From Prochlorococcus sp. AG-355-O17 (GTDB lineage: Bacteria > Cyanobacteriota > Cyanobacteriia > PCC-6307 > Cyanobiaceae), in assembly GCA_003280655.1 (NCBI GenBank), contig QCEK01000001.1, forward strand, positions 64,388-128,387: a stretch of DNA of 64,000 bases, written 5' to 3'. This document shows, in pieces, positions 1-64,000 of the stretch. The notes beneath the pieces were generated by a model that searched no databases, was not told where the DNA came from, and saw nothing but the letters and a program-made list of their open reading frames with translations. Each line of letters opens with the position of its first letter. Position 1 is the first letter of the stretch. The translations under genes were made by a program, and so were the position numbers.

Positions 1-673
1 CGTTTGAAATTGATCTGCCAATGACTAGCTTAGAAGCACCATTATCTATAGCTTCATAGGGAGTCATAATTCTATTTTGATCATCTTTATTGTCAATATT
101 TAATCTGATACCTGGTGTAATAAGTTCAAAATTATCCTTATAAATAGATCTCAACATTTTTACCTCACAAGGGGAACAAACACATCCATCTAATCCGGCA
201 TCAAAAGACAACTTTGCAAGTCTCAATACATTTTCTTCAATTGAATTATTTCTATCAAGATCAGTTTGAAAATCTTTAAGAGAAAAGCTTGTTAAAACAG
301 TTATTCCTACAACCAATGGAGGTTTTACACTGACTGAGGTAGCTCCTTCTAAAGATGCTTTTTTCGAATCCTTAAGAGCTTTTAAACCTGCGGAAGCATG
401 AATAGAAATTATATCAACCTCTAATTTTGAAACTTGGAAACAGGCTGCACGCATGGTATTTGGAATATCATGAAATTTTAAGTCTAAAAAAATTTTTTTA
501 TTTAAACCTTTTAATATTTCAATAACCCTTGGACCTTCCCTAACAAAAAGTTCTAACCCAACTTTAACCCATCTAATATTAGGACATTTTTCCAAAAGTA
601 ATTTTGCTTGACTTACATCTAATCCATCAATTGCCAATATTATTTTATCTTCTGAATTAAATCTATTATTCAT
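1..673 (-). CDS. pyrF: Orotidine-5'-phosphate decarboxylase (3' end runs off the window)
   Basis: Hand translation from ATG at 673: [19 protein letters not shown]...VKVGLELF...[13 protein letters not shown] (DxKxxDIPNT motif)...TPGIR...LVIGRSI. Absent from the ORF track because it is truncated. Confidence 0.96.
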
Positions 674-678
674 CAATT

Positions 679-1917
679 TCAGTTTTCAAACCTCTTAATT
701 ATTTTTTTTCCAATTTGCAAAATTTTTCCTTCCAAATCATTTTTTGAATTAAAAACTAAATCAGGATTTATTACTTTTTGACTATCAATTTTTACACCCC
801 CACCTTTAATAGATCTTTTTGATTCGCTGCTAGATTTGAAAAGTTTTAGAGCACTCAATAAGTAGAAAAACTTTACTGGAAAAACTACTTCTTTTAAAGA
901 AATCTCTGGAATTTCTCCAACTTTTTCTTTGTGTCCAAGGAATAATTTTTCACAGTTTGATTGCGCCTTTAATGCTTCTTCGGCTCCATGGAATAAAGTA
1001 GTAACTTCTAAAGCCATTCTTCTCTGTAATTCACGAGGATTTGAGTTTTCCAGAAAACTTAAATCTAATTCAGTAAGTAATTCAAAATAGGTTGGTATTA
1101 TATTATCGGGTACTTTTTCTAATTTTGAATACATTGAAAGAGGATCTTCAGTTAAACCGACGGTGTTAAATTCAGATTTGCTCATCTTTTTAATTCCATC
1201 TAAACCTGTCAAAATTGGCAGCAGAACACCAAATTGAGGGTCTTGTTTAAAATGCCTTTGAAGGTCTCTTCCTATCGCAATATTAAATTTCTGATCTGTG
1301 CCTCCAAGCTCAATATCTGATTGAACAACTACCGAATCGTAACCTTGTAATAGTGGATATAAGAATTCATGCAAAGCAATTGGGACTTGCGAAGTGTACC
1401 TTTTGTTAAACTCCTCCTTAGCTAACATTTGACTAACTGTTGCACTCCCCATCAATTCAATTATCGAATTAAGATTTAATCCTTTTAACCATTCGCTGTT
1501 ATGCCTAATTTCTATTCTATCTTTTGAATCAAAATCTAAAATAGATTCATTGGCTGGCTTTCCCATCCCTAGTTGGGTTAAGTATGTTTTTGCATTATCC
1601 TTAACTTGTTTTTCCGATAACTGAACTCTTGTTTTGTTTTTTCCGGTTGGATCTCCAATTTGAGCAGTAAAATCCCCAATAATTAAAACTGCAATATGTC
1701 CATTATCTTGAAATGCCCTAAGTTTTTTAAACAATATGCTGTGCCCCAGATGAATATCGGTTCCAGTTGGATCGATGCCGAGTTTAACTCTTAATTTTTT
1801 ATTATTTTTTTTCGCATGATCAATTATCTCCGAAAAGGTTTGATCTGTTCCCTTAATTGGAAAATATTCTTCTATTCCTCTTGACAGCCATGATGGCAAT
1901 TTTAAATTATCTGTCAT
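679..1917 (-). CDS. tyrS: Tyrosyl-tRNA synthetase
   Basis: GIDPTG, HLGH (HIGH motif), [13 protein letters not shown] and a C-terminal S4-like domain. Confidence 0.98.
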
Positions 1918-1935
1918 GTAGCTTTAACGTTAACT

Positions 1936-2259
1936 TTAAGAAGTTTTATCAAGTTCATCCTTCATTCTTATTAAGGTTTTATTCATTTGATCGAACATTT
2001 GATCAGGAGTAATCCCAAATTGACTTAACTGTGTCTTTAATTGTTCTACTGTCATTTTTGCTTGAAAATCTTCAGACAATTCAAATCTCTTCATGAAAAC
2101 CTTATAACGATCCATAAGAGATTCCATTTTTTTTATAAACATTTTTTTCCCTTCTCTATCAAATTTTCCATAATCAGAGCCAAGTTTCATAAGTTCTTGG
2201 TAATCTGTAAAAAGCTTTTTAGCTTCTTCTTGAACGATGTCTGACTCAAAGAATCCCAT
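1936..2259 (-). CDS. Conserved cyanobacterial protein (DUF1825-like)
   Basis: MGFFESDIVQEEAKKLF...FDREGK...RFELSEDF. The ATG at 2259 is preferred over the TTG at 2292. Confidence 0.7.
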   Translation of the reverse strand: MGFFESDIVQEEAKKLFTDYQELMKLGSDYGKFDREGKKMFIKKMESLMDRYKVFMKRFELSEDFQAKMTVEQLKTQLSQFGITPDQMFDQMNKTLIRMKDELDKTS

Positions 2260-2409
2260 TTCTATTTTTTTACTTCGCAGATTAAGGCTCAACTACAAGA
2301 TAACAAGAATCTTTTAAATTGATTAGAAGATTAATAAATTTTAGTTTATAAATAATTCTTTGATTTATATTTTTTCAGAATTAAATTTAGTAGACATGTT
2401 TCATTAATA

Positions 2410-3021
2410 TTGGAAAAATTTAACGTAAATAATATTTCAAACCAAAATAGACAATTTGAATTATTTGGTTCAAATATAAATACATCAATTAATTTTCAAC
2501 ACTCAAATAATCTTAAAATCAAAGGCGAAATCCTAACTGAATGGAGGGCAAGAATATATAATCACCAATTCAAAATTTCAAAAGATACTCAAAATAAACC
2601 TTTTCACCAAACAAGTCTTCCTATAAGTACAATTTCCGATGAAAGAAAAATTGATCCGTTTTCCTTGCAGCCATTATCATTGAACTTTTGGAGAACTAAT
2701 CAATATATACACAATGGGCCAGCAATGTATTTTGTAATTGACTCGATGGAGAGTTCTAAAATAATCCTTTATATAGGAGAAACAAATTCAGCAAATAAAA
2801 GATGGAAGGGAGAACATGACTGTAAAAATTACCTCATGAACTATAAAGAAGCCCTAGCTCATAACAAACTCTCAAGTCACCAAGATATTCGTTTCTTCTT
2901 AGATGTACCTAAAGAAGTAAAATTAAGACGTAAATTAGAACAGCAACTGATATATTTATGGTTACCCCCTTTTAATAAAGAAACTCGAGATAGGTGGGCA
3001 ACTACTTTCACAAACAATTAA
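2410..3021 (+). CDS. GIY-YIG nuclease-like protein
   Basis: AMYFV...ILYIGET...RWKGEH...LEQQLI...PPFN matches the GIY-YIG pattern. Confidence 0.65.
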   Translation: MEKFNVNNISNQNRQFELFGSNINTSINFQHSNNLKIKGEILTEWRARIYNHQFKISKDTQNKPFHQTSLPISTISDERKIDPFSLQPLSLNFWRTNQYIHNGPAMYFVIDSMESSKIILYIGETNSANKRWKGEHDCKNYLMNYKEALAHNKLSSHQDIRFFLDVPKEVKLRRKLEQQLIYLWLPPFNKETRDRWATTFTNN

Positions 3022-3045
3022 AAGTTAATTAAATCCATTTTACAA

Positions 3046-4518
3046 ATGCAATTTTCCTCATTCCAAAAAAATCTAGATAACTGGCAAGGTGCTTCATTAA
3101 TTTTTGGAGTTTTAGAGGAAGATATTGCAGGCCAACTTGAAAACATAAAATTTGTTATTGACCCAAAATTATTACTAAAAAAAGTTACTCAAAAAAAATT
3201 TAAGGGAGAAAAAGGAAAAACTTTAAGCTTTGAATTTTTAGATCAAAAATTAGAAACTTTATTGATAGTTGGTCTTGGCAAATCAAAAGACCTAAATAAA
3301 AGTGATATAGAAAACTCTATAGGAAATCTAGTTAGGAAAACTGTTGATAAAAATGAAAAAATGAGCATCTTACTACCTTGGGAACTTATAAATTCACAAC
3401 TAGAAATAAATCAACTAGCAGAGTCAGTCAGATTATCTGCCTATAAGGACAATAGATTCAATAAGAAAAAAGATGAAAAGACAGTTCTTAAAGAAATAGA
3501 GTTTTTGAATCTGAAAAAATTTGAGAATATTAGCTTTGAAGAGACAGCACAAATATGTGAAGGTGTAGAACTAGCAAGAAGACTTGTAGCCGCCCCTCCA
3601 AATAGCCTTACTCCTAAGGAAATGTCTATGGAAGCTTCTCAAATAGCTAAAGATCATGGTTTGGGAGTAAAAATTTTAGAGGCAAAAGATTGTGAAGATT
3701 TAGGGATGGGTGCATATTTAGCTGTAGCAAAAGGGTCTGATCTAGATCCTAAATTTATACATCTTACTTTAAAGTCAGAGGGGCCTATAAAAGAAAAGAT
3801 TGCGCTTGTAGGGAAGGGGTTAACCTTTGATTCTGGAGGATACAATCTAAAAGTGGGAGCCTCTCAAATTGAAATGATGAAATATGATATGGGCGGAAGC
3901 GCTGCAGTTTTAGGAGCAGCAAAAGCACTTGGGGCAATAAAACCAAAGGGATTAGAAATTCATTTTATTGTGGCATCTTGCGAAAACATGATAAATGGAT
4001 CTGCAGTACATCCTGGGGATGTAGTTAAAGCATCTAATGGTAAGACAATTGAAATAAATAACACTGATGCAGAGGGTAGACTCACATTAGCGGATGCTTT
4101 AACTTACGCATCAAATTTAGAACCCGATTCAATAATAGATCTCGCCACTTTAACAGGAGCTATTGTTGTTGCATTAGGGAATGATGTAGCTGGATTCTGG
4201 AGCAATAATGATGATCTAGCAAATGACCTAAAAGCTGCATCAGCTAAGTCTGGAGAAGAATTATGGCAAATGCCTTTACAAAAATCTTATAAAGAAGGGT
4301 TAAAGTCTCATATAGCTGATATGAAAAATACAGGTCCTAGGGCAGGTGGATCAATAACTGCTGCTTTATTTTTAGAGGAATTCTTTGATAAAGAGATTAA
4401 ATGGGCTCATATTGATATTGCTGGGACTTGTTGGACTGATAAAAATAAGGGAATAAACCCATCAGGTGCAACCGGTTTTGGAGTTAAAACTCTCGTGCAA
4501 TGGATTAAAAATAAATAA
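3046..4518 (+). CDS. pepA: Leucyl aminopeptidase (M17)
   Basis: [26 protein letters not shown]. Confidence 0.97.
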
Positions 4519-4530
4519 TTATATTTAAAA

Positions 4531-5133
4531 TCATTCAGTCCAAAGATTTATTGATCTAGCATTATCCCCCCATAATTTATCCAACCTCTGATCTCTCCCA
4601 CATGAGAATCTATAGAACTTATATTTTAATTCATTTCTCTCAGCAAAATCCTGATGATATTCTTCAGCCAACCAAAATTTACCTTTTGATTTTAGTTCTA
4701 AAGATATTTTTTCTAATGGCACTTGCAATTCATTAGAGGCCGAAAGAATTGCATTTTTTGCTTCACTTTCCTCAATTTCATCTTTGAAAAATATCACTGG
4801 CCTATAAGAATCTCCACGATCACAAAATTGACCCTTGCCGTCTAGAGGATCAATATTTCTGAAATAAAGCCTAAGTATCTCGCTTAAAGTTACCAATTTG
4901 GAATCATAGTTTACCAAAACCACTTCCTGATGTCCTTCATGATTTTCGTAAGTAGGATTTTGCAAATCTCCACCTGAATAGCCACTTTCTACAAAATTTA
5001 TCCCCTTTAATGACTCTAAATCATGTTCTAAACACCAAAAACAACCTCCTGCAAGAATCAATTCCTCTGCAAAAGCGTTTACAGGGTTAACAAATATTGA
5101 AAGAGCTACTAATAGAGATAAGATGTATTTCAT
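4531..5133 (-). CDS. msrA: Peptide methionine sulfoxide reductase A with N-terminal signal peptide
   Basis: AGGCFWC, GYSGG, AEEYHQD and a hydrophobic N-terminus. Confidence 0.93.
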   Translation of the reverse strand: MKYILSLLVALSIFVNPVNAFAEELILAGGCFWCLEHDLESLKGINFVESGYSGGDLQNPTYENHEGHQEVVLVNYDSKLVTLSEILRLYFRNIDPLDGKGQFCDRGDSYRPVIFFKDEIEESEAKNAILSASNELQVPLEKISLELKSKGKFWLAEEYHQDFAERNELKYKFYRFSCGRDQRLDKLWGDNARSINLWTE

Positions 5134-5149
5134 TTTTTTATTATAAAGT

Positions 5150-6328
5150 TCAAATAATAGAATTAATAATCTCTTTAGCAGCTCTTTGGACTACGCCCTC
5201 TTCTCCTAATTCTTTTTTTAAAAAAGCATAACCTTTTTTAATTTTTATTTTTTCTGACTTTCCCTCAAGAATCCTACAAGATTTGTAAAAAATTTTCTTT
5301 TCGTCAAACTCTCTTTGCACAAACTCAGGGATTATTAATTTATTAGCTAACAAATTAACAGGAGAAATATATTTTACTTTGAAATTAAGAATTTTTTTAG
5401 CAATAAAAGCAGTTACCCTACTTACTCTATAACCAACAATCTGTGGGATTCCATATAAAGCTAATTCCATATTAACTGTCCCAGATTTGCAAAAAGAAAT
5501 TTTAGTAAGCGAATAAATATAAGGCTTTAATTTTGCACAATCTTTTTGAGAAATCACAAATCCTTCAACTTGATATTTTCTTAAGGCTTTTTTGAATATT
5601 TCATCAAAAGCAATCCGACAGGAGGGGATATAGACAACTAAAGTTGGATATTTTTGTTGTAATTTTTTAGCCGCTTTTATAAAAGTAGGTAATACATATC
5701 TTAATTCTTGAGGTCTTGATGCTGGCATCAAGAGCAGGATATTTTGATTAGGGCGAAGGTTAAGAATAGTTCTGGCATCCTTCTTTAAAGGAAGTTTTTT
5801 TGTCAAATCAATCATTGGATGTCCCACCCACAAAACATTTCCGCCCCTCTTTTTATAAAATGCTGCTTCTTTCTTGAAAATCGCGAAAATTTTATCAGAA
5901 AATTTTATTAGATTTGTTGTAGTGTTATTACCAACCCTCCAAGCCCACTCTTGAGGAGCAATATAGTAAAAAATTGGAATTTTAGTTTTCGATCTTTTTA
6001 ATTTTGTTCCAATTTTTATATTGGGGCCCATATAGTCAATAAGAATTAAGCAATCTGGAGGATATTTTTTTAGTAATTTATAAAATCTTTTTTGAATTCT
6101 TATTGTTGGAAGAATAAGAGGTAAAGCCTCCCAAATTCCGATTGCACTAATTGATGTAGTATCTTGAAGAATTTTTACACCTTCTTTCCTCATCCTTTCC
6201 CCACCTAATCCGCAAATTTCTAAATCTATCGATTTTTTTTTAGATTCCTCTAATAATGCTTTTGCTAAGAAACTTCCGTGCAAATCTCCAGAGACTTCTC
6301 CAGTACTTATAAATATCTTTTTATTCAT
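5150..6328 (-). CDS. lpxB: Lipid-A-disaccharide synthase
   Basis: STGEVSGDLHG, YIAPQEWAWR, VGHP, PASRPQE; lies in the lpx cluster. Confidence 0.96.
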   Translation of the reverse strand: MNKKIFISTGEVSGDLHGSFLAKALLEESKKKSIDLEICGLGGERMRKEGVKILQDTTSISAIGIWEALPLILPTIRIQKRFYKLLKKYPPDCLILIDYMGPNIKIGTKLKRSKTKIPIFYYIAPQEWAWRVGNNTTTNLIKFSDKIFAIFKKEAAFYKKRGGNVLWVGHPMIDLTKKLPLKKDARTILNLRPNQNILLLMPASRPQELRYVLPTFIKAAKKLQQKYPTLVVYIPSCRIAFDEIFKKALRKYQVEGFVISQKDCAKLKPYIYSLTKISFCKSGTVNMELALYGIPQIVGYRVSRVTAFIAKKILNFKVKYISPVNLLANKLIIPEFVQREFDEKKIFYKSCRILEGKSEKIKIKKGYAFLKKELGEEGVVQRAAKEIINSII

Positions 6329-7179
6329 AAATTCACTATAGGCATAGGTCCTCGTCTTTCTTTAGATATTGACTCTTTTAAGAAATTACATAATTTTGAA
6401 GATGAAATATCTAATTCTCCTTTCATTACTTTTTCTAATGAATTTGAAATCGCATCATTAGATTTAAAAAGGGAATTCCAAGTAGTTTGCAAAAGTTTTA
6501 AATCAAAATCTTTATTTTCAATTAAACCACTTCTCTTAATTCCAATCCTATTTAAACCTCTCAATCTTCCTGGATGCCCTTCGGCCAAGCAGAAAGGAGG
6601 TACATCTCTATCTACCCTAGTCATTCCTCCAATCATTGCTAAATATCCAATATGTACAAATTGATGAATACCTAAACAACCCCCAATAATAGCTTTATCT
6701 TCAATCTTTACATGGCCCGCAACTTGAACACTATTTGATAAAACTATCCTGTTGCCTAGTTCACAATTATGGCCAATGTGAGTGTAAGCCATCAATAAAT
6801 TATTATTGCCTATAACAGTTTTTTCTCCTTCATCGGTTGCTTTATTAATAGTTACACATTCTCTAAAAGTATTATTATCTCCAATAATTACTTCAGTTGG
6901 GGCCCCTTTGTATTTAAGGTCTTGGGGATCAAGGCCTATAAAAACACTTGGGAAAACTTTATTGTTTATACCAATTTGAGTTCTTCCTGAAATAACAGCA
7001 TTCGGTCCTATTTCAGTTCCTTTTCCGATAGTTACATTAGGACCGACAATAGCTCCTTGAGCGATAGTAACACCATCATGTAATTCGGCACTTGGATCAA
7101 CAAAAGCATTTGAGTGAACTTTTACACTACTATAGCCTGAGTTTAATGCAGTATTTTTATTATCCATATCTCTAATCAA
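6325..7179 (-). CDS. lpxA: UDP-N-acetylglucosamine O-acyltransferase
   Basis: Hexapeptide repeats, [20 protein letters not shown]. Confidence 0.97.
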
Positions 7180-7630
7180 CTAGTGAAAACATTAATTCTC
7201 CAGCACAAACCAACTTACCATCAACATGCGCCTCACCTTTAACCTTTCCAAATCTTTGTCTTTTAATAGATAATAGATCACAAGATATTATCAATTGATC
7301 TCCAGGCACAACTGGTTTTCTGAATTTAACATTATTAATTCCAGCAAAGACGAAAAGTCCTTTAGGAAGATCGGGCATTTGAGTTACAATTATTCCACCA
7401 ACTTGAGCCATCGATTCAACAATAAGAACTCCAGGCATTAACGGTCTTTCAGGGAAGTGTCCCTGAAATTGAGGCTCATTTATAGTTACATTTTTTACTG
7501 CAACAGCTCTCTCCCCAGGAATATACTCAATGACTTTGTCTACAAGAGCAAAAGGATATCTGTGAGGTAACAAACCTAGTATGTTTTCAGAAGAAAGTTG
7601 ATTATTTTCAATGGATAATTTCTTTTCCAA
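7172..7630 (-). CDS. fabZ: 3-hydroxyacyl-ACP dehydratase
   Basis: [29 protein letters not shown]. Confidence 0.98.
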
Positions 7631-7647
7631 AACAATTAAAGATAAAG

Positions 7648-8484
7648 TTAATTTTTTAGCGATGAGGCCAATAAAGCATTTAAAGAATGAGATCCTTTAA
7701 AAACTAAAATTTGAGCCTTAGGTAACCCTACCAAAGCCAAGTCCCCAATTAGGTCTAAAATTTTATGTCTTATTGGTTCATTATCAAATCTTAATGGTGG
7801 ATTAACCCATTTATCACCATCACAAACAAGGGCATTTTCCAAACTTCCGCCTTTTATTAATCCAAGTTCACTCAACTCTTGAAATTGATCTTTAAAACCA
7901 AATGTTCTGGCAGGAGCAATCATTTCAACAAAACTTTTTGGATTTAAATCAATCACAAAAGTTTGATTCCCAATTGCTTTATAGGCAAAACTTATAGTGG
8001 ATATAATTGTAGTTTTTTCAGAAGGAGTTGCTGCTATAACTGAGCCTTCTTTATTCAAAATTATTGATTTATTAATCTCTAGAAAAAAATTATCTGGTCT
8101 CGGTGCCTTTTTTATCCCAACTTCTTCAAAATCTTTAACCCACTGGATTGCCGATCCATCTAAAAGAGGAATCTCTTTCCCATCAACCTCAATATGAATA
8201 TAACTTAACCCACACCCTGCCATTGCAGATAATAGATGTTCGATAGTATACAAATTCCTCCCCCCTAATTTAACAGCCGTACAAAGCATCGTACTTCCAA
8301 TTAAATCCTGCGTTAACTTAAAAATCTCGTTAGGTTTATCCTTAAAAGAAACATAATATCCTTCTTTTTCATAGGAAGAAATAGTAACTCTTGTTTTTTC
8401 ACCACTGTGCAGGCCTACACCTTCTCTGGAGATAACACCAGCCAAGGTATAGCAAGAATCATAATTAGCAGGCCAAGAAAACAC
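7648..8484 (-). CDS. lpxC: UDP-3-O-acyl-GlcNAc deacetylase
   Basis: [33 protein letters not shown]. Confidence 0.97.
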
Positions 8485-10629
8485 TTAAAACTTCCATCCA
8501 ACTCCAAGTGTATATCTCCAATCCCCACTAAGGTCTTTGCTAGCAACATCTAATCTCAATGGACCTATAGGTGTTTTAACTCCAACTCCCCCTCCAAGAG
8601 AAAAACCAGAACCTGATTTCTGCAATAATTTGCCTGGTTTTCCAGGAACCTCCTCTTGAGAGCCTAGATCACTTCCTGCATCGACAAACAAAGCTCCTGA
8701 TATCATTCTCCAAACAGGGAATCTATATTCTGCTGTGCCCTCAACAAAACTTTTACTTACAGCTAAATCACAGGATCCCCAACCTCTAACAGATGATGTT
8801 CCTCCCATACAAAATGCTTCATAAGGAGGAAGTTCCCCAAGAACAGTTCCCGCCTTAAATTGAAATCCAATAGCTTGAGGACAGTCTTCACTCGTGGCAT
8901 CACTAGACTTACATGCCTTAGTTAAATTTATTAATTTTGTTGGAATAAAAAATGAATATGAGACTTTCATTCTATTAAAAGTTGGAGAGTTTTTCCCCAC
9001 TGAAACAAATTGTTCGGTACCAAAGCTAAATTTATTTCCTGAAGTTGGGTTGATGGAATTATTCAAATTATTTCTTGAAGTACCCGCGATAATACTCACT
9101 AAAGTATTTTCTTCAGGGCATGAACCATCGTTTGGAGTAAATCCAATACAGATAATATCATTTATGTTTCCTGTTGTTGGAGTCCTATCACCATAGGGTT
9201 TTTTGTTTCCATCACCATCAATCATCTTTACTTTCTTAAAATTCATTCCTGCAAGAACTCTCCACTTAGCGACCTTAAATGGATCTCCACCATTTAATGG
9301 TCTTGAGAAAGAAAATCCACCTCCTGTTTTTTCTAAAACTATTGATGAAAAAGTATCAGAGGTTGAAGTATTAGTATCATCAACTGCGTATATGCGACCA
9401 TTTTTTTCACTTTTAAATTCTTGTGGATAATCTCTACTTAAGAAAACATTTGTTCTAAAAGATGTTTTATGTTTATCTCCTTTAATCCATGGATCAGATA
9501 ATGAAAAATTATAGGTAGTTGAATATTCTCCGAAATTAAGATTTAAATTTGTAGACCATGCTCTTCCTAGTGCATTTGTTTCCTGTAAACCAATTGAGGC
9601 AAAGATACCTGAACCATTGCTATAACCAAGCCCACCTGTTAATGATCCTGTTCTTTGCTCGCTCAAATCTAAAAAAATTACAACTTGACCAGGATTTAAG
9701 TTGTCAGGACCAAGAGAAACCTTTACATCATCAAATAATGACGTGGCATAGAGTCGACCGATATCAGCTTCTAAAATTTTCCTATTAAATATTGAACCAG
9801 GTTGTGTTTTTAATTCTCTCTTTACAACCCAGTCTTTTGTTGTACCTTTCCTAGGTTTTCCATCAATAACAAATTCGCCATCAGAATCTGGGAATCTTAT
9901 TTTTACTTCAGATATAATACCCTCAGAAACTTTTAATGTTACTGCTCCGTCATCAGAAATTCTATCTGGGCCATTAATTCTCGCTAAAGAATAACCCTCT
10001 TTTTCATAACGTTTTTTTATTATTTCTATCTTATTTTGAAATTCATTTAAGTTAAGAGTTGTACCATAATAATTACTAAAAATATCATCCACATACTCGT
10101 TGGAGATGACGGAGTTTTTTGGTTTAAGTTCAACTTTCTTCAAAATTGGATTAGGCACTACATTTACTATTAGTCTCACGCCTAGTGGCCCTTCTTGAGA
10201 CTTTATTTTAACGCCTGAAAACCAACCACTAGCATATATTGCATTTAGGTCTTGATTTAAAATTCTATTATCAACAATACTTCCAGGCTTTATGCTCATA
10301 GAGTCATAAGCAGCCAATTCAAGTTTTCTACCCTCAGGATGATTTTCCCAACCTTCGATAATTATTTCTGAGATAAGAACACTTTCTTCATTAATGTCAT
10401 CATTATTTTCCGCTACAAGAAATTTCTTCTCTTTTTTTATATCAATCCTTTGAGATAAATCATTTTTAATATTTGGTATCTCTAAGGTTGTTATTGATTG
10501 ATCAGCGTCATTTGGTAAATACTTAGCAGCCAGTTTTGAATTATTAGATATTAAAATCAAGGGGGCGCAGGCAACATTTGAGAAAACCTTTCCAAATTTT
10601 AAAAAATGTTTTTGCATAGTATTTTCCAT
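8485..10629 (-). CDS. bamA: Omp85/BamA family outer membrane protein assembly factor
   Basis: POTRA-like repeats, GGTSSVRGW (VRGY/F motif), TPIGPLRLD, C-terminal GWKF. Confidence 0.92.
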   Translation of the reverse strand: MENTMQKHFLKFGKVFSNVACAPLILISNNSKLAAKYLPNDADQSITTLEIPNIKNDLSQRIDIKKEKKFLVAENNDDINEESVLISEIIIEGWENHPEGRKLELAAYDSMSIKPGSIVDNRILNQDLNAIYASGWFSGVKIKSQEGPLGVRLIVNVVPNPILKKVELKPKNSVISNEYVDDIFSNYYGTTLNLNEFQNKIEIIKKRYEKEGYSLARINGPDRISDDGAVTLKVSEGIISEVKIRFPDSDGEFVIDGKPRKGTTKDWVVKRELKTQPGSIFNRKILEADIGRLYATSLFDDVKVSLGPDNLNPGQVVIFLDLSEQRTGSLTGGLGYSNGSGIFASIGLQETNALGRAWSTNLNLNFGEYSTTYNFSLSDPWIKGDKHKTSFRTNVFLSRDYPQEFKSEKNGRIYAVDDTNTSTSDTFSSIVLEKTGGGFSFSRPLNGGDPFKVAKWRVLAGMNFKKVKMIDGDGNKKPYGDRTPTTGNINDIICIGFTPNDGSCPEENTLVSIIAGTSRNNLNNSINPTSGNKFSFGTEQFVSVGKNSPTFNRMKVSYSFFIPTKLINLTKACKSSDATSEDCPQAIGFQFKAGTVLGELPPYEAFCMGGTSSVRGWGSCDLAVSKSFVEGTAEYRFPVWRMISGALFVDAGSDLGSQEEVPGKPGKLLQKSGSGFSLGGGVGVKTPIGPLRLDVASKDLSGDWRYTLGVGWKF

Positions 10630-10662
10630 TAAGATAAATAAGTCGTTATTTATTCAATTAGG

Positions 10663-11391
10663 TTAGAGAAAATCATTTATTCTTCTGTGAATTTCACTGT
10701 AGGCTTCAATTAGACCACCTAAATCATTCCTGAATCTATCTTTATCTAGGCTTACAATTGTATCATTTTTTTGGTTTAGATCCCACAATCTACAATTATC
10801 AGGACTTATTTCGTCCCCGAGAAGAATATTATTTTTAAAATCATAACCAAATTCCAATTTGAAATCCACAAGTTGAAGTTGAATTTTTTTAAAAAAACTT
10901 TTCAGGATTACATTAATTTTTAAAGTTAAATTAGTTATTAACTCTAAATCATCGATACTTAATATGTTCATTAATTCAATTCTGTCTTTTGTAATCAGGG
11001 GATCATTAAGTTCATCATTTTTCAGATAGATATCAATTAATGGTTTTGATAAAAAAGTTCCAGGTTTAATAGTCGTTTGTTTGCACAAAGAACCATAAGC
11101 AGTATTTCTTAGAACAATTTCTAATGGAATTACTTTTATTTTTTTTGCAATCATCGTATTTTCATTTTCAAGATCAATAAAATGAGTTGGAATACTCTCC
11201 TTAATAAGAATCTCAAAAATTCTTGCACTTATTAGGCAATTAAGTTTGCCTTTACCTTCAAATTTTTCTTTTTTCAAAGCATTAAAAGCTGTAGCATCAT
11301 CTTTAAATTCAATTTTTACTTTATCTTCATCATCATGCGTAAATACTTTTTTTGCTTTGCCTTCATATATCAACTCATATTTATTATTCAT
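10663..11391 (-). CDS. purC: SAICAR synthase
   Basis: YEGKAK, FKDDATAFN, LVDFKLEFG, DEISPDNCRLWD, DKDRFR. Confidence 0.98.
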   Translation of the reverse strand: MNNKYELIYEGKAKKVFTHDDEDKVKIEFKDDATAFNALKKEKFEGKGKLNCLISARIFEILIKESIPTHFIDLENENTMIAKKIKVIPLEIVLRNTAYGSLCKQTTIKPGTFLSKPLIDIYLKNDELNDPLITKDRIELMNILSIDDLELITNLTLKINVILKSFFKKIQLQLVDFKLEFGYDFKNNILLGDEISPDNCRLWDLNQKNDTIVSLDKDRFRNDLGGLIEAYSEIHRRINDFL

Positions 11392-11524
11392 TAATTTAAA
11401 ACCTCATTGTGATTACTAAAATACTTTTTGTAATTAACATAATTATTAGAGATCAACTTCAAATGATTTTATTTCATTCTAGCTGATTATTCCTCTAAAA
11501 CTCATAACCTTAAAAAACAAATAT

Positions 11525-12856
11525 ATGGGAATTTATTCACCAAGTTCTGGGAGCTTAATTAGAGTAGAAAATATCCTAATAATTGGAAATGGCGGGAGAG
11601 AAAACTCTTTAGCTTGGGCTATTCAAAAAAATGAATTAGTTAAAAAAGTATTTTTAATACCTGGTAACGCTGGTTCAGAAAGGATAAATAAATGTGAAAG
11701 AATAAAAATTGACATAAATAATAAGAATGAACTAGTAGAAAAGCTTAATTTTCTTAAAATTGATCTAGTTATTATTGGACCAGAAATACCTCTAGCAAAT
11801 GGATTAGCTGATTTTCTTCGCAAAAAAGACTATAAAGTATTTGGTCCTAATAAAGATGGAGCAAAATTAGAATTCAGTAAATCTTGGGCAAAGGAATTTA
11901 TGCAAGACGCAAATATTCCAACTGCAAACTTTTGGAAAGTCAATTCTCTAGAAGAAGCCAAGAAAATTATCAATTCATCATTAATGCCACTGGTAGTAAA
12001 AGCTGATGGTCTAGCCTCAGGTAAAGGAGTTTTTATTCCTAATTCAAAAAATGAATGTTTTAAATCAGCAGAGTCAATTTTTAATGGTAGATTTGGCAAC
12101 TCTGGGAACGTAGTTGTTCTAGAAGAAAAAATTCAAGGGCCAGAAGTTTCAGTTTTTGCTTTATGCGATGGTAAGAGATACATATTACTTCCATCAGCTC
12201 AAGATCACAAACGACTTAATGAGAAAGACAAAGGGCCAAATACAGGAGGTATGGGTGCTTATTCTCCTGCCCCATTATTAACAGAAGATTACCTTGATAG
12301 AATTATCAAAGAGATAATTGAACCTACTATAAATGAACTAAACAAAAGAAATATCGATTATAGAGGCGTAATTTACTTTGGGTTAATGATCACAGAATCT
12401 GGGCCCAAAGTTATAGAATATAACTGTAGATTTGGCGATCCAGAATGCCAAACAATAATGCCTTTGATGGATCCAAATTTTGTATTTCTTTTAGAAAAAT
12501 GCTCAATGGGAAATTTAACTGGTGATGAAAAAATTAATACTTCTGAAAAAGTTAGTGGTTGCGTAATAGCGACCTCCAAAGGTTATCCTCACGAATATAA
12601 AACAGGCTTTCAAATAAATATAGGTAAGATTGACTCAAATGATTGTCAAATTTTCGACTCTGGTACTTCTTTAAGTGAAAATGGGAAATTATTAACTGAT
12701 GGTGGAAGAGTCTTAAGTATTGTCTGCCAAGATAAAGATTTTGATATGGTTTTTGAAAAAGCATACAAAAATTTAAAAGAAATTCATTTTGAGGGTATTT
12801 ACTTCAGAAATGACATAGGTCATCAAGTCAGAAAAAACTTTTCTAAGGAGAATTAA
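11525..12856 (+). CDS. purD: Phosphoribosylamine-glycine ligase
   Basis: GNGGRE, VVKADGLASGKGV, QDHKR, GPNTGGMGAY, EYNCRFGDPE. Confidence 0.98.
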   Translation: MGIYSPSSGSLIRVENILIIGNGGRENSLAWAIQKNELVKKVFLIPGNAGSERINKCERIKIDINNKNELVEKLNFLKIDLVIIGPEIPLANGLADFLRKKDYKVFGPNKDGAKLEFSKSWAKEFMQDANIPTANFWKVNSLEEAKKIINSSLMPLVVKADGLASGKGVFIPNSKNECFKSAESIFNGRFGNSGNVVVLEEKIQGPEVSVFALCDGKRYILLPSAQDHKRLNEKDKGPNTGGMGAYSPAPLLTEDYLDRIIKEIIEPTINELNKRNIDYRGVIYFGLMITESGPKVIEYNCRFGDPECQTIMPLMDPNFVFLLEKCSMGNLTGDEKINTSEKVSGCVIATSKGYPHEYKTGFQINIGKIDSNDCQIFDSGTSLSENGKLLTDGGRVLSIVCQDKDFDMVFEKAYKNLKEIHFEGIYFRNDIGHQVRKNFSKEN

Positions 12857-12860
12857 GCTT

Positions 12861-14927
12861 GTGATGGATTCCAATAATCGAGAAAGTAGAAAATATAACA
12901 TCACTGATAATGAAGATATTAGTAATAACTATTGGATTAATGGACTCCTCGATTGGTGGAGTAGGTTCAGTTTAAGAACAAAGTTGTTAGCTATAGCGAC
13001 CCTTGTCGTAAGTCTCCTAATGACAGGCATAACTTTTTTTGCTTTGAATAGTATCCAAAGAGATGCAGGAATGAATGATACTAGATATGCACGAGATCTT
13101 GGTTTATTGTTATCAGGGAATGTTACCGAATTAGTCGCTAATAACCAAAAAAAAGAAATTTCAAATGTAGCTGAAAAGTTTTGGAGATCTAGTCGAAACC
13201 TGCGTTATATATTCTTTACTGATGCTGAAGATATTGTTCAACTTGGGATACCTATCAGTGCAACACCGACAAGTTCAGATAGTCAGTTTCAGCTCACTCG
13301 AAGACTAAAATTACCCTCAGAATTAAAGAAAAGGCCACAATTCCCATTAGTTAGGCAGCATGCGACTCCTCAAGGTCAAGTAACAGATGTATTTGTCCCA
13401 ATGTTGTGGAAAGGCAAATATCTTGGAACTTTAGCTTTGGGAGTCACCCCTAATAAAAAAGCACTAGCCAGTGCTGCCTTAACTAGAGAAGTAACCATTG
13501 CAGTTTTTATATCTATTTGGGTTTTAGTAATACTTGGAGCTGTATTTAATGCACTAACTATTACACGACCCGTAAGGGAGCTAGTAAGGGGTGTTAGAGA
13601 AATTTCAAGAGGAAATTTTAAATCCAGAATTTCTTTACCTATGACAGGTGATCTTGGAGAACTCTTAAATGGATTTAACCGAATGGCAACACAATTAGAA
13701 AATTACGATGAAGCTAACATAGAAGAACTAAAAGCGGCACAAATTAAGCAACAATCCCTAATAGCTACTATGGCTGATGGTGCCATATTATTAGACTCAC
13801 AAGGAAAGATTGTACTTACTAATCCAACAGCTAAGAGACTATTTCGTTGGGAAGGAAGATTCTTAGAAGGCAAATATTTTTTAAATGAAATCCCAGAAAT
13901 TTTATCTAACGACTTACATACAAATATTGAATCTATCTTAAAGAGGGAAAAGGAGAAGGACGACTTAAGATTCAGTTTAGGAGAGCCAGCAAGAACGTTA
14001 AGAATTGTCTTGCAATCAGTTTTAGATACAAATAAAGTTGAATTAAAAGGAATTGCTGTAACAATCCAAGACTTAACAAGAGAAGTTGAACTTAACGCGG
14101 CACAAAATAGATTTATTAGTAATGTTTCTCACGAATTAAGGACACCACTTTTTAATATCAAAAGTTATGTAGAGACCTTACACGATTTAAAAGATCAGCT
14201 TTCTGATGAAGAACAAATAGAATTTCTGGGCATTGCAAATTCAGAGACTGATAGATTAACAAGACTTGTAAATGATGTATTAGATTTATCGAGATTGGAG
14301 TCTGGGAAAATTATTCAGCTTGAGCAAATGGATATAAAGCCAGCAATAGAACAGACTCTTAGAAATTATAGACTTAATGCTACTGAAAAAGATGTTTCAT
14401 TAGCTCATGATATAGAAGAAACTATTCCTCCAATTCTTGGAAATTTTGATTTGCTTTTACAGGTTTTTGATAATTTACTTGGCAATGGATTGAAATTTAG
14501 TCCAAAAAACAGCTCCTTAATCATAAGAGCTTATACTTGGCCAGATTCCTGTCCAGCTTTCCCTCCAAGTATTAAAAATGATGGGGCCCCTCAATGTGAA
14601 TTAGTTTCACCACTCCCAAAAGTAAGAATTGAGATTGCTGATACTGGCTCAGGAATATCTCAGGCTGATCAAGAAAAGATATTTGATCGTTTTTACAGAG
14701 TAGAGAATGCTGTTCATACTGAGCAAGGTACCGGTTTGGGTTTATCTATAGTACGAGGAATAATTGAAAAACACGGTGGGGAAATTCGTATGGCTAGTGA
14801 ATTAGGAGTAGGGACGACTTTCTGGTTTGATTTAGCCTTAGCACAATCTGATAAGGATGAATTATTGACAAAAGCTATTAATAATTCAGATTCTTTTTCA
14901 GGTTCTGAAATTAAAGAAATTATCTAA
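12861..14927 (+). CDS. nblS: Membrane histidine kinase NblS/Hik33 (HAMP-PAS-HisKA-HATPase)
   Basis: Two TM segments, HAMP, PAS, SHELRTPL H-box, GTGLGLSI; located between purD and kaiC. Confidence 0.93.
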   Translation: MMDSNNRESRKYNITDNEDISNNYWINGLLDWWSRFSLRTKLLAIATLVVSLLMTGITFFALNSIQRDAGMNDTRYARDLGLLLSGNVTELVANNQKKEISNVAEKFWRSSRNLRYIFFTDAEDIVQLGIPISATPTSSDSQFQLTRRLKLPSELKKRPQFPLVRQHATPQGQVTDVFVPMLWKGKYLGTLALGVTPNKKALASAALTREVTIAVFISIWVLVILGAVFNALTITRPVRELVRGVREISRGNFKSRISLPMTGDLGELLNGFNRMATQLENYDEANIEELKAAQIKQQSLIATMADGAILLDSQGKIVLTNPTAKRLFRWEGRFLEGKYFLNEIPEILSNDLHTNIESILKREKEKDDLRFSLGEPARTLRIVLQSVLDTNKVELKGIAVTIQDLTREVELNAAQNRFISNVSHELRTPLFNIKSYVETLHDLKDQLSDEEQIEFLGIANSETDRLTRLVNDVLDLSRLESGKIIQLEQMDIKPAIEQTLRNYRLNATEKDVSLAHDIEETIPPILGNFDLLLQVFDNLLGNGLKFSPKNSSLIIRAYTWPDSCPAFPPSIKNDGAPQCELVSPLPKVRIEIADTGSGISQADQEKIFDRFYRVENAVHTEQGTGLGLSIVRGIIEKHGGEIRMASELGVGTTFWFDLALAQSDKDELLTKAINNSDSFSGSEIKEII

Positions 14928-16453
14928 TTTTTGTCTAATCCTTTAAAAACATTTGGAACATTTTGATCGGGTACAACTCTGTGAGGGGCACCACTAAATA
15001 TTTGTTCAAAATTAGAAAAAGAATCTCTTATTTCTGGACCACTGTTTGTAATGATAAATTCTCTTATTCGTTTATCATGCCATGATCCCCGCATTTTAAA
15101 AACATTTAAAGCTCGTGCCATCTCACCTTTAATTTCTACATATTGAAGCAACAAGATGGTATCTGTAATTGTTGAGATATGAGAATCAGTTATAGAATGA
15201 CTTCCCATAAATTCTTCTGCAGTATTAGTAAAAAAGCCTGCTATTTCCTCTTGTTTTGTATAACCCGTAACAGCAATTACAAACTGTCTAAATGCATTCA
15301 AACTTACACCTCTGGCTAATGCAGAGAGAGAATCAATTGCCATTCTTTTTGGTTTAAATTGATTAATTTGCGTTTTTATAATTTGCAAATGATCTTCTAA
15401 ACCAGTTGATTCAGGATATGCACAAATAATTTTTAACAACCCATCACTTTCCATTTTTTCAAAATCTATTCCCCAACTAGTCGCATTCCTAAGCAATTGA
15501 GCCCTTGATTCTTCATATGCAAAAAGTATTGCTCTTTCATTATTGTTATAGGCGTCTTCAACAAATTTTGATACAAGCATTGTTTTCCCTGTACCAGTAG
15601 CTCCAGTGGCGAGAATTATGGAATCTTGAAAGTATCCTCCACCACACATATCATCAAGATCTTTAACTCCAGAGCTAATCCTAATATTTGAGGATCTTTG
15701 CGTTAACCGCATTGCTCCAAGGGCAAACACACTTATTCCATCCATTCCCATAGTGAATGGATATTCACCTTTCATATGTACAGTACCTCTTAACTTTAAA
15801 ACTTCTAAGGTTCTTCTCCTCTTCTCTGACTCAAGAACATTTCTTAGTAAGACAACATTATCGGATACAAATTCTTCTACTCCGTATCTAGCGATTGGTC
15901 CATAATCATCAACTCTTTCTGTTGTCATAACTGTCGTCACACCTATTTCTTTTAATCTTGCTATCAGTCTAAATATTTCTCTTCTAACAACGTAAATAGC
16001 ATCATACTGTTGAAAGACTGCAGTGATTGAATCTATTGCAACTCTTTTAGCTTTATATTTTCTAATTGCATAACTAATTCTCTCAATAAGACCAGACAAG
16101 TCAAAGTTACCCGCAACATCCTGACCATCAGGATCAGGAGATGCGTCTAAAATAAAAAGTTTATTTTGATCAATTAATTCTTGTAAATCCCAACCAAAAC
16201 TTGCGGCATTTCTAATAATATCTAGAGGTGATTCCTCAAATGTTACAAAGATTCCAGGCTCATCAAAATTACAAATTCCATGGTGTAGATATTGAAGAGA
16301 AAAAACAGTTTTGCCAGTTCCTGAGGTACCACTAACGAGTGTACTTCGAGATACAGGCAACCCACCTCTACAAACATCATCAAAACCTTCTATTCCAGTT
16401 GGTAATTTTTGTACTTGCATTTTATTTGATTTGCCAAATTTCTTATCATTCAT
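14924..16453 (-). CDS. kaiC: Circadian clock protein KaiC
   Basis: Two RecA-like domains (GTSGTGKT, GATGTGKT) and phosphosite motif DSHISTITD. Confidence 0.99.
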   Translation of the reverse strand: MNDKKFGKSNKMQVQKLPTGIEGFDDVCRGGLPVSRSTLVSGTSGTGKTVFSLQYLHHGICNFDEPGIFVTFEESPLDIIRNAASFGWDLQELIDQNKLFILDASPDPDGQDVAGNFDLSGLIERISYAIRKYKAKRVAIDSITAVFQQYDAIYVVRREIFRLIARLKEIGVTTVMTTERVDDYGPIARYGVEEFVSDNVVLLRNVLESEKRRRTLEVLKLRGTVHMKGEYPFTMGMDGISVFALGAMRLTQRSSNIRISSGVKDLDDMCGGGYFQDSIILATGATGTGKTMLVSKFVEDAYNNNERAILFAYEESRAQLLRNATSWGIDFEKMESDGLLKIICAYPESTGLEDHLQIIKTQINQFKPKRMAIDSLSALARGVSLNAFRQFVIAVTGYTKQEEIAGFFTNTAEEFMGSHSITDSHISTITDTILLLQYVEIKGEMARALNVFKMRGSWHDKRIREFIITNSGPEIRDSFSNFEQIFSGAPHRVVPDQNVPNVFKGLDKN

Positions 16454-16520
16454 AGTTTTTTGCTAATTAAAAGAAAATAAATAAATTTTGAATTTATTTT
16501 TAATTTTAAAAGTTTATATC

Positions 16521-16838
16521 TTATTTATCTCCAATATATTCAGTTTCAGTTAATTCATCAAAAAGTAGATCTAAACCAATTAAAACTTTCTCTCTATCTG
16601 AAAGATCACCTATTATTTTTCTAACAGGTGGCGGCAAAATTTTAGCTAAGGTTGGAGTGGCTAAAATTTTATCTTCTTCTGCAAGTTGTGGTTGCTTAAG
16701 TACATCGATAACCTTCAAAGCATAAACTCCTTTGAATTCATTATTTAAAATTTCTCTTAAGGTATTTAAAGCTCTCATCGAATTAGGAGTATTTCCAGCA
16801 ACATAGAGTTTTAAAATATATGTTTTCCTTGCTGCCAT
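16521..16838 (-). CDS. kaiB: Circadian clock protein KaiB
   Basis: [14 protein letters not shown]...[23 protein letters not shown]. Confidence 0.99.
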
Positions 16839-16981
16839 CATTATAGTTCCTGAATTGATATAAAAGATTTAAAACAACCCTTGACTTATTACACTACAAA
16901 ATAAGAAAATATACAAACAATTATGATTGCTTATTGGGCTTAATCAAATTATTAATTTGAGCCTTTTAGCGTCTTTAAGAT

Positions 16982-17422
16982 ATGACTAATTCTAAAAACT
17001 CCTCTAACAATTCTTCTGAAAGTAATGAATCGTATGCAATAGCAGAAACTTCAGGTCAACAATTTTGGTTCGAAGTTGATAGATACTATGACATAGACAG
17101 GTTAAATGCAAAAGAAAAAGACAAGATAACACTTGAAAAAGTTTTACTTTTGAAGGATAAGGACTCAATAAGTATTGGTAAACCTTACGTTAAAGATGCA
17201 AAAATTGAATTAGAAGTAGTCTCTCATAGAAGAGATAAGAAAATTCTTGTATACAAGATGCGTCCCAAAAAAAAGACAAGAAGAAAGATGGGTCACAGAC
17301 AAGAACTTACAAGAGTTATGGTAAAATCTATAACAATTGGTAAAAGCGCTCCAAAGTCTTCTGTAAAAAAGGAAACTATCAAAAAAGAGACTAAACCAAA
17401 ATCAGAAAAATCTACAAATTAA
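16982..17422 (+). CDS. rplU: 50S ribosomal protein L21 (N- and C-terminal extensions)
   Basis: YAIAETSGQQF...KILVYKMRPKKKTRRKMGHRQ. Confidence 0.97.
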   Translation: MTNSKNSSNNSSESNESYAIAETSGQQFWFEVDRYYDIDRLNAKEKDKITLEKVLLLKDKDSISIGKPYVKDAKIELEVVSHRRDKKILVYKMRPKKKTRRKMGHRQELTRVMVKSITIGKSAPKSSVKKETIKKETKPKSEKSTN

Positions 17423-17431
17423 ACACTTCTA

Positions 17432-17692
17432 ATGGCACATAAAAAAGGAACAGGTTCTACTAGAAACGGAAGAGATTCAAATTCCAAAAGATTGGGTGTT
17501 AAAGCTTATGGAGGAGAAAAAGTAACTGCTGGATCAATTTTAATTCGTCAAAGAGGTACCTCTTTCCTTCCCGGAAATAATGTTGGACAAGGTAAAGATG
17601 ACACCCTTTTTGCACTCAAAGAAGGAACAGTAAGTTTCGAAAGCATTAAAAGAAATTTAAGAAATAGAAAAAGAGTTAATATAGTTATCTAG
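17432..17692 (+). CDS. rpmA: 50S ribosomal protein L27
   Basis: [16 protein letters not shown]. Confidence 0.99.
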
Positions 17693-18425
17693 TTTTCTTA
17701 TAAGCTCTTGTAGTTATAAGAATAGGATGAAATACTTCTAAAAATTTTGATTGAAGAGTCTCAAAAAATTTTTCAACAATTTGAATGTCGTCGATATGAA
17801 ACGGATATTCATTTTTTTCTCCTTTGAAAAAATACCAATTAAATAAAGCAATAGAATTAGGATCCATAAACTCATTGAAAATCTCAATTTGTGAAGCTGG
17901 ATCAGCAAGGTGTTCCAAAACATCAAGGCAAACTATCGTATCAAATTTAGATATTTGTGTATCTTGAATTGTCTCGCAAAAAGTAAGTTTTTTTTTGACT
18001 CCTAATTTCTTTGCCCTGTATTCAACAAAGTTTCTATTTGTCTCATTAATATCTACAAAAAAAACATGCTCAACTTTTGAAGACATAGCGTTAGCTAAGG
18101 CATGCGTTCCAATTCCTCCTCCAAAATCTAAAACCAAATCTCTAGAAAATCTCTGCTGAAGTTTTAAAGTATCAGCGATATAGTCCTTGCTTGTGATATG
18201 CCAAGCAGCTAAATCAGCTACATGCCGATCTCCAACTATTTCAGAATAAAAATCCGAAACATCATTCAAAGCATCTCCAGGATGTGAATTTGCCAAATTC
18301 ATCTTTGCATTTGCAAGGAATCCATCTAAATCACATTCCTTAATAGATAAGTATTCCATTAAATGTGATTTCAAATTAAAAGCATTGTCTAAAAACTCTT
18401 TTAAAATAAAATTATTGTTTTTCAA
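17685..18425 (-). CDS. Class I SAM-dependent methyltransferase
   Basis: VLDFGGGIG motif [13 protein letters not shown]. Confidence 0.85.
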
Positions 18426-18501
18426 TTGCTTTCTCTAAATTTCCAATATCAAAATCATAGAATGGTTATAAATCTTTCTCAAAGTATTCTTAATATTAAA
18501 A

Positions 18502-19419
18502 ATGGAAACTAAAGATGGATTCTTAGTAATTAATAAAGATAAAGGATGTACTTCACATGATTGTGTTAAACAAATAAGGAAGTTACTTAATACGAAAAAG
18601 GTCGGTCACACAGGAACTCTTGACCCAGAAGTTATAGGAATATTACCAATCGCGATAGGCAGTGCAACAAGATTTATTCAATATCTCCCTCAGGGTAAAA
18701 CTTACATAGGACAAATTAAATTAGGGATAAGAACTAACACTGATGATATTCACGGAGAAATAATTAATCAAAAAAGTTGGCCTAAAATCAGTGATGAAAA
18801 ATTAGATCAATACTTAAATAGATTTAGAGGAATTATTAAACAAATTCCGCCGAAAGTATCTAGTGTGCACGTTAATGGTGAGAGAGCTTATAAAAAATCT
18901 TTCAGGAATGAAGTTTTTGAATTGGCACCAAGAGAAGTAAAAATAGACGAACTTACTTTAATGAAATGGGACCAAATAAACGGAATCATAGAAATAAAAA
19001 TCAAATGTTCAGCTGGCACATACATAAGAGCAATTGCAAGAGATTTAGGAGAAATTCTTAATTCCGAGGGTTGCCTTCTACAACTAAAAAGAATTTCAGC
19101 TTGTGGCTTTGATGAAGAAAACTCGATAAAAATATCTGATATCGAGAAAGATAAAAAAAACTCGAAAAATTTCATTATTCCAACAATTTCTGCTCTTAAT
19201 CACATTTCATCATTTGTCTTAAGTACCGAAGAGCAAATCAATTTTTGGCAAACAGGAAGAGCAATTAGAGTTGATATTAATTACTTCCAGGAAAACAAAT
19301 CTTTTGACTACAAAAGACCCATAAAAGTAACAGATAAAAAACAAATACTACTTGGGATAGGTTTCTTAAATGAAGAGCAATCTAATATAAATCCAAAATT
19401 AGTCCTTAATGCTAAATAA
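18502..19419 (+). CDS. truB: tRNA pseudouridine(55) synthase
   Basis: [25 protein letters not shown]. Confidence 0.97.
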
Positions 19420-19422
19420 CTT

Positions 19423-20613
19423 CTATAGGTAATCTTTTCTAAAAGGTTTAATCTGCACACCCTTATAAAAATGCTTTAATATTATTTCAGCTTTTTGGCC
19501 TCTAGACGCCAGATATTTAGCCCCCCACTGACTCATTCCGACTCCATGACCTGATCCTTGTCCAAAAACTATCAACCCATTCTTTTGGGGAGTATTGTTG
19601 TTTAATTCTTCCTCAAAAAATTTAAATCTGATAAAATTACTGTTCAGGCCTAATCTTTTTCTAAAATCTACCCCAGATATTTGATCAGAGCCATAAGCCC
19701 CAATAAGTTTTAAATTTTTTACCCTCCCTGTACTAGTAATATCTAGAATCTCTATATTTTTTAAACCTCCAATTTTTGGAAATAAATTTATTAATTCATT
19801 ACTCGAAATTTTTTTTTGCCACCTAAATTTTGGATTATTTTTATCAAAATCTTTCACACTTGATAAATATGGATATTTATTTTTCCATACATCTTGACTA
19901 TTTTCTGTCATTCCACCTGAGCTGCTATGAAACAAAGCATTAATTAATTTATTTTTATACGTTAAAACCAAAGATCTTGTACTTTTAACGGCTCTGATAG
20001 TTTTATAAGTTCTTGATTCCAAGCCATTATAGACTTGATTTTTCTGGGTTGAATCTATATCAAATAAATTATTTCCCTTTTGCTTTAAAGCATAAGTTCT
20101 TGAGGCAATTGCTTGTGCCTTTAATGCTTCAATAGGCCATTTTGCTGGCATTTCTGAACCCACTACGCTACTCAGGTATTTTTCTATTCCTAAAACATTT
20201 ACAACCAATATTTCAGAGTCAAGTACAAAGAGGTTAAGTTTACCAGAAAATCTCTTCTGGCCTACCCATATACCTCTTCCATCAGAAGAGCTAACTTGAA
20301 ATTGTTGATTATTTTTTAAGTTATATTTTTTTTGTTTATTTTTATCAAAATATAAAATTTTTCTATTTTTCTCATTTTTCAAAGTTAAGCCTTTTATTTT
20401 TTTGCTTGTAAAAAATTTACCCTTTATGGTTAAAGGAATTGATCTATCTGATCTGATCCTTAAATTATTATTTTTTGATATCAAAACTCTTATTATTGGC
20501 TCTCTAGATGCAAAAACACTTTCACTCTGAAAAACACAAATAAATAAAATAAATATTAGGCAAAATTTACTATAGTTTTTTTTAAATTTAAGTATCACTT
20601 TGTTTAAAAACAA
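19423..20613 (-). CDS. SpoIID/LytB domain protein (peptidoglycan lytic enzyme)
   Basis: YLSSVVGSEMP...EALKAQAIASRTYA, QVYNG, GHGVGMSQWGA. Confidence 0.92.
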   Translation of the reverse strand: MFLNKVILKFKKNYSKFCLIFILFICVFQSESVFASREPIIRVLISKNNNLRIRSDRSIPLTIKGKFFTSKKIKGLTLKNEKNRKILYFDKNKQKKYNLKNNQQFQVSSSDGRGIWVGQKRFSGKLNLFVLDSEILVVNVLGIEKYLSSVVGSEMPAKWPIEALKAQAIASRTYALKQKGNNLFDIDSTQKNQVYNGLESRTYKTIRAVKSTRSLVLTYKNKLINALFHSSSGGMTENSQDVWKNKYPYLSSVKDFDKNNPKFRWQKKISSNELINLFPKIGGLKNIEILDITSTGRVKNLKLIGAYGSDQISGVDFRKRLGLNSNFIRFKFFEEELNNNTPQKNGLIVFGQGSGHGVGMSQWGAKYLASRGQKAEIILKHFYKGVQIKPFRKDYL

Positions 20614-20686
20614 ATGCTTAGTTTGCCTAAGTTTGACTATAAGTTTAAATTTAATCCAGATATAACAATAAAAATATCATAAATAA

Positions 20687-21625
20687 GTGAATATCACCTT
20701 CTTAGGAACAAGCTCAGGAGTCCCATCCTTAACGAGAAATGTTTCTTCACTAGCACTTAAATTATCACAATCATCAGAAGTTTGGCTTTTTGATTGTGGA
20801 GAAGGAACGCAACATCAAATAATGAAAAGCAATATTAAATCTTCACAAATCAAGAAAATATTTATTACACACATGCATGGTGATCATATTTATGGTTTGC
20901 CTGGACTTTTGGCTACCTTAGGTTTATCAGGCAATTGTGAGGGTATAGAAATTTTCGGTCCTTCAGAGTTGCGAAGTTTTATAAATTCAGCACTTAAAAG
21001 TAGTTTTTGCAAATTGTCATTTCCATTGCATTTTGTGGAAGTTGAAAATTTTGCATCAAAAAATAAAATTCTATTTGAAAACAACAAAATAAAAGTAAAT
21101 TGCGCCTGCCTTAAACATAAAATACCTGCTTATGGTTATAGAGTAAGTGAAAAAGATAAGCCAGGTATATTTGATATCAAAAAAGCAGAGTCTCTAAAAA
21201 TAGCAGCTGGCCCAATTTATTCAGAACTGCAACAAGGTAAAAAAGTGGTATTAGCGGATGGAAGGACATTTGATGGGAAAGAATTCTGTGGACCTCCTAG
21301 AGAGGGAGAAAGTTTCGTTTATTGTACAGATACAGTCTTTAGCGAATCAGCTGTTTCATTATCTAAAAATGCCGATTTACTCGTACATGAATCAACATTT
21401 TCTCAGGAGGATGAGAGCATGGCCTATCAAAAATTACATTCCACAACAATCATGGCTGCCAAAACAGCATTATTATCTAATACAAAAAAATTAATCATTA
21501 CTCATTTAAGTCCAAGATACACTAATAAAAATTCAATTACACCAAGCGATTTGCTTAAAGAGGCGCAAAAAGTTTTCCCAAATACTCACCTTGCTAAAGA
21601 TTTTCTAACTGCAGAAATAAAATAA
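20687..21625 (+). CDS. rnz: Ribonuclease Z
   Basis: FLGTSSG, FDCGEGTQ, THMHGDH, HESTF, THLSPRY. Confidence 0.97.
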   Translation: MNITFLGTSSGVPSLTRNVSSLALKLSQSSEVWLFDCGEGTQHQIMKSNIKSSQIKKIFITHMHGDHIYGLPGLLATLGLSGNCEGIEIFGPSELRSFINSALKSSFCKLSFPLHFVEVENFASKNKILFENNKIKVNCACLKHKIPAYGYRVSEKDKPGIFDIKKAESLKIAAGPIYSELQQGKKVVLADGRTFDGKEFCGPPREGESFVYCTDTVFSESAVSLSKNADLLVHESTFSQEDESMAYQKLHSTTIMAAKTALLSNTKKLIITHLSPRYTNKNSITPSDLLKEAQKVFPNTHLAKDFLTAEIK

Positions 21626-21696
21626 ACTGCAACAGTTCGTTAGCAGGAGCGTTGTAAATGACCAACCCATGAAATAATAGTTTTAGGTTTTTATAT

Positions 21697-22260
21697 TTGA
21701 TGTCGATCGAAATGGTCTCTATTTTTTCATCACTACATAAGTCTTGTAAAAGACTATTTATTTTTCTTCCATTAATTATTGGTTTACTTATTAATCCAAT
21801 CTCTGCAAACGCACTCTATCCTAGTGATCCTTCATCAGTTGACGTTCTAAAAGATGATCTTCACGGTGCCGACCTTCATAATACTGAATATGTAAAATAT
21901 GATTTATCTAATCAAGATTTAGGAGAAGCTAATCTTCAAGGCGCATATATGAGTGTAACTACTGCAAAAAACTCCAGTTTTAAAGGAGCTAATATGACAG
22001 ACCTCATAGCATATGCAACACGCTTTGATAATGCTGACTTTACTGATGCAAATCTTACCAATGGCGAACTAATGAAAAGTGTTTTTGATGGAGCAATTAT
22101 TGATGGAGCAGACTTTACTGATGCAAATCTTGATCTTTCTCAGAGAAAATCATTATGTGAAAGAGCTAGTGGAACTAACTCACAAACAGGAGTTAATACA
22201 ATTGATAGCCTTGAATGCACTGGATTAAAAGGTTACATGCCTCCAAAGCCAAAAGCATAA
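21697..22260 (+). CDS. Pentapeptide repeat protein (exported/lumenal type)
   Basis: A(D/N)LxX repeats, signal peptide, C-terminal LC...GTN...T..SLEC. Confidence 0.9.
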   Translation: MMSIEMVSIFSSLHKSCKRLFIFLPLIIGLLINPISANALYPSDPSSVDVLKDDLHGADLHNTEYVKYDLSNQDLGEANLQGAYMSVTTAKNSSFKGANMTDLIAYATRFDNADFTDANLTNGELMKSVFDGAIIDGADFTDANLDLSQRKSLCERASGTNSQTGVNTIDSLECTGLKGYMPPKPKA

Positions 22261-22269
22261 TATTTAAAA

Positions 22270-22638
22270 CTAACTAACTTCAGAAGGGAAGATATTACCA
22301 GGCTCTCTTGAGCCTGGTTTTTTGCTATACCACCATTCTTGGATATCAGAGGAAAATTTCTTTGAAAAAAGAGTTATTACTGTTTCAACAGGTTTTGATC
22401 CAGGCTCCAAAATCTGCACTGAGTAAGATGGGCATTTTCTTGAAGCCATATCAGCAACGAACCTAGACCCTATTCTTCTCCAACTAGGCTCCTTACTTCT
22501 CCAAGCAAGTCTTGAGCAGGGCCAAGGTAACTCTTCCCTATCATAAAGTCTGCAACATGGTCCAATTACCTTATAACTGTACTGACCTCCATAACTTGAT
22601 TGAACACTGCCAGTCTTGAAAAATTCAAATTTATCCAT
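22270..22638 (-). CDS. Conserved hypothetical protein
   Basis: 122-aa ORF with normal codon usage directly downstream of petF; no motif recognised. Confidence 0.65.
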   Translation of the reverse strand: MDKFEFFKTGSVQSSYGGQYSYKVIGPCCRLYDREELPWPCSRLAWRSKEPSWRRIGSRFVADMASRKCPSYSVQILEPGSKPVETVITLFSKKFSSDIQEWWYSKKPGSREPGNIFPSEVS

Positions 22639-22642
22639 TTAC

Positions 22643-22672
22643 AAAAAAAAAGCCACCTTCATAGAGGGTGAC
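22643..22672 (-). terminator. Intrinsic terminator after petF
   Basis: Minus strand GTCACCCTC-TAT-GAAGGTGGC followed by a T9 run. Confidence 0.75.
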
Positions 22673-22717
22673 AGAGAAATAATTAATAATCAACTTAGAA
22701 AAGTTAAATTTTTATAA

Positions 22718-23017
22718 TTAGTACAATTCTTCCTCAGCATGAGTTGTAATTGTTACGTCAGATGTTGGATAAGCAACACAAGTAAGAACAAAACCAGCTT
22801 CTAGTTGGTCGTCATCCAAGAAACTTTGATCAGACTGATCCACACTACCTGAAGTAACTTTTCCAGCACATGTTGAACATGCTCCAGCTCTACAGGAATA
22901 AGGAAGGTCAATACCTTGTTCTTCAGCCGCATCGAGGATGTATTGGTCATCAGGTACTTCAATAGTTGAATTGAGGCCTTCACCTTCGCTGATGAGAGTA
23001 ACTTTGTAAGAAGCCAT
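22718..23017 (-). CDS. petF: [2Fe-2S] ferredoxin
   Basis: [13 protein letters not shown]...VLTC. Confidence 0.99.
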
Positions 23018-23152
23018 TTAAAATAAAAAATTGTTGGTAATTAATACCTATCAAATACATTTTTAACATCGATTAGGTCGATATGTGAGATTTTGAAGTA
23101 AAAAATGACACAATAAAATGTATGAAAGAGTATCTATAAGAAAAACTTATAC

Positions 23153-24064
23153 TTAGGGTGAATTGCTGGCTTTTTGCGCAGAAATGCATGCCCAATCTTT
23201 TCTAGTTGATACATCCAATAATTTCAAGTTATTTTGATTTAATATTTTAATAATTTCATCTTTTTGTGAATTCAGAATTCCACTGAAAATGACTTCCCCA
23301 TTGTTTCTCAAAGACTTATAAATATTTGGAATCATTCCTTTTATTACTTCGGCAAGAATATTGCATAAAACAAAATCAAATTTTTTGAGTTGATTTTTTA
23401 AAATTACCTCATTAAAAGATCCCAAATATGTATTTAAGTTGTTTAAGTTACCGAAATTTAGTTGAAAATTAGATTTTGTTGAATTTATAGCTAAATAATC
23501 ATTATCCACTGCACAAACCTCTTTAGCGCCAAGCAATCTTGCTGCAACACTCAAAATCCCGCTACCACTCCCAATATCTAATACTCTTTTATCAGAAAAA
23601 AAAATATTCTCCATTTTTTCCAAGCAAAGATAAGTCGAAGGATGACTTCCTGTACCAAAGGCTGCTCCAGGATCAATTTTTATGATTTGTTTATCTTTAA
23701 ATTTTTCATTTAGACTCATCCAACAAGGCAATATTAAAAAATGATTTCCTACTAATTCAGGCGCCCAATATTTCTTCCAGCTTGTCAACCAATCTTCCTC
23801 TTGAATTATACTCCAATCAAAAAATTGATTCTTAGGGGCATTAATGTTTAGAAGTTTGCTAATTATTTTTTCAAAATCACACCTAGAACTCTCGCCCCAA
23901 TCATCGACTGGAAGCCAAATATTCACCTCTTTCTTATTTTCATTTTTAATTAAATATTCAAATGAAAAACTAAATATTCCCAGCTCATTTAATTTCCAAA
24001 TAATAATTTCTTCCGAATCACTTTCTATCGGAAAAGTTAGTTTATACCAATCTTTAATTGCCAT
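23153..24064 (-). CDS. prmA: Ribosomal protein L11 methyltransferase
   Basis: [30 protein letters not shown]. Confidence 0.96.
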
Positions 24065-24081
24065 TAATAGAGTTGGTCTCT

Positions 24082-25668
24082 TTATAGAGTAACTGGATTA
24101 GCGTTGGTAATTCCCTCTACTTCAATAATGGTTTCAAGCAACTTATTAGGAATTGGATCATCAATACTTAGAACCATAACAGCTTCTCCTCTAACAATTT
24201 TGCGCCCAACTTGCATCGAGGCAATATTTACATTGTTGCTACCTAATAAAGACCCCAGCTTGCCAATAATGCCCGGCATATCTCTGTGCCTAGTAACCAA
24301 CATATATCTGCTTGGCGATACGTTAACCGGGTATTGATCAATACTAATAATTCTTAATTCCCCATCAGCAAAAATGCTTCCTGCTACACTATGGTCGCCA
24401 TTATCTCCATAAGTGGTTAATTGAAGCGAACCACTAGCAAATTCAGGTCTTGCCTCATCTTTATTCTCGACTACTGAAATACCCCTTGAATCTGCTTCTA
24501 GCGAAGCATTCACATAATTAATCCTATCTCCCAAAGCTTTACTTAGTAGGCCTTTAAGACTAGCTATTATTAATGGCTGGGAAGGATGTTGAACAAATTC
24601 GCCTTGAAGCCTCACCTCTAGTTTTTGAATCTGTCCACCTGAAAGCTGGCTTATAAGCAGGCCCATTGTCTCAGCCAACTGCAAATGAGGTTTCAGACTA
24701 TCCATAATATCAGGGCTCAAACCTGGTATATTTACTGCTGTTCTAGCAGATAAACCAAGCAAGACATCTCTTATTTGTTCCGCAACATCAACAGCTACAT
24801 TTTCTTGTGCTTCCCGAGTAGATGCTCCTAAGTGTGGTGTAAGGATAAGATTCTTTTCAACCTTCAAAAGTGGTGAATCAGATTCCAAAGGTTCTTTAGA
24901 AAAGACATCTATTGCAGCACCTGCAATCAATGATTTATTTAAAGCTTCTGCTAATGCCTCTTCGTCAATTAAGCCTCCTCGAGCACAATTTATTAATTTT
25001 GCGCTACTTTTCATACTTTTAAGCACGTCTATATTTACTAAATTTTCTGTCTCTGGTGTGCGAGGCAAATGCAAAGATACATAATCGGATTGTTGGAATA
25101 AATCCTCTAGTTCAGATAGTTTAACTTGTATTTGTTGAGCTCTTTCAGTGGAAACAAAAGGATCATATCCGTAAACTTCCATTCCTAATGCATTAGCAAC
25201 TTTCGCTACATGAGCACCAATTTTCCCTAGACCTAATACACCTAATTTTTTCTTATAAAGCTCATTCCCAATAAATTTCTTTCTCTCCCACTTACCTGAC
25301 AAAGTACTACTATTAGCAATTGGAATATGTCTAGATAAGGCCAACATCATAGCTATAGTATGTTCAGCAGCGGCTATTGTGTTGCCTCCTGGAGAATTAA
25401 CAACAAGAACTCCTTTTTGCGTAGCAGCCTTAACATCGACATTATCGACTCCAACTCCCGCTCTTCCAATAATTCTCAGTTTACTCGAAGAGTTAATAAT
25501 TTCTTCAGTAACTTGAGTGCCAGAGCGAATCATTAAAGCATCATAATCTTGAATAATGGAAGCTAGCTCAGAGCCTGAGATTCCTATTTTCTGATCAACC
25601 TGAGCAACTTTTGAAAGAATATCGATTCCTGTTTGATCAATTGGATCTGTAATGAGAACTTTTGTCAT
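24082..25668 (-). CDS. serA: D-3-phosphoglycerate dehydrogenase
   Basis: [23 protein letters not shown] and a C-terminal ACT domain. Confidence 0.98.
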
Positions 25669-25767
25669 TTAAGATTGGTTCTTTAATCTTTTACTTTAAC
25701 TTAATCTATAGTGTATGTATCTTATTTTATTAATTTGAATAACACACAAACATTTGAGGATTGAAAT

Positions 25768-26334
25768 TTGACTAAAAGTATCGTGATATTTGAAGACATT
25801 GATAAATGTATCCAACTATTTGAAGTGTTCAAAGAAAAATCAGTAATGCTCTCTGAAGCTATTTTGATCCCACCAATACGTGAGAAAATATCATCAGACG
25901 AAACAGAATTACTGAATGAGAAAGCAAATATCTTATTCAAATCTAAAAATTTTGAAGATATAAGAATCTTAAATCCTAAACTTGATAGAAAGATCAGACA
26001 ACAAGATATGAGTAGATGGCTAATGCCTTTTGGTTTTGTAGCTGGAATAGCTTTTTCTAATATGACTAATTTATCTACCTTCAGCTTTCTTGGTTTAAAT
26101 AACATCGGGGAATCATTAATTGGAGGTCTTTTGGGAATGGGTTCAGGATATTTAGGGAGCATTGTTTCTTCTGCAAGTATCAACATTAATAGAAATAAAG
26201 AGTTAAGATCGATCATTAATTTTAATAAGGAGGGTAAATGGCTTGTTCTACTTGAAAATCAAATTGGAGCTGAATTACCATGGGCGTTGATAAAACAATC
26301 AGAAGCAAAAGATATAATTTTTTTAGAAGGCTAA
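25768..26334 (+). CDS. Conserved membrane protein
   Basis: Two Gly-rich hydrophobic segments; abuts the next gene. Confidence 0.7.
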   Translation: MTKSIVIFEDIDKCIQLFEVFKEKSVMLSEAILIPPIREKISSDETELLNEKANILFKSKNFEDIRILNPKLDRKIRQQDMSRWLMPFGFVAGIAFSNMTNLSTFSFLGLNNIGESLIGGLLGMGSGYLGSIVSSASININRNKELRSIINFNKEGKWLVLLENQIGAELPWALIKQSEAKDIIFLEG

Positions 26335-27126
26335 ATGATTGACCTAAAAGAGATCTTATTAAATTCAAACTACAAAAAAGAAACTGAGGAATTAATAAAT
26401 ATTGCTAACTTAGCTTACAAACACTGGGAAACTTATTGGACTGGATTTAACTCAACTTATGTTTGCGAGGAGATTTTAAAAGATTTTGAGAATTTAAATG
26501 ATTTCAAATTTTTTATTTATGGAGGATTCTCATCTTCTCAAAGATCTAGGATAGCTTGCTTTAGAGGAGATAATATTCCTGAAGAGGATGCGCTAAAAAG
26601 TAATTTTCCAGCTCAAGGAATAAAAATTATTGGAAATTTTTTATTTGATAATGCCACACAAGACGACTTTAGATCCCTCTTAATTGAAAATGGGGTTAAT
26701 CAAATAGAAGTTGGAGATATATGGACTATTGGCGACAGGGGGGCACAAGGGATAATTGATAATTCAGATATTACCCATCTAGATGAAAAGATTTTTTATT
26801 TAAGGGACGTAAAAGTAAAAGTTAATGTAGTAGATATAGATGAATTACAAATACCTTCTGGAAGATCAAAAAAACTTATCAATACAGTAGAAGCTTCAAC
26901 AAGATTAGATGCTATAGCATCAGCTGGCTTTAGGGTATCACGAACCAAAATCATTGAAAGGATAGAAAATGGAATGCTCAGATTAAATGGAAGCAAAGTT
27001 AATAAGCCAACAATTAATCTAAAAATTGGCGACAAACTAGAACTTGAAAATAAAGGATTTATCGAAATTCTAAATTTAGAAATAACCAAAAGAGAACGAT
27101 GGAAAGTTAAATTACTTAGAAAATGA
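26335..27126 (+). CDS. YlmH/Sll1252-type S4-domain RNA-binding protein
   Basis: FxGG...R.R motif, ASTRLDAIASAGF..SR, S4 domain. Confidence 0.9.
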   Translation: MIDLKEILLNSNYKKETEELINIANLAYKHWETYWTGFNSTYVCEEILKDFENLNDFKFFIYGGFSSSQRSRIACFRGDNIPEEDALKSNFPAQGIKIIGNFLFDNATQDDFRSLLIENGVNQIEVGDIWTIGDRGAQGIIDNSDITHLDEKIFYLRDVKVKVNVVDIDELQIPSGRSKKLINTVEASTRLDAIASAGFRVSRTKIIERIENGMLRLNGSKVNKPTINLKIGDKLELENKGFIEILNLEITKRERWKVKLLRK

Positions 27127-27175
27127 AACGCAACCTGCTATTTTCTTATAAGGGGGATTAAAAATTCCTCAATTG

Positions 27176-27247
27176 GGGCGATTAGCTCAGTGGTAGAGCA
27201 CTACCTCGACACGGTAGTGGCCACTGGTTCGAATCCAGTATCGCCCA
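27176..27247 (+). tRNA. tRNA-Val(GAC)
   Basis: Acceptor GGGCGAT/ATCGCCC, D-arm AGCTCAGTGGTAGAGC, anticodon arm CTACC-TC-GAC-AC-GGTAG, T-arm CTGG-TTCGAAT-CCAG; CCA not encoded. Confidence 0.98.
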
Positions 27248-27314
27248 TTAAAACTTTTGACGACCTAGGTTATATCCACAAAAAATAATTTCATTTTTTA
27301 GATTATTAAAAAAG

Positions 27315-27932
27315 ATGAAACTTAATCAAATAATTAATTTACATAAGGGTCTCACTGCATTTGTAGTGGTAGGTCTGATGATTCTTTTTGACAATTTTAC
27401 GATCGCTCCCTACGTGTATTTAGCTCTGCATGGTACTTATGGATTACTTTGGCTTCTAAAAGAAAAGATATTCCCAGATCCTAATTTTAAAGAAAAAATC
27501 AATTTTTTAACTTCAGTTACTGGTTTTATTTTCCTTGGAAGTTACTGGGTAGCTCCCTATATTCTTATCTCATCTCAGAAATCTGTTCCAAATATCGTAA
27601 TAGCTGCATCTGTATCTATAAATATAATTGGTGTGTTTTTACACTTTGCTAGTGATGCCCAAAAATATTTTTCTCTTAAATTAAAAAAAGATCTAATTAA
27701 AGAAGGATTTTTCAAAAATATAAGGAATACAAATTATCTAGGAGAAATACTAATTTATCTATCATTCGCCATACTTTCAATGAGTTTCATACCATTAGTA
27801 ATTCTTGCAATATTTTTCTCTATAGTTTTTCTACCAAGAATGATAAAAAAAGATAAATCGCTCTCAAAATATGATTCATTCGAAGAATACAAAAAGAAAA
27901 GTGGTCTTATATTGCCTAAATTAAATGCCTGA
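27315..27932 (+). CDS. DUF1295 / isoprenylcysteine-methyltransferase-like membrane protein
   Basis: Multi-TM, SDAQK...GFFKNIRNTNYLGE, Y.EYKK. Confidence 0.7.
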   Translation: MKLNQIINLHKGLTAFVVVGLMILFDNFTIAPYVYLALHGTYGLLWLLKEKIFPDPNFKEKINFLTSVTGFIFLGSYWVAPYILISSQKSVPNIVIAASVSINIIGVFLHFASDAQKYFSLKLKKDLIKEGFFKNIRNTNYLGEILIYLSFAILSMSFIPLVILAIFFSIVFLPRMIKKDKSLSKYDSFEEYKKKSGLILPKLNA

Positions 27933-28476
27933 TAACAACTTACCCAGTTGGAGGCAAGATTTAAAATCTTCTAGAAAAAAAGAGGGCAAATCACCCTCGA
28001 ATAGATGGATACAGCTTGCAACAGTCAGCGAACAAAATGAGCCAAGATTAAGAACAGTTGTTTTCAGAGGATGGCATAAAGATAGTTCAATGATTATTTT
28101 TACAGATAGAAGAAGTGAAAAAATTGGGCATTTAAAATCTAACCCTAATGCAGAGATATTATGGTTCTTTTTGAAAACCAAATCACAATATAGATTCAAA
28201 GGAAAAATATATGAATTAAGTGATAATAAAAATTATTGGGATTTATTATCAGAAAAATCAAAATCTTCTTGGTTTTGGGGATCTCCTGGAGAGAAAATAA
28301 ACCCAAAATTCCAATCTACTTATGAAATATTATCCAATCTACCCAAGTCAGAAAATTTTGTAGTTCTAAATTTTGAAATCGATTCAGTAGATCTTCTTAA
28401 ATTAGAACAGCCTGTTCACAAACGATATCTTTGGGAAAAGATTAAGAAATGGGAAAAAGTTGAAATTAATCCTTAA
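27925..28476 (+). CDS. Pyridoxamine 5'-phosphate oxidase-like FMN-binding protein
   Basis: QLATV...PRLRTVVFRG...TDRRSEK...QYRFKG. Confidence 0.85.
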   Translation: MPDNNLPSWRQDLKSSRKKEGKSPSNRWIQLATVSEQNEPRLRTVVFRGWHKDSSMIIFTDRRSEKIGHLKSNPNAEILWFFLKTKSQYRFKGKIYELSDNKNYWDLLSEKSKSSWFWGSPGEKINPKFQSTYEILSNLPKSENFVVLNFEIDSVDLLKLEQPVHKRYLWEKIKKWEKVEINP

Positions 28477-28550
28477 ATATTTCTAAATTGTATATTTAGG
28501 TTGAAAAACATATAGTGATCAGTCAGTTTTAAAAAAGAAGTATTACTCAT

Positions 28551-28724
28551 ATGAATTTCTCAGAAATTCCCGAAAACCCTTTTATTTTTTTATCTTGGGT
28601 TACAGCTATAGGGCTATTTATAAGTCTTTCTGAAGCAACAATAAAGATAAAACTTGAGAAGAGAAACTGTTATCGAAAAAGGTTAGAGCTAATCAATAAC
28701 CTTTATCCTAAAAAGTTAGCTTGA
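28551..28724 (+). CDS. Small single-TM protein (57 aa), not in ORF track
   Basis: Hand translation MNFSEIPENPFIFLSWVTAIGLFISLSEATIKIKLEKRNCYRKRLELINNLYPKKLA. Confidence 0.5.
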   Translation: MNFSEIPENPFIFLSWVTAIGLFISLSEATIKIKLEKRNCYRKRLELINNLYPKKLA

Positions 28725-29267
28725 AGTATCTGAAAGTATGTTCGCTTGCAAAAATTGAAATAAGCCACCTTTACTTGTTTCTTCTTTAACTTCGACCTGG
28801 TTGGTAGGTTTTGCCTTTGTTGAAAATATATTTTCCTCTTCATCTTCTGATTTCAAAATTCTGATAATGACTTCATCTAAGGAGAAATTACCGGGACCTG
28901 TTAATGCAATTGAAGTTGCTGAAGCAAAATACAAAAGTAAAAGCTCTAGTAAGAAAATATTAAAACCTGAAGTAACAAGAGCATGATATATTGCCACAGA
29001 AATTGTTCCAACAATTGCCAAAGCTCCAAACCTTGTAGCTAAACCGATAATTAGCAACCAACTACCACCTATTTCTGAGAATGCAGCTATGTATGATAAA
29101 AATATTGGAAATGGAAGATGTAAAGGTCTGACAAAAGCATCAGCGAAATTTTCAATGTTTGCTAATTTCTCATAACCGTGATGAATAAGAACAGTTCCAG
29201 TTATAACTCTAAGAATTAATAAAGCAGTATCTTTGCTAAACGACTTGGTAAGAATTGTTGAAAGCAC
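28716..29267 (-). CDS. DoxX family membrane protein
   Basis: LILRVITG...HGYEK...EIGGSWLLIIGLATR...GPGNFSLD. Confidence 0.88.
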   Translation of the reverse strand: MLSTILTKSFSKDTALLILRVITGTVLIHHGYEKLANIENFADAFVRPLHLPFPIFLSYIAAFSEIGGSWLLIIGLATRFGALAIVGTISVAIYHALVTSGFNIFLLELLLLYFASATSIALTGPGNFSLDEVIIRILKSEDEEENIFSTKAKPTNQVEVKEETSKGGLFQFLQANILSDTSS

Positions 29268-29402
29268 TATAAAAAAATTATCCTTAAGTAAAAATAACTA
29301 GTTACAGTATTCATCGTGGATTAAAGAGCAAAAGTCGTACCTAAATAAGTATTTATACTTACTTACCAAAAGTGTTATTTTCTGATTGGGAATTCAACTA
29401 AT

Positions 29403-30557
29403 TTAGAAATTATTTTTTGAAAAATTTTCTAATATTCTCTGATTTATTTTTGGAATATTTTCTTTAAATTTAAAAAACCCTCTTTTAGCAAATTTCCAAG
29501 CAAATAAATCTTCATCCCTCACAAGATTAAAAATTTTTTTATTGTGTAAATTTTTAAACTCAGTTATGAAATCATAGTTTTCTCCCACTCCAGGATAAAT
29601 AATGTCTATTTCGTTGATATTTTTAAAAGTATTTTCCAGTGAATAAGGATCAATCTGTTCAACATTATCAAATTGCTCTACAAATTCAAAGACCAAATCT
29701 TCTTTAAATTTCAAAACAGATTCAGACAATGTAATTAGTCTTTGTTCATTTTTTAAAAGGATAATAAATACTTTTTTATAGCTTGGAAGTAAATTTTTAA
29801 GGGTTGCAAGGTGGAGATCATTTTCAAACATAATCAGATTATCTGATTTAGGATCCATATCATTTTTATAAATCTCATCTTCAAATGGTATTTGATTAGA
29901 TTCTTCAAGAAAAATTTGTTGATTACTTATTTTTTCTACATTAAATCTATTATTTGAAAACTTTCTTAGGTTTGATGTTGAAAAAAGATATTGTTTTCCC
30001 TTCGTTTGTAATCCTCCGACCCATCTCCAGCTAAGAAGATTAGAGGAAGCATCTCCATCAAAAAGATATTTAAAGAAAAACTTTGCTCCCAATTGCCATG
30101 GGAGGCCTAAATTAAATATCCAAGTGCTCGCAAACCACATTCTTGTATGGTTATGCAAATAGTTGTACTGCTTTAATTCATGGACCCAAGAATTAAAAAA
30201 ATCTAATTCTGTATTGCCATTAATTGCACTTTCATATAGCTCATAATCAAAATCGAGATTGTTTTCTGAAATAAAATTTCTCCAAACTTTAGGTCTATTT
30301 TCCATCCACCCTTTCCAGTAAACTCTCCAAAATATTTCTTCAACAAATTTAGTTGAATTTTTGATTTTGTACTTACTTTTAATATCATGGATCAGATCAT
30401 ATTCCGATAATATTCTATGAGTAATGAAAGGCGATAATTTTGAAACTGAACTTTCGTTATTTGGCCCAAAATCAAAATTTCTTAATTTTGCATAATCATT
30501 AATTTTGTATTTCGCAAAATTTTCCCAGGCATTTTGAGCTTTTAATAAAAATGACAT
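29403..30557 (-). CDS. Photolyase-family protein with FAD-binding domain N-terminal (domain-inverted type)
   Basis: VSKLSPF, FVEEIFWRVYW, YLHNHTRMWFAS, DGDASSNLLSWRW in the N-terminal half; only 384 aa. Confidence 0.85.
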   Translation of the reverse strand: MSFLLKAQNAWENFAKYKINDYAKLRNFDFGPNNESSVSKLSPFITHRILSEYDLIHDIKSKYKIKNSTKFVEEIFWRVYWKGWMENRPKVWRNFISENNLDFDYELYESAINGNTELDFFNSWVHELKQYNYLHNHTRMWFASTWIFNLGLPWQLGAKFFFKYLFDGDASSNLLSWRWVGGLQTKGKQYLFSTSNLRKFSNNRFNVEKISNQQIFLEESNQIPFEDEIYKNDMDPKSDNLIMFENDLHLATLKNLLPSYKKVFIILLKNEQRLITLSESVLKFKEDLVFEFVEQFDNVEQIDPYSLENTFKNINEIDIIYPGVGENYDFITEFKNLHNKKIFNLVRDEDLFAWKFAKRGFFKFKENIPKINQRILENFSKNNF

Positions 30558-30833
30558 TTTCTCATAACTTTAAAAAATTTTTTTTTGTATTGATAGAAAT
30601 TTCAAAAATTTGCCTGCAAATTAATCCTTAAAATTTCTACTTCACTTTTAAGTAAATATGTTTTATTAAAGTATTTAATTTAAACTCCTGATCAGTACAT
30701 TTTATACTCTTAAATCGCTCTCTACATAGGAAGATATTTAGTGGTCTATTACTTTTTAGATCTAATCTTAATTTTCAAATCTTTATTTATATGATTTTTT
30801 CTAAAAGATTTTTAAATATTTATCAAAATTATT

Positions 30834-31583
30834 ATGAATAATTTATTAGTGAGAGATGTTAAGTATCTAGATGAACAATACAGAATAGGTGAAGGCATAA
30901 TTTCGGATGATGCATTCAAGCAACTTGAAAAGCTCTTTATTCCTATTGAGCCAGATTCAGATTATTTTAATCAAAAAAATAATAAACTTTTGCCAAAATT
31001 AGCCAAAGAAAACTATAAAGAATTTTTGGAAAGTTTATTAACAAAAACAAGATTAAGCATTCAACCAAAAATTGATGGCTGTGCTATTGCAATTAAATAT
31101 GTAGATGGCAAGTTTAATAAAGCTATTACAAAAAAAGGATTTGATGTCTCAAGCAAAATTAAACAAATTAAAAATGTCCCCGATTGTATTCCTATCAAAC
31201 GAGATTTTCAAATTAGAGGTGAACTATACGCTACAAACCAAGTTGCCGGCATTTCCCAAAGAATTACAAGAAAATACCTCAATGATAAGAAAGGGATTGG
31301 AGAAAGTCTCCGCTTTTGCTGTTTCCAAATACTTAATGGAAGACTTAATCAATACGAAACCCTTAACTATCTTAAAAAATGTGGCTTCAGCACCCCTGAA
31401 AGTTACTTCACAAATCATACAAGCGAAATCCAAATATATAAAAAAAATTGGTTAGAGAAAAAAATATTTGCGAAATATCCAACTAATGGGATAGTTATAA
31501 AAATAAATAGTAGGAAATTACAGTTACTTAGAGAGAAAAGTTTATCTCAAAATAACGAATGGCAATATGCAATTGAAAAATAA
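30834..31583 (+). CDS. NAD-dependent DNA ligase adenylation domain only (truncated LigA-like)
   Basis: QPKIDG (motif I), IRGELY (motif III), NGIVIK (motif IV variant); no OB, Zn-finger, HhH or BRCT domains. Confidence 0.85.
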   Translation: MNNLLVRDVKYLDEQYRIGEGIISDDAFKQLEKLFIPIEPDSDYFNQKNNKLLPKLAKENYKEFLESLLTKTRLSIQPKIDGCAIAIKYVDGKFNKAITKKGFDVSSKIKQIKNVPDCIPIKRDFQIRGELYATNQVAGISQRITRKYLNDKKGIGESLRFCCFQILNGRLNQYETLNYLKKCGFSTPESYFTNHTSEIQIYKKNWLEKKIFAKYPTNGIVIKINSRKLQLLREKSLSQNNEWQYAIEK

Positions 31584-31689
31584 TATTAAATAGTACCTTT
31601 AATCAGAGCTCACGATACTGACTTCCAGTATTTACAGTGGATAGTAATAAATTTTGGATAAATTCCAAAGCAATTTGCAGGATTACTAA

Positions 31690-32619
31690 ATGACTGCCAC
31701 TATTTCAAAACCTAAAATCTCTAACTGGGAAACATCTAATATTCCAAACCTTGCAGGCAAAACAGCGCTAATTACTGGTGCAAATAGTGGTCTTGGATAC
31801 TACACCGCAAAGGGCTTAGCAGAAAAAAATGCCCATGTTATTATAGCTTGTAGATCGCTTGAAAAAGCTTATCAAACTATCAAAAAACTTAAAGGTCTTA
31901 ATCCTGAAGGAATATTTACACCTTTAGAACTAGATTTATCAGATTTAAAAAATGTTGTTGATGTTCAGTCCAAAATTTTTGATAATTTTGAAAATTTGGA
32001 TTTACTAATCAATAATGCAGGCATTATGCATCCGCCTAAAACTCTGAGTGCCCAGGGATATGAAATACAATTTGCAGTTAATCATCTAGCTCACATGCTT
32101 TTAACCCTAAAGCTACTTCCAATTATTGAAAAAAAAGAAGAATCTAGAATAGTGACGGTTACTTCTGGAGCACAATTTTTTGGCAAAGTTGGTTGGAAAA
32201 ATCTTAAAGCCGAGAACTATTACAATAAATGGGAATCTTACTCCAATAGCAAATTGGCAAATGTAATGTTTGCTTTAGAACTAAATGAAAAATTAAAGCA
32301 CAAAAATATACTTTCTTTAGCTGCTCACCCAGGAATTGCAAAAACAAATCTCTTTACTGCTCAAAAACCAAACCCTAGTCCATTAGAAATTTTCTCCTTG
32401 GAATTATTTAGCCCTATTTTTCAAACTGCTGAGATGGGTGCTTTACCTCAACTTTTTGCAGCTACTTCACCAGATGCAAGAGGCGGTGACCATTATGGTC
32501 CTAGATTTAATTTCAGAGGTCATCCAAAATTATCCCCTACTTCTCCTTTCGCTATGAATAAAAAAGAAAGAAAAAATTTATGGGGGAAAAGCCTTGAAAT
32601 ACTTAGTAACTTTTTATAA
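31690..32619 (+). CDS. Short-chain dehydrogenase/reductase (retinol-DH/WWOX-like)
   Basis: ITGANSGLG, LINNAGIM, YSNSKLAN, AAHPG. Confidence 0.93.
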   Translation: MTATISKPKISNWETSNIPNLAGKTALITGANSGLGYYTAKGLAEKNAHVIIACRSLEKAYQTIKKLKGLNPEGIFTPLELDLSDLKNVVDVQSKIFDNFENLDLLINNAGIMHPPKTLSAQGYEIQFAVNHLAHMLLTLKLLPIIEKKEESRIVTVTSGAQFFGKVGWKNLKAENYYNKWESYSNSKLANVMFALELNEKLKHKNILSLAAHPGIAKTNLFTAQKPNPSPLEIFSLELFSPIFQTAEMGALPQLFAATSPDARGGDHYGPRFNFRGHPKLSPTSPFAMNKKERKNLWGKSLEILSNFL

Positions 32620-32880
32620 ATTTTTCATTTTTACTAACTTTAGAAAATACTTCAAGATATGTAATTCACTCTCTGAGAGTTTCATAAATTCTGTTAAGGC
32701 ATCATAATTTTTTTCATCAATTTTTTTTGACAATTTAATAAAACTATCATGGTTTTCATTAACAAAGCGCTCAGCAATCTGAGATGGAGTTAAACCCTTT
32801 TCAATTAATTCACCTGGAGCATTTTTCTCCCACTTTTCATAAAACCAAGAGAACCAATATTTTGCAGTATTTTCTTCCAT
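32614..32880 (-). CDS. Hypothetical protein, paralog of 43204-43518
   Basis: Shares WFxW, GxxPxx(I/V)AExF, F(M/L)KL(S/T)ExE(L/M)H with the other copy. Confidence 0.75.
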   Translation of the reverse strand: MEENTAKYWFSWFYEKWEKNAPGELIEKGLTPSQIAERFVNENHDSFIKLSKKIDEKNYDALTEFMKLSESELHILKYFLKLVKMKNL

Positions 32881-32932
32881 TAATTAACTTTTCTTTGCCA
32901 AATACTATAAATACTGAAGAAAGATCTCATGA

Positions 32933-34411
32933 TTGAATTACCCCTTAAACACAATTAATATAAATTCAATTATAAATTTAATGATAGGTAATCATTCTAG
33001 TAAAGAAAATATTAATCTTGTAATTGGATTAGGTAAATCTGGATTTTGGGCTGCCAAGTATTTGAGAAGCATCAATAAGAGAGTAATTGTTTGGGAAAGT
33101 AAAGATGGGATAGAATTCTTAGAAAGAAAAACAGAATTAGAAGAGCTTAATACACTAGTTTCTCTGAATAAAGAATTTGTATTTGAAGAAATTAAACCTT
33201 TTGTGAAAGAGATCGAATCTGTTGTTGTAAGTCCATCAATACCTTATGACCATATAACTATTATTGAATTAAAAAAAAAGGGAATTAAAGTAATTGGAGA
33301 AATTAATGTTGCATGGGAAATTTTAAAAGATACAAATTGGATAGGTATTACTGGCACTAATGGCAAGACTACTGTTACTCATCTACTAAGCCATATACTC
33401 TGTGATAATGGATTATATGCTCCTTTTGCTGGAAATATTGGTACACCTTTATGTAAATATGCTCACTCCAAAAAACATGAAAAAATTGATTGGGTTGTAG
33501 CTGAATTAAGCAGTTATCAAATAGAAATATCTCCAGAAGTAAAACCTAATATTGGAATATGGACAACCTTCACAGAAGATCATCTTGAAAGACATAAAAC
33601 ACTTGAAAACTATTTCAACATAAAAAAAAGCTTGCTAGAAAAATCTAATTTTAGAATTTATAATTATGACGATAAAAACCTGAGAAATCACTACAGTTCG
33701 CTATCAAGTGGGGTTTGGATAACAACTAGTTTCGATAAATCAAATTTTATTCATTGCGATTATTGGATAGATGAACAAGCGTACATTGTTGAGAGAGGGA
33801 AGAAATTATTCAAACTTGAACATTTTTCTTTAAAAGGAATGCATAATCTTCAAAATCTTTTATTGGTAATTGCAGCAGCAAGAAAAGTTGGATTATCTGG
33901 CAAGAAGATTAAAGATTCTTTATCTAATTACAAACAATTACCCCATAGGATGGAAACAATTTATAAAAATAATAATCTGGAAATCATTAATGATAGTAAA
34001 GCTACAAATTTTGACTCATCTATTGCGGGAATAAGTTCAATTGAAGGTCAAATAATAATCATTGCTGGGGGTAGATTAAAAGGTAATGAATATAGTGAGT
34101 GGATAAAAGTTTTAAAGAAAAAAGTTAAATGTGTTTTCCTTTTTGGAGAAAGCTCAAAAGTCCTAAAAATGGCGCTTATTAATGAAGGATTTAAAAAAAA
34201 TATTTTTGAATTTTCAGAACTAAAAGAGCTTTTAAATTTTGTTTTTCATTATTTACAAAATGATAGGGTCGGAACATTATTATTCTCACCTTCATGCTCT
34301 AGTTTTGATCAATTTAAAAATTATGAAGAGCGTGGAGATTATTTCAAGAAACTAATCAGTGAAAAATTAAAGGTTAATAAATCCATTTTTTGTTCAAGTA
34401 TCGTTTCGTAA
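32933..34411 (+). CDS. murD: UDP-N-acetylmuramoyl-L-alanine--D-glutamate ligase
   Basis: [47 protein letters not shown]; true start may be downstream. Confidence 0.97.
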
Positions 34412-34497
34412 TTTTCAGGTCGGTCATCACAACCGTTTACCCTCTAGCAAATATTCACTTAATTAGTTAGATTTTGACTATAAATTAACCACTAGCA

Positions 34498-34812
34498 ATG
34501 AGTGAATCTAACAATTTACCTCAAGCAATAAGTCATAAAAAATTAAGTTACTTTATGCTTAAGGCACAAAAGGATTCCCATTTTTCTGATGAATTAGCAG
34601 AAATTGAAAGCTCTGAAAAAAGAGAATTTGAAGAGTTAATCAATAATTGGGAAGCTTCGACTAAAAAGGTAGTTAATGAGTTATCAAAAAGAAAAGAGAA
34701 TTTACTAAAAGATAAATCACCAAATTCTTTAATTGCTCTTGGTGCTATGGAAGTTCACCTTAATATGGCTTTGCAAGCCTTAAATGCATTTAATAAAGGA
34801 GTTGATGGGTAA
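34498..34812 (+). CDS. Conserved hypothetical protein
   Basis: 104-aa helical ORF, SLIALGAMEVHL. Confidence 0.65.
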   Translation: MSESNNLPQAISHKKLSYFMLKAQKDSHFSDELAEIESSEKREFEELINNWEASTKKVVNELSKRKENLLKDKSPNSLIALGAMEVHLNMALQALNAFNKGVDG

Positions 34813-34825
34813 AATAACAGACAAA

Positions 34826-35560
34826 TTATAAGGAAGGCATCGAAAATAAGAGAAAATCTAAGTTTTTTTCAGTATCTATAGAAACATCATCATAATAATT
34901 AACTTCAAAACCCAAGCCATCTCCAGATTCGAGAAATATATTTGAATTAGAGTCTTTACTTTTTAATAAAAGATTACCTTCTATTATTTGTATCCAATTA
35001 TATTTATCGATTTTTAATGGCAATTTTTTTTCTTTAATTGGCTTATATTTACAACGCCATAAAGAGATACTTTGATTTAGAAAAAGCTTATTATTTTTAC
35101 CGTCTTTGTAATTAAAAATAAGATTGTCCCACAACTTTTCATTTAATGAAATTTGATCATATCGAGGTTTGATATTTTCTTTTTGAGGGTATATCCAAAT
35201 CTGGAACAACTTACAGTTCTCATTCTCTTCATTCTTCTCGCTATGAGAGATTCCAGTACCTGCAGACATAACTTGTACTTCATCTTTGTGAATTTTTCCA
35301 AGATTGTTTAAAGAGTCTCTATGAGTTATTGTTCCTTTTGTTACGACAGTAATTATTTCCATATTTGCATGAGAATGTGTATTAAATCCAGCATTAGGAG
35401 AAATAATATCTTCGTTTATAACTCTAATTTTCCCAAAATTATCCCATTTTGGATCTCTATGCTCTGCGAAAGAAAATGAATGCATTGAATGCAGCCAATC
35501 TCTTCTTGATAAAAATCTATCATCGGATTTTCTTATCTTAATAATATTAAAAACCATCAA
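34826..35560 (-). CDS. Pirin family protein
   Basis: HSFSFA...NED...GFNTHSHANMEI...HRDSL...MSAGTGISHSE...QIWI. Confidence 0.93.
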   Translation of the reverse strand: MMVFNIIKIRKSDDRFLSRRDWLHSMHSFSFAEHRDPKWDNFGKIRVINEDIISPNAGFNTHSHANMEIITVVTKGTITHRDSLNNLGKIHKDEVQVMSAGTGISHSEKNEENENCKLFQIWIYPQKENIKPRYDQISLNEKLWDNLIFNYKDGKNNKLFLNQSISLWRCKYKPIKEKKLPLKIDKYNWIQIIEGNLLLKSKDSNSNIFLESGDGLGFEVNYYDDVSIDTEKNLDFLLFSMPSL

Positions 35561-35651
35561 AATTAAATAGAATAAAAAAATTCTAAATAATTAGAAAAAT
35601 ATTTGTAAAATTTTTTTGATAAATTATTCCTAAAAAAAGCAAATATCAAAT

Positions 35652-35780
35652 TTAAAAATTTATTTTACTCTGAGCCTTATTAGCCTTTATCAATATTTTT
35701 TGTGCTTCATCTCTTGTAAGGCATTTTTCTGCTTTTACATTTAAGTTTTTAAGTTTTTGCAGTTGCTTTGTGTTACTCAT
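35652..35780 (-). CDS. Small basic protein (42 aa), not in ORF track
   Basis: MSNTKQLQKLKNLNVKAEKCLTRDEAQKILIKANKAQSKINF. Confidence 0.6.
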   Translation of the reverse strand: MSNTKQLQKLKNLNVKAEKCLTRDEAQKILIKANKAQSKINF

Positions 35781-35845
35781 AATTTAATCCGTTCTTAAAG
35801 TTACTTTAACATAAGCTTAAATTAATTGCCTCTGAAACCTTTGCA

Positions 35846-36388
35846 TCAAATCATTTTTAAATCTTTGAGAATGGAATTATCAGAACAGTATAGAGGATGT
35901 ATTGGATTATCTTTGATTGTTTTCTTAATTAAAAGCGGTCCAAGAGGATTATCAAAATTATTTTTTCTGATTGAGTTATATTGCATTATTTTTTTTAATA
36001 TTCTTTTATTTCTATTTAGAAATTTCCCTTTGTTACCCCAACCTAACCATAAATCACAATTTTTATTTTCAGACCAGTGTTTTAAGTTTTTATAAATATG
36101 ATTATTGTTTAAATACCCAACAGGGTTTTTGTGATTAAAGAGTCTTCCTGGATTACTTGAAATAAGAGCAAATAAATTGATTAATTTAACTTTGCCATAA
36201 TTATTATTTTTCGAGATTTTAATTATCTTTTTTGTTGTATTATCCAAGAAAACTGCATCTGATAATGAAGGATTTAGACCAATAAAAATAATCTCTTTTT
36301 TAGATTTAGAAATCTTATAACTTAAACTCCATCTATATAGTTTGTTTGCACTTATTAAACAATTCCTTTCTAGAAATAAATTGTTCAA
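35846..36388 (-). CDS. DUF1643 domain protein
   Basis: YRWSL, FIGLNPS, NLFALIS, GWGNKG, HPLY. Confidence 0.85.
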   Translation of the reverse strand: MNNLFLERNCLISANKLYRWSLSYKISKSKKEIIFIGLNPSLSDAVFLDNTTKKIIKISKNNNYGKVKLINLFALISSNPGRLFNHKNPVGYLNNNHIYKNLKHWSENKNCDLWLGWGNKGKFLNRNKRILKKIMQYNSIRKNNFDNPLGPLLIKKTIKDNPIHPLYCSDNSILKDLKMI

Positions 36389-36870
36389 CCTAAACCTACA
36401 CCTCTAGCCATGAGAGTGGCAAACAAAGGTATTGTTGCAAAGCCCACTAATTCAGTAGTAATGATTAGTCTGAACCTCTTCACTAGGTTTTCTGAAATTT
36501 CAGGTAATTTATTCTTACTTAATGGAATGGCCCACAAGATATAGGTTGTTGTTGGATATAAAGAAAGTAATCCCACAAGAATATAAAGAGAAACCTTTAT
36601 CCAAAACACAGGATTACCTGTATAGAAATCACCTCCTTGACCAAAATACTTAACACGCAAAATCCCAGTAACTAATATCGCAACTCCTGCTAAACCATAA
36701 ACCACATCTGCAATTATCATTGAGATCGTCTGATTTCTATTAAGACCTACTTTGAGAGTCAATCTTTCAAACAAAAGAGAACCGAAACACAATATTATTC
36801 CTAAATAATGAACATATGCTACCAATGCACTTTTCGCAATTTCACCTGTCAATAAAGTTCCAAATAACAT
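36385..36870 (-). CDS. DUF2214 family membrane protein
   Basis: AYVHYL...ADVVYG...TGILRV...FY..NPVFWIK...LSLYPT...MARGVG. Confidence 0.85.
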   Translation of the reverse strand: MLFGTLLTGEIAKSALVAYVHYLGIILCFGSLLFERLTLKVGLNRNQTISMIIADVVYGLAGVAILVTGILRVKYFGQGGDFYTGNPVFWIKVSLYILVGLLSLYPTTTYILWAIPLSKNKLPEISENLVKRFRLIITTELVGFATIPLFATLMARGVGLG

Positions 36871-36957
36871 TTTTTAGTAAAATTTATACAATACTAACCT
36901 CCAAAAAAGGAATTTGTTTAGAAAATAAATTAAACAATAAAAAGTCAGGTATTGAAT

Positions 36958-37707
36958 CTAGGAATCTAAAAACCTTTTTTGACCATCTTCAAAGAAATCC
37001 TTTTTATTCCATACTTCGATTACATCTGGGAAATGTTTTTCCATACAATTATCACAAACCCCATGACTGAATCTAATATCACTAATTTTCGAAAGATATT
37101 TTTCTAAATGCATCCAATCACCCTCCTTATTTTTCACTTCTCTGCAATATGAACAGACAGATAAAATACCTTCCTGTTTGTGCAAGTTAGACAAAGCATC
37201 TAGCAAGTTCAATGACTTTTTTCTAAGCTCTAAAAATGAAACTATTTGCTTGGATAATAATTCCATAATATTGAATTGTTGTGTAGTTAGATTTCCAGGC
37301 TTTCTATCTATTACACAAAGAGTTCCAAGTTTATTACCATCACTATTTCTAAGGGGAAAACCTGCATAAAAACGAATCTTGGGGTCTCCTGTTACCAATG
37401 GATTATTTATAAACCTTTCATCTTGGAAAGCATCATGAATAATTAATGGACTATTTTCTTTTATTGCATGGGTACAAAAAGACCAATCTCTTCTAGTTTC
37501 TGATATTTGAAGTCCTATTTTGGATTTAAACCATTGTTTATCTTTGTCTACCAATGTCATTAAAGAAATAGGCACATTACAGGTTGTAGCAGCAATCTTT
37601 GTAATATCGTCATAACATGATTCTGGCTTAGTTCCCAAAATCCTATATTCTGCTAAAGCTTTTAATCTTCTTTCCTCTTCTTCTTTTTTTGATACAAGAT
37701 TCTGCAT
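36958..37707 (-). CDS. GAF domain protein with C-terminal Cys/His motif domain
   Basis: EERRLKALAEYRILGT...RFYAGFPL...GTLCVID; C-terminal CSYC...SHGVCDNC. Confidence 0.88.
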   Translation of the reverse strand: MQNLVSKKEEEERRLKALAEYRILGTKPESCYDDITKIAATTCNVPISLMTLVDKDKQWFKSKIGLQISETRRDWSFCTHAIKENSPLIIHDAFQDERFINNPLVTGDPKIRFYAGFPLRNSDGNKLGTLCVIDRKPGNLTTQQFNIMELLSKQIVSFLELRKKSLNLLDALSNLHKQEGILSVCSYCREVKNKEGDWMHLEKYLSKISDIRFSHGVCDNCMEKHFPDVIEVWNKKDFFEDGQKRFLDS

Positions 37708-37826
37708 TAATCTTCACCAATAATTTAAACTTTAAAATTAAAGTTTCTTCAAAAAACTTTTTCCTTCTAATACTTAATAAAAAAAAGATAAACTTATTGA
37801 ATTGTTACTTACTGATTTATTACTTA

Positions 37827-39071
37827 TTAATTTATTGTTGATTGATTTAACTTTGAAACTGCCATCCCAGCGATCCATCCACTTGTCCAACAATGTTGAA
37901 AATTAAATCCACCAGTGATCCCATCAACATCCAAAACTTCTCCAGAAAAAAATAACCCTGGACAAATTAAGCTCTCCATACTTTTAAAATTAACCTCATT
38001 AATTTTTACGCCTCCGGAAGTAACAAATTCCTCTCCAAATGGACCTTTACCCGAAACTTTATATTTATCCCTCATTAGAGTATTTATCATTTTCTCTCTT
38101 TCATCCGCCAGTAAATCAGCCCACTTTTTCTCTTTATCAATACCTATTTTCTTTAATAAAAAAATCCATAATCTTTTTGTTAATAGTGGAAGAGGTCTAC
38201 TATTAATGAGATTCACCTTGCCTTTATTTAATCTTAAATAATTAATTTTTTCTTTTAACTCCTCATAACTGAAAGAAGACCATTTAATGATTAAATTAAA
38301 TTTATATTTTTGGCTATAAAGTTCCCTTGCTGCAATTGATGAAAGTTTTAATACTGCTGGCCCACTAAACCCCCAATGCGTTATTAGTAAATCGCCTCTA
38401 TTTCGAAAATTCTTATTATTTAAATTAATTTCTATATCTATGCCCCTTATCGATACCCCAGTACATTCATCCAAATTTGGTTCTTTTGTGGAAAAAGTAA
38501 AAAGCGATGGTACAGGTTTAACAATGGTGTGTCCAAGATTTTGAGCTAATTTATATCCGCTTGGATTACCTCCAGTTGAAAGAATAATATTTTTTGCAGT
38601 TACCTTTGCTTTTTTAAGACTAAAAATATTGAATATATTATCTGGAGTTTTTGCAATTTCTTTTACAAAAAATTTTGTTAGTATCTCTACGTTTTTTGAT
38701 AAAGCACTTTTTCTCAAACAATCAATAACATCTGAAGAAGAATTAGACACTGGGAATACTCTTAGATCTTCCTCAATTTTTAATTTTAAACCTTTTTTCT
38801 CAAACCAATCGTATACATCTCCAGCAGCAAAACGATTAAATGATTCCAAGAGCTGAATTCCACCTCTGGGGTAATTCTCAATTAGTTCATTCGGTATCCA
38901 TGTCGCATTAGTGACATTACATCTTCCCCCTCCACTAATCCTTACTTTCTCCATAAGTTTTGAAGTTCCTTCAAGAATTATTATTCTTTTTACTCCATTT
39001 TCAGCAGCAGTTATTGCTGTCATAAAACCGGCTGCCCCGCCTCCAACAACTGCTAAATCAAAAGGTTCCAA
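37827..39071 (-). CDS. HI0933/BaiN family flavoprotein
   Basis: GGGAAG, ISGGGRCNVTN, LITHWGFSGP, VTSGGV, GEVLDVDGITGGFN. Confidence 0.94.
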   Translation of the reverse strand: MEPFDLAVVGGGAAGFMTAITAAENGVKRIIILEGTSKLMEKVRISGGGRCNVTNATWIPNELIENYPRGGIQLLESFNRFAAGDVYDWFEKKGLKLKIEEDLRVFPVSNSSSDVIDCLRKSALSKNVEILTKFFVKEIAKTPDNIFNIFSLKKAKVTAKNIILSTGGNPSGYKLAQNLGHTIVKPVPSLFTFSTKEPNLDECTGVSIRGIDIEINLNNKNFRNRGDLLITHWGFSGPAVLKLSSIAARELYSQKYKFNLIIKWSSFSYEELKEKINYLRLNKGKVNLINSRPLPLLTKRLWIFLLKKIGIDKEKKWADLLADEREKMINTLMRDKYKVSGKGPFGEEFVTSGGVKINEVNFKSMESLICPGLFFSGEVLDVDGITGGFNFQHCWTSGWIAGMAVSKLNQSTIN

Positions 39072-39255
39072 AAACTTATTATTTAATATGCTTCAATCAG
39101 ATAATAGCAAGTAGTTATAAAGAAAAATTAGTCCAAAAACCATAAAAAAATAAATATAAAACTTTAAAACTACATAAAAATAGCTTGGATTCGCTAATTT
39201 TTAAATTTCTAGAAAAATCAACACAGTCGTTATTTTTATGCTTTAAGTTAATTAA

Positions 39256-39492
39256 ATGAGTTTGTTATTTTCTTACGTTAAATATTCTGAGGCCAGTTTT
39301 CCTATGACTGGTCAATATACTGCTCTTCTTTTAATAACTTCTGTTATTTGGGTTCTACTTTGGTTTGGATATAGACAAAATAAGATAAATGATGAGATCA
39401 AGAAAAAAGAAAAAGAAGAAAGAATTAATGCGAAAGTTCAAAGAAGAAAGAAATTAGAGAGTTTGTACCCTACTAATAAAAAAACTGTTTAA
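39256..39492 (+). CDS. Small single-TM coiled-coil protein
   Basis: TM (ALLLITSVIWVLLWFG) followed by a charged helix ending LESLYP; start may be the ATG at 39304. Confidence 0.6.
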   Translation: MSLLFSYVKYSEASFPMTGQYTALLLITSVIWVLLWFGYRQNKINDEIKKKEKEERINAKVQRRKKLESLYPTNKKTV

Positions 39493-39631
39493 AATAAATT
39501 TCTTTAGATACATGAAAAAAAATAGTTTCAAATCACTAATTCAGTACTTACCTGGGATTTTGATTCTTATTTATGTATTCTTTTTAGCATTTACTCAATT
39601 TATAAAATAAAATTTTTAAAAATTATTCGTT

Positions 39632-40504
39632 TTGATTGGAATCCTTTCTGCTTTTGGAGCTGCTACATCTTGGACATATGCGTGTTTTATTTGGCGCTCG
39701 CAAACTCAAAAATATAAATCAATAGATATTAATTTAATAAAAAATATAATAGCTTTTTTAATTTTTATACCAGCTTTTATCAATCTAAGTTCTACAACTG
39801 CATTAAAAAACATATTTATCCTACTAATTAGTGGAATAATAGGTATTGGTTTAGGCGATACTTTCTATTTAAAGTCACTACAAACAATTGGCACAAGAAA
39901 AACTTTATCTATAGAAACTCTTTCTCCGTTAATGGCAGCTTTATCAGGGGAATTTTTTATTAATGAAAATTTAACAACTAAATCATGGTTTGGAATAATT
40001 ATAGTAACGATTTCGCTATTCATAATTCTCAGAAAAGGTAACGATTTTAAAGAGGAAAACTCCTCTTTCTCGGAAAAAAATAACTTTAAGATTTTTGCTT
40101 TTCCTTTTTTTTCAGTTTTATGTGCTGTTCTTGGAGGTCTTTTATCAAGGATGGTTTTCCTTCAAAGCAATTTATCTCCTTTCCTTACAACTGAAATAAG
40201 ATTATTAGGTGCAATAATTTTTTTGATTAGTCTAAAAGGATTTAAGATTAATTTTTTCTTAAAAAACATAGATAAAAAACAACAAAAAAGATTTTTTATT
40301 TCAATACTTCTTGGAACAAATATAGGAATATTTCTACAACAAGTTGTGTTTAAAACCCTTCCCATAGGAGTAGGATGGGCTTTACTAAGCACATCTCCAG
40401 TAATTTCCTTATTTTTTGCTAAGAATGAGGAAAAAGAAATTACCAAAAAAATAATATTTTTTACTTGTTTTTTATTTTTTGGCTTGACATTAATAATTCT
40501 TTAA
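39632..40504 (+). CDS. DMT/EamA family transporter
   Basis: About 10 TM segments in two repeats, GIIGIGLGDTFY, STSPV. Confidence 0.85.
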   Translation: MIGILSAFGAATSWTYACFIWRSQTQKYKSIDINLIKNIIAFLIFIPAFINLSSTTALKNIFILLISGIIGIGLGDTFYLKSLQTIGTRKTLSIETLSPLMAALSGEFFINENLTTKSWFGIIIVTISLFIILRKGNDFKEENSSFSEKNNFKIFAFPFFSVLCAVLGGLLSRMVFLQSNLSPFLTTEIRLLGAIIFLISLKGFKINFFLKNIDKKQQKRFFISILLGTNIGIFLQQVVFKTLPIGVGWALLSTSPVISLFFAKNEEKEITKKIIFFTCFLFFGLTLIIL

Positions 40505-40581
40505 TCTCTAAGTTAATGTAAAAAATACTCATGTTAATAAAAATCAAATTAAATAAAATTACCCTATAAACACTCAAAAAA

Positions 40582-40698
40582 ATGAAAACATTAAAGAAAA
40601 AAAGACTCGGCACATTTGAAGTTTATGTTATTTTTTTAAGCTGCATTTATGCAGGTTTTATAAGTTATAAATCTCTATTAAATATTTTATTTACTTGA
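40582..40698 (+). CDS. Single-TM microprotein (38 aa)
   Basis: MKTLKKKRLGTFEVYVIFLSCIYAGFISYKSLLNILFT. Confidence 0.4.
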   Translation: MKTLKKKRLGTFEVYVIFLSCIYAGFISYKSLLNILFT

Positions 40699-40700
40699 AA

Positions 40701-40835
40701 TTAATTAATTCTTTCTAATGATTTAATCAACTTACCTCCATCTTGGTCATCATCATCATTTGAAGCGAAAAATAAAAAAAATATTCCTAGAGAAGCTATA
40801 GATAACGAAATTGACAATACAGAAAGCTCATCCAT
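40701..40835 (-). CDS. TM + acidic DDDDQDGG microprotein (44 aa)
   Basis: MDELSVLSISLSIASLGIFFLFFASNDDDDQDGGKLIKSLERIN; paralog at 41970. Confidence 0.65.
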   Translation of the reverse strand: MDELSVLSISLSIASLGIFFLFFASNDDDDQDGGKLIKSLERIN

Positions 40836-40952
40836 AAATTAGAAATTTTTTTTATGATAAACGAAAAAAAATAAAAGACAGTAAAGAAATACACATTCTC
40901 GAAAATAAATATTTCTTTTATTTGTAAAATGAAAAAACATCCGAACTATTTC

Positions 40953-41228
40953 GTGAAAGTTCTAATATCTTCCCCCTGTAGTGCAAGCGTAATAATTCAG
41001 TATGGAATAAAAAGTTGGCCTATTTGGGAATGTGAGCCAAGCAAATTTCAATGGAATTACGATGATAAGGAAATTTGCTTAATTATTGAAGGTCAAGCGA
41101 CAATAAGTACCCAAAACGGTGACATTTACGTTATTAAAGCTGGAGATCTAGTTGAGTTTCCTGCTGGGCTTAACTGCGAATGGGAAGTAACCAAAAGTAT
41201 TAAAAAACATTATCGATTGGGTAGCTAA
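40953..41228 (+). CDS. Cupin domain protein (DUF861/EutQ-like)
   Basis: WPIWECEPSKF.W.Y...E.CLIIEG...KAGDLV.FPAG...W; GTG at 40953 is the likely start (track starts at 40929). Confidence 0.85.
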   Translation: MKVLISSPCSASVIIQYGIKSWPIWECEPSKFQWNYDDKEICLIIEGQATISTQNGDIYVIKAGDLVEFPAGLNCEWEVTKSIKKHYRLGS

Positions 41229-41319
41229 ATTTAAGAAAAAAGATTTTTTCTTCTTTACTGTTAAGTCAATGTAGATAAAATATGGTTAATAAATAATTTT
41301 CAAGAAGGAAACTAATATT

Positions 41320-41490
41320 ATGCCTTTTACTGATCAAGAATATTTTGAGGTTATTGAAAAAAACGAAATAGTAAAAAAGGCCTTTGATAATATTAAGCAA
41401 ATTTGCATTGATTTACAAAAACAAACAAATTGTCCTGAAGAGGATCTAAAAGATTTTCTTGAATTTATTTCTAAACAATGGAATAAGTAA
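41320..41490 (+). CDS. Small protein (56 aa)
   Basis: MPFTDQEYFEVIEKNEIVKKAFDNIKQICIDLQKQTNCPEEDLKDFLEFISKQWNK; AAGG upstream. Confidence 0.6.
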   Translation: MPFTDQEYFEVIEKNEIVKKAFDNIKQICIDLQKQTNCPEEDLKDFLEFISKQWNK

Positions 41491-41554
41491 TAATTAAAAA
41501 GCCTTTTAAATAATTAATTTAAAATTTCAATTTATTTTTCTGACAGAAAAAGTT

Positions 41555-41686
41555 CTAATCTAATTCCTTTTTTGGCTTTGTATTGATACTGGAAGTTCCC
41601 TTAGCAGCAGAAACGAAGAAAAAGAAACCAACAATTCCTGATATACCAAATATCGCAGCCAAAGGATCAAAAGTGAAAGAAAACAT
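41555..41686 (-). CDS. Single-TM microprotein (43 aa)
   Basis: MFSFTFDPLAAIFGISGIVGFFFFVSAAKGTSSINTKPKKELD. Confidence 0.55.
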   Translation of the reverse strand: MFSFTFDPLAAIFGISGIVGFFFFVSAAKGTSSINTKPKKELD

Positions 41687-41969
41687 AGAATTTATAAAAT
41701 CAAGATAAATAATAGTTTTTGAATCAAAATTCTACAATTATTGTTAAGTATAAAAAATAACAATCGCGCGATTCATTATGTCATTATTAGTTATTTAGTA
41801 GGTTCAAAAAAATTATTATCCAAATTGATTTTAAGAATAAAAATATCAATTTATACCAAATATCTATTCGTGCTGAAGAAAAAAGTTTTTAAAAAAATTT
41901 ATAGAAATATTGAATAAAACACTACCCAGAGGATCCACAATTGTTGTTTCTTTAGATTAATATCAGTTC

Positions 41970-42152
41970 ATGACAGATTTTTACTCAGCTTCTTCCTCAG
42001 TAAGTTCTTTTGCTGCGATAATATGGTGCCTTTACCCAGTAGCTGTACTTGTAATTATTGAATTACTTCTGGGGGGTGGGTTTGATGATGACAATAATGA
42101 CGATCAAGATGGTGGAATGTTAATACCTGCTTACTCTAGATCAGACGTTTGA
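41970..42152 (+). CDS. TM + acidic DDDNNDDQDGG microprotein (60 aa)
   Basis: ORF track; paralogous motif to 40701-40835. Confidence 0.7.
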   Translation: MTDFYSASSSVSSFAAIIWCLYPVAVLVIIELLLGGGFDDDNNDDQDGGMLIPAYSRSDV

Positions 42153-42198
42153 AACTTTTTAGATTTTAAATTAGAATCTCTGAAAAAATTTCAGTAAA

Positions 42199-42339
42199 TT
42201 GATTAACAATATTGATATAACTTATATTTCCCTAATTACACTTACGATTCTTATCGTTTCTTCTCTGTCTTGGCTTGTCTTGAGAACCCTTAAAGAAGGT
42301 AGAAAAGCTTTAACAGATATAAATAAGGATAAATCATAA
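42199..42339 (+). CDS. Single-TM microprotein (46 aa, TTG start)
   Basis: MINNIDITYISLITLTILIVSSLSWLVLRTLKEGRKALTDINKDKS. Confidence 0.45.
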   Translation: MINNIDITYISLITLTILIVSSLSWLVLRTLKEGRKALTDINKDKS

Positions 42340-42450
42340 AAATCTTAAATAAATACTAGAATTTGAAAGATTACCAAGTTAAACAATTACAAATTCATAT
42401 TTGTTTTTTATTGTGACGGAGCTCTTCTACTAATTACTTTAAAAATAAAA

Positions 42451-42546
42451 ATGCATCTTAATTCTTTACTTTATATTTGTTCTATATCTTTATTCATTTA
42501 TATAATGGCGCTATTTTGGAGAGACTTGCCAAATCAAAAAAAATAA
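42451..42546 (+). CDS. Single-TM microprotein (31 aa)
   Basis: MHLNSLLYICSISLFIYIMALFWRDLPNQKK. Confidence 0.35.
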   Translation: MHLNSLLYICSISLFIYIMALFWRDLPNQKK

Positions 42547-42623
42547 ATAATTAATATTAATTTTGTTGCTTATAAAAATAAATTGAGTTATTAATTTAAT
42601 ATTGGATTTAATTTTTTATATAC

Positions 42624-42791
42624 ATGCTGAAAGAATCTTCAAATAACAATAACAAAAATATATTCTCTGAGACCACAAGTATTGCAAAAGAAAAGATGAT
42701 TTGCAAAGACGGATTCTGTTCATTACCAAATCAAGATGAGATCCCAAAACAAGATGCAAATGATATGAATTTATTTGATCCTATTAAGTAA
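42624..42791 (+). CDS. Small protein with CKDGFC motif (55 aa)
   Basis: MLKESSNNNNKNIFSETTSIAKEKMICKDGFCSLPNQDEIPKQDANDMNLFDPIK. Confidence 0.55.
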   Translation: MLKESSNNNNKNIFSETTSIAKEKMICKDGFCSLPNQDEIPKQDANDMNLFDPIK

Positions 42792-42856
42792 ATAAATAAT
42801 ATTTTGATAAATTAAAGATTAAATTGATAATGTTAGATTCTTTGAATTTTTAATTT

Positions 42857-43192
42857 ATGTTTATTGACTTTTTAAACGCATATAAAGAGTTTTGGATTAA
42901 AGCTACAGATTTCAAAGGATTTACATCTCGATCAGACTGGTGGTTAGTTCAATTAGCAAATCTTATAATTTCTATCCTAACTATCCCAATATTTCTAAAA
43001 ACTTTTGGATTCAATGCTTATGGAATAGTTTGTATAATTCCTCAAATAGCTATTGATGTAAGAAGAATCAGAGATTTTGGAAAAGATTGGAAATGGATCT
43101 TTATTAATTTAATACCTATCTTCGGATGGATCTTGTGGTTCATCTGGCTAGGATTTGGTAAGAAAGGTAATGGGAAAAATAAACTTATATAG
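42857..43192 (+). CDS. DUF805 family membrane protein
   Basis: FKGFTSRSDWW...IAIDVRRIRDFGK.WKW...IPIFGW. Confidence 0.88.
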   Translation: MFIDFLNAYKEFWIKATDFKGFTSRSDWWLVQLANLIISILTIPIFLKTFGFNAYGIVCIIPQIAIDVRRIRDFGKDWKWIFINLIPIFGWILWFIWLGFGKKGNGKNKLI

Positions 43193-43203
43193 AAATTAAC
43201 TCT

Positions 43204-43518
43204 TCATTTTTTATTTTTAAAATCTACAAATCTTACCTTGTTTCTTAACCCTATTTGTTTTTCAAGAATTCTAAACACATGCATCTCGCATTCTGTTAAT
43301 TTAAGAAACTGATCTAGTGTATCTTTATCTTCTTCATCAAAATCTTCGAAAACTTCAGAAATAGCAATACTATTTCTAGAAATAAAATCCTCTGCAACAT
43401 GTCGTGGATTCTTTCCTGATTCGAAATCCTTAAAAGCTTCATAAGAATTAAGTTCTTTAGTTAACCATTTAAACCATGGTTCATTTTTATTATTTTTTTT
43501 ATTTATGATTTTCTTCAT
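43204..43518 (-). CDS. Hypothetical protein, paralog of 32614-32880
   Basis: Shared motifs listed under 32614. Confidence 0.75.
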   Translation of the reverse strand: MKKIINKKNNKNEPWFKWLTKELNSYEAFKDFESGKNPRHVAEDFISRNSIAISEVFEDFDEEDKDTLDQFLKLTECEMHVFRILEKQIGLRNKVRFVDFKNKK

Positions 43519-43727
43519 GAAAAATTTTTTACTATTTTCATCATTATTAGTTATTCATTCTTTGACAGCTGTACAATTACTTATTTTTAAAATTTAAATA
43601 AAGATAAACCTTATTTATTTTTTACGAGATAACTAGCAAATTACCCATAAAGCTTAGCAAAAAATAAGTATTTATTACTCATTTTTTTGTTCATGAGATA
43701 GCTAGAATTTATTTTTAATAAAGTAAA

Positions 43728-43946
43728 TTGTCAATTCCATTTTACGATTTTCCTTCGTCTCCAATTTTAATTATTGGTGCTCTTGGCATTGCAGTCGCAA
43801 TAGCAGTTTTTTTTGTTTCTTACCAAAAATATTTCAATTCTCCTTTAAACAAAGAGCGTGCAGAAAAGAAAAAATCCTTAATTAAGGAACAAAAAGAATT
43901 AAATGAAAGATTAGAAAAAATAGAACAAGATTTAAAAAATTTATAA
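43728..43946 (+). CDS. Single-TM coiled-coil small protein
   Basis: TM followed by YFNSPLN and a heptad-rich tail. Confidence 0.65.
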   Translation: MSIPFYDFPSSPILIIGALGIAVAIAVFFVSYQKYFNSPLNKERAEKKKSLIKEQKELNERLEKIEQDLKNL

Positions 43947-44031
43947 ATATTACTTTTAAATAGAGATGAGTTAATGATCTCGAATTCAAGACCTTAATTT
44001 TTTAAACGGGAATTTTGGTCTATAAGGAATT

Positions 44032-44187
44032 ATGGATAAAGATCATCTTATTGAGTTAATTTCTAATAGTCTTCTTTACGAGAGTAAAAATTCTGACTCT
44101 ACTAAGAATCTTAGTGACTTTAAAAATTACTTAGAAAGATTAAATCTAGATCAATTGAGAACTATGTCTAAAGAATTTATTCTTTAG
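44032..44187 (+). CDS. Small protein (51 aa)
   Basis: MDKDHLIELISNSLLYESKNSDSTKNLSDFKNYLERLNLDQLRTMSKEFIL; AAGGA upstream of the ATG. Confidence 0.55.
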   Translation: MDKDHLIELISNSLLYESKNSDSTKNLSDFKNYLERLNLDQLRTMSKEFIL

Positions 44188-44267
44188 TATGATTTTTAAA
44201 TATTTTATTGTTTATTAAATAATCAATATTTTTTAAAAATTGTTAATATCAAAAAAATAAGAGAAAT

Positions 44268-45374
44268 ATGCATAAAGTTAATAGAGGTGATTTTTTAATA
44301 AAGCCATTTTTACAAAGAAATAATACAAGAGCTTTTTATCAAATTATTACTACCATTTTCCCAATAATTTCTATTTGGTTAATCGTCCACCAAATAATAA
44401 TTCAACCTTTTTCATTATTTATTAAAGGATTTCTATTGGTACCTTTTGTAGTTCTACTAACTCTATTCTCTTCTCGAACATTCTCATTAATGCACGATTG
44501 CGGACATAATTCTCTTTTTACAAAACGGAAATTAAACCGCTTTTTTGGATTTTTACTTGGCTTAGTTAATGGTATTCCCCAAAAGTCGTGGTCAATTGAT
44601 CATGCATTTCATCATAGAAATAATGGAAATTGGGAAATTTACAAAGGACCGATAGATGTTTTAAGTCTTGAAGACTATAATTCCCTTACAAAAAGAGAGC
44701 AAATTTTTTATAAAGTAAGTCGAAACTGGATTATGCTTTTCCCTGGAGGGTTTTTTTACTTAGTTTTAAAACCTAGATTGGGACTGGTTATAATTATTTT
44801 TAATTTCACTAAAGATATATTGGAAGAGACTTTTATCAAAATAAAAAACAGAGAAATTTCTCAACTTCTAGCTATTAATTCAAGAGTCAAACCACCTTTT
44901 TCTGATTATGGAGATAATTTCAGTGAACTATTTGAATTAATAATCAATAACGTAGTAGTAATAATAGGTTGGATTTTTATGTGCAAATGGTTGGGATTAG
45001 TTTTTTTCTTATCATTTTATTCCGTGATATTAACCTTATCAGCAGCAATTTTAATATGTATTTTTTTCGTACAACATAACTATGAAAATGCATATGCTAA
45101 AAATACAAAAAATTGGGATCTCATTGATGGAGCAATTTTAGGCAGTAGCAATTTAGATATCCCTAATTGGCTAAATTGGTTTTTAGCAGACATATCCTTC
45201 CACAGCATTCATCATCTCTCTGAGAGAATCCCAAATTACAACTTAAGAGCTTGTCATAAAGCAAACATTCATTTGCTTCAAAAATCAAAGTTCTTAAAAC
45301 TAAGCGATTTTTCAAACTGCTTCAAATATATTATTTGGGATAATAAAAATGAAAAATTAATTCCAATAAGCTAA
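44268..45374 (+). CDS. Membrane fatty acid desaturase (bacterial DesA-like)
   Basis: His boxes HDCGH, HAFHH, HSIHH; IPNYNL. Confidence 0.92.
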   Translation: MHKVNRGDFLIKPFLQRNNTRAFYQIITTIFPIISIWLIVHQIIIQPFSLFIKGFLLVPFVVLLTLFSSRTFSLMHDCGHNSLFTKRKLNRFFGFLLGLVNGIPQKSWSIDHAFHHRNNGNWEIYKGPIDVLSLEDYNSLTKREQIFYKVSRNWIMLFPGGFFYLVLKPRLGLVIIIFNFTKDILEETFIKIKNREISQLLAINSRVKPPFSDYGDNFSELFELIINNVVVIIGWIFMCKWLGLVFFLSFYSVILTLSAAILICIFFVQHNYENAYAKNTKNWDLIDGAILGSSNLDIPNWLNWFLADISFHSIHHLSERIPNYNLRACHKANIHLLQKSKFLKLSDFSNCFKYIIWDNKNEKLIPIS

Positions 45375-45377
45375 TAG

Positions 45378-45530
45378 TTAACTCAACCTTCTTCTCAATT
45401 TTCTTTTTAGAGGAATGCTGCTATATGCATGAGTACCAATAGATGGAGGCAAGTCATTCTTTAAAGGATGTATAAAAGCATTTGCCATACTCTCTAACAT
45501 TTTCGAAAGCCAATTAATTACTGATTTCAT
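45378..45530 (-). CDS. Small basic protein (50 aa)
   Basis: MKSVINWLSKMLESMANAFIHPLKNDLPPSIGTHAYSSIPLKRKLRRRLS. Confidence 0.55.
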   Translation of the reverse strand: MKSVINWLSKMLESMANAFIHPLKNDLPPSIGTHAYSSIPLKRKLRRRLS

Positions 45531-45819
45531 TTGAAAATCTATAAGTGCACTTTATTATCTTCTAACTAAATTACTGAAAAGTAAATCAGTCTTTATGCTG
45601 ATTTTTTTAGAAAATTACCATATACATTAATATTAAATAATCAAAAGTGTTTTTTTCTCTTTTTCTTTTAAAAGAATAAAAATACTACCTTTTTAAAGAC
45701 AAACTAGGTGAAATATAGCTTTAGTAAATAATACTTATTTTTTCTAATTCACTTAATAAATTAAATTATTCAACATAAATTCGTGCTATATCTCTATTTC
45801 AAATAAATTAAACAATATT

Positions 45820-45978
45820 ATGAATGATTCATTTGTTTCTACCAACCAGAACACAGAAATAGATTCTATTAATTCATATTTTGAGTGTATTACTGAATGC
45901 AGTATTGTGGATGGTCATCAAGAATGTATTACTCGTTGTTTAGAAGTGCATTTAAAAGGGGGTGAGCAAAATGAATAA
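45820..45978 (+). CDS. Twin CX3C microprotein (52 aa)
   Basis: MNDSFVSTNQNTEIDSINSYFECITECSIVDGHQECITRCLEVHLKGGEQNE; paralog at 62870. Confidence 0.65.
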   Translation: MNDSFVSTNQNTEIDSINSYFECITECSIVDGHQECITRCLEVHLKGGEQNE

Positions 45979-46123
45979 AAAAAATTCACCTCAAAGGAAA
46001 ACAACTTTAAAATGGAACTCTAATGGAGAGCTTTCGGAAATTGATATGTTAAGAATTTTAGAAAAGATATCATCTCAGGACCTTAGCCAATGTGAATTAA
46101 CATGCGATTCTGATCAATCTTAG
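45971..46123 (+). CDS. Small protein (50 aa), overlaps the upstream ORF by 8 nt
   Basis: MNKKNSPQRKTTLKWNSNGELSEIDMLRILEKISSQDLSQCELTCDSDQS; GGGGGTGAG upstream of the ATG. Confidence 0.6.
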   Translation: MNKKNSPQRKTTLKWNSNGELSEIDMLRILEKISSQDLSQCELTCDSDQS

Positions 46124-46295
46124 AATTAATGATTTCTAGATCTTTTTAAATTATTAATTACGCAATAAAATTGATACTAATATAAAAAAAAGTATATCTA
46201 TTAAGCTGCATTTTTGATCATCTGAATTCAGACTAGATTTAAGAATTTATTTTTCAATCTTTTTACAATATCTTATAGGTTTTGTTTTTAAAAAA

Positions 46296-46436
46296 TTAAT
46301 TTTTAAAACTTCTACCTTTTTTTAAGAATGTTTTACTAATTTCTTTTTTTGTTAGTTGAATCGGTTCTACTAAACCCAAATCCCCATGAGTTGGACAATA
46401 ATAGGTCATAAGCATCCATTTTTTTTCTTCATCCAT
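46296..46436 (-). CDS. Small protein (46 aa) with YCPTHG motif
   Basis: MDEEKKWMLMTYYCPTHGDLGLVEPIQLTKKEISKTFLKKGRSFKN. Confidence 0.45.
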   Translation of the reverse strand: MDEEKKWMLMTYYCPTHGDLGLVEPIQLTKKEISKTFLKKGRSFKN

Positions 46437-46621
46437 AAGTGCTCTATAAAATAATGGTTAATTAATAGGACGGATTATGAAAAAATTTTTGTTTTTTAAT
46501 CTTTTTTTCTGTTTTACTTAATAATTTAAAAAAATTTTGAGTCTATTCTCACTAAATAGATATAAATACGCATGACTTTTGAGAAAAATCCTGCTATTTA
46601 TTAATAAATTCAAAATTATTC

Positions 46622-46753
46622 ATGTCTCTAGAATCTATATTGATGGTAGTTGCTCCAATCTGTCTTTTTACTGTAGGAGTCATTGTTTTACCTATTCTAG
46701 TAAAGCCACGTAAACAATCTGTTTTACCAAAGAAGTATATACGCGGTCTTTAA
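46622..46753 (+). CDS. Single-TM microprotein (43 aa)
   Basis: MSLESILMVVAPICLFTVGVIVLPILVKPRKQSVLPKKYIRGL. Confidence 0.5.
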   Translation: MSLESILMVVAPICLFTVGVIVLPILVKPRKQSVLPKKYIRGL

Positions 46754-46989
46754 ATTAATTAAGCTTTAAAGAAGAGCAAAAACAATCCGCATAAAAAATA
46801 ATTAAAAAGGTTGCGATAAAAGAATCAAATAAAAAATTTTGTCACAAATAATTTAATTTGAAGATGAAATTCAAATCGTTACAACTTTATCCAAACAAAA
46901 TTATAAATTCTTTTCATTATGAGATCCTGTAATGGATAATAGGATATATAAATTAACTTTTATTTGACAAAATTTTTAACCAAAAAAAT

Positions 46990-48156
46990 TTGAGTAATAT
47001 AAAATTTTCAGGTCTTAAAGGCCAAGCGCTTGCAATAGAGGATAAAGATATTCCAAGCATAAAAGAATTTCAGGATGTTATCCCAGATCACTACTTTAGG
47101 TGCAATACCAAAACTTCTTTGAGGTATCTTTTACAATCGGCTTTAATCCAATCATTAGTAGTTGCGATAGGATTATCTATTCCATTTACCCTAAAAATGA
47201 TCCCAATTTGGATTATTTACGCATTACTTTCAGGTACCACTGCTATGGGATTCTGGGTAATTGCCCATGAATGTGGGCATGGAGCATTCTCTAAAAACAA
47301 GACATTGGAATCAATAACTGGCTATTTACTACATTCATTACTTCTAGTGCCTTATTTTTCTTGGCAGCGTTCTCATGCAGTTCATCATCGATTTACAAAT
47401 AACATAACCAATGGAGAGACTCACGTCCCTTTAGTCATTCAAGGGAATGGAGTTACAGAAAAAGTTGGCGGAGAAAAAGAATTACATTTTTCAAATTCCT
47501 TAGGTAAGAAAAAGTATGGAATTCTTCAACTTGTTTTACATCTAATTTTTGGCTGGCCTGCTTATTTACTTACGGGAAGTACGGGAGGTATTAAATATGG
47601 AACTTCAAATCATTTTTTGCCAATTAAACCATTTTCTAAAGCATTATGGCCATCAATATGGGCCAAGAAAGTTTGGATATCAGATATTGGTGTAGGTTTG
47701 ACATTATTGGGCTTTGTTTATTTAGTTTTCAAGTATGGATTATTTCCAGTAATTGCTATGTATTTTGGTCCTTTATTAGTGGTTAATTGTTGGCTAGTGG
47801 TTTATACATGGCTTCATCATACAGATTCAGATGTACCTCATCTTTCAAATACGGAATTTTCCTTTATGAGAGGCGCATTTCTATCTATTGACAGGCCTTA
47901 CGGTAGAGTCCTTAATTTTCTTCACCATAATATAGGTTCTAGCCATGTCGTTCATCATGTATGTCCAACGATCCCTCATTATCATGCAAAAAAGGCAACT
48001 ATCTTAATTAAAAAAGCCTTTAAAAAAGCATATCTTTTTAATCCTGATCCAATACACAAAGCTTTATGGAATATTGCTTGCAATTGCGTTGCTGTTAAGC
48101 CAGACATCAAAAGAGGAAGATATATATGGCAATCGTCATACAAAATGGTGGATTAA
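46990..48156 (+). CDS. desA: Delta-12 (omega-6) fatty acid desaturase, FAD2-like
   Basis: HECGH, WQRSHAVHH, TWLHHTD, IDRPYG, HVVHH, IPHYHA. Confidence 0.88.
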   Translation: MSNIKFSGLKGQALAIEDKDIPSIKEFQDVIPDHYFRCNTKTSLRYLLQSALIQSLVVAIGLSIPFTLKMIPIWIIYALLSGTTAMGFWVIAHECGHGAFSKNKTLESITGYLLHSLLLVPYFSWQRSHAVHHRFTNNITNGETHVPLVIQGNGVTEKVGGEKELHFSNSLGKKKYGILQLVLHLIFGWPAYLLTGSTGGIKYGTSNHFLPIKPFSKALWPSIWAKKVWISDIGVGLTLLGFVYLVFKYGLFPVIAMYFGPLLVVNCWLVVYTWLHHTDSDVPHLSNTEFSFMRGAFLSIDRPYGRVLNFLHHNIGSSHVVHHVCPTIPHYHAKKATILIKKAFKKAYLFNPDPIHKALWNIACNCVAVKPDIKRGRYIWQSSYKMVD

Positions 48157-48274
48157 TAACACAATAGATATTAATTCTTTATCACATTAATTTACGCAAA
48201 TCTGAAAAGAATATAAAAGAATTAGCAAAAGTAAATTTTTTATCTTAGAAAATTATCTAAATAAATTTATTCTT

Positions 48275-48436
48275 ATGAGTGGTGACAATTTGCATGGTAA
48301 GCAACCTATTAAATTTTATTCGGAAAAAATAACACTTACAAAAGTTGAATTATTAGAAAGACAGTTGAGTTTAGGCGAAAAAATTTCAGATTTAGATCAA
48401 AAACATAAAGAATGGAGCAAAAAACTATCAGGCTGA
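48275..48436 (+). CDS. Small protein (53 aa)
   Basis: MSGDNLHGKQPIKFYSEKITLTKVELLERQLSLGEKISDLDQKHKEWSKKLSG. Confidence 0.55.
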   Translation: MSGDNLHGKQPIKFYSEKITLTKVELLERQLSLGEKISDLDQKHKEWSKKLSG

Positions 48437-48485
48437 TCATTGAATATTACGAATTTTATAACTGATTGATATTTGTATTTACTTA

Positions 48486-49103
48486 TCAATAAACTTTTCT
48501 GTAAATTATTGAAAAATTATTTGCAGGCATACCAATAATATCTTCTTGATAAAAACCATTTTTCTTACTCTCATCACAAACTTCCTCAAGATTTTTAATA
48601 CCCCAAAGATCATTTTGCATTTTCAATGAATTATCGAAAAAATAATTACTCTCGCTTGTATGCTTATTACAAATTTTGAATGGTCCATACAACATCAAAA
48701 ATTGTCCATTTTTAAGTAATTTTCCTGACTCTCTAAATAGTGCCTCAGTACAAGACCATTGAGCTACATGAATCATATTTATAGAGACTATTCCTTGCAA
48801 AGAATGAGCTAATCTCAATGTAATTTTCCAAGGAATTTTTTCTACATCAATCTCAAGAGGCTGAGGCATTTTCTTAGTTAAGTCTTCATACTCAATCCAA
48901 GAACTTATACTTTTTCTATGCACTAAATCTGGGTCACTTGTTTGCCAAATTATTCCAGGAAATCGTTTTTGAAAAAACACTCCATGTTCACCACTACCAC
49001 TCCCAATTTCCAATACTGAACCTTTATTTATAATTCGGGATAGTACATCACCAATGCAGTCTCTATTTCTTTGAGTTGCCGAAAAAAAAAGTCTATTATC
49101 CAA
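48486..49103 (-). CDS. DUF938 family SAM-dependent methyltransferase
   Basis: ATQRNRDCI...VLEIGSGSGEH...WQTSD...NMIHV...LYGPF...MPANN. Confidence 0.9.
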   Translation of the reverse strand: MDNRLFFSATQRNRDCIGDVLSRIINKGSVLEIGSGSGEHGVFFQKRFPGIIWQTSDPDLVHRKSISSWIEYEDLTKKMPQPLEIDVEKIPWKITLRLAHSLQGIVSINMIHVAQWSCTEALFRESGKLLKNGQFLMLYGPFKICNKHTSESNYFFDNSLKMQNDLWGIKNLEEVCDESKKNGFYQEDIIGMPANNFSIIYRKVY

Positions 49104-49154
49104 AATTAAAAAAATTGGGAATTATATCATCCAGAATAATTCTAAAATCATTTA

Positions 49155-49319
49155 TTATTTAACTTTTCTCAATTTAGGAGTCTTGAAAAACATTATTTTA
49201 AGGCTTAAGAATAATATTGAAATTGTAAGAGCAGGCAAGATATAAAGTATTACATCAGAATTCATTAAAGAAGGAATTCTTCCAAAAATTAAATGCATGT
49301 AGTAGGTCGCGAATGACAT
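49155..49319 (-). CDS. Single-TM small protein (54 aa)
   Basis: MSFATYYMHLIFGRIPSLMNSDVILYILPALTISILFLSLKIMFFKTPKLRKVK. Confidence 0.45.
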   Translation of the reverse strand: MSFATYYMHLIFGRIPSLMNSDVILYILPALTISILFLSLKIMFFKTPKLRKVK

Positions 49320-49397
49320 GAATTCATATATATCTAATTTATTAATAGCAATTATTTGAATTCAAAAACTACTTTTAGTCAAAAACTAAAATTTCTC

Positions 49398-49445
49398 AAA
49401 AAAAAAGAGTCAGCCTGTATCCCTACTAGCTGACTCTAATAACAT
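49398..49445 (-). terminator. Terminator-like hairpin with no adjacent upstream CDS (possible sRNA 3' end); homologous to the element at 62065-62105
   Basis: Minus strand AGAGTCAGC-(14 nt)-GCTGACTCT plus a long T run. Confidence 0.7.
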
Positions 49446-49678
49446 ATTAATTTAAATTAACTCTAAATGAGGACATCCCTCTAAAAAAACAAGGTGAAAA
49501 GCTTATATTTTTTTTTCAAATTTAAAAAATCAGAACAAAAATAAAAACACCTAAAGGGTATATTTCGACACAAATATGTAGCAATTTTAACTTTTCCTGA
49601 CAAAAAAAGGAGAAATCCCTGAGTTTCTTTACATTGTTAAATAAATATGTTATATTTGTTTACAAATTTACAAAAAAA

Positions 49679-49786
49679 ATGACTCCAGAAGCAGAACGTT
49701 TTAATGGTTGGGCAGCAATGTTAGGTTTCGTTGCAGCCGTTGGTGCCTACGTAACAACAGGGCAGATTATTCCAGGTTGGTTCTAA
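49679..49786 (+). CDS. hli: High-light-inducible protein (35 aa)
   Basis: MTPEAERFNGWAAMLGFVAAVGAYVTTGQIIPGWF (ExxNGxxAMxG and TGQIIPG motifs). Confidence 0.97.
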   Translation: MTPEAERFNGWAAMLGFVAAVGAYVTTGQIIPGWF

Positions 49787-49926
49787 TGAAAAATAACGAA
49801 CCAAAAGTAGTTGAAAAAGAAAAAATTGTTGCTGAAAAGCTTAATGGCAGATTCGCAATGTTGGGTTTTGTTGCTCTAGTTGGAGCATATTTAACTACTG
49901 GTCAAATCATTCCTGGTTTTATCTAA
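49786..49926 (+). CDS. hli: High-light-inducible protein (46 aa)
   Basis: MKNNEPK...AEKLNGRFAMLG...TTGQIIPGFI; TAATG overlap with the upstream hli. Confidence 0.97.
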   Translation: MKNNEPKVVEKEKIVAEKLNGRFAMLGFVALVGAYLTTGQIIPGFI

Positions 49927-49944
49927 ATAAATTTTTTATTTTCC

Positions 49945-49982
49945 AAATAGCCTAATTTAGAATTAAATTAGGCTATTTTTTA
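49945..49982. terminator. Intrinsic (probably bidirectional) terminator after the hli pair
   Basis: Perfect 15-bp stem AAATAGCCTAATTTA-GAAT-TAAATTAGGCTATTT plus a T tail. Confidence 0.85.
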
Positions 49983-50157
49983 TGGAATTTTTCTAATTTA
50001 ATAATCTATATTGGCCAAAACGATTTTATCTAAGAGAGGAAAAATATAATATTTACTACCTTTTTACAATAAATATTAATTTAATTATTCTTCTTCTTTA
50101 AAACCTAAATTTGCTTGTTAAATAATGCTATCTTTATCGAAATAATTCAAGAATTTA

Positions 50158-50286
50158 ATGAGAGTAAAGCTTGAACCCGAAACGGCATTTATTGGCAAAA
50201 AGTTCGCTTATATATTTCTAGGAATAATATTTAGTCTAAATGCTCTAACCTTTATTTGGTTTTTTTTATTTTCAAATTTAAAATAA
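50158..50286 (+). CDS. Single-TM microprotein (42 aa)
   Basis: MRVKLEPETAFIGKKFAYIFLGIIFSLNALTFIWFFLFSNLK. Confidence 0.55.
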   Translation: MRVKLEPETAFIGKKFAYIFLGIIFSLNALTFIWFFLFSNLK

Positions 50287-50349
50287 AAAAATCTAAATTT
50301 TCTTCTAAAAAGTTTAAAGAAAATGGGTTAAAAAACAGTTATTACGGTA

Positions 50350-50556
50350 CTAAAAAATTCCAGGAATGATCTGTCCTGTTGTCACATAGGCACCTAGTAG
50401 TGCGACGAAACCAACCATAGCCCATCTACCATTCACTTTTTCTGCATTTTGAGGATATCCATCGTAAGACACAGTTTCATCAATATAAGGCCTAGTTTCT
50501 GATGGGAACATATTTTGTCTTCCACCTGATTCTGTAGTTACTCCTGATTTTGTCAT
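50350..50556 (-). CDS. hli: High-light-inducible protein (68 aa)
   Basis: GGRQNMF...NAEKVNGRWAMVG...TTGQIIPGIF. Confidence 0.97.
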   Translation of the reverse strand: MTKSGVTTESGGRQNMFPSETRPYIDETVSYDGYPQNAEKVNGRWAMVGFVALLGAYVTTGQIIPGIF

Positions 50557-50786
50557 TAAAAAGATGATAATTGTTAATTAAAGTAACACAAATATTAACT
50601 TATGTAAACCAAAATCTCCAATGTTTTTCTTCTGAGAATTCATTTTTAAGTCATTATGTGACAATTCTGTTTAAAAATTTAACAAGTCGCATTTTAAAAA
50701 TCACTTTTTTAATATCAAATTCGCAATCAATTTTTAAAATAAGCATTTATACTCACGGTAAGTAATTTTACTTAGTAGGATGATTA

Positions 50787-50882
50787 GAGCATTTAGGAAG
50801 TGCTTAGCTGGTTAAGTCAGAAAATCTGAATTAACTTGGTCGTCATGAGCTTGCCGGTGGGATACTTGCAAGCTCTTTCAAT
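50787..50882 (+). ncRNA. Candidate three-hairpin sRNA next to the hli cluster
   Basis: Stems AGCATTT/AAGTGCT, GGTTAAGTCAGA/TCTGAATTAACT and GAGCTTGC/GCAAGCTC, then a T-rich tail; -10-like TAGGAT at 50776; GC-richer than the flanks. Confidence 0.55.
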
Positions 50883-51010
50883 TTTAAAAGCAAGCAAATA
50901 TACTTAGCATAAATATAATCATTTGAACTATTGAATTAAATCTTGAAGATTATCTACTAGTGTCAAAGATTTATTTATTTGCTAGATAGATAATAGACTG
51001 AACAAAATGT

Positions 51011-51112
51011 ATGTCTTTAGATTTTATTCTCATTCCATCCTGTATTTTGATTATTCTTTTTCTTTTAAATCGAGAAAATATGATCTACAAAAAAAATCAA
51101 AAGGTTAAATAA
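51011..51112 (+). CDS. Single-TM microprotein (33 aa)
   Basis: MSLDFILIPSCILIILFLLNRENMIYKKNQKVK. Confidence 0.35.
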   Translation: MSLDFILIPSCILIILFLLNRENMIYKKNQKVK

Positions 51113-51248
51113 TATCATTATTCTAAAAAAGCTTAGTACTTAAGATTTGAGATCGTAAAACTTATTTTTTTCCTGAAAATAATAGATTTTAAAAAAAGTA
51201 CTTTAATATAATAAAGTTTGAAAAACCTCAGAGAATTTAGTTGAGAAA

Positions 51249-51368
51249 CTATACAAACTTTTTTCTTAAGTTTAATTTGTCCCAATATAGTTTTGCATTA
51301 TTAATTTGCTTTTGTTTTTGTTGGCAGTGTATGCAATTGCATTCGTATATCAAAGTTTTATTTTTCAT
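51249..51368 (-). CDS. CxCxxC microprotein (39 aa)
   Basis: MKNKTLIYECNCIHCQQKQKQINNAKLYWDKLNLRKKFV; AGGG upstream. Confidence 0.5.
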   Translation of the reverse strand: MKNKTLIYECNCIHCQQKQKQINNAKLYWDKLNLRKKFV

Positions 51369-51545
51369 CCCTAAACCCTTTCTTATTAAGAAACCAAATT
51401 TTTTGCTTTACAGCAAGTAAAAAACTATTTTTTTTTTGAATATTGGTAAATTAAAAATTTTTTTTCAAATAAATTTTATTTTGGTTTATACAACATTCAT
51501 ATTTTATAATGCTGGAAAAGACAGTACAAATTAAATAAATTTCTT

Positions 51546-52751
51546 TTGAAACTTGCAAATCAACAAGTAATTAAAAAAGCTTTCAGTAAAATTATTGCTC
51601 CCTGGTATTCAATACCTTTAATAGATAGATGGTTATTAGGTCAAATCATCCCTCCTATGATATTTGCAATTTCTGCATTTACTGTTATTTCATTATCTGT
51701 TGGGGTAATGTTCGATCTCATAAGAAAAATTGTTGAATTTGGTTTACCTCTATTTTTAGCTTTAAAAGTTCTTTTTTTTAGTTTGCCTAGCTTTTTAGTT
51801 TTGTCATTCCCAATGGCAGTTTTGCTTTCTACATTATTAGCCTATGGAAAATTATCAAGCAATTCAGAATTATTAGCTTTGAAATCTTTAGGGATAAAAA
51901 CTTCCAGAATTATTTCTCCAGCCATTGCTCTTTCGATATTTATGACGGGTTTAACTTTCTATTTCAATGATAATTTAGTCCCTGCAAGTAACAAGTTAGC
52001 CGAGGTAACATTAAGAGCAGGAATTGGTAGTTCATTTAGTAGTGAAACAGGTAAAGATAATATTATGTTTTCTAGATATGGCTCTCGAATAGATCCTTCG
52101 ACTAATAAACCAACAAAACATAACAACTACCTAACCCATATATTCTATGCATCATGGTTTGAGAATAATATTATGGAGGGAGTTACTGTATTAGATTTTT
52201 CCAGGGCAGATATTCAACAAATCTTAAAAGCGGAAAGTGCAACTTTTGATAAAAATAATTCTTCTTGGAATTTTATAAATGGAAGTATGGTAACTATAGA
52301 TCGAAATGGTCAAACTGGAAATATTCAATTTAAACGATACATATACCCATTTGTAGAAGGACCATTGGAATTAGCACAAGTTCCTAAAGATGCTAATGAA
52401 ATGACTTTAAAGCAGGCTATAAAAGCAGAAAAAATTTATAAAAAAACTGGAAACTTAAAGGAATTAAGAAGAATAAAAGTCCGCATTCAAGAAAAATTTA
52501 CTCTACCTTTTGCATGCTTAGTATTTGGTTTAATAGGAAGCAGTTTAGGATCTAAATCTAATTTAAGATCTTCAAAAAGTCAGGGATTTGGATTAAGCGT
52601 GATTCTTATATTAATTTATTATGTAATGTCATTTATATTTAGTTCATTTGGAGTGAAAGGCATTTTAAATCCTATTTTAGCTGCATGGTTGCCTGTCTTA
52701 ATTTCTCTAGCAGGTGGAATTTATTTATTAAGAAAATCAAGTTCTTTTTAA
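51546..52751 (+). CDS. LptF/LptG (YjgP/YjgQ) family permease
   Basis: IDRWLLGQ, LAYGKLSSNSELLALKSLG, EKFTLPFACLVF, AAWLP. Confidence 0.92.
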   Translation: MKLANQQVIKKAFSKIIAPWYSIPLIDRWLLGQIIPPMIFAISAFTVISLSVGVMFDLIRKIVEFGLPLFLALKVLFFSLPSFLVLSFPMAVLLSTLLAYGKLSSNSELLALKSLGIKTSRIISPAIALSIFMTGLTFYFNDNLVPASNKLAEVTLRAGIGSSFSSETGKDNIMFSRYGSRIDPSTNKPTKHNNYLTHIFYASWFENNIMEGVTVLDFSRADIQQILKAESATFDKNNSSWNFINGSMVTIDRNGQTGNIQFKRYIYPFVEGPLELAQVPKDANEMTLKQAIKAEKIYKKTGNLKELRRIKVRIQEKFTLPFACLVFGLIGSSLGSKSNLRSSKSQGFGLSVILILIYYVMSFIFSSFGVKGILNPILAAWLPVLISLAGGIYLLRKSSSF

Positions 52752-52822
52752 GACTTTAAAAAAATTAATAAGAATATAAAGTAATTAGCAGAGTTTTTTT
52801 AAAGTATAAGATTCTGTGATCT

Positions 52823-53407
52823 CTATATCACATCTATTTTTTGGTAACCATACCAATCAGGATAATTATTTTCTTCAATAAAATCATTGTCTGGTATTAA
52901 TTCAATTTTCCAATTCCCTATCTTTTTTATTAGTTCACAATTATCACAACTAATTAATATTTCTATAGAAGCCATATCATCTTTATGCTTTTTTTCATAA
53001 CCAATAAGCCATTTAGATTTAGCTTTATTTTTTGCCTCTAACTTATTCGAAGCTATAACTAAACCAAACTCATGTTTTTCTTGCATAGAGCTTGGATCAT
53101 AGCCTCCAATATTGACAAACCATAAATTCTTTTGATTCTTGGTTCTATTAGCTAATTGATTTTTGTTAATTTTATCATTTTCAAAATTCTTCAAAATTAT
53201 CTTATAGCCATCTAAATATTTTATTTTTTTATAGCTATCAATGTGCAAACCTTTTGGAGATCCAAACCAATCCTTTCTCAAAGTATCATATGTATCCTCA
53301 ATTTTAGATCCAACAACCCATCTAACATCATGGAGTTCAATATTAGCTTTTTTTGCTCTACCTCCAAGCACAACCAAATAAAGAAAGTTATTTTCTAATT
53401 TTTCCAC
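52823..53407 (-). CDS. DUF1543 domain protein
   Basis: LYLVVLGG...IELHDVRWVVG...LHIDSY...LWFVNIGGY...EKHEF...HKDD. Confidence 0.85.
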   Translation of the reverse strand: MEKLENNFLYLVVLGGRAKKANIELHDVRWVVGSKIEDTYDTLRKDWFGSPKGLHIDSYKKIKYLDGYKIILKNFENDKINKNQLANRTKNQKNLWFVNIGGYDPSSMQEKHEFGLVIASNKLEAKNKAKSKWLIGYEKKHKDDMASIEILISCDNCELIKKIGNWKIELIPDNDFIEENNYPDWYGYQKIDVI

Positions 53408-53491
53408 TTTTAATAAAAAAAATTTACAAAAACTTTAAATTAAATTTTCAAGAATTATCCCCATACGATTTTTATTAAGACAGAGATTTCT

Positions 53492-53635
53492 TTAATTGAA
53501 CCAACCTTTTTTCTTTACTTTAACTTTTGGTGAAGTCTCAATCTTAGGTGCTTCGTCTACTCTACCTTTAATAATCATTAATGGAACTATAGCCCATAGT
53601 GCTAAAAATAATATCCAAAATAAGTAAATGTTCAT
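53492..53635 (-). CDS. Single-TM microprotein (47 aa)
   Basis: MNIYLFWILFLALWAIVPLMIIKGRVDEAPKIETSPKVKVKKKGWFN. Confidence 0.55.
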   Translation of the reverse strand: MNIYLFWILFLALWAIVPLMIIKGRVDEAPKIETSPKVKVKKKGWFN

Positions 53636-53887
53636 AGTATTAAAGTCATTAAAATCATACTAAAATCAATTAAATAATATTCGCGAGTTTCTTTTTAAAG
53701 TTCTAATTTAGATGTATAATTAAAATTTTTTTTTAATCAGTTAAAAATATTTGCACTCGACAAAACCACTGCTTTGCTTCATGATGTGTGGAGTGCATAT
53801 TTATAATGACACGATAATTTTCTTTTCGTGAATCTTCTTAAATCAAACTTTTGCTTATCTAAAATAGAATTAAAAATTAATAGCAAA

Positions 53888-54043
53888 ATGAAAATATGTG
53901 ATTTATGTCATAAGCCAGATAAAATTCATTACAGAGTAAAATCCATAATTCATAGAGACTGGATTTTTTGTTGTAAAGAATGTTGGATTGTAATTTCTAA
54001 ACATAATGATTATTCCTATGGTGGCACAAGAAAGTCCAAATAA
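53888..54043 (+). CDS. Small Cys-rich (putative Zn-binding) protein, 51 aa
   Basis: MKICDLC...YRV...WIFCCKECW...YSYGGTRK; ATG at 53888 preferred over the GTG at 53828. Confidence 0.7.
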   Translation: MKICDLCHKPDKIHYRVKSIIHRDWIFCCKECWIVISKHNDYSYGGTRKSK

Positions 54044-54212
54044 TAAATTTCCCTGAAAAATAATATAGAAAAAACAATCACATAATTAGAGACTTAGAAA
54101 TCTATAAATTTCTTTAAATAAGAACTTGACAATTAATGATGATATTTAAACATGATTTATGAAATTTACCAACAAAAATAAATTTCTTTTTTTTCTTTGA
54201 TTTATCTTTTTA

Positions 54213-54686
54213 ATGTACTTTTTTTGTAATAGAGTCTTGTCTTATTTTGCTAAACCAAACTTTATAGTTTATGACGAATGGTTTGATAATGATTTAAAAA
54301 AAACTAAACTTAATGTTAAAAATAAAAAAATAACAAATATTTCAAAAATTCATGAATTTTTTTATGAGCAATCGAATTACAAAGTTGGTGCCTCTGAAAA
54401 TAACTTACAGATAGACATTCATGAAAATAGGGATGAACTATTTAATAATTATTATTTTGAAAACGATTCAGAAATATATGATTCATTATCAAATAAAAAA
54501 TTTCCATTCTTTGGAAAAATTACCAAAAACAAACTTAACTTTAATATCAAAAATAAAATAATTTATACTTTATCAATTTTTGGATTTGTAATTATTTTTG
54601 GATTACTAATAGTTTTTATTTCGCAATCTAAAAAAAATAAATCGTCCATAACAAATAAATCAATTTTATTAGAAAAAAGATTTTGA
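54213..54686 (+). CDS. Hypothetical protein with C-terminal TM
   Basis: ORF track, 157 aa, no motif recognised. Confidence 0.5.
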   Translation: MYFFCNRVLSYFAKPNFIVYDEWFDNDLKKTKLNVKNKKITNISKIHEFFYEQSNYKVGASENNLQIDIHENRDELFNNYYFENDSEIYDSLSNKKFPFFGKITKNKLNFNIKNKIIYTLSIFGFVIIFGLLIVFISQSKKNKSSITNKSILLEKRF

Positions 54687-55166
54687 TTTTCTAAAAAAGT
54701 CATTAATTTCTTTTTTTATAGATTTATATTCTAAATTAATTTCTTTAATAAATTTATCTACTTCTTTTTTATTATTCTTATATTCATTTATTTTTTGTTT
54801 GGTTTTCTCATAGAAAATGGATTCAAATTTTCCTGGACTTACCTCCTCAATCCAATATCCTGCTAAACAATAAATTTGATTTGGAACAACAGTTATAATA
54901 AATAATTTTTTGGAATTTTTATATTGATCAATTATCTTATTAGCTAAATTACCTTTAGTTTTGTTAGTCCCAAATAGAGTAATATCTTTTGCTAAAGACT
55001 TAAAATTCTTCGATAGATTCTTACTTTTTTCTAATGTATTTCTAGAAATTATTTTTTCTAGAGAATAACAATAATCGAAAAAATTAGTATTTTCTTTTTT
55101 TGAAGGATATATAGTTATTAGAGAACTAAAAAGTAAAAAAGAAGTTAAAATAAATTTTTTAAACAT
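54669..55166 (-). CDS. Hypothetical exported protein
   Basis: Signal-peptide-like N-terminus; YCYSLEK...YCLAGYW. Confidence 0.6.
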   Translation of the reverse strand: MFKKFILTSFLLFSSLITIYPSKKENTNFFDYCYSLEKIISRNTLEKSKNLSKNFKSLAKDITLFGTNKTKGNLANKIIDQYKNSKKLFIITVVPNQIYCLAGYWIEEVSPGKFESIFYEKTKQKINEYKNNKKEVDKFIKEINLEYKSIKKEINDFFRKSKSFF

Positions 55167-55363
55167 TTAATTTTAATTAAATTTATCATTTCATAAATAT
55201 AAAAAGACAATGCGTAAATTACTATTAATTACCTTAAAAAGATTCACATTAATTAAAAAGATTTCTATTAATTGAGCTAAACCTCTTTGAGAAGAATTTA
55301 AAAGTATTTCGGACTTATAAAGTATTTATCAAAAGCATAAAATTTTTTTCTTATAATAAAATT

Positions 55364-55744
55364 ATGAAAAATTCTTTTTTGAAAAATAAAAGTTTCAAAT
55401 CTTTTTTAGATTTTTTTTCAAGATTATCAATTTCAGCAATATTTATCTCAGCAATACCAGGCAAAATAAATGATTTTGAGAGAACAGTTGAATATATTTC
55501 TTCAAAAGGTATTCCTGAACCAATTTCATCTATTCTTCTAGTGGGAGCAATTATATGTCTTATCTTGGGTTCTGGATTTTTTATATTTGGGGAAAATCAA
55601 AAAATCGGTTCCGTCTTTTTATTACTATTTATTATTCCAACAACAATAATTTTTCATGTATTCCCTTTTCATCAAAAAGCAGTATTGTTCAATCTCGCAT
55701 TGATAGGTGGATTAATTATTACTGCAATAAGGGAACCAAAATAA
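55364..55744 (+). CDS. DoxX family membrane protein (second copy)
   Basis: RLSISAIF...KI.DF...KGIP...FIIPTTIIFH...NLALIGGL. Confidence 0.85.
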   Translation: MKNSFLKNKSFKSFLDFFSRLSISAIFISAIPGKINDFERTVEYISSKGIPEPISSILLVGAIICLILGSGFFIFGENQKIGSVFLLLFIIPTTIIFHVFPFHQKAVLFNLALIGGLIITAIREPK

Positions 55745-55781
55745 ATTACTTAATTAAAGAAACCTAAATATTTTTTATTTT

Positions 55782-55976
55782 TTATTTTTTATTTCTTAAT
55801 TCTGGGAAGCAATTTGCAATATGAATTAATTCATAAACCTCTTTGCTATCGTATTTTTTATTCGGAATTCCACTTCCCACCTCTATACCTCTTTCTTTCA
55901 TCTTTTTTAATATCAATTGTTGTCTTTGCATACTTGACATAGACTTAAATCTTTTAGTTCGTTCTTCTTTATTCAC
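55782..55976 (-). CDS. Hypothetical protein (64 aa)
   Basis: ORF track; GSGIP motif. Confidence 0.55.
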   Translation of the reverse strand: MNKEERTKRFKSMSSMQRQQLILKKMKERGIEVGSGIPNKKYDSKEVYELIHIANCFPELRNKK

Positions 55977-56019
55977 TAGATTTAAATTTAGTTAAACTTT
56001 ATTGTTAGGATTATATCGA

Positions 56020-56142
56020 TTAGCGATTCATTAAATAAGTAAGAAAGCCAGTAAATGTAAGTAACTTAAATCCAATAAAGAAAGGCAAATATTTTTTGAC
56101 CTTTTTGCCAACCGGCATTAATTTGTTTAATGAATTGATCAT
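56020..56142 (-). CDS. Microprotein (40 aa)
   Basis: MINSLNKLMPVGKKVKKYLPFFIGFKLLTFTGFLTYLMNR. Confidence 0.45.
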   Translation of the reverse strand: MINSLNKLMPVGKKVKKYLPFFIGFKLLTFTGFLTYLMNR

Positions 56143-56262
56143 GATTCACATTAAAATTATAATTTTTACAAATATCCTAACGAATTTTTTTTAGAATTAT
56201 TCCATTTGATTTGTACATTTTGAATAGTAGATCTAAAGTAGAAGGGTTATATCCCTTTTTTT

Positions 56263-56649
56263 ATGAATGATAAAGAAACAATAATTTCATTATTAAATGA
56301 GTTTGCCAATCCAAAAAAAATGGCCTATTTTTTTCTTGACAATGCGACTCCAGATTTTTTATTTATAAGACCGAGTGGTAATCCTATAGATGCAAAAGGG
56401 TTTGAACAAATGATTACTGATGAAATTGTTCAAGAAAAGGCAGAAATAACTAAAATTCACCGATTCGAATTTTTAAGCGAAAATATAGTAATGTGCATTT
56501 TTACACTAGGTTCAAAATTTACTTATAAAGGAACACCTAATGATGACTTACCAACAGTTACGTCAATTTTTAAAAAAGTAAATAATGTTTGGAAAATTCA
56601 CTGGATGCAAAGATCTACAGGAAATTCGGATTTATCTTTATGGGATTAG
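56263..56649 (+). CDS. NTF2/SnoaL-like protein (DUF3804-like)
   Basis: FLFIRPSGNPID...FTYKGTPNDD...WKIHWMQRSTG. Confidence 0.7.
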   Translation: MNDKETIISLLNEFANPKKMAYFFLDNATPDFLFIRPSGNPIDAKGFEQMITDEIVQEKAEITKIHRFEFLSENIVMCIFTLGSKFTYKGTPNDDLPTVTSIFKKVNNVWKIHWMQRSTGNSDLSLWD

Positions 56650-57128
56650 CAAAGTTAATAGCACTTTTAATGGTGCTACTACTTGTAGGAAGTTCTTTTG
56701 TTGGTTTAATTTTGTATTTTATAAAATAAGTAGATCAAATAAATAATACCCAGGAATTATTTCTTGTTTTAGAAAATAATTGCTCCTTTTATGCTAATTA
56801 ATTTGATTTTCAGGTAAAAATAAAAACTTTAGACAGACTAACGCCTATATCTAAAGCCAATAAAGCAATTAGTAACTTACTCATTTTTTAGAACTCTCAA
56901 CTATTTTTTTGTAAAGTTCCTCAGAAATAGGTTGCATAACCTTTTAAAAATCTAATTACAAATTAATTAATTTAAAATTAATTTCTCGTTACTAAATATA
57001 CGAATATATGAATTTTTAAATAGGCAAAAAATATATTCACTATAAGTTCTTCTTATAAAGTATGAATAAATACTTAATCCAAAAACGTCAATAAATGTCC
57101 AAACTTTTTTTAAAATAAATAAGAAATC

Positions 57129-57230
57129 TTATTTCAAGTAAATAGATCCTCTATAAGTAAGCTTTATAATCTTTTCTTCTTGTTTTCTACAATATACGAA
57201 TGACTTTCCATTGAAATACATGTTTACCAT
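57129..57230 (-). CDS. 33-aa DUF4278-like peptide (Yfr6-type ORF)
   Basis: MVNMYFNGKSFVYCRKQEEKIIKLTYRGSIYLK; LTYRG motif; CAGGAG Shine-Dalgarno upstream. Confidence 0.75.
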   Translation of the reverse strand: MVNMYFNGKSFVYCRKQEEKIIKLTYRGSIYLK

Positions 57231-57248
57231 GATGCAGCTCCTGAACTT

Positions 57249-57311
57249 GCTCAAGTCCCCGTCCTATGGCTTGAGTCGTACTGCGGTCTATCAGATGGTA
57301 GATCGGACGAT
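57249..57311 (-). promoter_or_regulatory. Glutamine-II (Downstream-peptide) riboswitch
   Basis: AUCGUCCGAUCUA..UAGACCGCAGUACGACUCAAG-CCAUAGGACGGGGA-CUUGAG; stems UCUA/UAGA and CUCAAG/CUUGAG, pseudoknot CGUCC/GGACG; directly upstream of the LTYRG peptide. Family identity is from a recalled consensus. Confidence 0.8.
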
Positions 57312-57313
57312 TT

Positions 57314-57329
57314 TGTAGTATTCACTACA
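57314..57329. promoter_or_regulatory. NtcA binding site overlapping the predicted start of the riboswitch transcript
   Basis: TGTA-GTATTCAC-TACA (GTA-N8-TAC with T/A flanks), just downstream of a minus-strand TATAAA -10-like element. Confidence 0.65.
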
Positions 57330-57366
57330 ATCTATTTATAAAGTATTTATACTTAGATGTCAACAA

Positions 57367-57513
57367 TTAATAGAAACTAAACTTAAATTTAAAGGTAGAT
57401 TCGGCTTTCATAAACTCCCGAACAAGAATAAAGAACATATAACTACGAGTAACGCCCATAAAAACTGAAACAAATGCTAGAACTACACAAATAGGGCAAT
57501 GTGGGAATCCCAT
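57367..57513 (-). CDS. HCPIC + TM microprotein (48 aa)
   Basis: MGFPHCPICVVLAFVSVFMGVTRSYMFFILVREFMKAESTFKFKFSFY; TAATG overlap with the upstream ORF. Confidence 0.5.
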   Translation of the reverse strand: MGFPHCPICVVLAFVSVFMGVTRSYMFFILVREFMKAESTFKFKFSFY

Positions 57514-57629
57514 TATTTATTTTCCAATATAAACTTCAATTCAGTCTCTGCATTAAGAATATCGATCCTTCTCTTGAGCAGTTTAAAAAATTTAATTATT
57601 TTCTTCAAAATTAAACCCTCTTTAGGCAT
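57513..57629 (-). CDS. Microprotein (38 aa)
   Basis: MPKEGLILKKIIKFFKLLKRRIDILNAETELKFILENK. Confidence 0.4.
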   Translation of the reverse strand: MPKEGLILKKIIKFFKLLKRRIDILNAETELKFILENK

Positions 57630-57825
57630 CAATAATAATATTATTTAAGAATGAATATATCAATGAGCAAAAATACTGAAGCCATTGATATAACAAAAGT
57701 TTCGTAGCAAATTTATACAATAAACAACACCAACATATGCTCAGATACTCTTGCTCAATTAGCTTATTCAGAGTCAAATATTAAATTGGTGATCTAGTTA
57801 CCTTGCAGTGCTATTTTTCTTTTGC

Positions 57826-57894
57826 TAAAAAAATAGAGCGGACTAAAGTCCAATACTCCACGAGGATTTAGTCCGCTGCCTAAAGCCTGAGAGT
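57826..57894 (-). ncRNA. Candidate sRNA (about 70 nt) carrying a copy of the 58022 start-codon region
   Basis: TAAAAT -10 at 57904-57899; terminal stem GCGGACUAAA/UUUAGUCCGC followed by UCUAUUUUUUU. Confidence 0.6.
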
Positions 57895-58027
57895 GCAAAT
57901 TTTACTTAATTAATATGCAAGTATGCTTTATGAGGTAAATATCTTGATTGCGTAATAAATTTATTTTGTATATTGCTATTACAAAAATGATGAGTTTATT
58001 TAAATTAGTTACTAAATCCTCGTGGAG
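57856..58027. repeat. Exact 17-bp inverted repeat pair (57856-57872 and 58011-58027)
   Basis: CTCCACGAGGATTTAGT versus ACTAAATCCTCGTGGAG. Confidence 0.92.
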
Positions 58028-58141
58028 AAAGCTTTAGTAAATTTCTTTTATTGGTTACTGATAAGATCTGCCGAATCTCATTATGGAGAATCATTTGTAT
58101 CTGTAGAAGTTCCATCTAATTCAATCAAAGGTTTTTCTTGA
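58022..58141 (+). CDS. MEK..YW..SAES.YG family microprotein (39 aa, GTG start)
   Basis: MEKALVNFFYWLLIRSAESHYGESFVSVEVPSNSIKGFS; supported by the paralog at 62459. Confidence 0.7.
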   Translation: MEKALVNFFYWLLIRSAESHYGESFVSVEVPSNSIKGFS

Positions 58142-58286
58142 TTTTAGAAAGTTTTTAATACTTAAATTCATAGCTTTCTGAAAATTGAATAACTAATTTG
58201 ATTTAATTTGGTTAATTATCTCTATTGCAAATAAAGATAAGGTTGTTAATCTTGCACTTAAAGAAGAAACTTAATTTCTTAAACTG

Positions 58287-58496
58287 ATGCAATTTGATCA
58301 TTTAAATTTCAATGAAGATGATGGCCTCATGTCCATAGAAGATTTAAGGGCTTTACGTCTTCGAAAAAAGAAAATTGAAAGTGATAAGAAAGCTAGAAAG
58401 TATATCCTGGATATAAATCAAAGATATAGAAAAATGAGTACCAGCAAAAGTAATAACTTTTTAAGGAATATGAACCCTTTTAAAAAAGCCGCATAA
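58287..58496 (+). CDS. Hypothetical basic protein (69 aa)
   Basis: ORF track. Confidence 0.55.
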   Translation: MQFDHLNFNEDDGLMSIEDLRALRLRKKKIESDKKARKYILDINQRYRKMSTSKSNNFLRNMNPFKKAA

Positions 58497-58822
58497 ATTG
58501 TTAATCTTGATTTTGTTAATTTGTTTAACTTTGCAACTTTCAGAGTAAGATTTTAATGGTGTTTCTTTGGAAGAGTTTCACCAAGAGGGGTCAATTTTTG
58601 GCCCCTTCTTTGCGGAGATATTTTTTAATTGAAACTCGTTATGAAATTAAAGTAATACTTTCCTAGAAGGCGAAAGTGATGTAAATCTTTTGTTAAAAGT
58701 TTTTTGTTACCACTTAATGAAAACTCTATATCTTCAATTAAATCCTGTTATTAAAAAAACAAAAGTTTTAGTTTATGGACCATTTCCCATAATTTATTGA
58801 AATTCTTCATTTGCGATTTTTA

Positions 58823-59026
58823 ATGGCTTCACCTACAAGTTGGGAATTCTACAAAGAAATTGAAACTAAAACTCTATGGGTCAATATTTGTACCCAAAAT
58901 TTAGAAGGAGTAGCTATTTCGATCAATAAATGGTGGAAGACAAGATATCCAGCATACAAAATCAGAATAGTTTCTAAAAAAGAATTTGAGCTAGTAAAAA
59001 TGCAAGCTGAGAAAAAGGAGCAATAA
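58823..59026 (+). CDS. Conserved hypothetical protein (67 aa)
   Basis: MASPTSWEFYK...WWKTRYP.YKIRIVS; ATG at 58823. Confidence 0.7.
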   Translation: MASPTSWEFYKEIETKTLWVNICTQNLEGVAISINKWWKTRYPAYKIRIVSKKEFELVKMQAEKKEQ

Positions 59027-59102
59027 AATTATTCTTTGGTAAATATTGATGCTGAATATTTAATTTTTGCAGCTATTATAAAATCAATAAATTAAAGAAC
59101 AA

Positions 59103-59258
59103 ATGAACTCTGCATTTGCAAAAGTATCAAATTTGAAAGTTAACAGGGCTTCTAAAATAGCTATTACTCTCGCATCATCAACTTTCTTTTTGTATGCCTT
59201 GGGTCAAGCACCAATTTTTAAAAATATTCTTGCAGGTGCCTTCTCTTGCTCTGGCTAA
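59103..59258 (+). CDS. Small protein (51 aa)
   Basis: MNSAFAKVSNLKVNRASKIAITLASSTFFLYALGQAPIFKNILAGAFSCSG. Confidence 0.55.
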   Translation: MNSAFAKVSNLKVNRASKIAITLASSTFFLYALGQAPIFKNILAGAFSCSG

Positions 59259-59327
59259 ATAAAATACTGTTTTTTTAGAGAAGCTAAAAAGCTTAAGTAG
59301 ACTATGATTGAAAGTCGATCTAAACTT

Positions 59328-59350
59328 AGAGGGATAAATCCCTCTTTTTT
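59328..59350 (+). terminator. Intrinsic terminator
   Basis: AGAGGGA-TAAA-TCCCTCT-TTTTT. Confidence 0.7.
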
Positions 59351-59410
59351 AATGTTTAATAGATTTATTGCTGAAAAGATAATGACTCTTCTTATTTCTC
59401 TTTGCAGCTG

Positions 59411-59527
59411 ATGAATATTTCCCCGCACCTATTAATTGATGCTGTGATATTAAGCGCTGCCCTTACGATAACTTTGGTATTAAGAGCAAAAGGTAATGCT
59501 GCCAGAAAAGAAAAAGAAAATAAATGA
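59411..59527 (+). CDS. Single-TM microprotein (38 aa), first of a coupled trio
   Basis: MNISPHLLIDAVILSAALTITLVLRAKGNAARKEKENK. Confidence 0.55.
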   Translation: MNISPHLLIDAVILSAALTITLVLRAKGNAARKEKENK

Positions 59528-59664
59528 TTACTAAAGAAGAAGAAAAAGAATTTAAAAAACCTAAATTATATAGATTTTGGAACTTTCTTATTTATGGAAG
59601 TTCCATAGCTATTGGAGTTTTCTTAGTTTATTTATATTCTGCTTATGTCTTTATAAATAAATGA
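59524..59664 (+). CDS. Single-TM microprotein (46 aa), second of the trio
   Basis: MITKEEEKEFKKPKLYRFWNFLIYGSSIAIGVFLVYLYSAYVFINK; ATGA overlap. Confidence 0.55.
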   Translation: MITKEEEKEFKKPKLYRFWNFLIYGSSIAIGVFLVYLYSAYVFINK

Positions 59665-59756
59665 CTTACATCTTCGGCATAGCGATTACTTATGGGGTTG
59701 TAAGTCTTTTATTGCTTGGTGGGTTTGCATACTTTACTTTTAAAATGAGACGCTAA
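59661..59756 (+). CDS. Single-TM microprotein (31 aa), third of the trio
   Basis: MTYIFGIAITYGVVSLLLLGGFAYFTFKMRR; ATGA overlap. Confidence 0.55.
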   Translation: MTYIFGIAITYGVVSLLLLGGFAYFTFKMRR

Positions 59757-60123
59757 TTTTTATATCTTTTCCAATAAAGATTTATTAGATAAATTTTTTG
59801 ATTTTTGTAGAGAATATCGACAAAAAATTCCACATCAAAAGATGGCTGAGATTTTAAGAGAATATGCAGATAGATTAGATGAATGATAGATACTAGCAGA
59901 CATAAGAAGGTATTAAAAGAATAAAATTTCTAGCAAAATTTATACAAAATTTTTTAAATTTGGAATAAATTTTTTGAAGATATTTTCCTTGCAATTATTC
60001 ATAATTTGAGATTTTTTTTTGATCCTTAATCCGTACAATTTTGTTCCTCTTACCGCACACATAAAACTTGAAATTTACTATTCAAATGAATTAGAACATA
60101 GTTGTAGTAAAGGGGTAAGTCTT

Positions 60124-60276
60124 ATGGCACTAAATGACACATTTACTATCCAAGAAATTAATTTGGATAAAAAAGACCTTTCATTTGATAATAAGCTCAA
60201 AAAAATTGAAGCTTATTGGAATAATGAATGTAAAGAACATCCGAGTAACAACCATTGCAAGATTTTTTGTGATTAA
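60124..60276 (+). CDS. Microprotein with CP12-like C-terminal C-x8-C motif (50 aa)
   Basis: MALNDTFTIQEINLDKKDLSFDNKLKKIEAYWNNECKEHPSNNHCKIFCD; AAGGGG upstream of the ATG at 60124. Confidence 0.7.
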   Translation: MALNDTFTIQEINLDKKDLSFDNKLKKIEAYWNNECKEHPSNNHCKIFCD

Positions 60277-60362
60277 AAACTTTAACTTTTAGGTATTCTT
60301 ACGCTTGATTTTTACATAATACCCGTACTAAAGAATAATCAGAAAGAAAGGAGGCCAAGCAA

Positions 60363-60464
60363 ATGACTAATTTAGGTATAGAAATTTTATTTTGGACAAT
60401 TTTAATTTCTTATCTGGGATTAAGGTTTTCTCAAACTTGGAATGGATTCAAAAAACAGTATTAA
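60363..60464 (+). CDS. MTNLxIE single-TM microprotein (33 aa)
   Basis: MTNLGIEILFWTILISYLGLRFSQTWNGFKKQY; AGGAGG Shine-Dalgarno. Confidence 0.65.
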   Translation: MTNLGIEILFWTILISYLGLRFSQTWNGFKKQY

Positions 60465-60479
60465 TTAGGAGAATAGAAA

Positions 60480-60626
60480 ATGAAACTACAAACTCAGTTC
60501 ACGGTTCCAAACAAAAAATTAAAAGATCTTGATTATGTTAAAAAAGTAGATTTTTTAGAAGAAATTTTAAATAAAGAATGTATAGATTATCCAAATCAAG
60601 AAGATTGCCTGGTTTGTTGCAATTAA
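60480..60626 (+). CDS. Second CP12-like C-x8-C microprotein (48 aa)
   Basis: MKLQTQFTVPNKKLKDLDYVKKVDFLEEILNKECIDYPNQEDCLVCCN; AGGAG Shine-Dalgarno. Confidence 0.7.
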   Translation: MKLQTQFTVPNKKLKDLDYVKKVDFLEEILNKECIDYPNQEDCLVCCN

Positions 60627-60705
60627 AAAAAATTAAATAGCTGTTTTTTAAAAGTAAATAAATTTTTATTAGTATTTATAAATTTTCTAAAAGGGAGTTA
60701 GCACT

Positions 60706-61224
60706 ATGGAATTAAGATTCTTCCCAATAAATATTTTTAGAGAGACTCCAAAAGTCACATTCTTCGATGCAGGCATAGATAGTTCTAACGGTTCTGATGT
60801 TGTGATCCATTCTGGAGAAGCTATATCTCCTCCAGATGATTTAAAAGATGAGCAATATTACGTTCACAATCATCAAATTGACCACAATTTAGTTATCACT
60901 GGAGAAAGGACATTTGTTTTAATAAATCCTTCCTGGGATGAACCTCATCATGTGATTTATTTAAATAGATCTATGGGAGCATTAGAAATTCCTATAGGAA
61001 CTTATCACAGATCTATCTCAGGGAAAGAAGGTAGTATTGTTTTAAACCAACCCAAGAGAGATAAATTTTTTGATCCTTCTAAAGAATTTACCCCTCAAAA
61101 GTTAGACAAAATTAATTTAATTAAGGCAAGAAAAAGTCCGCCTGTTTATTGGATTTACGAAAATAACAAAATCAAAAGGGTCTATTTTAATCCTCTAGAA
61201 AGAAAAGTTAAAACTCTTGTTTGA
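60706..61224 (+). CDS. RmlC-like cupin-fold protein
   Basis: FRETPKVTFFD...QYYVHNHQIDHNLV..GER...LEIP.GTYHRS.S; GGGAG Shine-Dalgarno. Confidence 0.65.
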   Translation: MELRFFPINIFRETPKVTFFDAGIDSSNGSDVVIHSGEAISPPDDLKDEQYYVHNHQIDHNLVITGERTFVLINPSWDEPHHVIYLNRSMGALEIPIGTYHRSISGKEGSIVLNQPKRDKFFDPSKEFTPQKLDKINLIKARKSPPVYWIYENNKIKRVYFNPLERKVKTLV

Positions 61225-62080
61225 AATGAAAAAACATATATCCCCTATTAATAATTTAAAAAACCTGAATTTAATTATTAATTCTGATACTTATAAATTG
61301 GCTCACGAAGATATTGGTTTACTTAGCCGAAATGAAATGCGTGGAGTCAGAATGCTTCTTGAAATTACTAAACCAGATTTAATCCTTGAAGAAAATAAAA
61401 TTCTTTCAACAATAATTATTTTTGGAGGCGCAAGCATTACAGAAGAAGTAAATATAAAAAAGAGACTTGAAAATATAGAAGAGTTGCTTAAAAAAAATCC
61501 TAAATCGATACTTTTAAAACGAAATTTAAATAGATTAGAAAATTTGCTTCTTATGAGTCATTACTATCAATCCGCAAGGGAGTTTTCTAAACTTGCTTCA
61601 ATTAGTAATCAAAATAAAAACTGTAATTCTCATGTGATTGTGACAGGTGGGGGGCCAGGAATTATGGAAGCTGCTAATAGAGGTGCATTTGAAGCAAATT
61701 GTAAATCTATAGGGTTAAATATCAGTCTGCCTAATGAACAAATCCCAAATGCTTTTATAACTCCCGGTCTTTGCTTTAAGTTTAATTATTTTGCATTAAG
61801 AAAGATCCATTTTGTCATGCGATCAGTAGCTGCTGTATTTTTCCCTGGAGGTTTTGGAACACTAGATGAATTATTTGAACTATTGACACTTTGTCAAACA
61901 GGAATTAAAACTAAAATCCCAATCATACTTTTTGGTCAAGATTATTGGAATAAGATAATTAACTTCGAATATCTAGCTGATCTTGGATTAATTGAAGATG
62001 AACACTTAAATCTTTTTCAATATGCAGACACTGCATCAGAAGCATGGAAAATTATCAAATCATCAAAAAAGTCAGCCTAG
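61217..62080 (+). CDS. LOG family (TIGR00730-type) nucleotide phosphoribohydrolase-like protein
   Basis: TGGGPGIMEAANRGA, EQIPN, FALRK, FPGGFGTLDELFE. Confidence 0.92.
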   Translation: MFEMKKHISPINNLKNLNLIINSDTYKLAHEDIGLLSRNEMRGVRMLLEITKPDLILEENKILSTIIIFGGASITEEVNIKKRLENIEELLKKNPKSILLKRNLNRLENLLLMSHYYQSAREFSKLASISNQNKNCNSHVIVTGGGPGIMEAANRGAFEANCKSIGLNISLPNEQIPNAFITPGLCFKFNYFALRKIHFVMRSVAAVFFPGGFGTLDELFELLTLCQTGIKTKIPIILFGQDYWNKIINFEYLADLGLIEDEHLNLFQYADTASEAWKIIKSSKKSA

Positions 62081-62105
62081 AAAACTACAAGCTGACTTGA
62101 TAACA
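62065..62105 (-). repeat. Hairpin element homologous to 49398-49445, overlapping the LOG stop codon
   Basis: AAGTCAGC-(14 nt)-GCTGACTT with an A run on the left and GATAACA on the right. Confidence 0.65.
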
Positions 62106-62458
62106 AATGTAGAAGAATGATTAATAAGTATTTGATATTTTATTTTTCATGCTTTCAATCTTATTGATTAATTCATCTAACCATTCTGTATTATTTTGCT
62201 CTTGTCATTTATGGCTTTGGCTTTTTTGAGTACTCATAAATTTCTTACTTTTATAGTTCATTTAATATATCTTCAGAAATTAAAGGAATCAATAAGCAAA
62301 ATTACCAAATCGATTGACAAAACAAGCTTTAGTAGCATTTCATACAAACCTAACCATCACAAATTAACTAAGAAAATCTAAATCTCTTCACTTAAGTATT
62401 TTCTACGATGTTTTTATTTGAAATTCTGATTTGAATTAGTAAAGGTATAGATGTTTCT

Positions 62459-62566
62459 ATGGAAAAATCATTTCTGAATTTTATTTATTGGATCCTATTA
62501 AAGTCAGCTGAAAGTTATTACGGAGATTCATTAAAAACAGAAATACCTTATACGCCTTATTTTTAG
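62459..62566 (+). CDS. MEK..YW..SAES.YG family microprotein (35 aa)
   Basis: MEKSFLNFIYWILLKSAESYYGDSLKTEIPYTPYF; paralog of 58022. Confidence 0.7.
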   Translation: MEKSFLNFIYWILLKSAESYYGDSLKTEIPYTPYF

Positions 62567-62633
62567 TTTTGGTGGACCTTAACTTTTAATATTAGATCTC
62601 TATTTTGAGAGTTATTAGTTTGGAATTAATTTA

Positions 62634-62792
62634 TTAAAAAACACAATATGGGTTACTTATAGATTCACTACAAAATAATTTCTTACGTTGAATTTCTTTT
62701 ACTGATTGTGAATAAATTTTAGAGGTAAGGATCGTTCCAAAATTAACTAAAATTATAATTAGAAGAAGTAGCTCAATTGCAAGGTTAGTCAT
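62634..62792 (-). CDS. MTNLxIE TM microprotein with C-terminal C-x8-C (52 aa)
   Basis: MTNLAIELLLLIIILVNFGTILTSKIYSQSVKEIQRKKLFCSESISNPYCVF; AAGGAGG Shine-Dalgarno. Confidence 0.6.
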   Translation of the reverse strand: MTNLAIELLLLIIILVNFGTILTSKIYSQSVKEIQRKKLFCSESISNPYCVF

Positions 62793-62869
62793 AAGATTAC
62801 CCTCCTTAAATTTATATAAAAACCATATAACGGCAGAATAGATATTGAATAGAGTTTAAATTCCTATTT

Positions 62870-63034
62870 TTAGCCATCGAGATTCTTTGGTACTGGACTA
62901 GGCTCACAATTTTCGACGCATTCTTCTAAAGACTTTTCAGAATTACTCTTAATTTCGCAACTACGAAGACAATCATAGAAGGCATACTTGGGATCTAATT
63001 CATTTTTGAATTGTTTATTTCTAAATGTATTCAT
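62870..63034 (-). CDS. Twin CX3C microprotein (54 aa)
   Basis: MNTFRNKQFKNELDPKYAFYDCLRSCEIKSNSEKSLEECVENCEPSPVPKNLDG; AAGGGAG Shine-Dalgarno. Confidence 0.65.
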   Translation of the reverse strand: MNTFRNKQFKNELDPKYAFYDCLRSCEIKSNSEKSLEECVENCEPSPVPKNLDG

Positions 63035-63036
63035 GA

Positions 63037-63144
63037 TCAAACTCCCTTTGATTTTTTTTCAAGTTGATTAATTAATTTATCCAACCAAAGAGTGTTATTG
63101 ATCTTTTTTATGTTTTTAAAGTATTTCGTTTTGTAAGTACTCAT
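63037..63144 (-). CDS. Microprotein (35 aa) directly upstream of the twin-CX3C ORF
   Basis: MSTYKTKYFKNIKKINNTLWLDKLINQLEKKSKGV; GGAGG upstream. Confidence 0.5.
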   Translation of the reverse strand: MSTYKTKYFKNIKKINNTLWLDKLINQLEKKSKGV

Positions 63145-63332
63145 GAAGTAAAACCTCCAATCAGTGGATCTAATTTAAAGCTGATGATTCAAATTTCCTA
63201 GAGCAAAAATACTGATTATGAATATAGTGAAATATTTTAAAAAAGATTAATTTATACTTTGTATTTAGGTATTAAAACTCTTGATTCTTGTACATAACCA
63301 ATACTAAATAACTTCTAAAAAGGGAGTTAAAA

Positions 63333-63503
63333 ATGACTTACGGAAATCTAATTAAAAATAAAATTCAACATGCATTTGGTGGTTTGTTTGATACGTTATC
63401 AATTGAGAGAAAACTAACTGATGCTCAAATGGAATGTATGCAATTTGGAATTTGTGATTATGCTCCAAGACAAGTTGAGGAAGTTCCCTTTTTTCATTAT
63501 TAA
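63333..63503 (+). CDS. Small protein with C-x5-C motif (56 aa)
   Basis: MTYGNLIKNKIQHAFGGLFDTLSIERKLTDAQMECMQFGICDYAPRQVEEVPFFHY; AGGGAG Shine-Dalgarno. Confidence 0.6.
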   Translation: MTYGNLIKNKIQHAFGGLFDTLSIERKLTDAQMECMQFGICDYAPRQVEEVPFFHY

Positions 63504-63530
63504 TTTGAATTTATTTTAAACGAAGGGCAA

Positions 63531-63845
63531 TTAGCTCCTCCTCACCCAATCAGGAGATCCACTAAACCAGTCAGCAAGATCATCGTTTTTGGGATCGAAA
63601 TGGTTTTCAGTTTCTAAACCATCAAGGCCAAGATTTTGGATAAGTCCATTTATTCCGTCAGATTTTTGTTTGCCATATCTCCTTAAGCTGTTAGCTTTCT
63701 TAAGCCATGTCCATATGGTTGAATTGTGTTTTGCAAACTTTTCTACATAAATTCTTTCTTCCAATGCGACAGGTTCATCTAGTGAAATCCTTTTTACAAT
63801 ATCCCTAATTTTTAAACGAGTCTTGTTGGTTAAAAACATATTCAT
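63531..63845 (-). CDS. Conserved picocyanobacterial hypothetical protein
   Basis: MFLTNKTRLKI...LEERIYVEKFAK...DDLADWFSGSPDWVRRS. Confidence 0.7.
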   Translation of the reverse strand: MNMFLTNKTRLKIRDIVKRISLDEPVALEERIYVEKFAKHNSTIWTWLKKANSLRRYGKQKSDGINGLIQNLGLDGLETENHFDPKNDDLADWFSGSPDWVRRS

Positions 63846-64000
63846 AAAAGAAGTTAATGTTTTATAAAAGTTTTTTTTATGAATGTCTTGTCAATCTTTA
63901 TTTCAAGAAAAAGGTTTTTTTAGGAGCTTTTCAAGGACAAATATATTTATTTAAAAACAGGTATATTCAATTGGTAAAATTGACTACTTAATTCGATTTA

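Follow-up and report, generated by a model that had tools for sequence, protein, structure and literature searches.

By analogy, the locus described here comes closest to type I toxin–antitoxin pairs whose antitoxins share a short complementarity with the toxin mRNA, to neighboring and mutually complementary Yfr RNAs of Prochlorococcus (PMC2518516), and to Yfr11/Yfr16. In such type I pairs of E. coli (IstR-1/tisB, OhsC/shoB, and OrzO/zorO; PMC3919570, PMC2887945) the gene of a small RNA adjoins a tiny ORF, as it does here, and a short perfect complementarity of about 17–21 nt connects the small RNA to the 5′ part of the mRNA. The folding of the mRNA matters in both cases, and both occur in several copies and in association with islands. 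The locus differs from the type I pairs in that its two genes stand in tandem on one strand, whereas the type I genes are divergent or overlapping, in that the start codon of an mRNA with a predicted leader of 14 nt would be paired, whereas the type I mRNAs have a long 5′ UTR, and in that its small RNA is also found where the ORF is missing. Yfr10, Yfr12, and Yfr18, which are located next to Yfr2, Yfr4, and Yfr5 (Steglich et al., 2008, PMC2518516), resemble it as separately transcribed Prochlorococcus neighbors with exposed complementary motifs, which are island-associated and present in several copies per genome. Their sequences are unrelated to the locus (no Rfam match), however, and one partner here is a protein-coding mRNA whose start codon is covered. 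In CopA/CopT of plasmid R1 and in Sok/hok, complementary bases are found in both hairpin loops, as is predicted here, and the loop contact can grow into a translation-blocking duplex. Those RNAs are encoded in cis on opposite strands and are fully complementary, whereas the present RNAs derive from separate genes, share 17 + 7 complementary bases, and are only predicted to kiss.

The locus is part of a stretch of 64,000 nt from Prochlorococcus sp. AG-355-O17 (contig QCEK01000001.1), which was analyzed as a whole and is referred to as the window. The window has a low G + C content and contains Yfr20 at 50787–50874 (87 bits) as well as a glutamine-II riboswitch on the minus strand at 57250–57312, features that identify it as an island of a high-light Prochlorococcus. 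An earlier, sequence-only reading of this DNA had drawn attention to a 17-nt inverted repeat, and this repeat was confirmed without any mismatch: 57856–57872 (CTCCACGAGGATTTAGT) is the exact reverse complement of 58011–58027 (ACTAAATCCTCGTGGAG). The repeat is real and non-random. With up to three mismatches allowed, these two sites were the sole matches to the 17-mer in the window (0.01 expected by chance), and two matches were reached in none of 100 shuffled sequences. The core of the repeat, CCTCGTGGAG, occurs four times in the 1.59-Mb genome, namely in the three copies of a hairpin element and at the start of a 39-aa ORF, and this 10-mer was not found anywhere else genome-wide. The 9-mer CTCGTGGAG has a single additional occurrence, at C11:6180. 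A genome scan for further targets with 10–11-mers that tolerated G·U pairs was dominated by AT-rich chance matches. The core 10-mer, TCC(A/T)CG(A/T)GGA, is nearly palindromic (UCCACGAGGA as compared to its reverse complement UCCUCGUGGA).

The right copy of the repeat overlaps the beginning of the 39-aa ORF (MEKALVNFFYWLLIRSAESHYGESFVSVEVPSNSIKGFS; 58022–58141, plus strand), for which GTG 58022 is the sole possible start because of an in-frame TAA at 58013. As the sequence-only reading had maintained, this ORF is, judging from its conservation, a real gene: a length of 38–43 aa is kept in 39 of 42 unique loci, the GTG start in 40 of the 42, and the variability at third codon positions (0.172) exceeds that at first and second positions (0.065 and 0.046). 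Its homologs, which are found in Prochlorococcus strains and marine metagenomes, are annotated solely as "hypothetical protein", and no family in Pfam or NCBIfam covers the peptide. The window also contains, as stated earlier, a paralog of the ORF at 62459–62566 on the plus strand. This type-2 paralog of 35 aa shares about 55% identity with the 39-aa ORF across the 32 N-terminal residues, has an ATG start, and possesses neither the hairpin nor the target site discussed below. Its homolog in strain MED4 is the expressed novel ORF TibPMM1 (775611–775504, minus strand; Wang et al., 2014, PMC3898218), which coincides exactly with the computed MED4 paralog ORF.

A putative promoter of the ORF mRNA is located at 57973–58001 on the plus strand and consists of a −35 element (TTGCTA, 57973–57978), a 17-nt spacer, and a −10 element (TTATTT, 57996–58001). 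The promoter block TATTGCTA(A/T)TAC is conserved also in those loci that lack an upstream hairpin element, and its spacing agrees with a MED4 5′ end, 775810(−), which is listed in all four published start-site tables (PMC5607370). This end precedes the GTG (775796) by 14 nt and falls on the G in front of TTACTAAA, at the base of a hairpin. Its signal, in values that are not normalized, was 153 in the nitrogen-replete versus 839 in the nitrogen-starved table at 12 h, and 202 versus 467 at 24 h. Based on homology to this site, the window mRNA is predicted to start near G58008 and to have a 14-nt leader. Its 5′-terminal hairpin (58008–58040, plus strand) would be formed by TTACTAAA (58009–58016) and TTTAGTAA (58033–58040) and would enclose the GTG in its loop, with no Shine–Dalgarno sequence in front. 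This arrangement and a second hairpin at the left copy of the repeat had both been recognized in the sequence-only reading, as had the distal CTTTAGT at 58032–58038, and all of these features are indeed present. A variant of the mRNA hairpin, GTGAC...GTTAAC, retains the stem as a G·U pair through one wobble-type change. The repeat unit within the mRNA, referred to as the target 17-mer (ACUAAAUCCUCGUGGAG; 58011–58027, plus strand), comprises 11 nt of the leader and the first two codons; among 58 unique loci, 33 have it without any change and 49 with at most one. These 11 leader bases are near-invariant, and the adjoining leader and promoter bases have strongly diverged between clades. Where the second codon encodes Glu it is GAG in 32 of 37 cases, compared to a GAG share of 22% among the Glu codons genome-wide. 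By these comparisons, the leader and the first two codons are constrained beyond their coding function.

The left copy of the repeat is contained in a 41-nt hairpin on the plus strand (57837–57877) that is predicted to consist of 11 bp, a bulged G, and 3 bp, closed by the 12-nt loop AAUACUCCACGA, with a fold energy of −18 to −19 kcal/mol. A stem had been proposed at this place before, with a length of 10 bp; the perfect stem actually extends over 11 bp (arms 57837–57847 and 57867–57877). The loop and 3′ arm contain the seed, a 17-mer with the sequence CUCCACGAGGAUUUAGU (57856–57872, plus strand), which is complementary to the mRNA start region. Upstream of the hairpin, 57803–57831 contains a candidate plus-strand promoter with a −35 element (TTGCAG, 57803–57808), a 17-nt spacer, and a −10 element (TAAAAA, 57826–57831), and the 5′ end of the RNA is predicted at A57837, the first base of the hairpin. 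The region 57803–57877 thus most likely represents a plus-strand small-RNA gene with a sigma-70-type promoter. The own promoter and defined 5′ end that are generally expected of a trans-acting small RNA are found here in the form of a conserved promoter and a 5′ end in MED4, 770293(−). Both RNAs, the small RNA and the ORF mRNA, appear to have promoters of their own.

The strand of the small RNA decides whether it can pair with the mRNA or would imitate it. The sequence-only reading had favored the latter, suggesting a minus-strand small RNA of about 70 nt that starts downstream of a TAAAAT at ~57898–57903, is terminated by the hairpin and a U-tract, reproduces the sequence of the mRNA start, and serves as a decoy. 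Three independent lines of evidence contradict this proposal and indicate the plus strand. The first is the promoter. Among 63 unique copies of the element, which fall into five subtypes, the arrangement TTGnnn-17-TAnnnn, followed after about 5–7 nt by (A)GCGG, is located on the plus side in all subtypes; the −35 element has the form TTG(C/T)nn, and the remaining upstream flank is unrelated between subtypes. The second line is the variation within the stem, where the 3′ arm is invariant and the 5′ arm shows A→G and C→U changes. When read on the plus strand, the non-Watson–Crick stem pairs of 28 distinct hairpins comprise 42 G·U against 5 A·C, and 95.3% of the pairs in 29 distinct copies are standard pairs; about 40 of 406 stem cells are G·U on the plus strand and would turn into A·C mismatches if the minus strand were read. 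Since two-sided covariation in the stem is scarce (three pairs, in one sequence each), this pattern is evidence on the strand and no proof of the structure. The third line is an orphan start site of MED4 at 770293(−) with p = 0 and a positional uncertainty of 2 (Read et al., 2017, PMC5607370, Table S11). It is the first base of the MED4 hairpin, a position that had been derived from the sequence before the table was consulted, and it is preceded by the same TTGnnn-17-TAnnnn layout. The RNA beginning there starts with AGCGGACUAAAG and has the sequence AGCGGACUAAAGUCCAUUUCUCCACGAGGAUUUAGUCCGCU. This site is present in one of the four start-site tables, and the same tables list the mature 5′ end of tRNA-Met (776471−) as a start site, so stable processed ends may be among the listed positions.

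The MED4 tables list two ends in plus orientation, 770293(−) at the element and 775810(−) at the ORF; no site on the opposite strand is listed between 770190 and 770309. Given the conserved promoter, the G·U bias, and the MED4 5′ end, the small RNA is very probably transcribed from the plus strand of the window, and it therefore is complementary to the mRNA start region and not a mimic of it. The decoy hypothesis, which depends on the mimic RNA, rests on the wrong strand. The sequence elements on which it was built do exist in this genome, as TAAAAT is found upstream and the hairpin is followed by CUCUAUUUUUUU on the minus strand, where the fold is equally stable (−23 kcal/mol). However, the position of TAAAAT reads AAAAAT or GAAAAA in close relatives, and the "U-tract", which is the complement of the A-run of the plus-strand −10 element, turns into an A-run in the commonest subtype, so neither feature is conserved as a minus-strand signal in relatives or across subtypes. 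Together with the A·C mismatches that a minus-strand stem would have to accommodate and the MED4 5′ end, which is listed for the opposite strand, this makes a minus-strand decoy RNA extremely unlikely.

The seed is part of a 21-mer, CTCCACGAGGATTTAGTCCGC. Of 121 genomes from this genus, 97 have one to three copies of it, and it was found in none of 63 sister genera (up to three mismatches were allowed and mostly none were present; a reversed control pattern gave no matches). A covariance model derived from 29 distinct copies, which assigns 73.1 bits to the window hairpin (57837–57877), was run against 64 genera of the family and gave matches in this one only. The element family is confined to the genus, high-light Prochlorococcus. 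The loop and 3′ arm of the hairpin carry the family-invariant sequence CUCCACGAGGAUUUAGUCCGC. A DNA search showed that 57812–57885 recurs independently of the ORF in relatives, and two further copies were located in the genome analyzed here (C2:57691–57735 and C20:6063–6108), which brings the total to three. Copies other than the one at the ORF are leaders or neighbors of different genes, such as hli genes and a 50–60-aa ORF on C20, and one copy occupies a syntenic "core" site. Complete genomes that lack the ORF (G026, G032, G062, G102, and G138) still keep this core copy nearly unchanged, which indicates that its seed is under another constraint; the copy adjacent to the ORF looks redundant.

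Searches of databases and literature provided few links to described elements. No Rfam family covers the window element or seven other copies, with a sub-threshold match to Yfr11 as the only hit. Neither the element nor the peptide had a match in phage records, a full-text literature search with motif strings retrieved no relevant paper, and the supplements of PMC5069720 and PMC6778093 contain nothing at the MED4 coordinates of interest. Three other candidate explanations of the element were considered and rejected: a REP/RAYT-type repeat, given only one to three copies per genome; a peptide encoded on the reverse strand of the element, given stop codons in other subtypes; and an ordinary terminator of a minus-strand gene, given that there is no such gene and that the U-run is not conserved. 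The match to Yfr11/Yfr16 of MED4 (RF02363) spans 57827–57970 on the plus strand, the same strand as the small RNA, and reaches 21.7 bits, below the gathering score of 44 (E = 1.8). Both kinds of RNA begin with a small tetraloop hairpin that is followed by a similar motif (AUAgUCCACcaGAGaAUUUAaU versus AUAcUCCAC--GAGgAUUUAgU), and Yfr11/Yfr16 are island-borne and have paralogous copies, as is the case here. The resemblance is restricted to the first ~45 nt, whereas the remainder does not align, and no site complementary to Yfr11/16 elsewhere and no analogous perfect target was found in MED4, where Yfr11 is located at its published coordinates. The earlier suggestion that MED4 might have a Yfr-like counterpart of the element thus holds insofar as an orphan 5′ end exists at the element there, but the likeness to a known Yfr RNA amounts to a weak seed resemblance to Yfr11/16 below the Rfam threshold.

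The complementarity of the two plus-strand RNAs exceeds the 17-mer, because the 5′ arm of the small RNA (ACUAAAG) complements CUUUAGU at 58032–58038 of the mRNA, resulting in 17 + 7 bp with an internal loop. According to the predicted folds, the central 8 nt are exposed in the loop of each RNA (CUCCACGA in the small RNA and UCGUGGAG in the mRNA), which is the configuration of kissing-loop systems. Cofolding the window pair gave −41.3 kcal/mol, compared to −29.2 kcal/mol for the separate hairpins; the corresponding values are −38.8 and −25.3 kcal/mol for the MED4 pair and −43.0 and −25.2 kcal/mol for the core copy of this genome combined with the window mRNA, so that the gain over separate hairpins is about 12–18 kcal/mol. 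The computed pairing, 17 + 7 nt with the start codon covered, would also provide what is asked of a type I antitoxin, namely an antisense RNA able to pair and block translation. Clade-fixed variants of the mRNA site, CCUUGUGGAG and UCUUCGUGG, are C→U changes that form G·U pairs and retain the seed pairing.

Of 58 unique loci, 40, with that of the window among them, have the element next to the ORF at a distance of about 166 nt. Strain AS9601 shows the adjacent arrangement as well, with the element at 1366016 and the ORF at 1366181. In three diverged subtypes with adjacent arrangement the target is invariably located downstream of the element and on its strand, at an offset of 146–291 nt or of about 1.1 kb. 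In MED4 the two are 5.5 kb apart, and pairing in trans is therefore at least as likely as read-through from one into the other. Among genomes that are at least 90% complete, the element is present in all 29 with the ORF and in 7 of 13 without it (Fisher p = 3e-4, phylogeny ignored). Of the 40 unique pairs in adjacent arrangement, 16 have a perfect seed and 28 a perfect mRNA site; no compensatory double changes between small RNA and mRNA were observed, and the joint decay of seed and site shows a weak association (Fisher p = 0.08). Conservation is high for the seed of the core copy and for the target site in the mRNA; the seeds adjacent to the ORF drift.

The missing compensatory co-evolution is one reason to consider that the two hairpins are related by descent and do not pair functionally. 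The 5′ end of the ORF would then descend from a promoter-proximal hairpin module that was copied in inverted orientation, and each hairpin would be kept for independent, local reasons such as stabilization of the 5′ ends of short-lived RNAs, recognition of TCC(A/T)CG(A/T)GGA in DNA or RNA by a single protein, or attenuation. Since the core 10-mer differs little from its reverse complement, an inverted duplication of such a module would create complementarity at birth. The use of the element as a leader or stand-alone unit elsewhere (hli genes, other small ORFs, and the core site), the invariance of the core copy even in genomes without the ORF, and the start of both transcripts exactly at the base of a hairpin all agree with this explanation. 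It leaves unexplained, however, that 17 contiguous bases including the loop and the non-ATG start are complementary at loci whose flanks are ~50% identical, that complementarity has been kept where the loci are 5.5 kb apart as in MED4, and that the fixed variants are G·U-compatible; for a module acting at the DNA level, the G·U strand bias additionally is at odds with it, as it favors a constraint on an RNA stem. We consider a shared module without pairing unlikely, if by no means negligible.

Pairing could also take place within a single transcript, as proposed in the strict form of the second hypothesis of the sequence-only reading: the RNA started at 57837 would reach the ORF, and its 5′ 17-mer would pair intramolecularly with the start region as a translational lock. 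The spacer at 57878–57972 on the plus strand, which might be a 3′ extension of the small RNA or be traversed by such read-through, contains no intrinsic terminator in the form of a stem plus U-run, nor does the sequence up to 58007. The 235-nt plus-strand fold moreover has a 17-bp long-range helix (−58.6 kcal/mol, z = −4.9), with none of 200 shuffled sequences folding as well, and the spacing between element and ORF is fixed at about 166 nt in the subtype of the window. Against a lock of this kind, the ORF keeps its own conserved promoter, and in MED4, where no element precedes the ORF, its sole 5′ end is located 14 nt before the GTG. The adjacent seeds of over half the unique loci have decayed without compensation while the site is intact, and a terminator-like structure, a small GAAA/UAAA hairpin with a U-run, follows the main hairpin in subtypes B and D and in the MED4 variant. 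A purely cis-acting leader thus seems quite improbable, more so than a shared module. The hypothesis from which it derives nevertheless was the closer of the two original ideas, as it invoked pairing of plus-strand RNA; both RNAs appear to have separate promoters, however, and its comparison to a type I toxin does not extend to the peptide. The latter is, at 39 aa, within the size limit of a hydrophobic membrane-inserting toxin (<60 aa), but no helix of membrane length was found. Because the hydrophobic stretch, ALVNFFYWLLI, has just 11 residues (the best 18-residue window has a mean hydrophobicity of 0.32 and the C-terminal half is polar), the peptide is unlike a type I toxin.

The most likely reading of the locus thus is that of a separately transcribed antisense hairpin RNA, which acts in trans and possibly also in cis. 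On balance, we tend to the view that the two RNAs form a loop–loop antisense pair that represses translation of the nearly leaderless mRNA. Transcription starting at about A57837 would yield a hairpin RNA that exposes the seed, and the complementary loops CUCCACGA and UCGUGGAG would allow the two RNAs to kiss. The contact could then extend to the 17-bp (+7-bp) duplex that buries the start codon, blocks binding of the 30S subunit, and possibly marks the mRNA for cleavage. Other copies of the element, especially the near-invariant syntenic core copy, may act likewise in trans, and read-through from the upstream promoter might produce a long, self-sequestered isoform of the mRNA.

Protein regulators are few in Prochlorococcus, which depends to a large extent on small RNAs, and to our knowledge few of its small RNA–target pairs are known. 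The perfect 17-mer across a start codon is an unusually clear candidate target in this respect, and it suggests a possible route of control for a conserved microprotein whose start codon is not ATG and whose mRNA has a leader of 14 nt. In MED4 the orphan start sites 770293(−) and 775810(−) would likely represent a regulator–target pair, and the published 5′ end at the element is still without annotation. The element also constitutes an RNA family that is missing from Rfam, yet is present in about 80% of the genomes of the genus. A more far-reaching scenario, which we regard as speculative and rather unlikely, is that a genus-specific core hairpin small RNA controls an island-borne gene set through the invariant seed in its loop and 3′ arm and that the 39-aa gene travels between islands with a spare copy of the regulator, being silent on arrival, with the spare decaying once the core copy takes over. 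If this were true, regulator and target would form a portable cassette that follows the logic of an addiction module or antitoxin without a classical membrane toxin, and, with the hairpin also present in the 5′ leaders of hli genes and further small genes, those leaders and the mRNA of the microprotein would be able to titrate one another.

The element, a 41-nt hairpin small RNA, has a 'core' syntenic copy in the AG-355-O17 genome at C2:57691-57735 on the plus strand (positions ~992-1036 of locus L061), whose sequence is nearly invariant genus-wide and is followed on its 3' side by GAAUUUUUAAAGAUUC and then by a U-rich run. This copy is convergent with a 121-aa gene, the N-terminus of which appears ribbon-helix-helix-like when judged by eye. 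An NtcA-like motif, GTA-N8-TAC, precedes the predicted start by ~38-51 nt and is only partially conserved.

A third copy of the element (C20:6063-6108, minus strand; locus L062) looks like the 5' leader of a 50-60-aa ORF (…MSTNNRYIKGFIKTIRG…), which begins 28-70 nt downstream with no terminator between the two, and the same arrangement was found at L075. Variants of the element were also detected at loci L027 and L071 (the latter at MED4 1350538-1350583, minus strand), where they precede high-light-inducible (hli) genes by ~150-170 nt. Downstream of each variant come a small hairpin with a GAAA loop and a U-run.

The seed of the element (within window 57827-57970, plus strand) is similar to the 5' portion of the MED4 sRNAs Yfr11/Yfr16 (AUAgUCCACcaGAGaAUUUAaU; loci L153 and L154), and in both RNAs a small tetraloop hairpin precedes the seed-like motif. 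Based on these shared sequence features, the element and Yfr11/Yfr16 may be distantly related. Two sites in the AG-355-O17 genome, at 6699 and 30169 of contig C10, match the 5' motif of Yfr11 in reverse complement, with three mismatches each.

In MED4, the 40-aa counterpart of the window's 39-aa ORF and, directly on its 3' side, its type-2 paralog occupy 775504-775810 (minus strand; L023). The paralog corresponds to 'TibPMM1', described as expressed by Wang et al. 2014 (PMC3898218). A tRNA-Met lies ~660 nt upstream of this pair, and its 5' end, 776471(-), has been entered as an orphan start site (PMC5607370). The MED4 element is adjoined by 'TibYfr1' (770274-770560, unstranded), within whose span another 40-aa ORF is located.

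The window contains a full-length Yfr20 (50787-50874, plus strand; RF02367, 87.4 bits), a marker sRNA of genomic island 5 in MED4, and thus is an island-5-like region. A Glutamine-II riboswitch (57250-57312, minus strand; RF01704, 58.4 bits), with a small ORF behind it (57129-57254, minus strand), is divergently oriented to the hairpin RNA gene at a distance of ~500 nt. Downstream of the 39-aa ORF is a 69-aa lysine/arginine-rich ORF (MQFDHLNFNEDDGLMSIEDLRALRLRKKKIESDKKARKY…; 58287-58496, plus strand), and the spacing between the two is constant in most loci that belong to this subtype; the element, the 39-aa ORF, and the 69-aa ORF may form one cassette.
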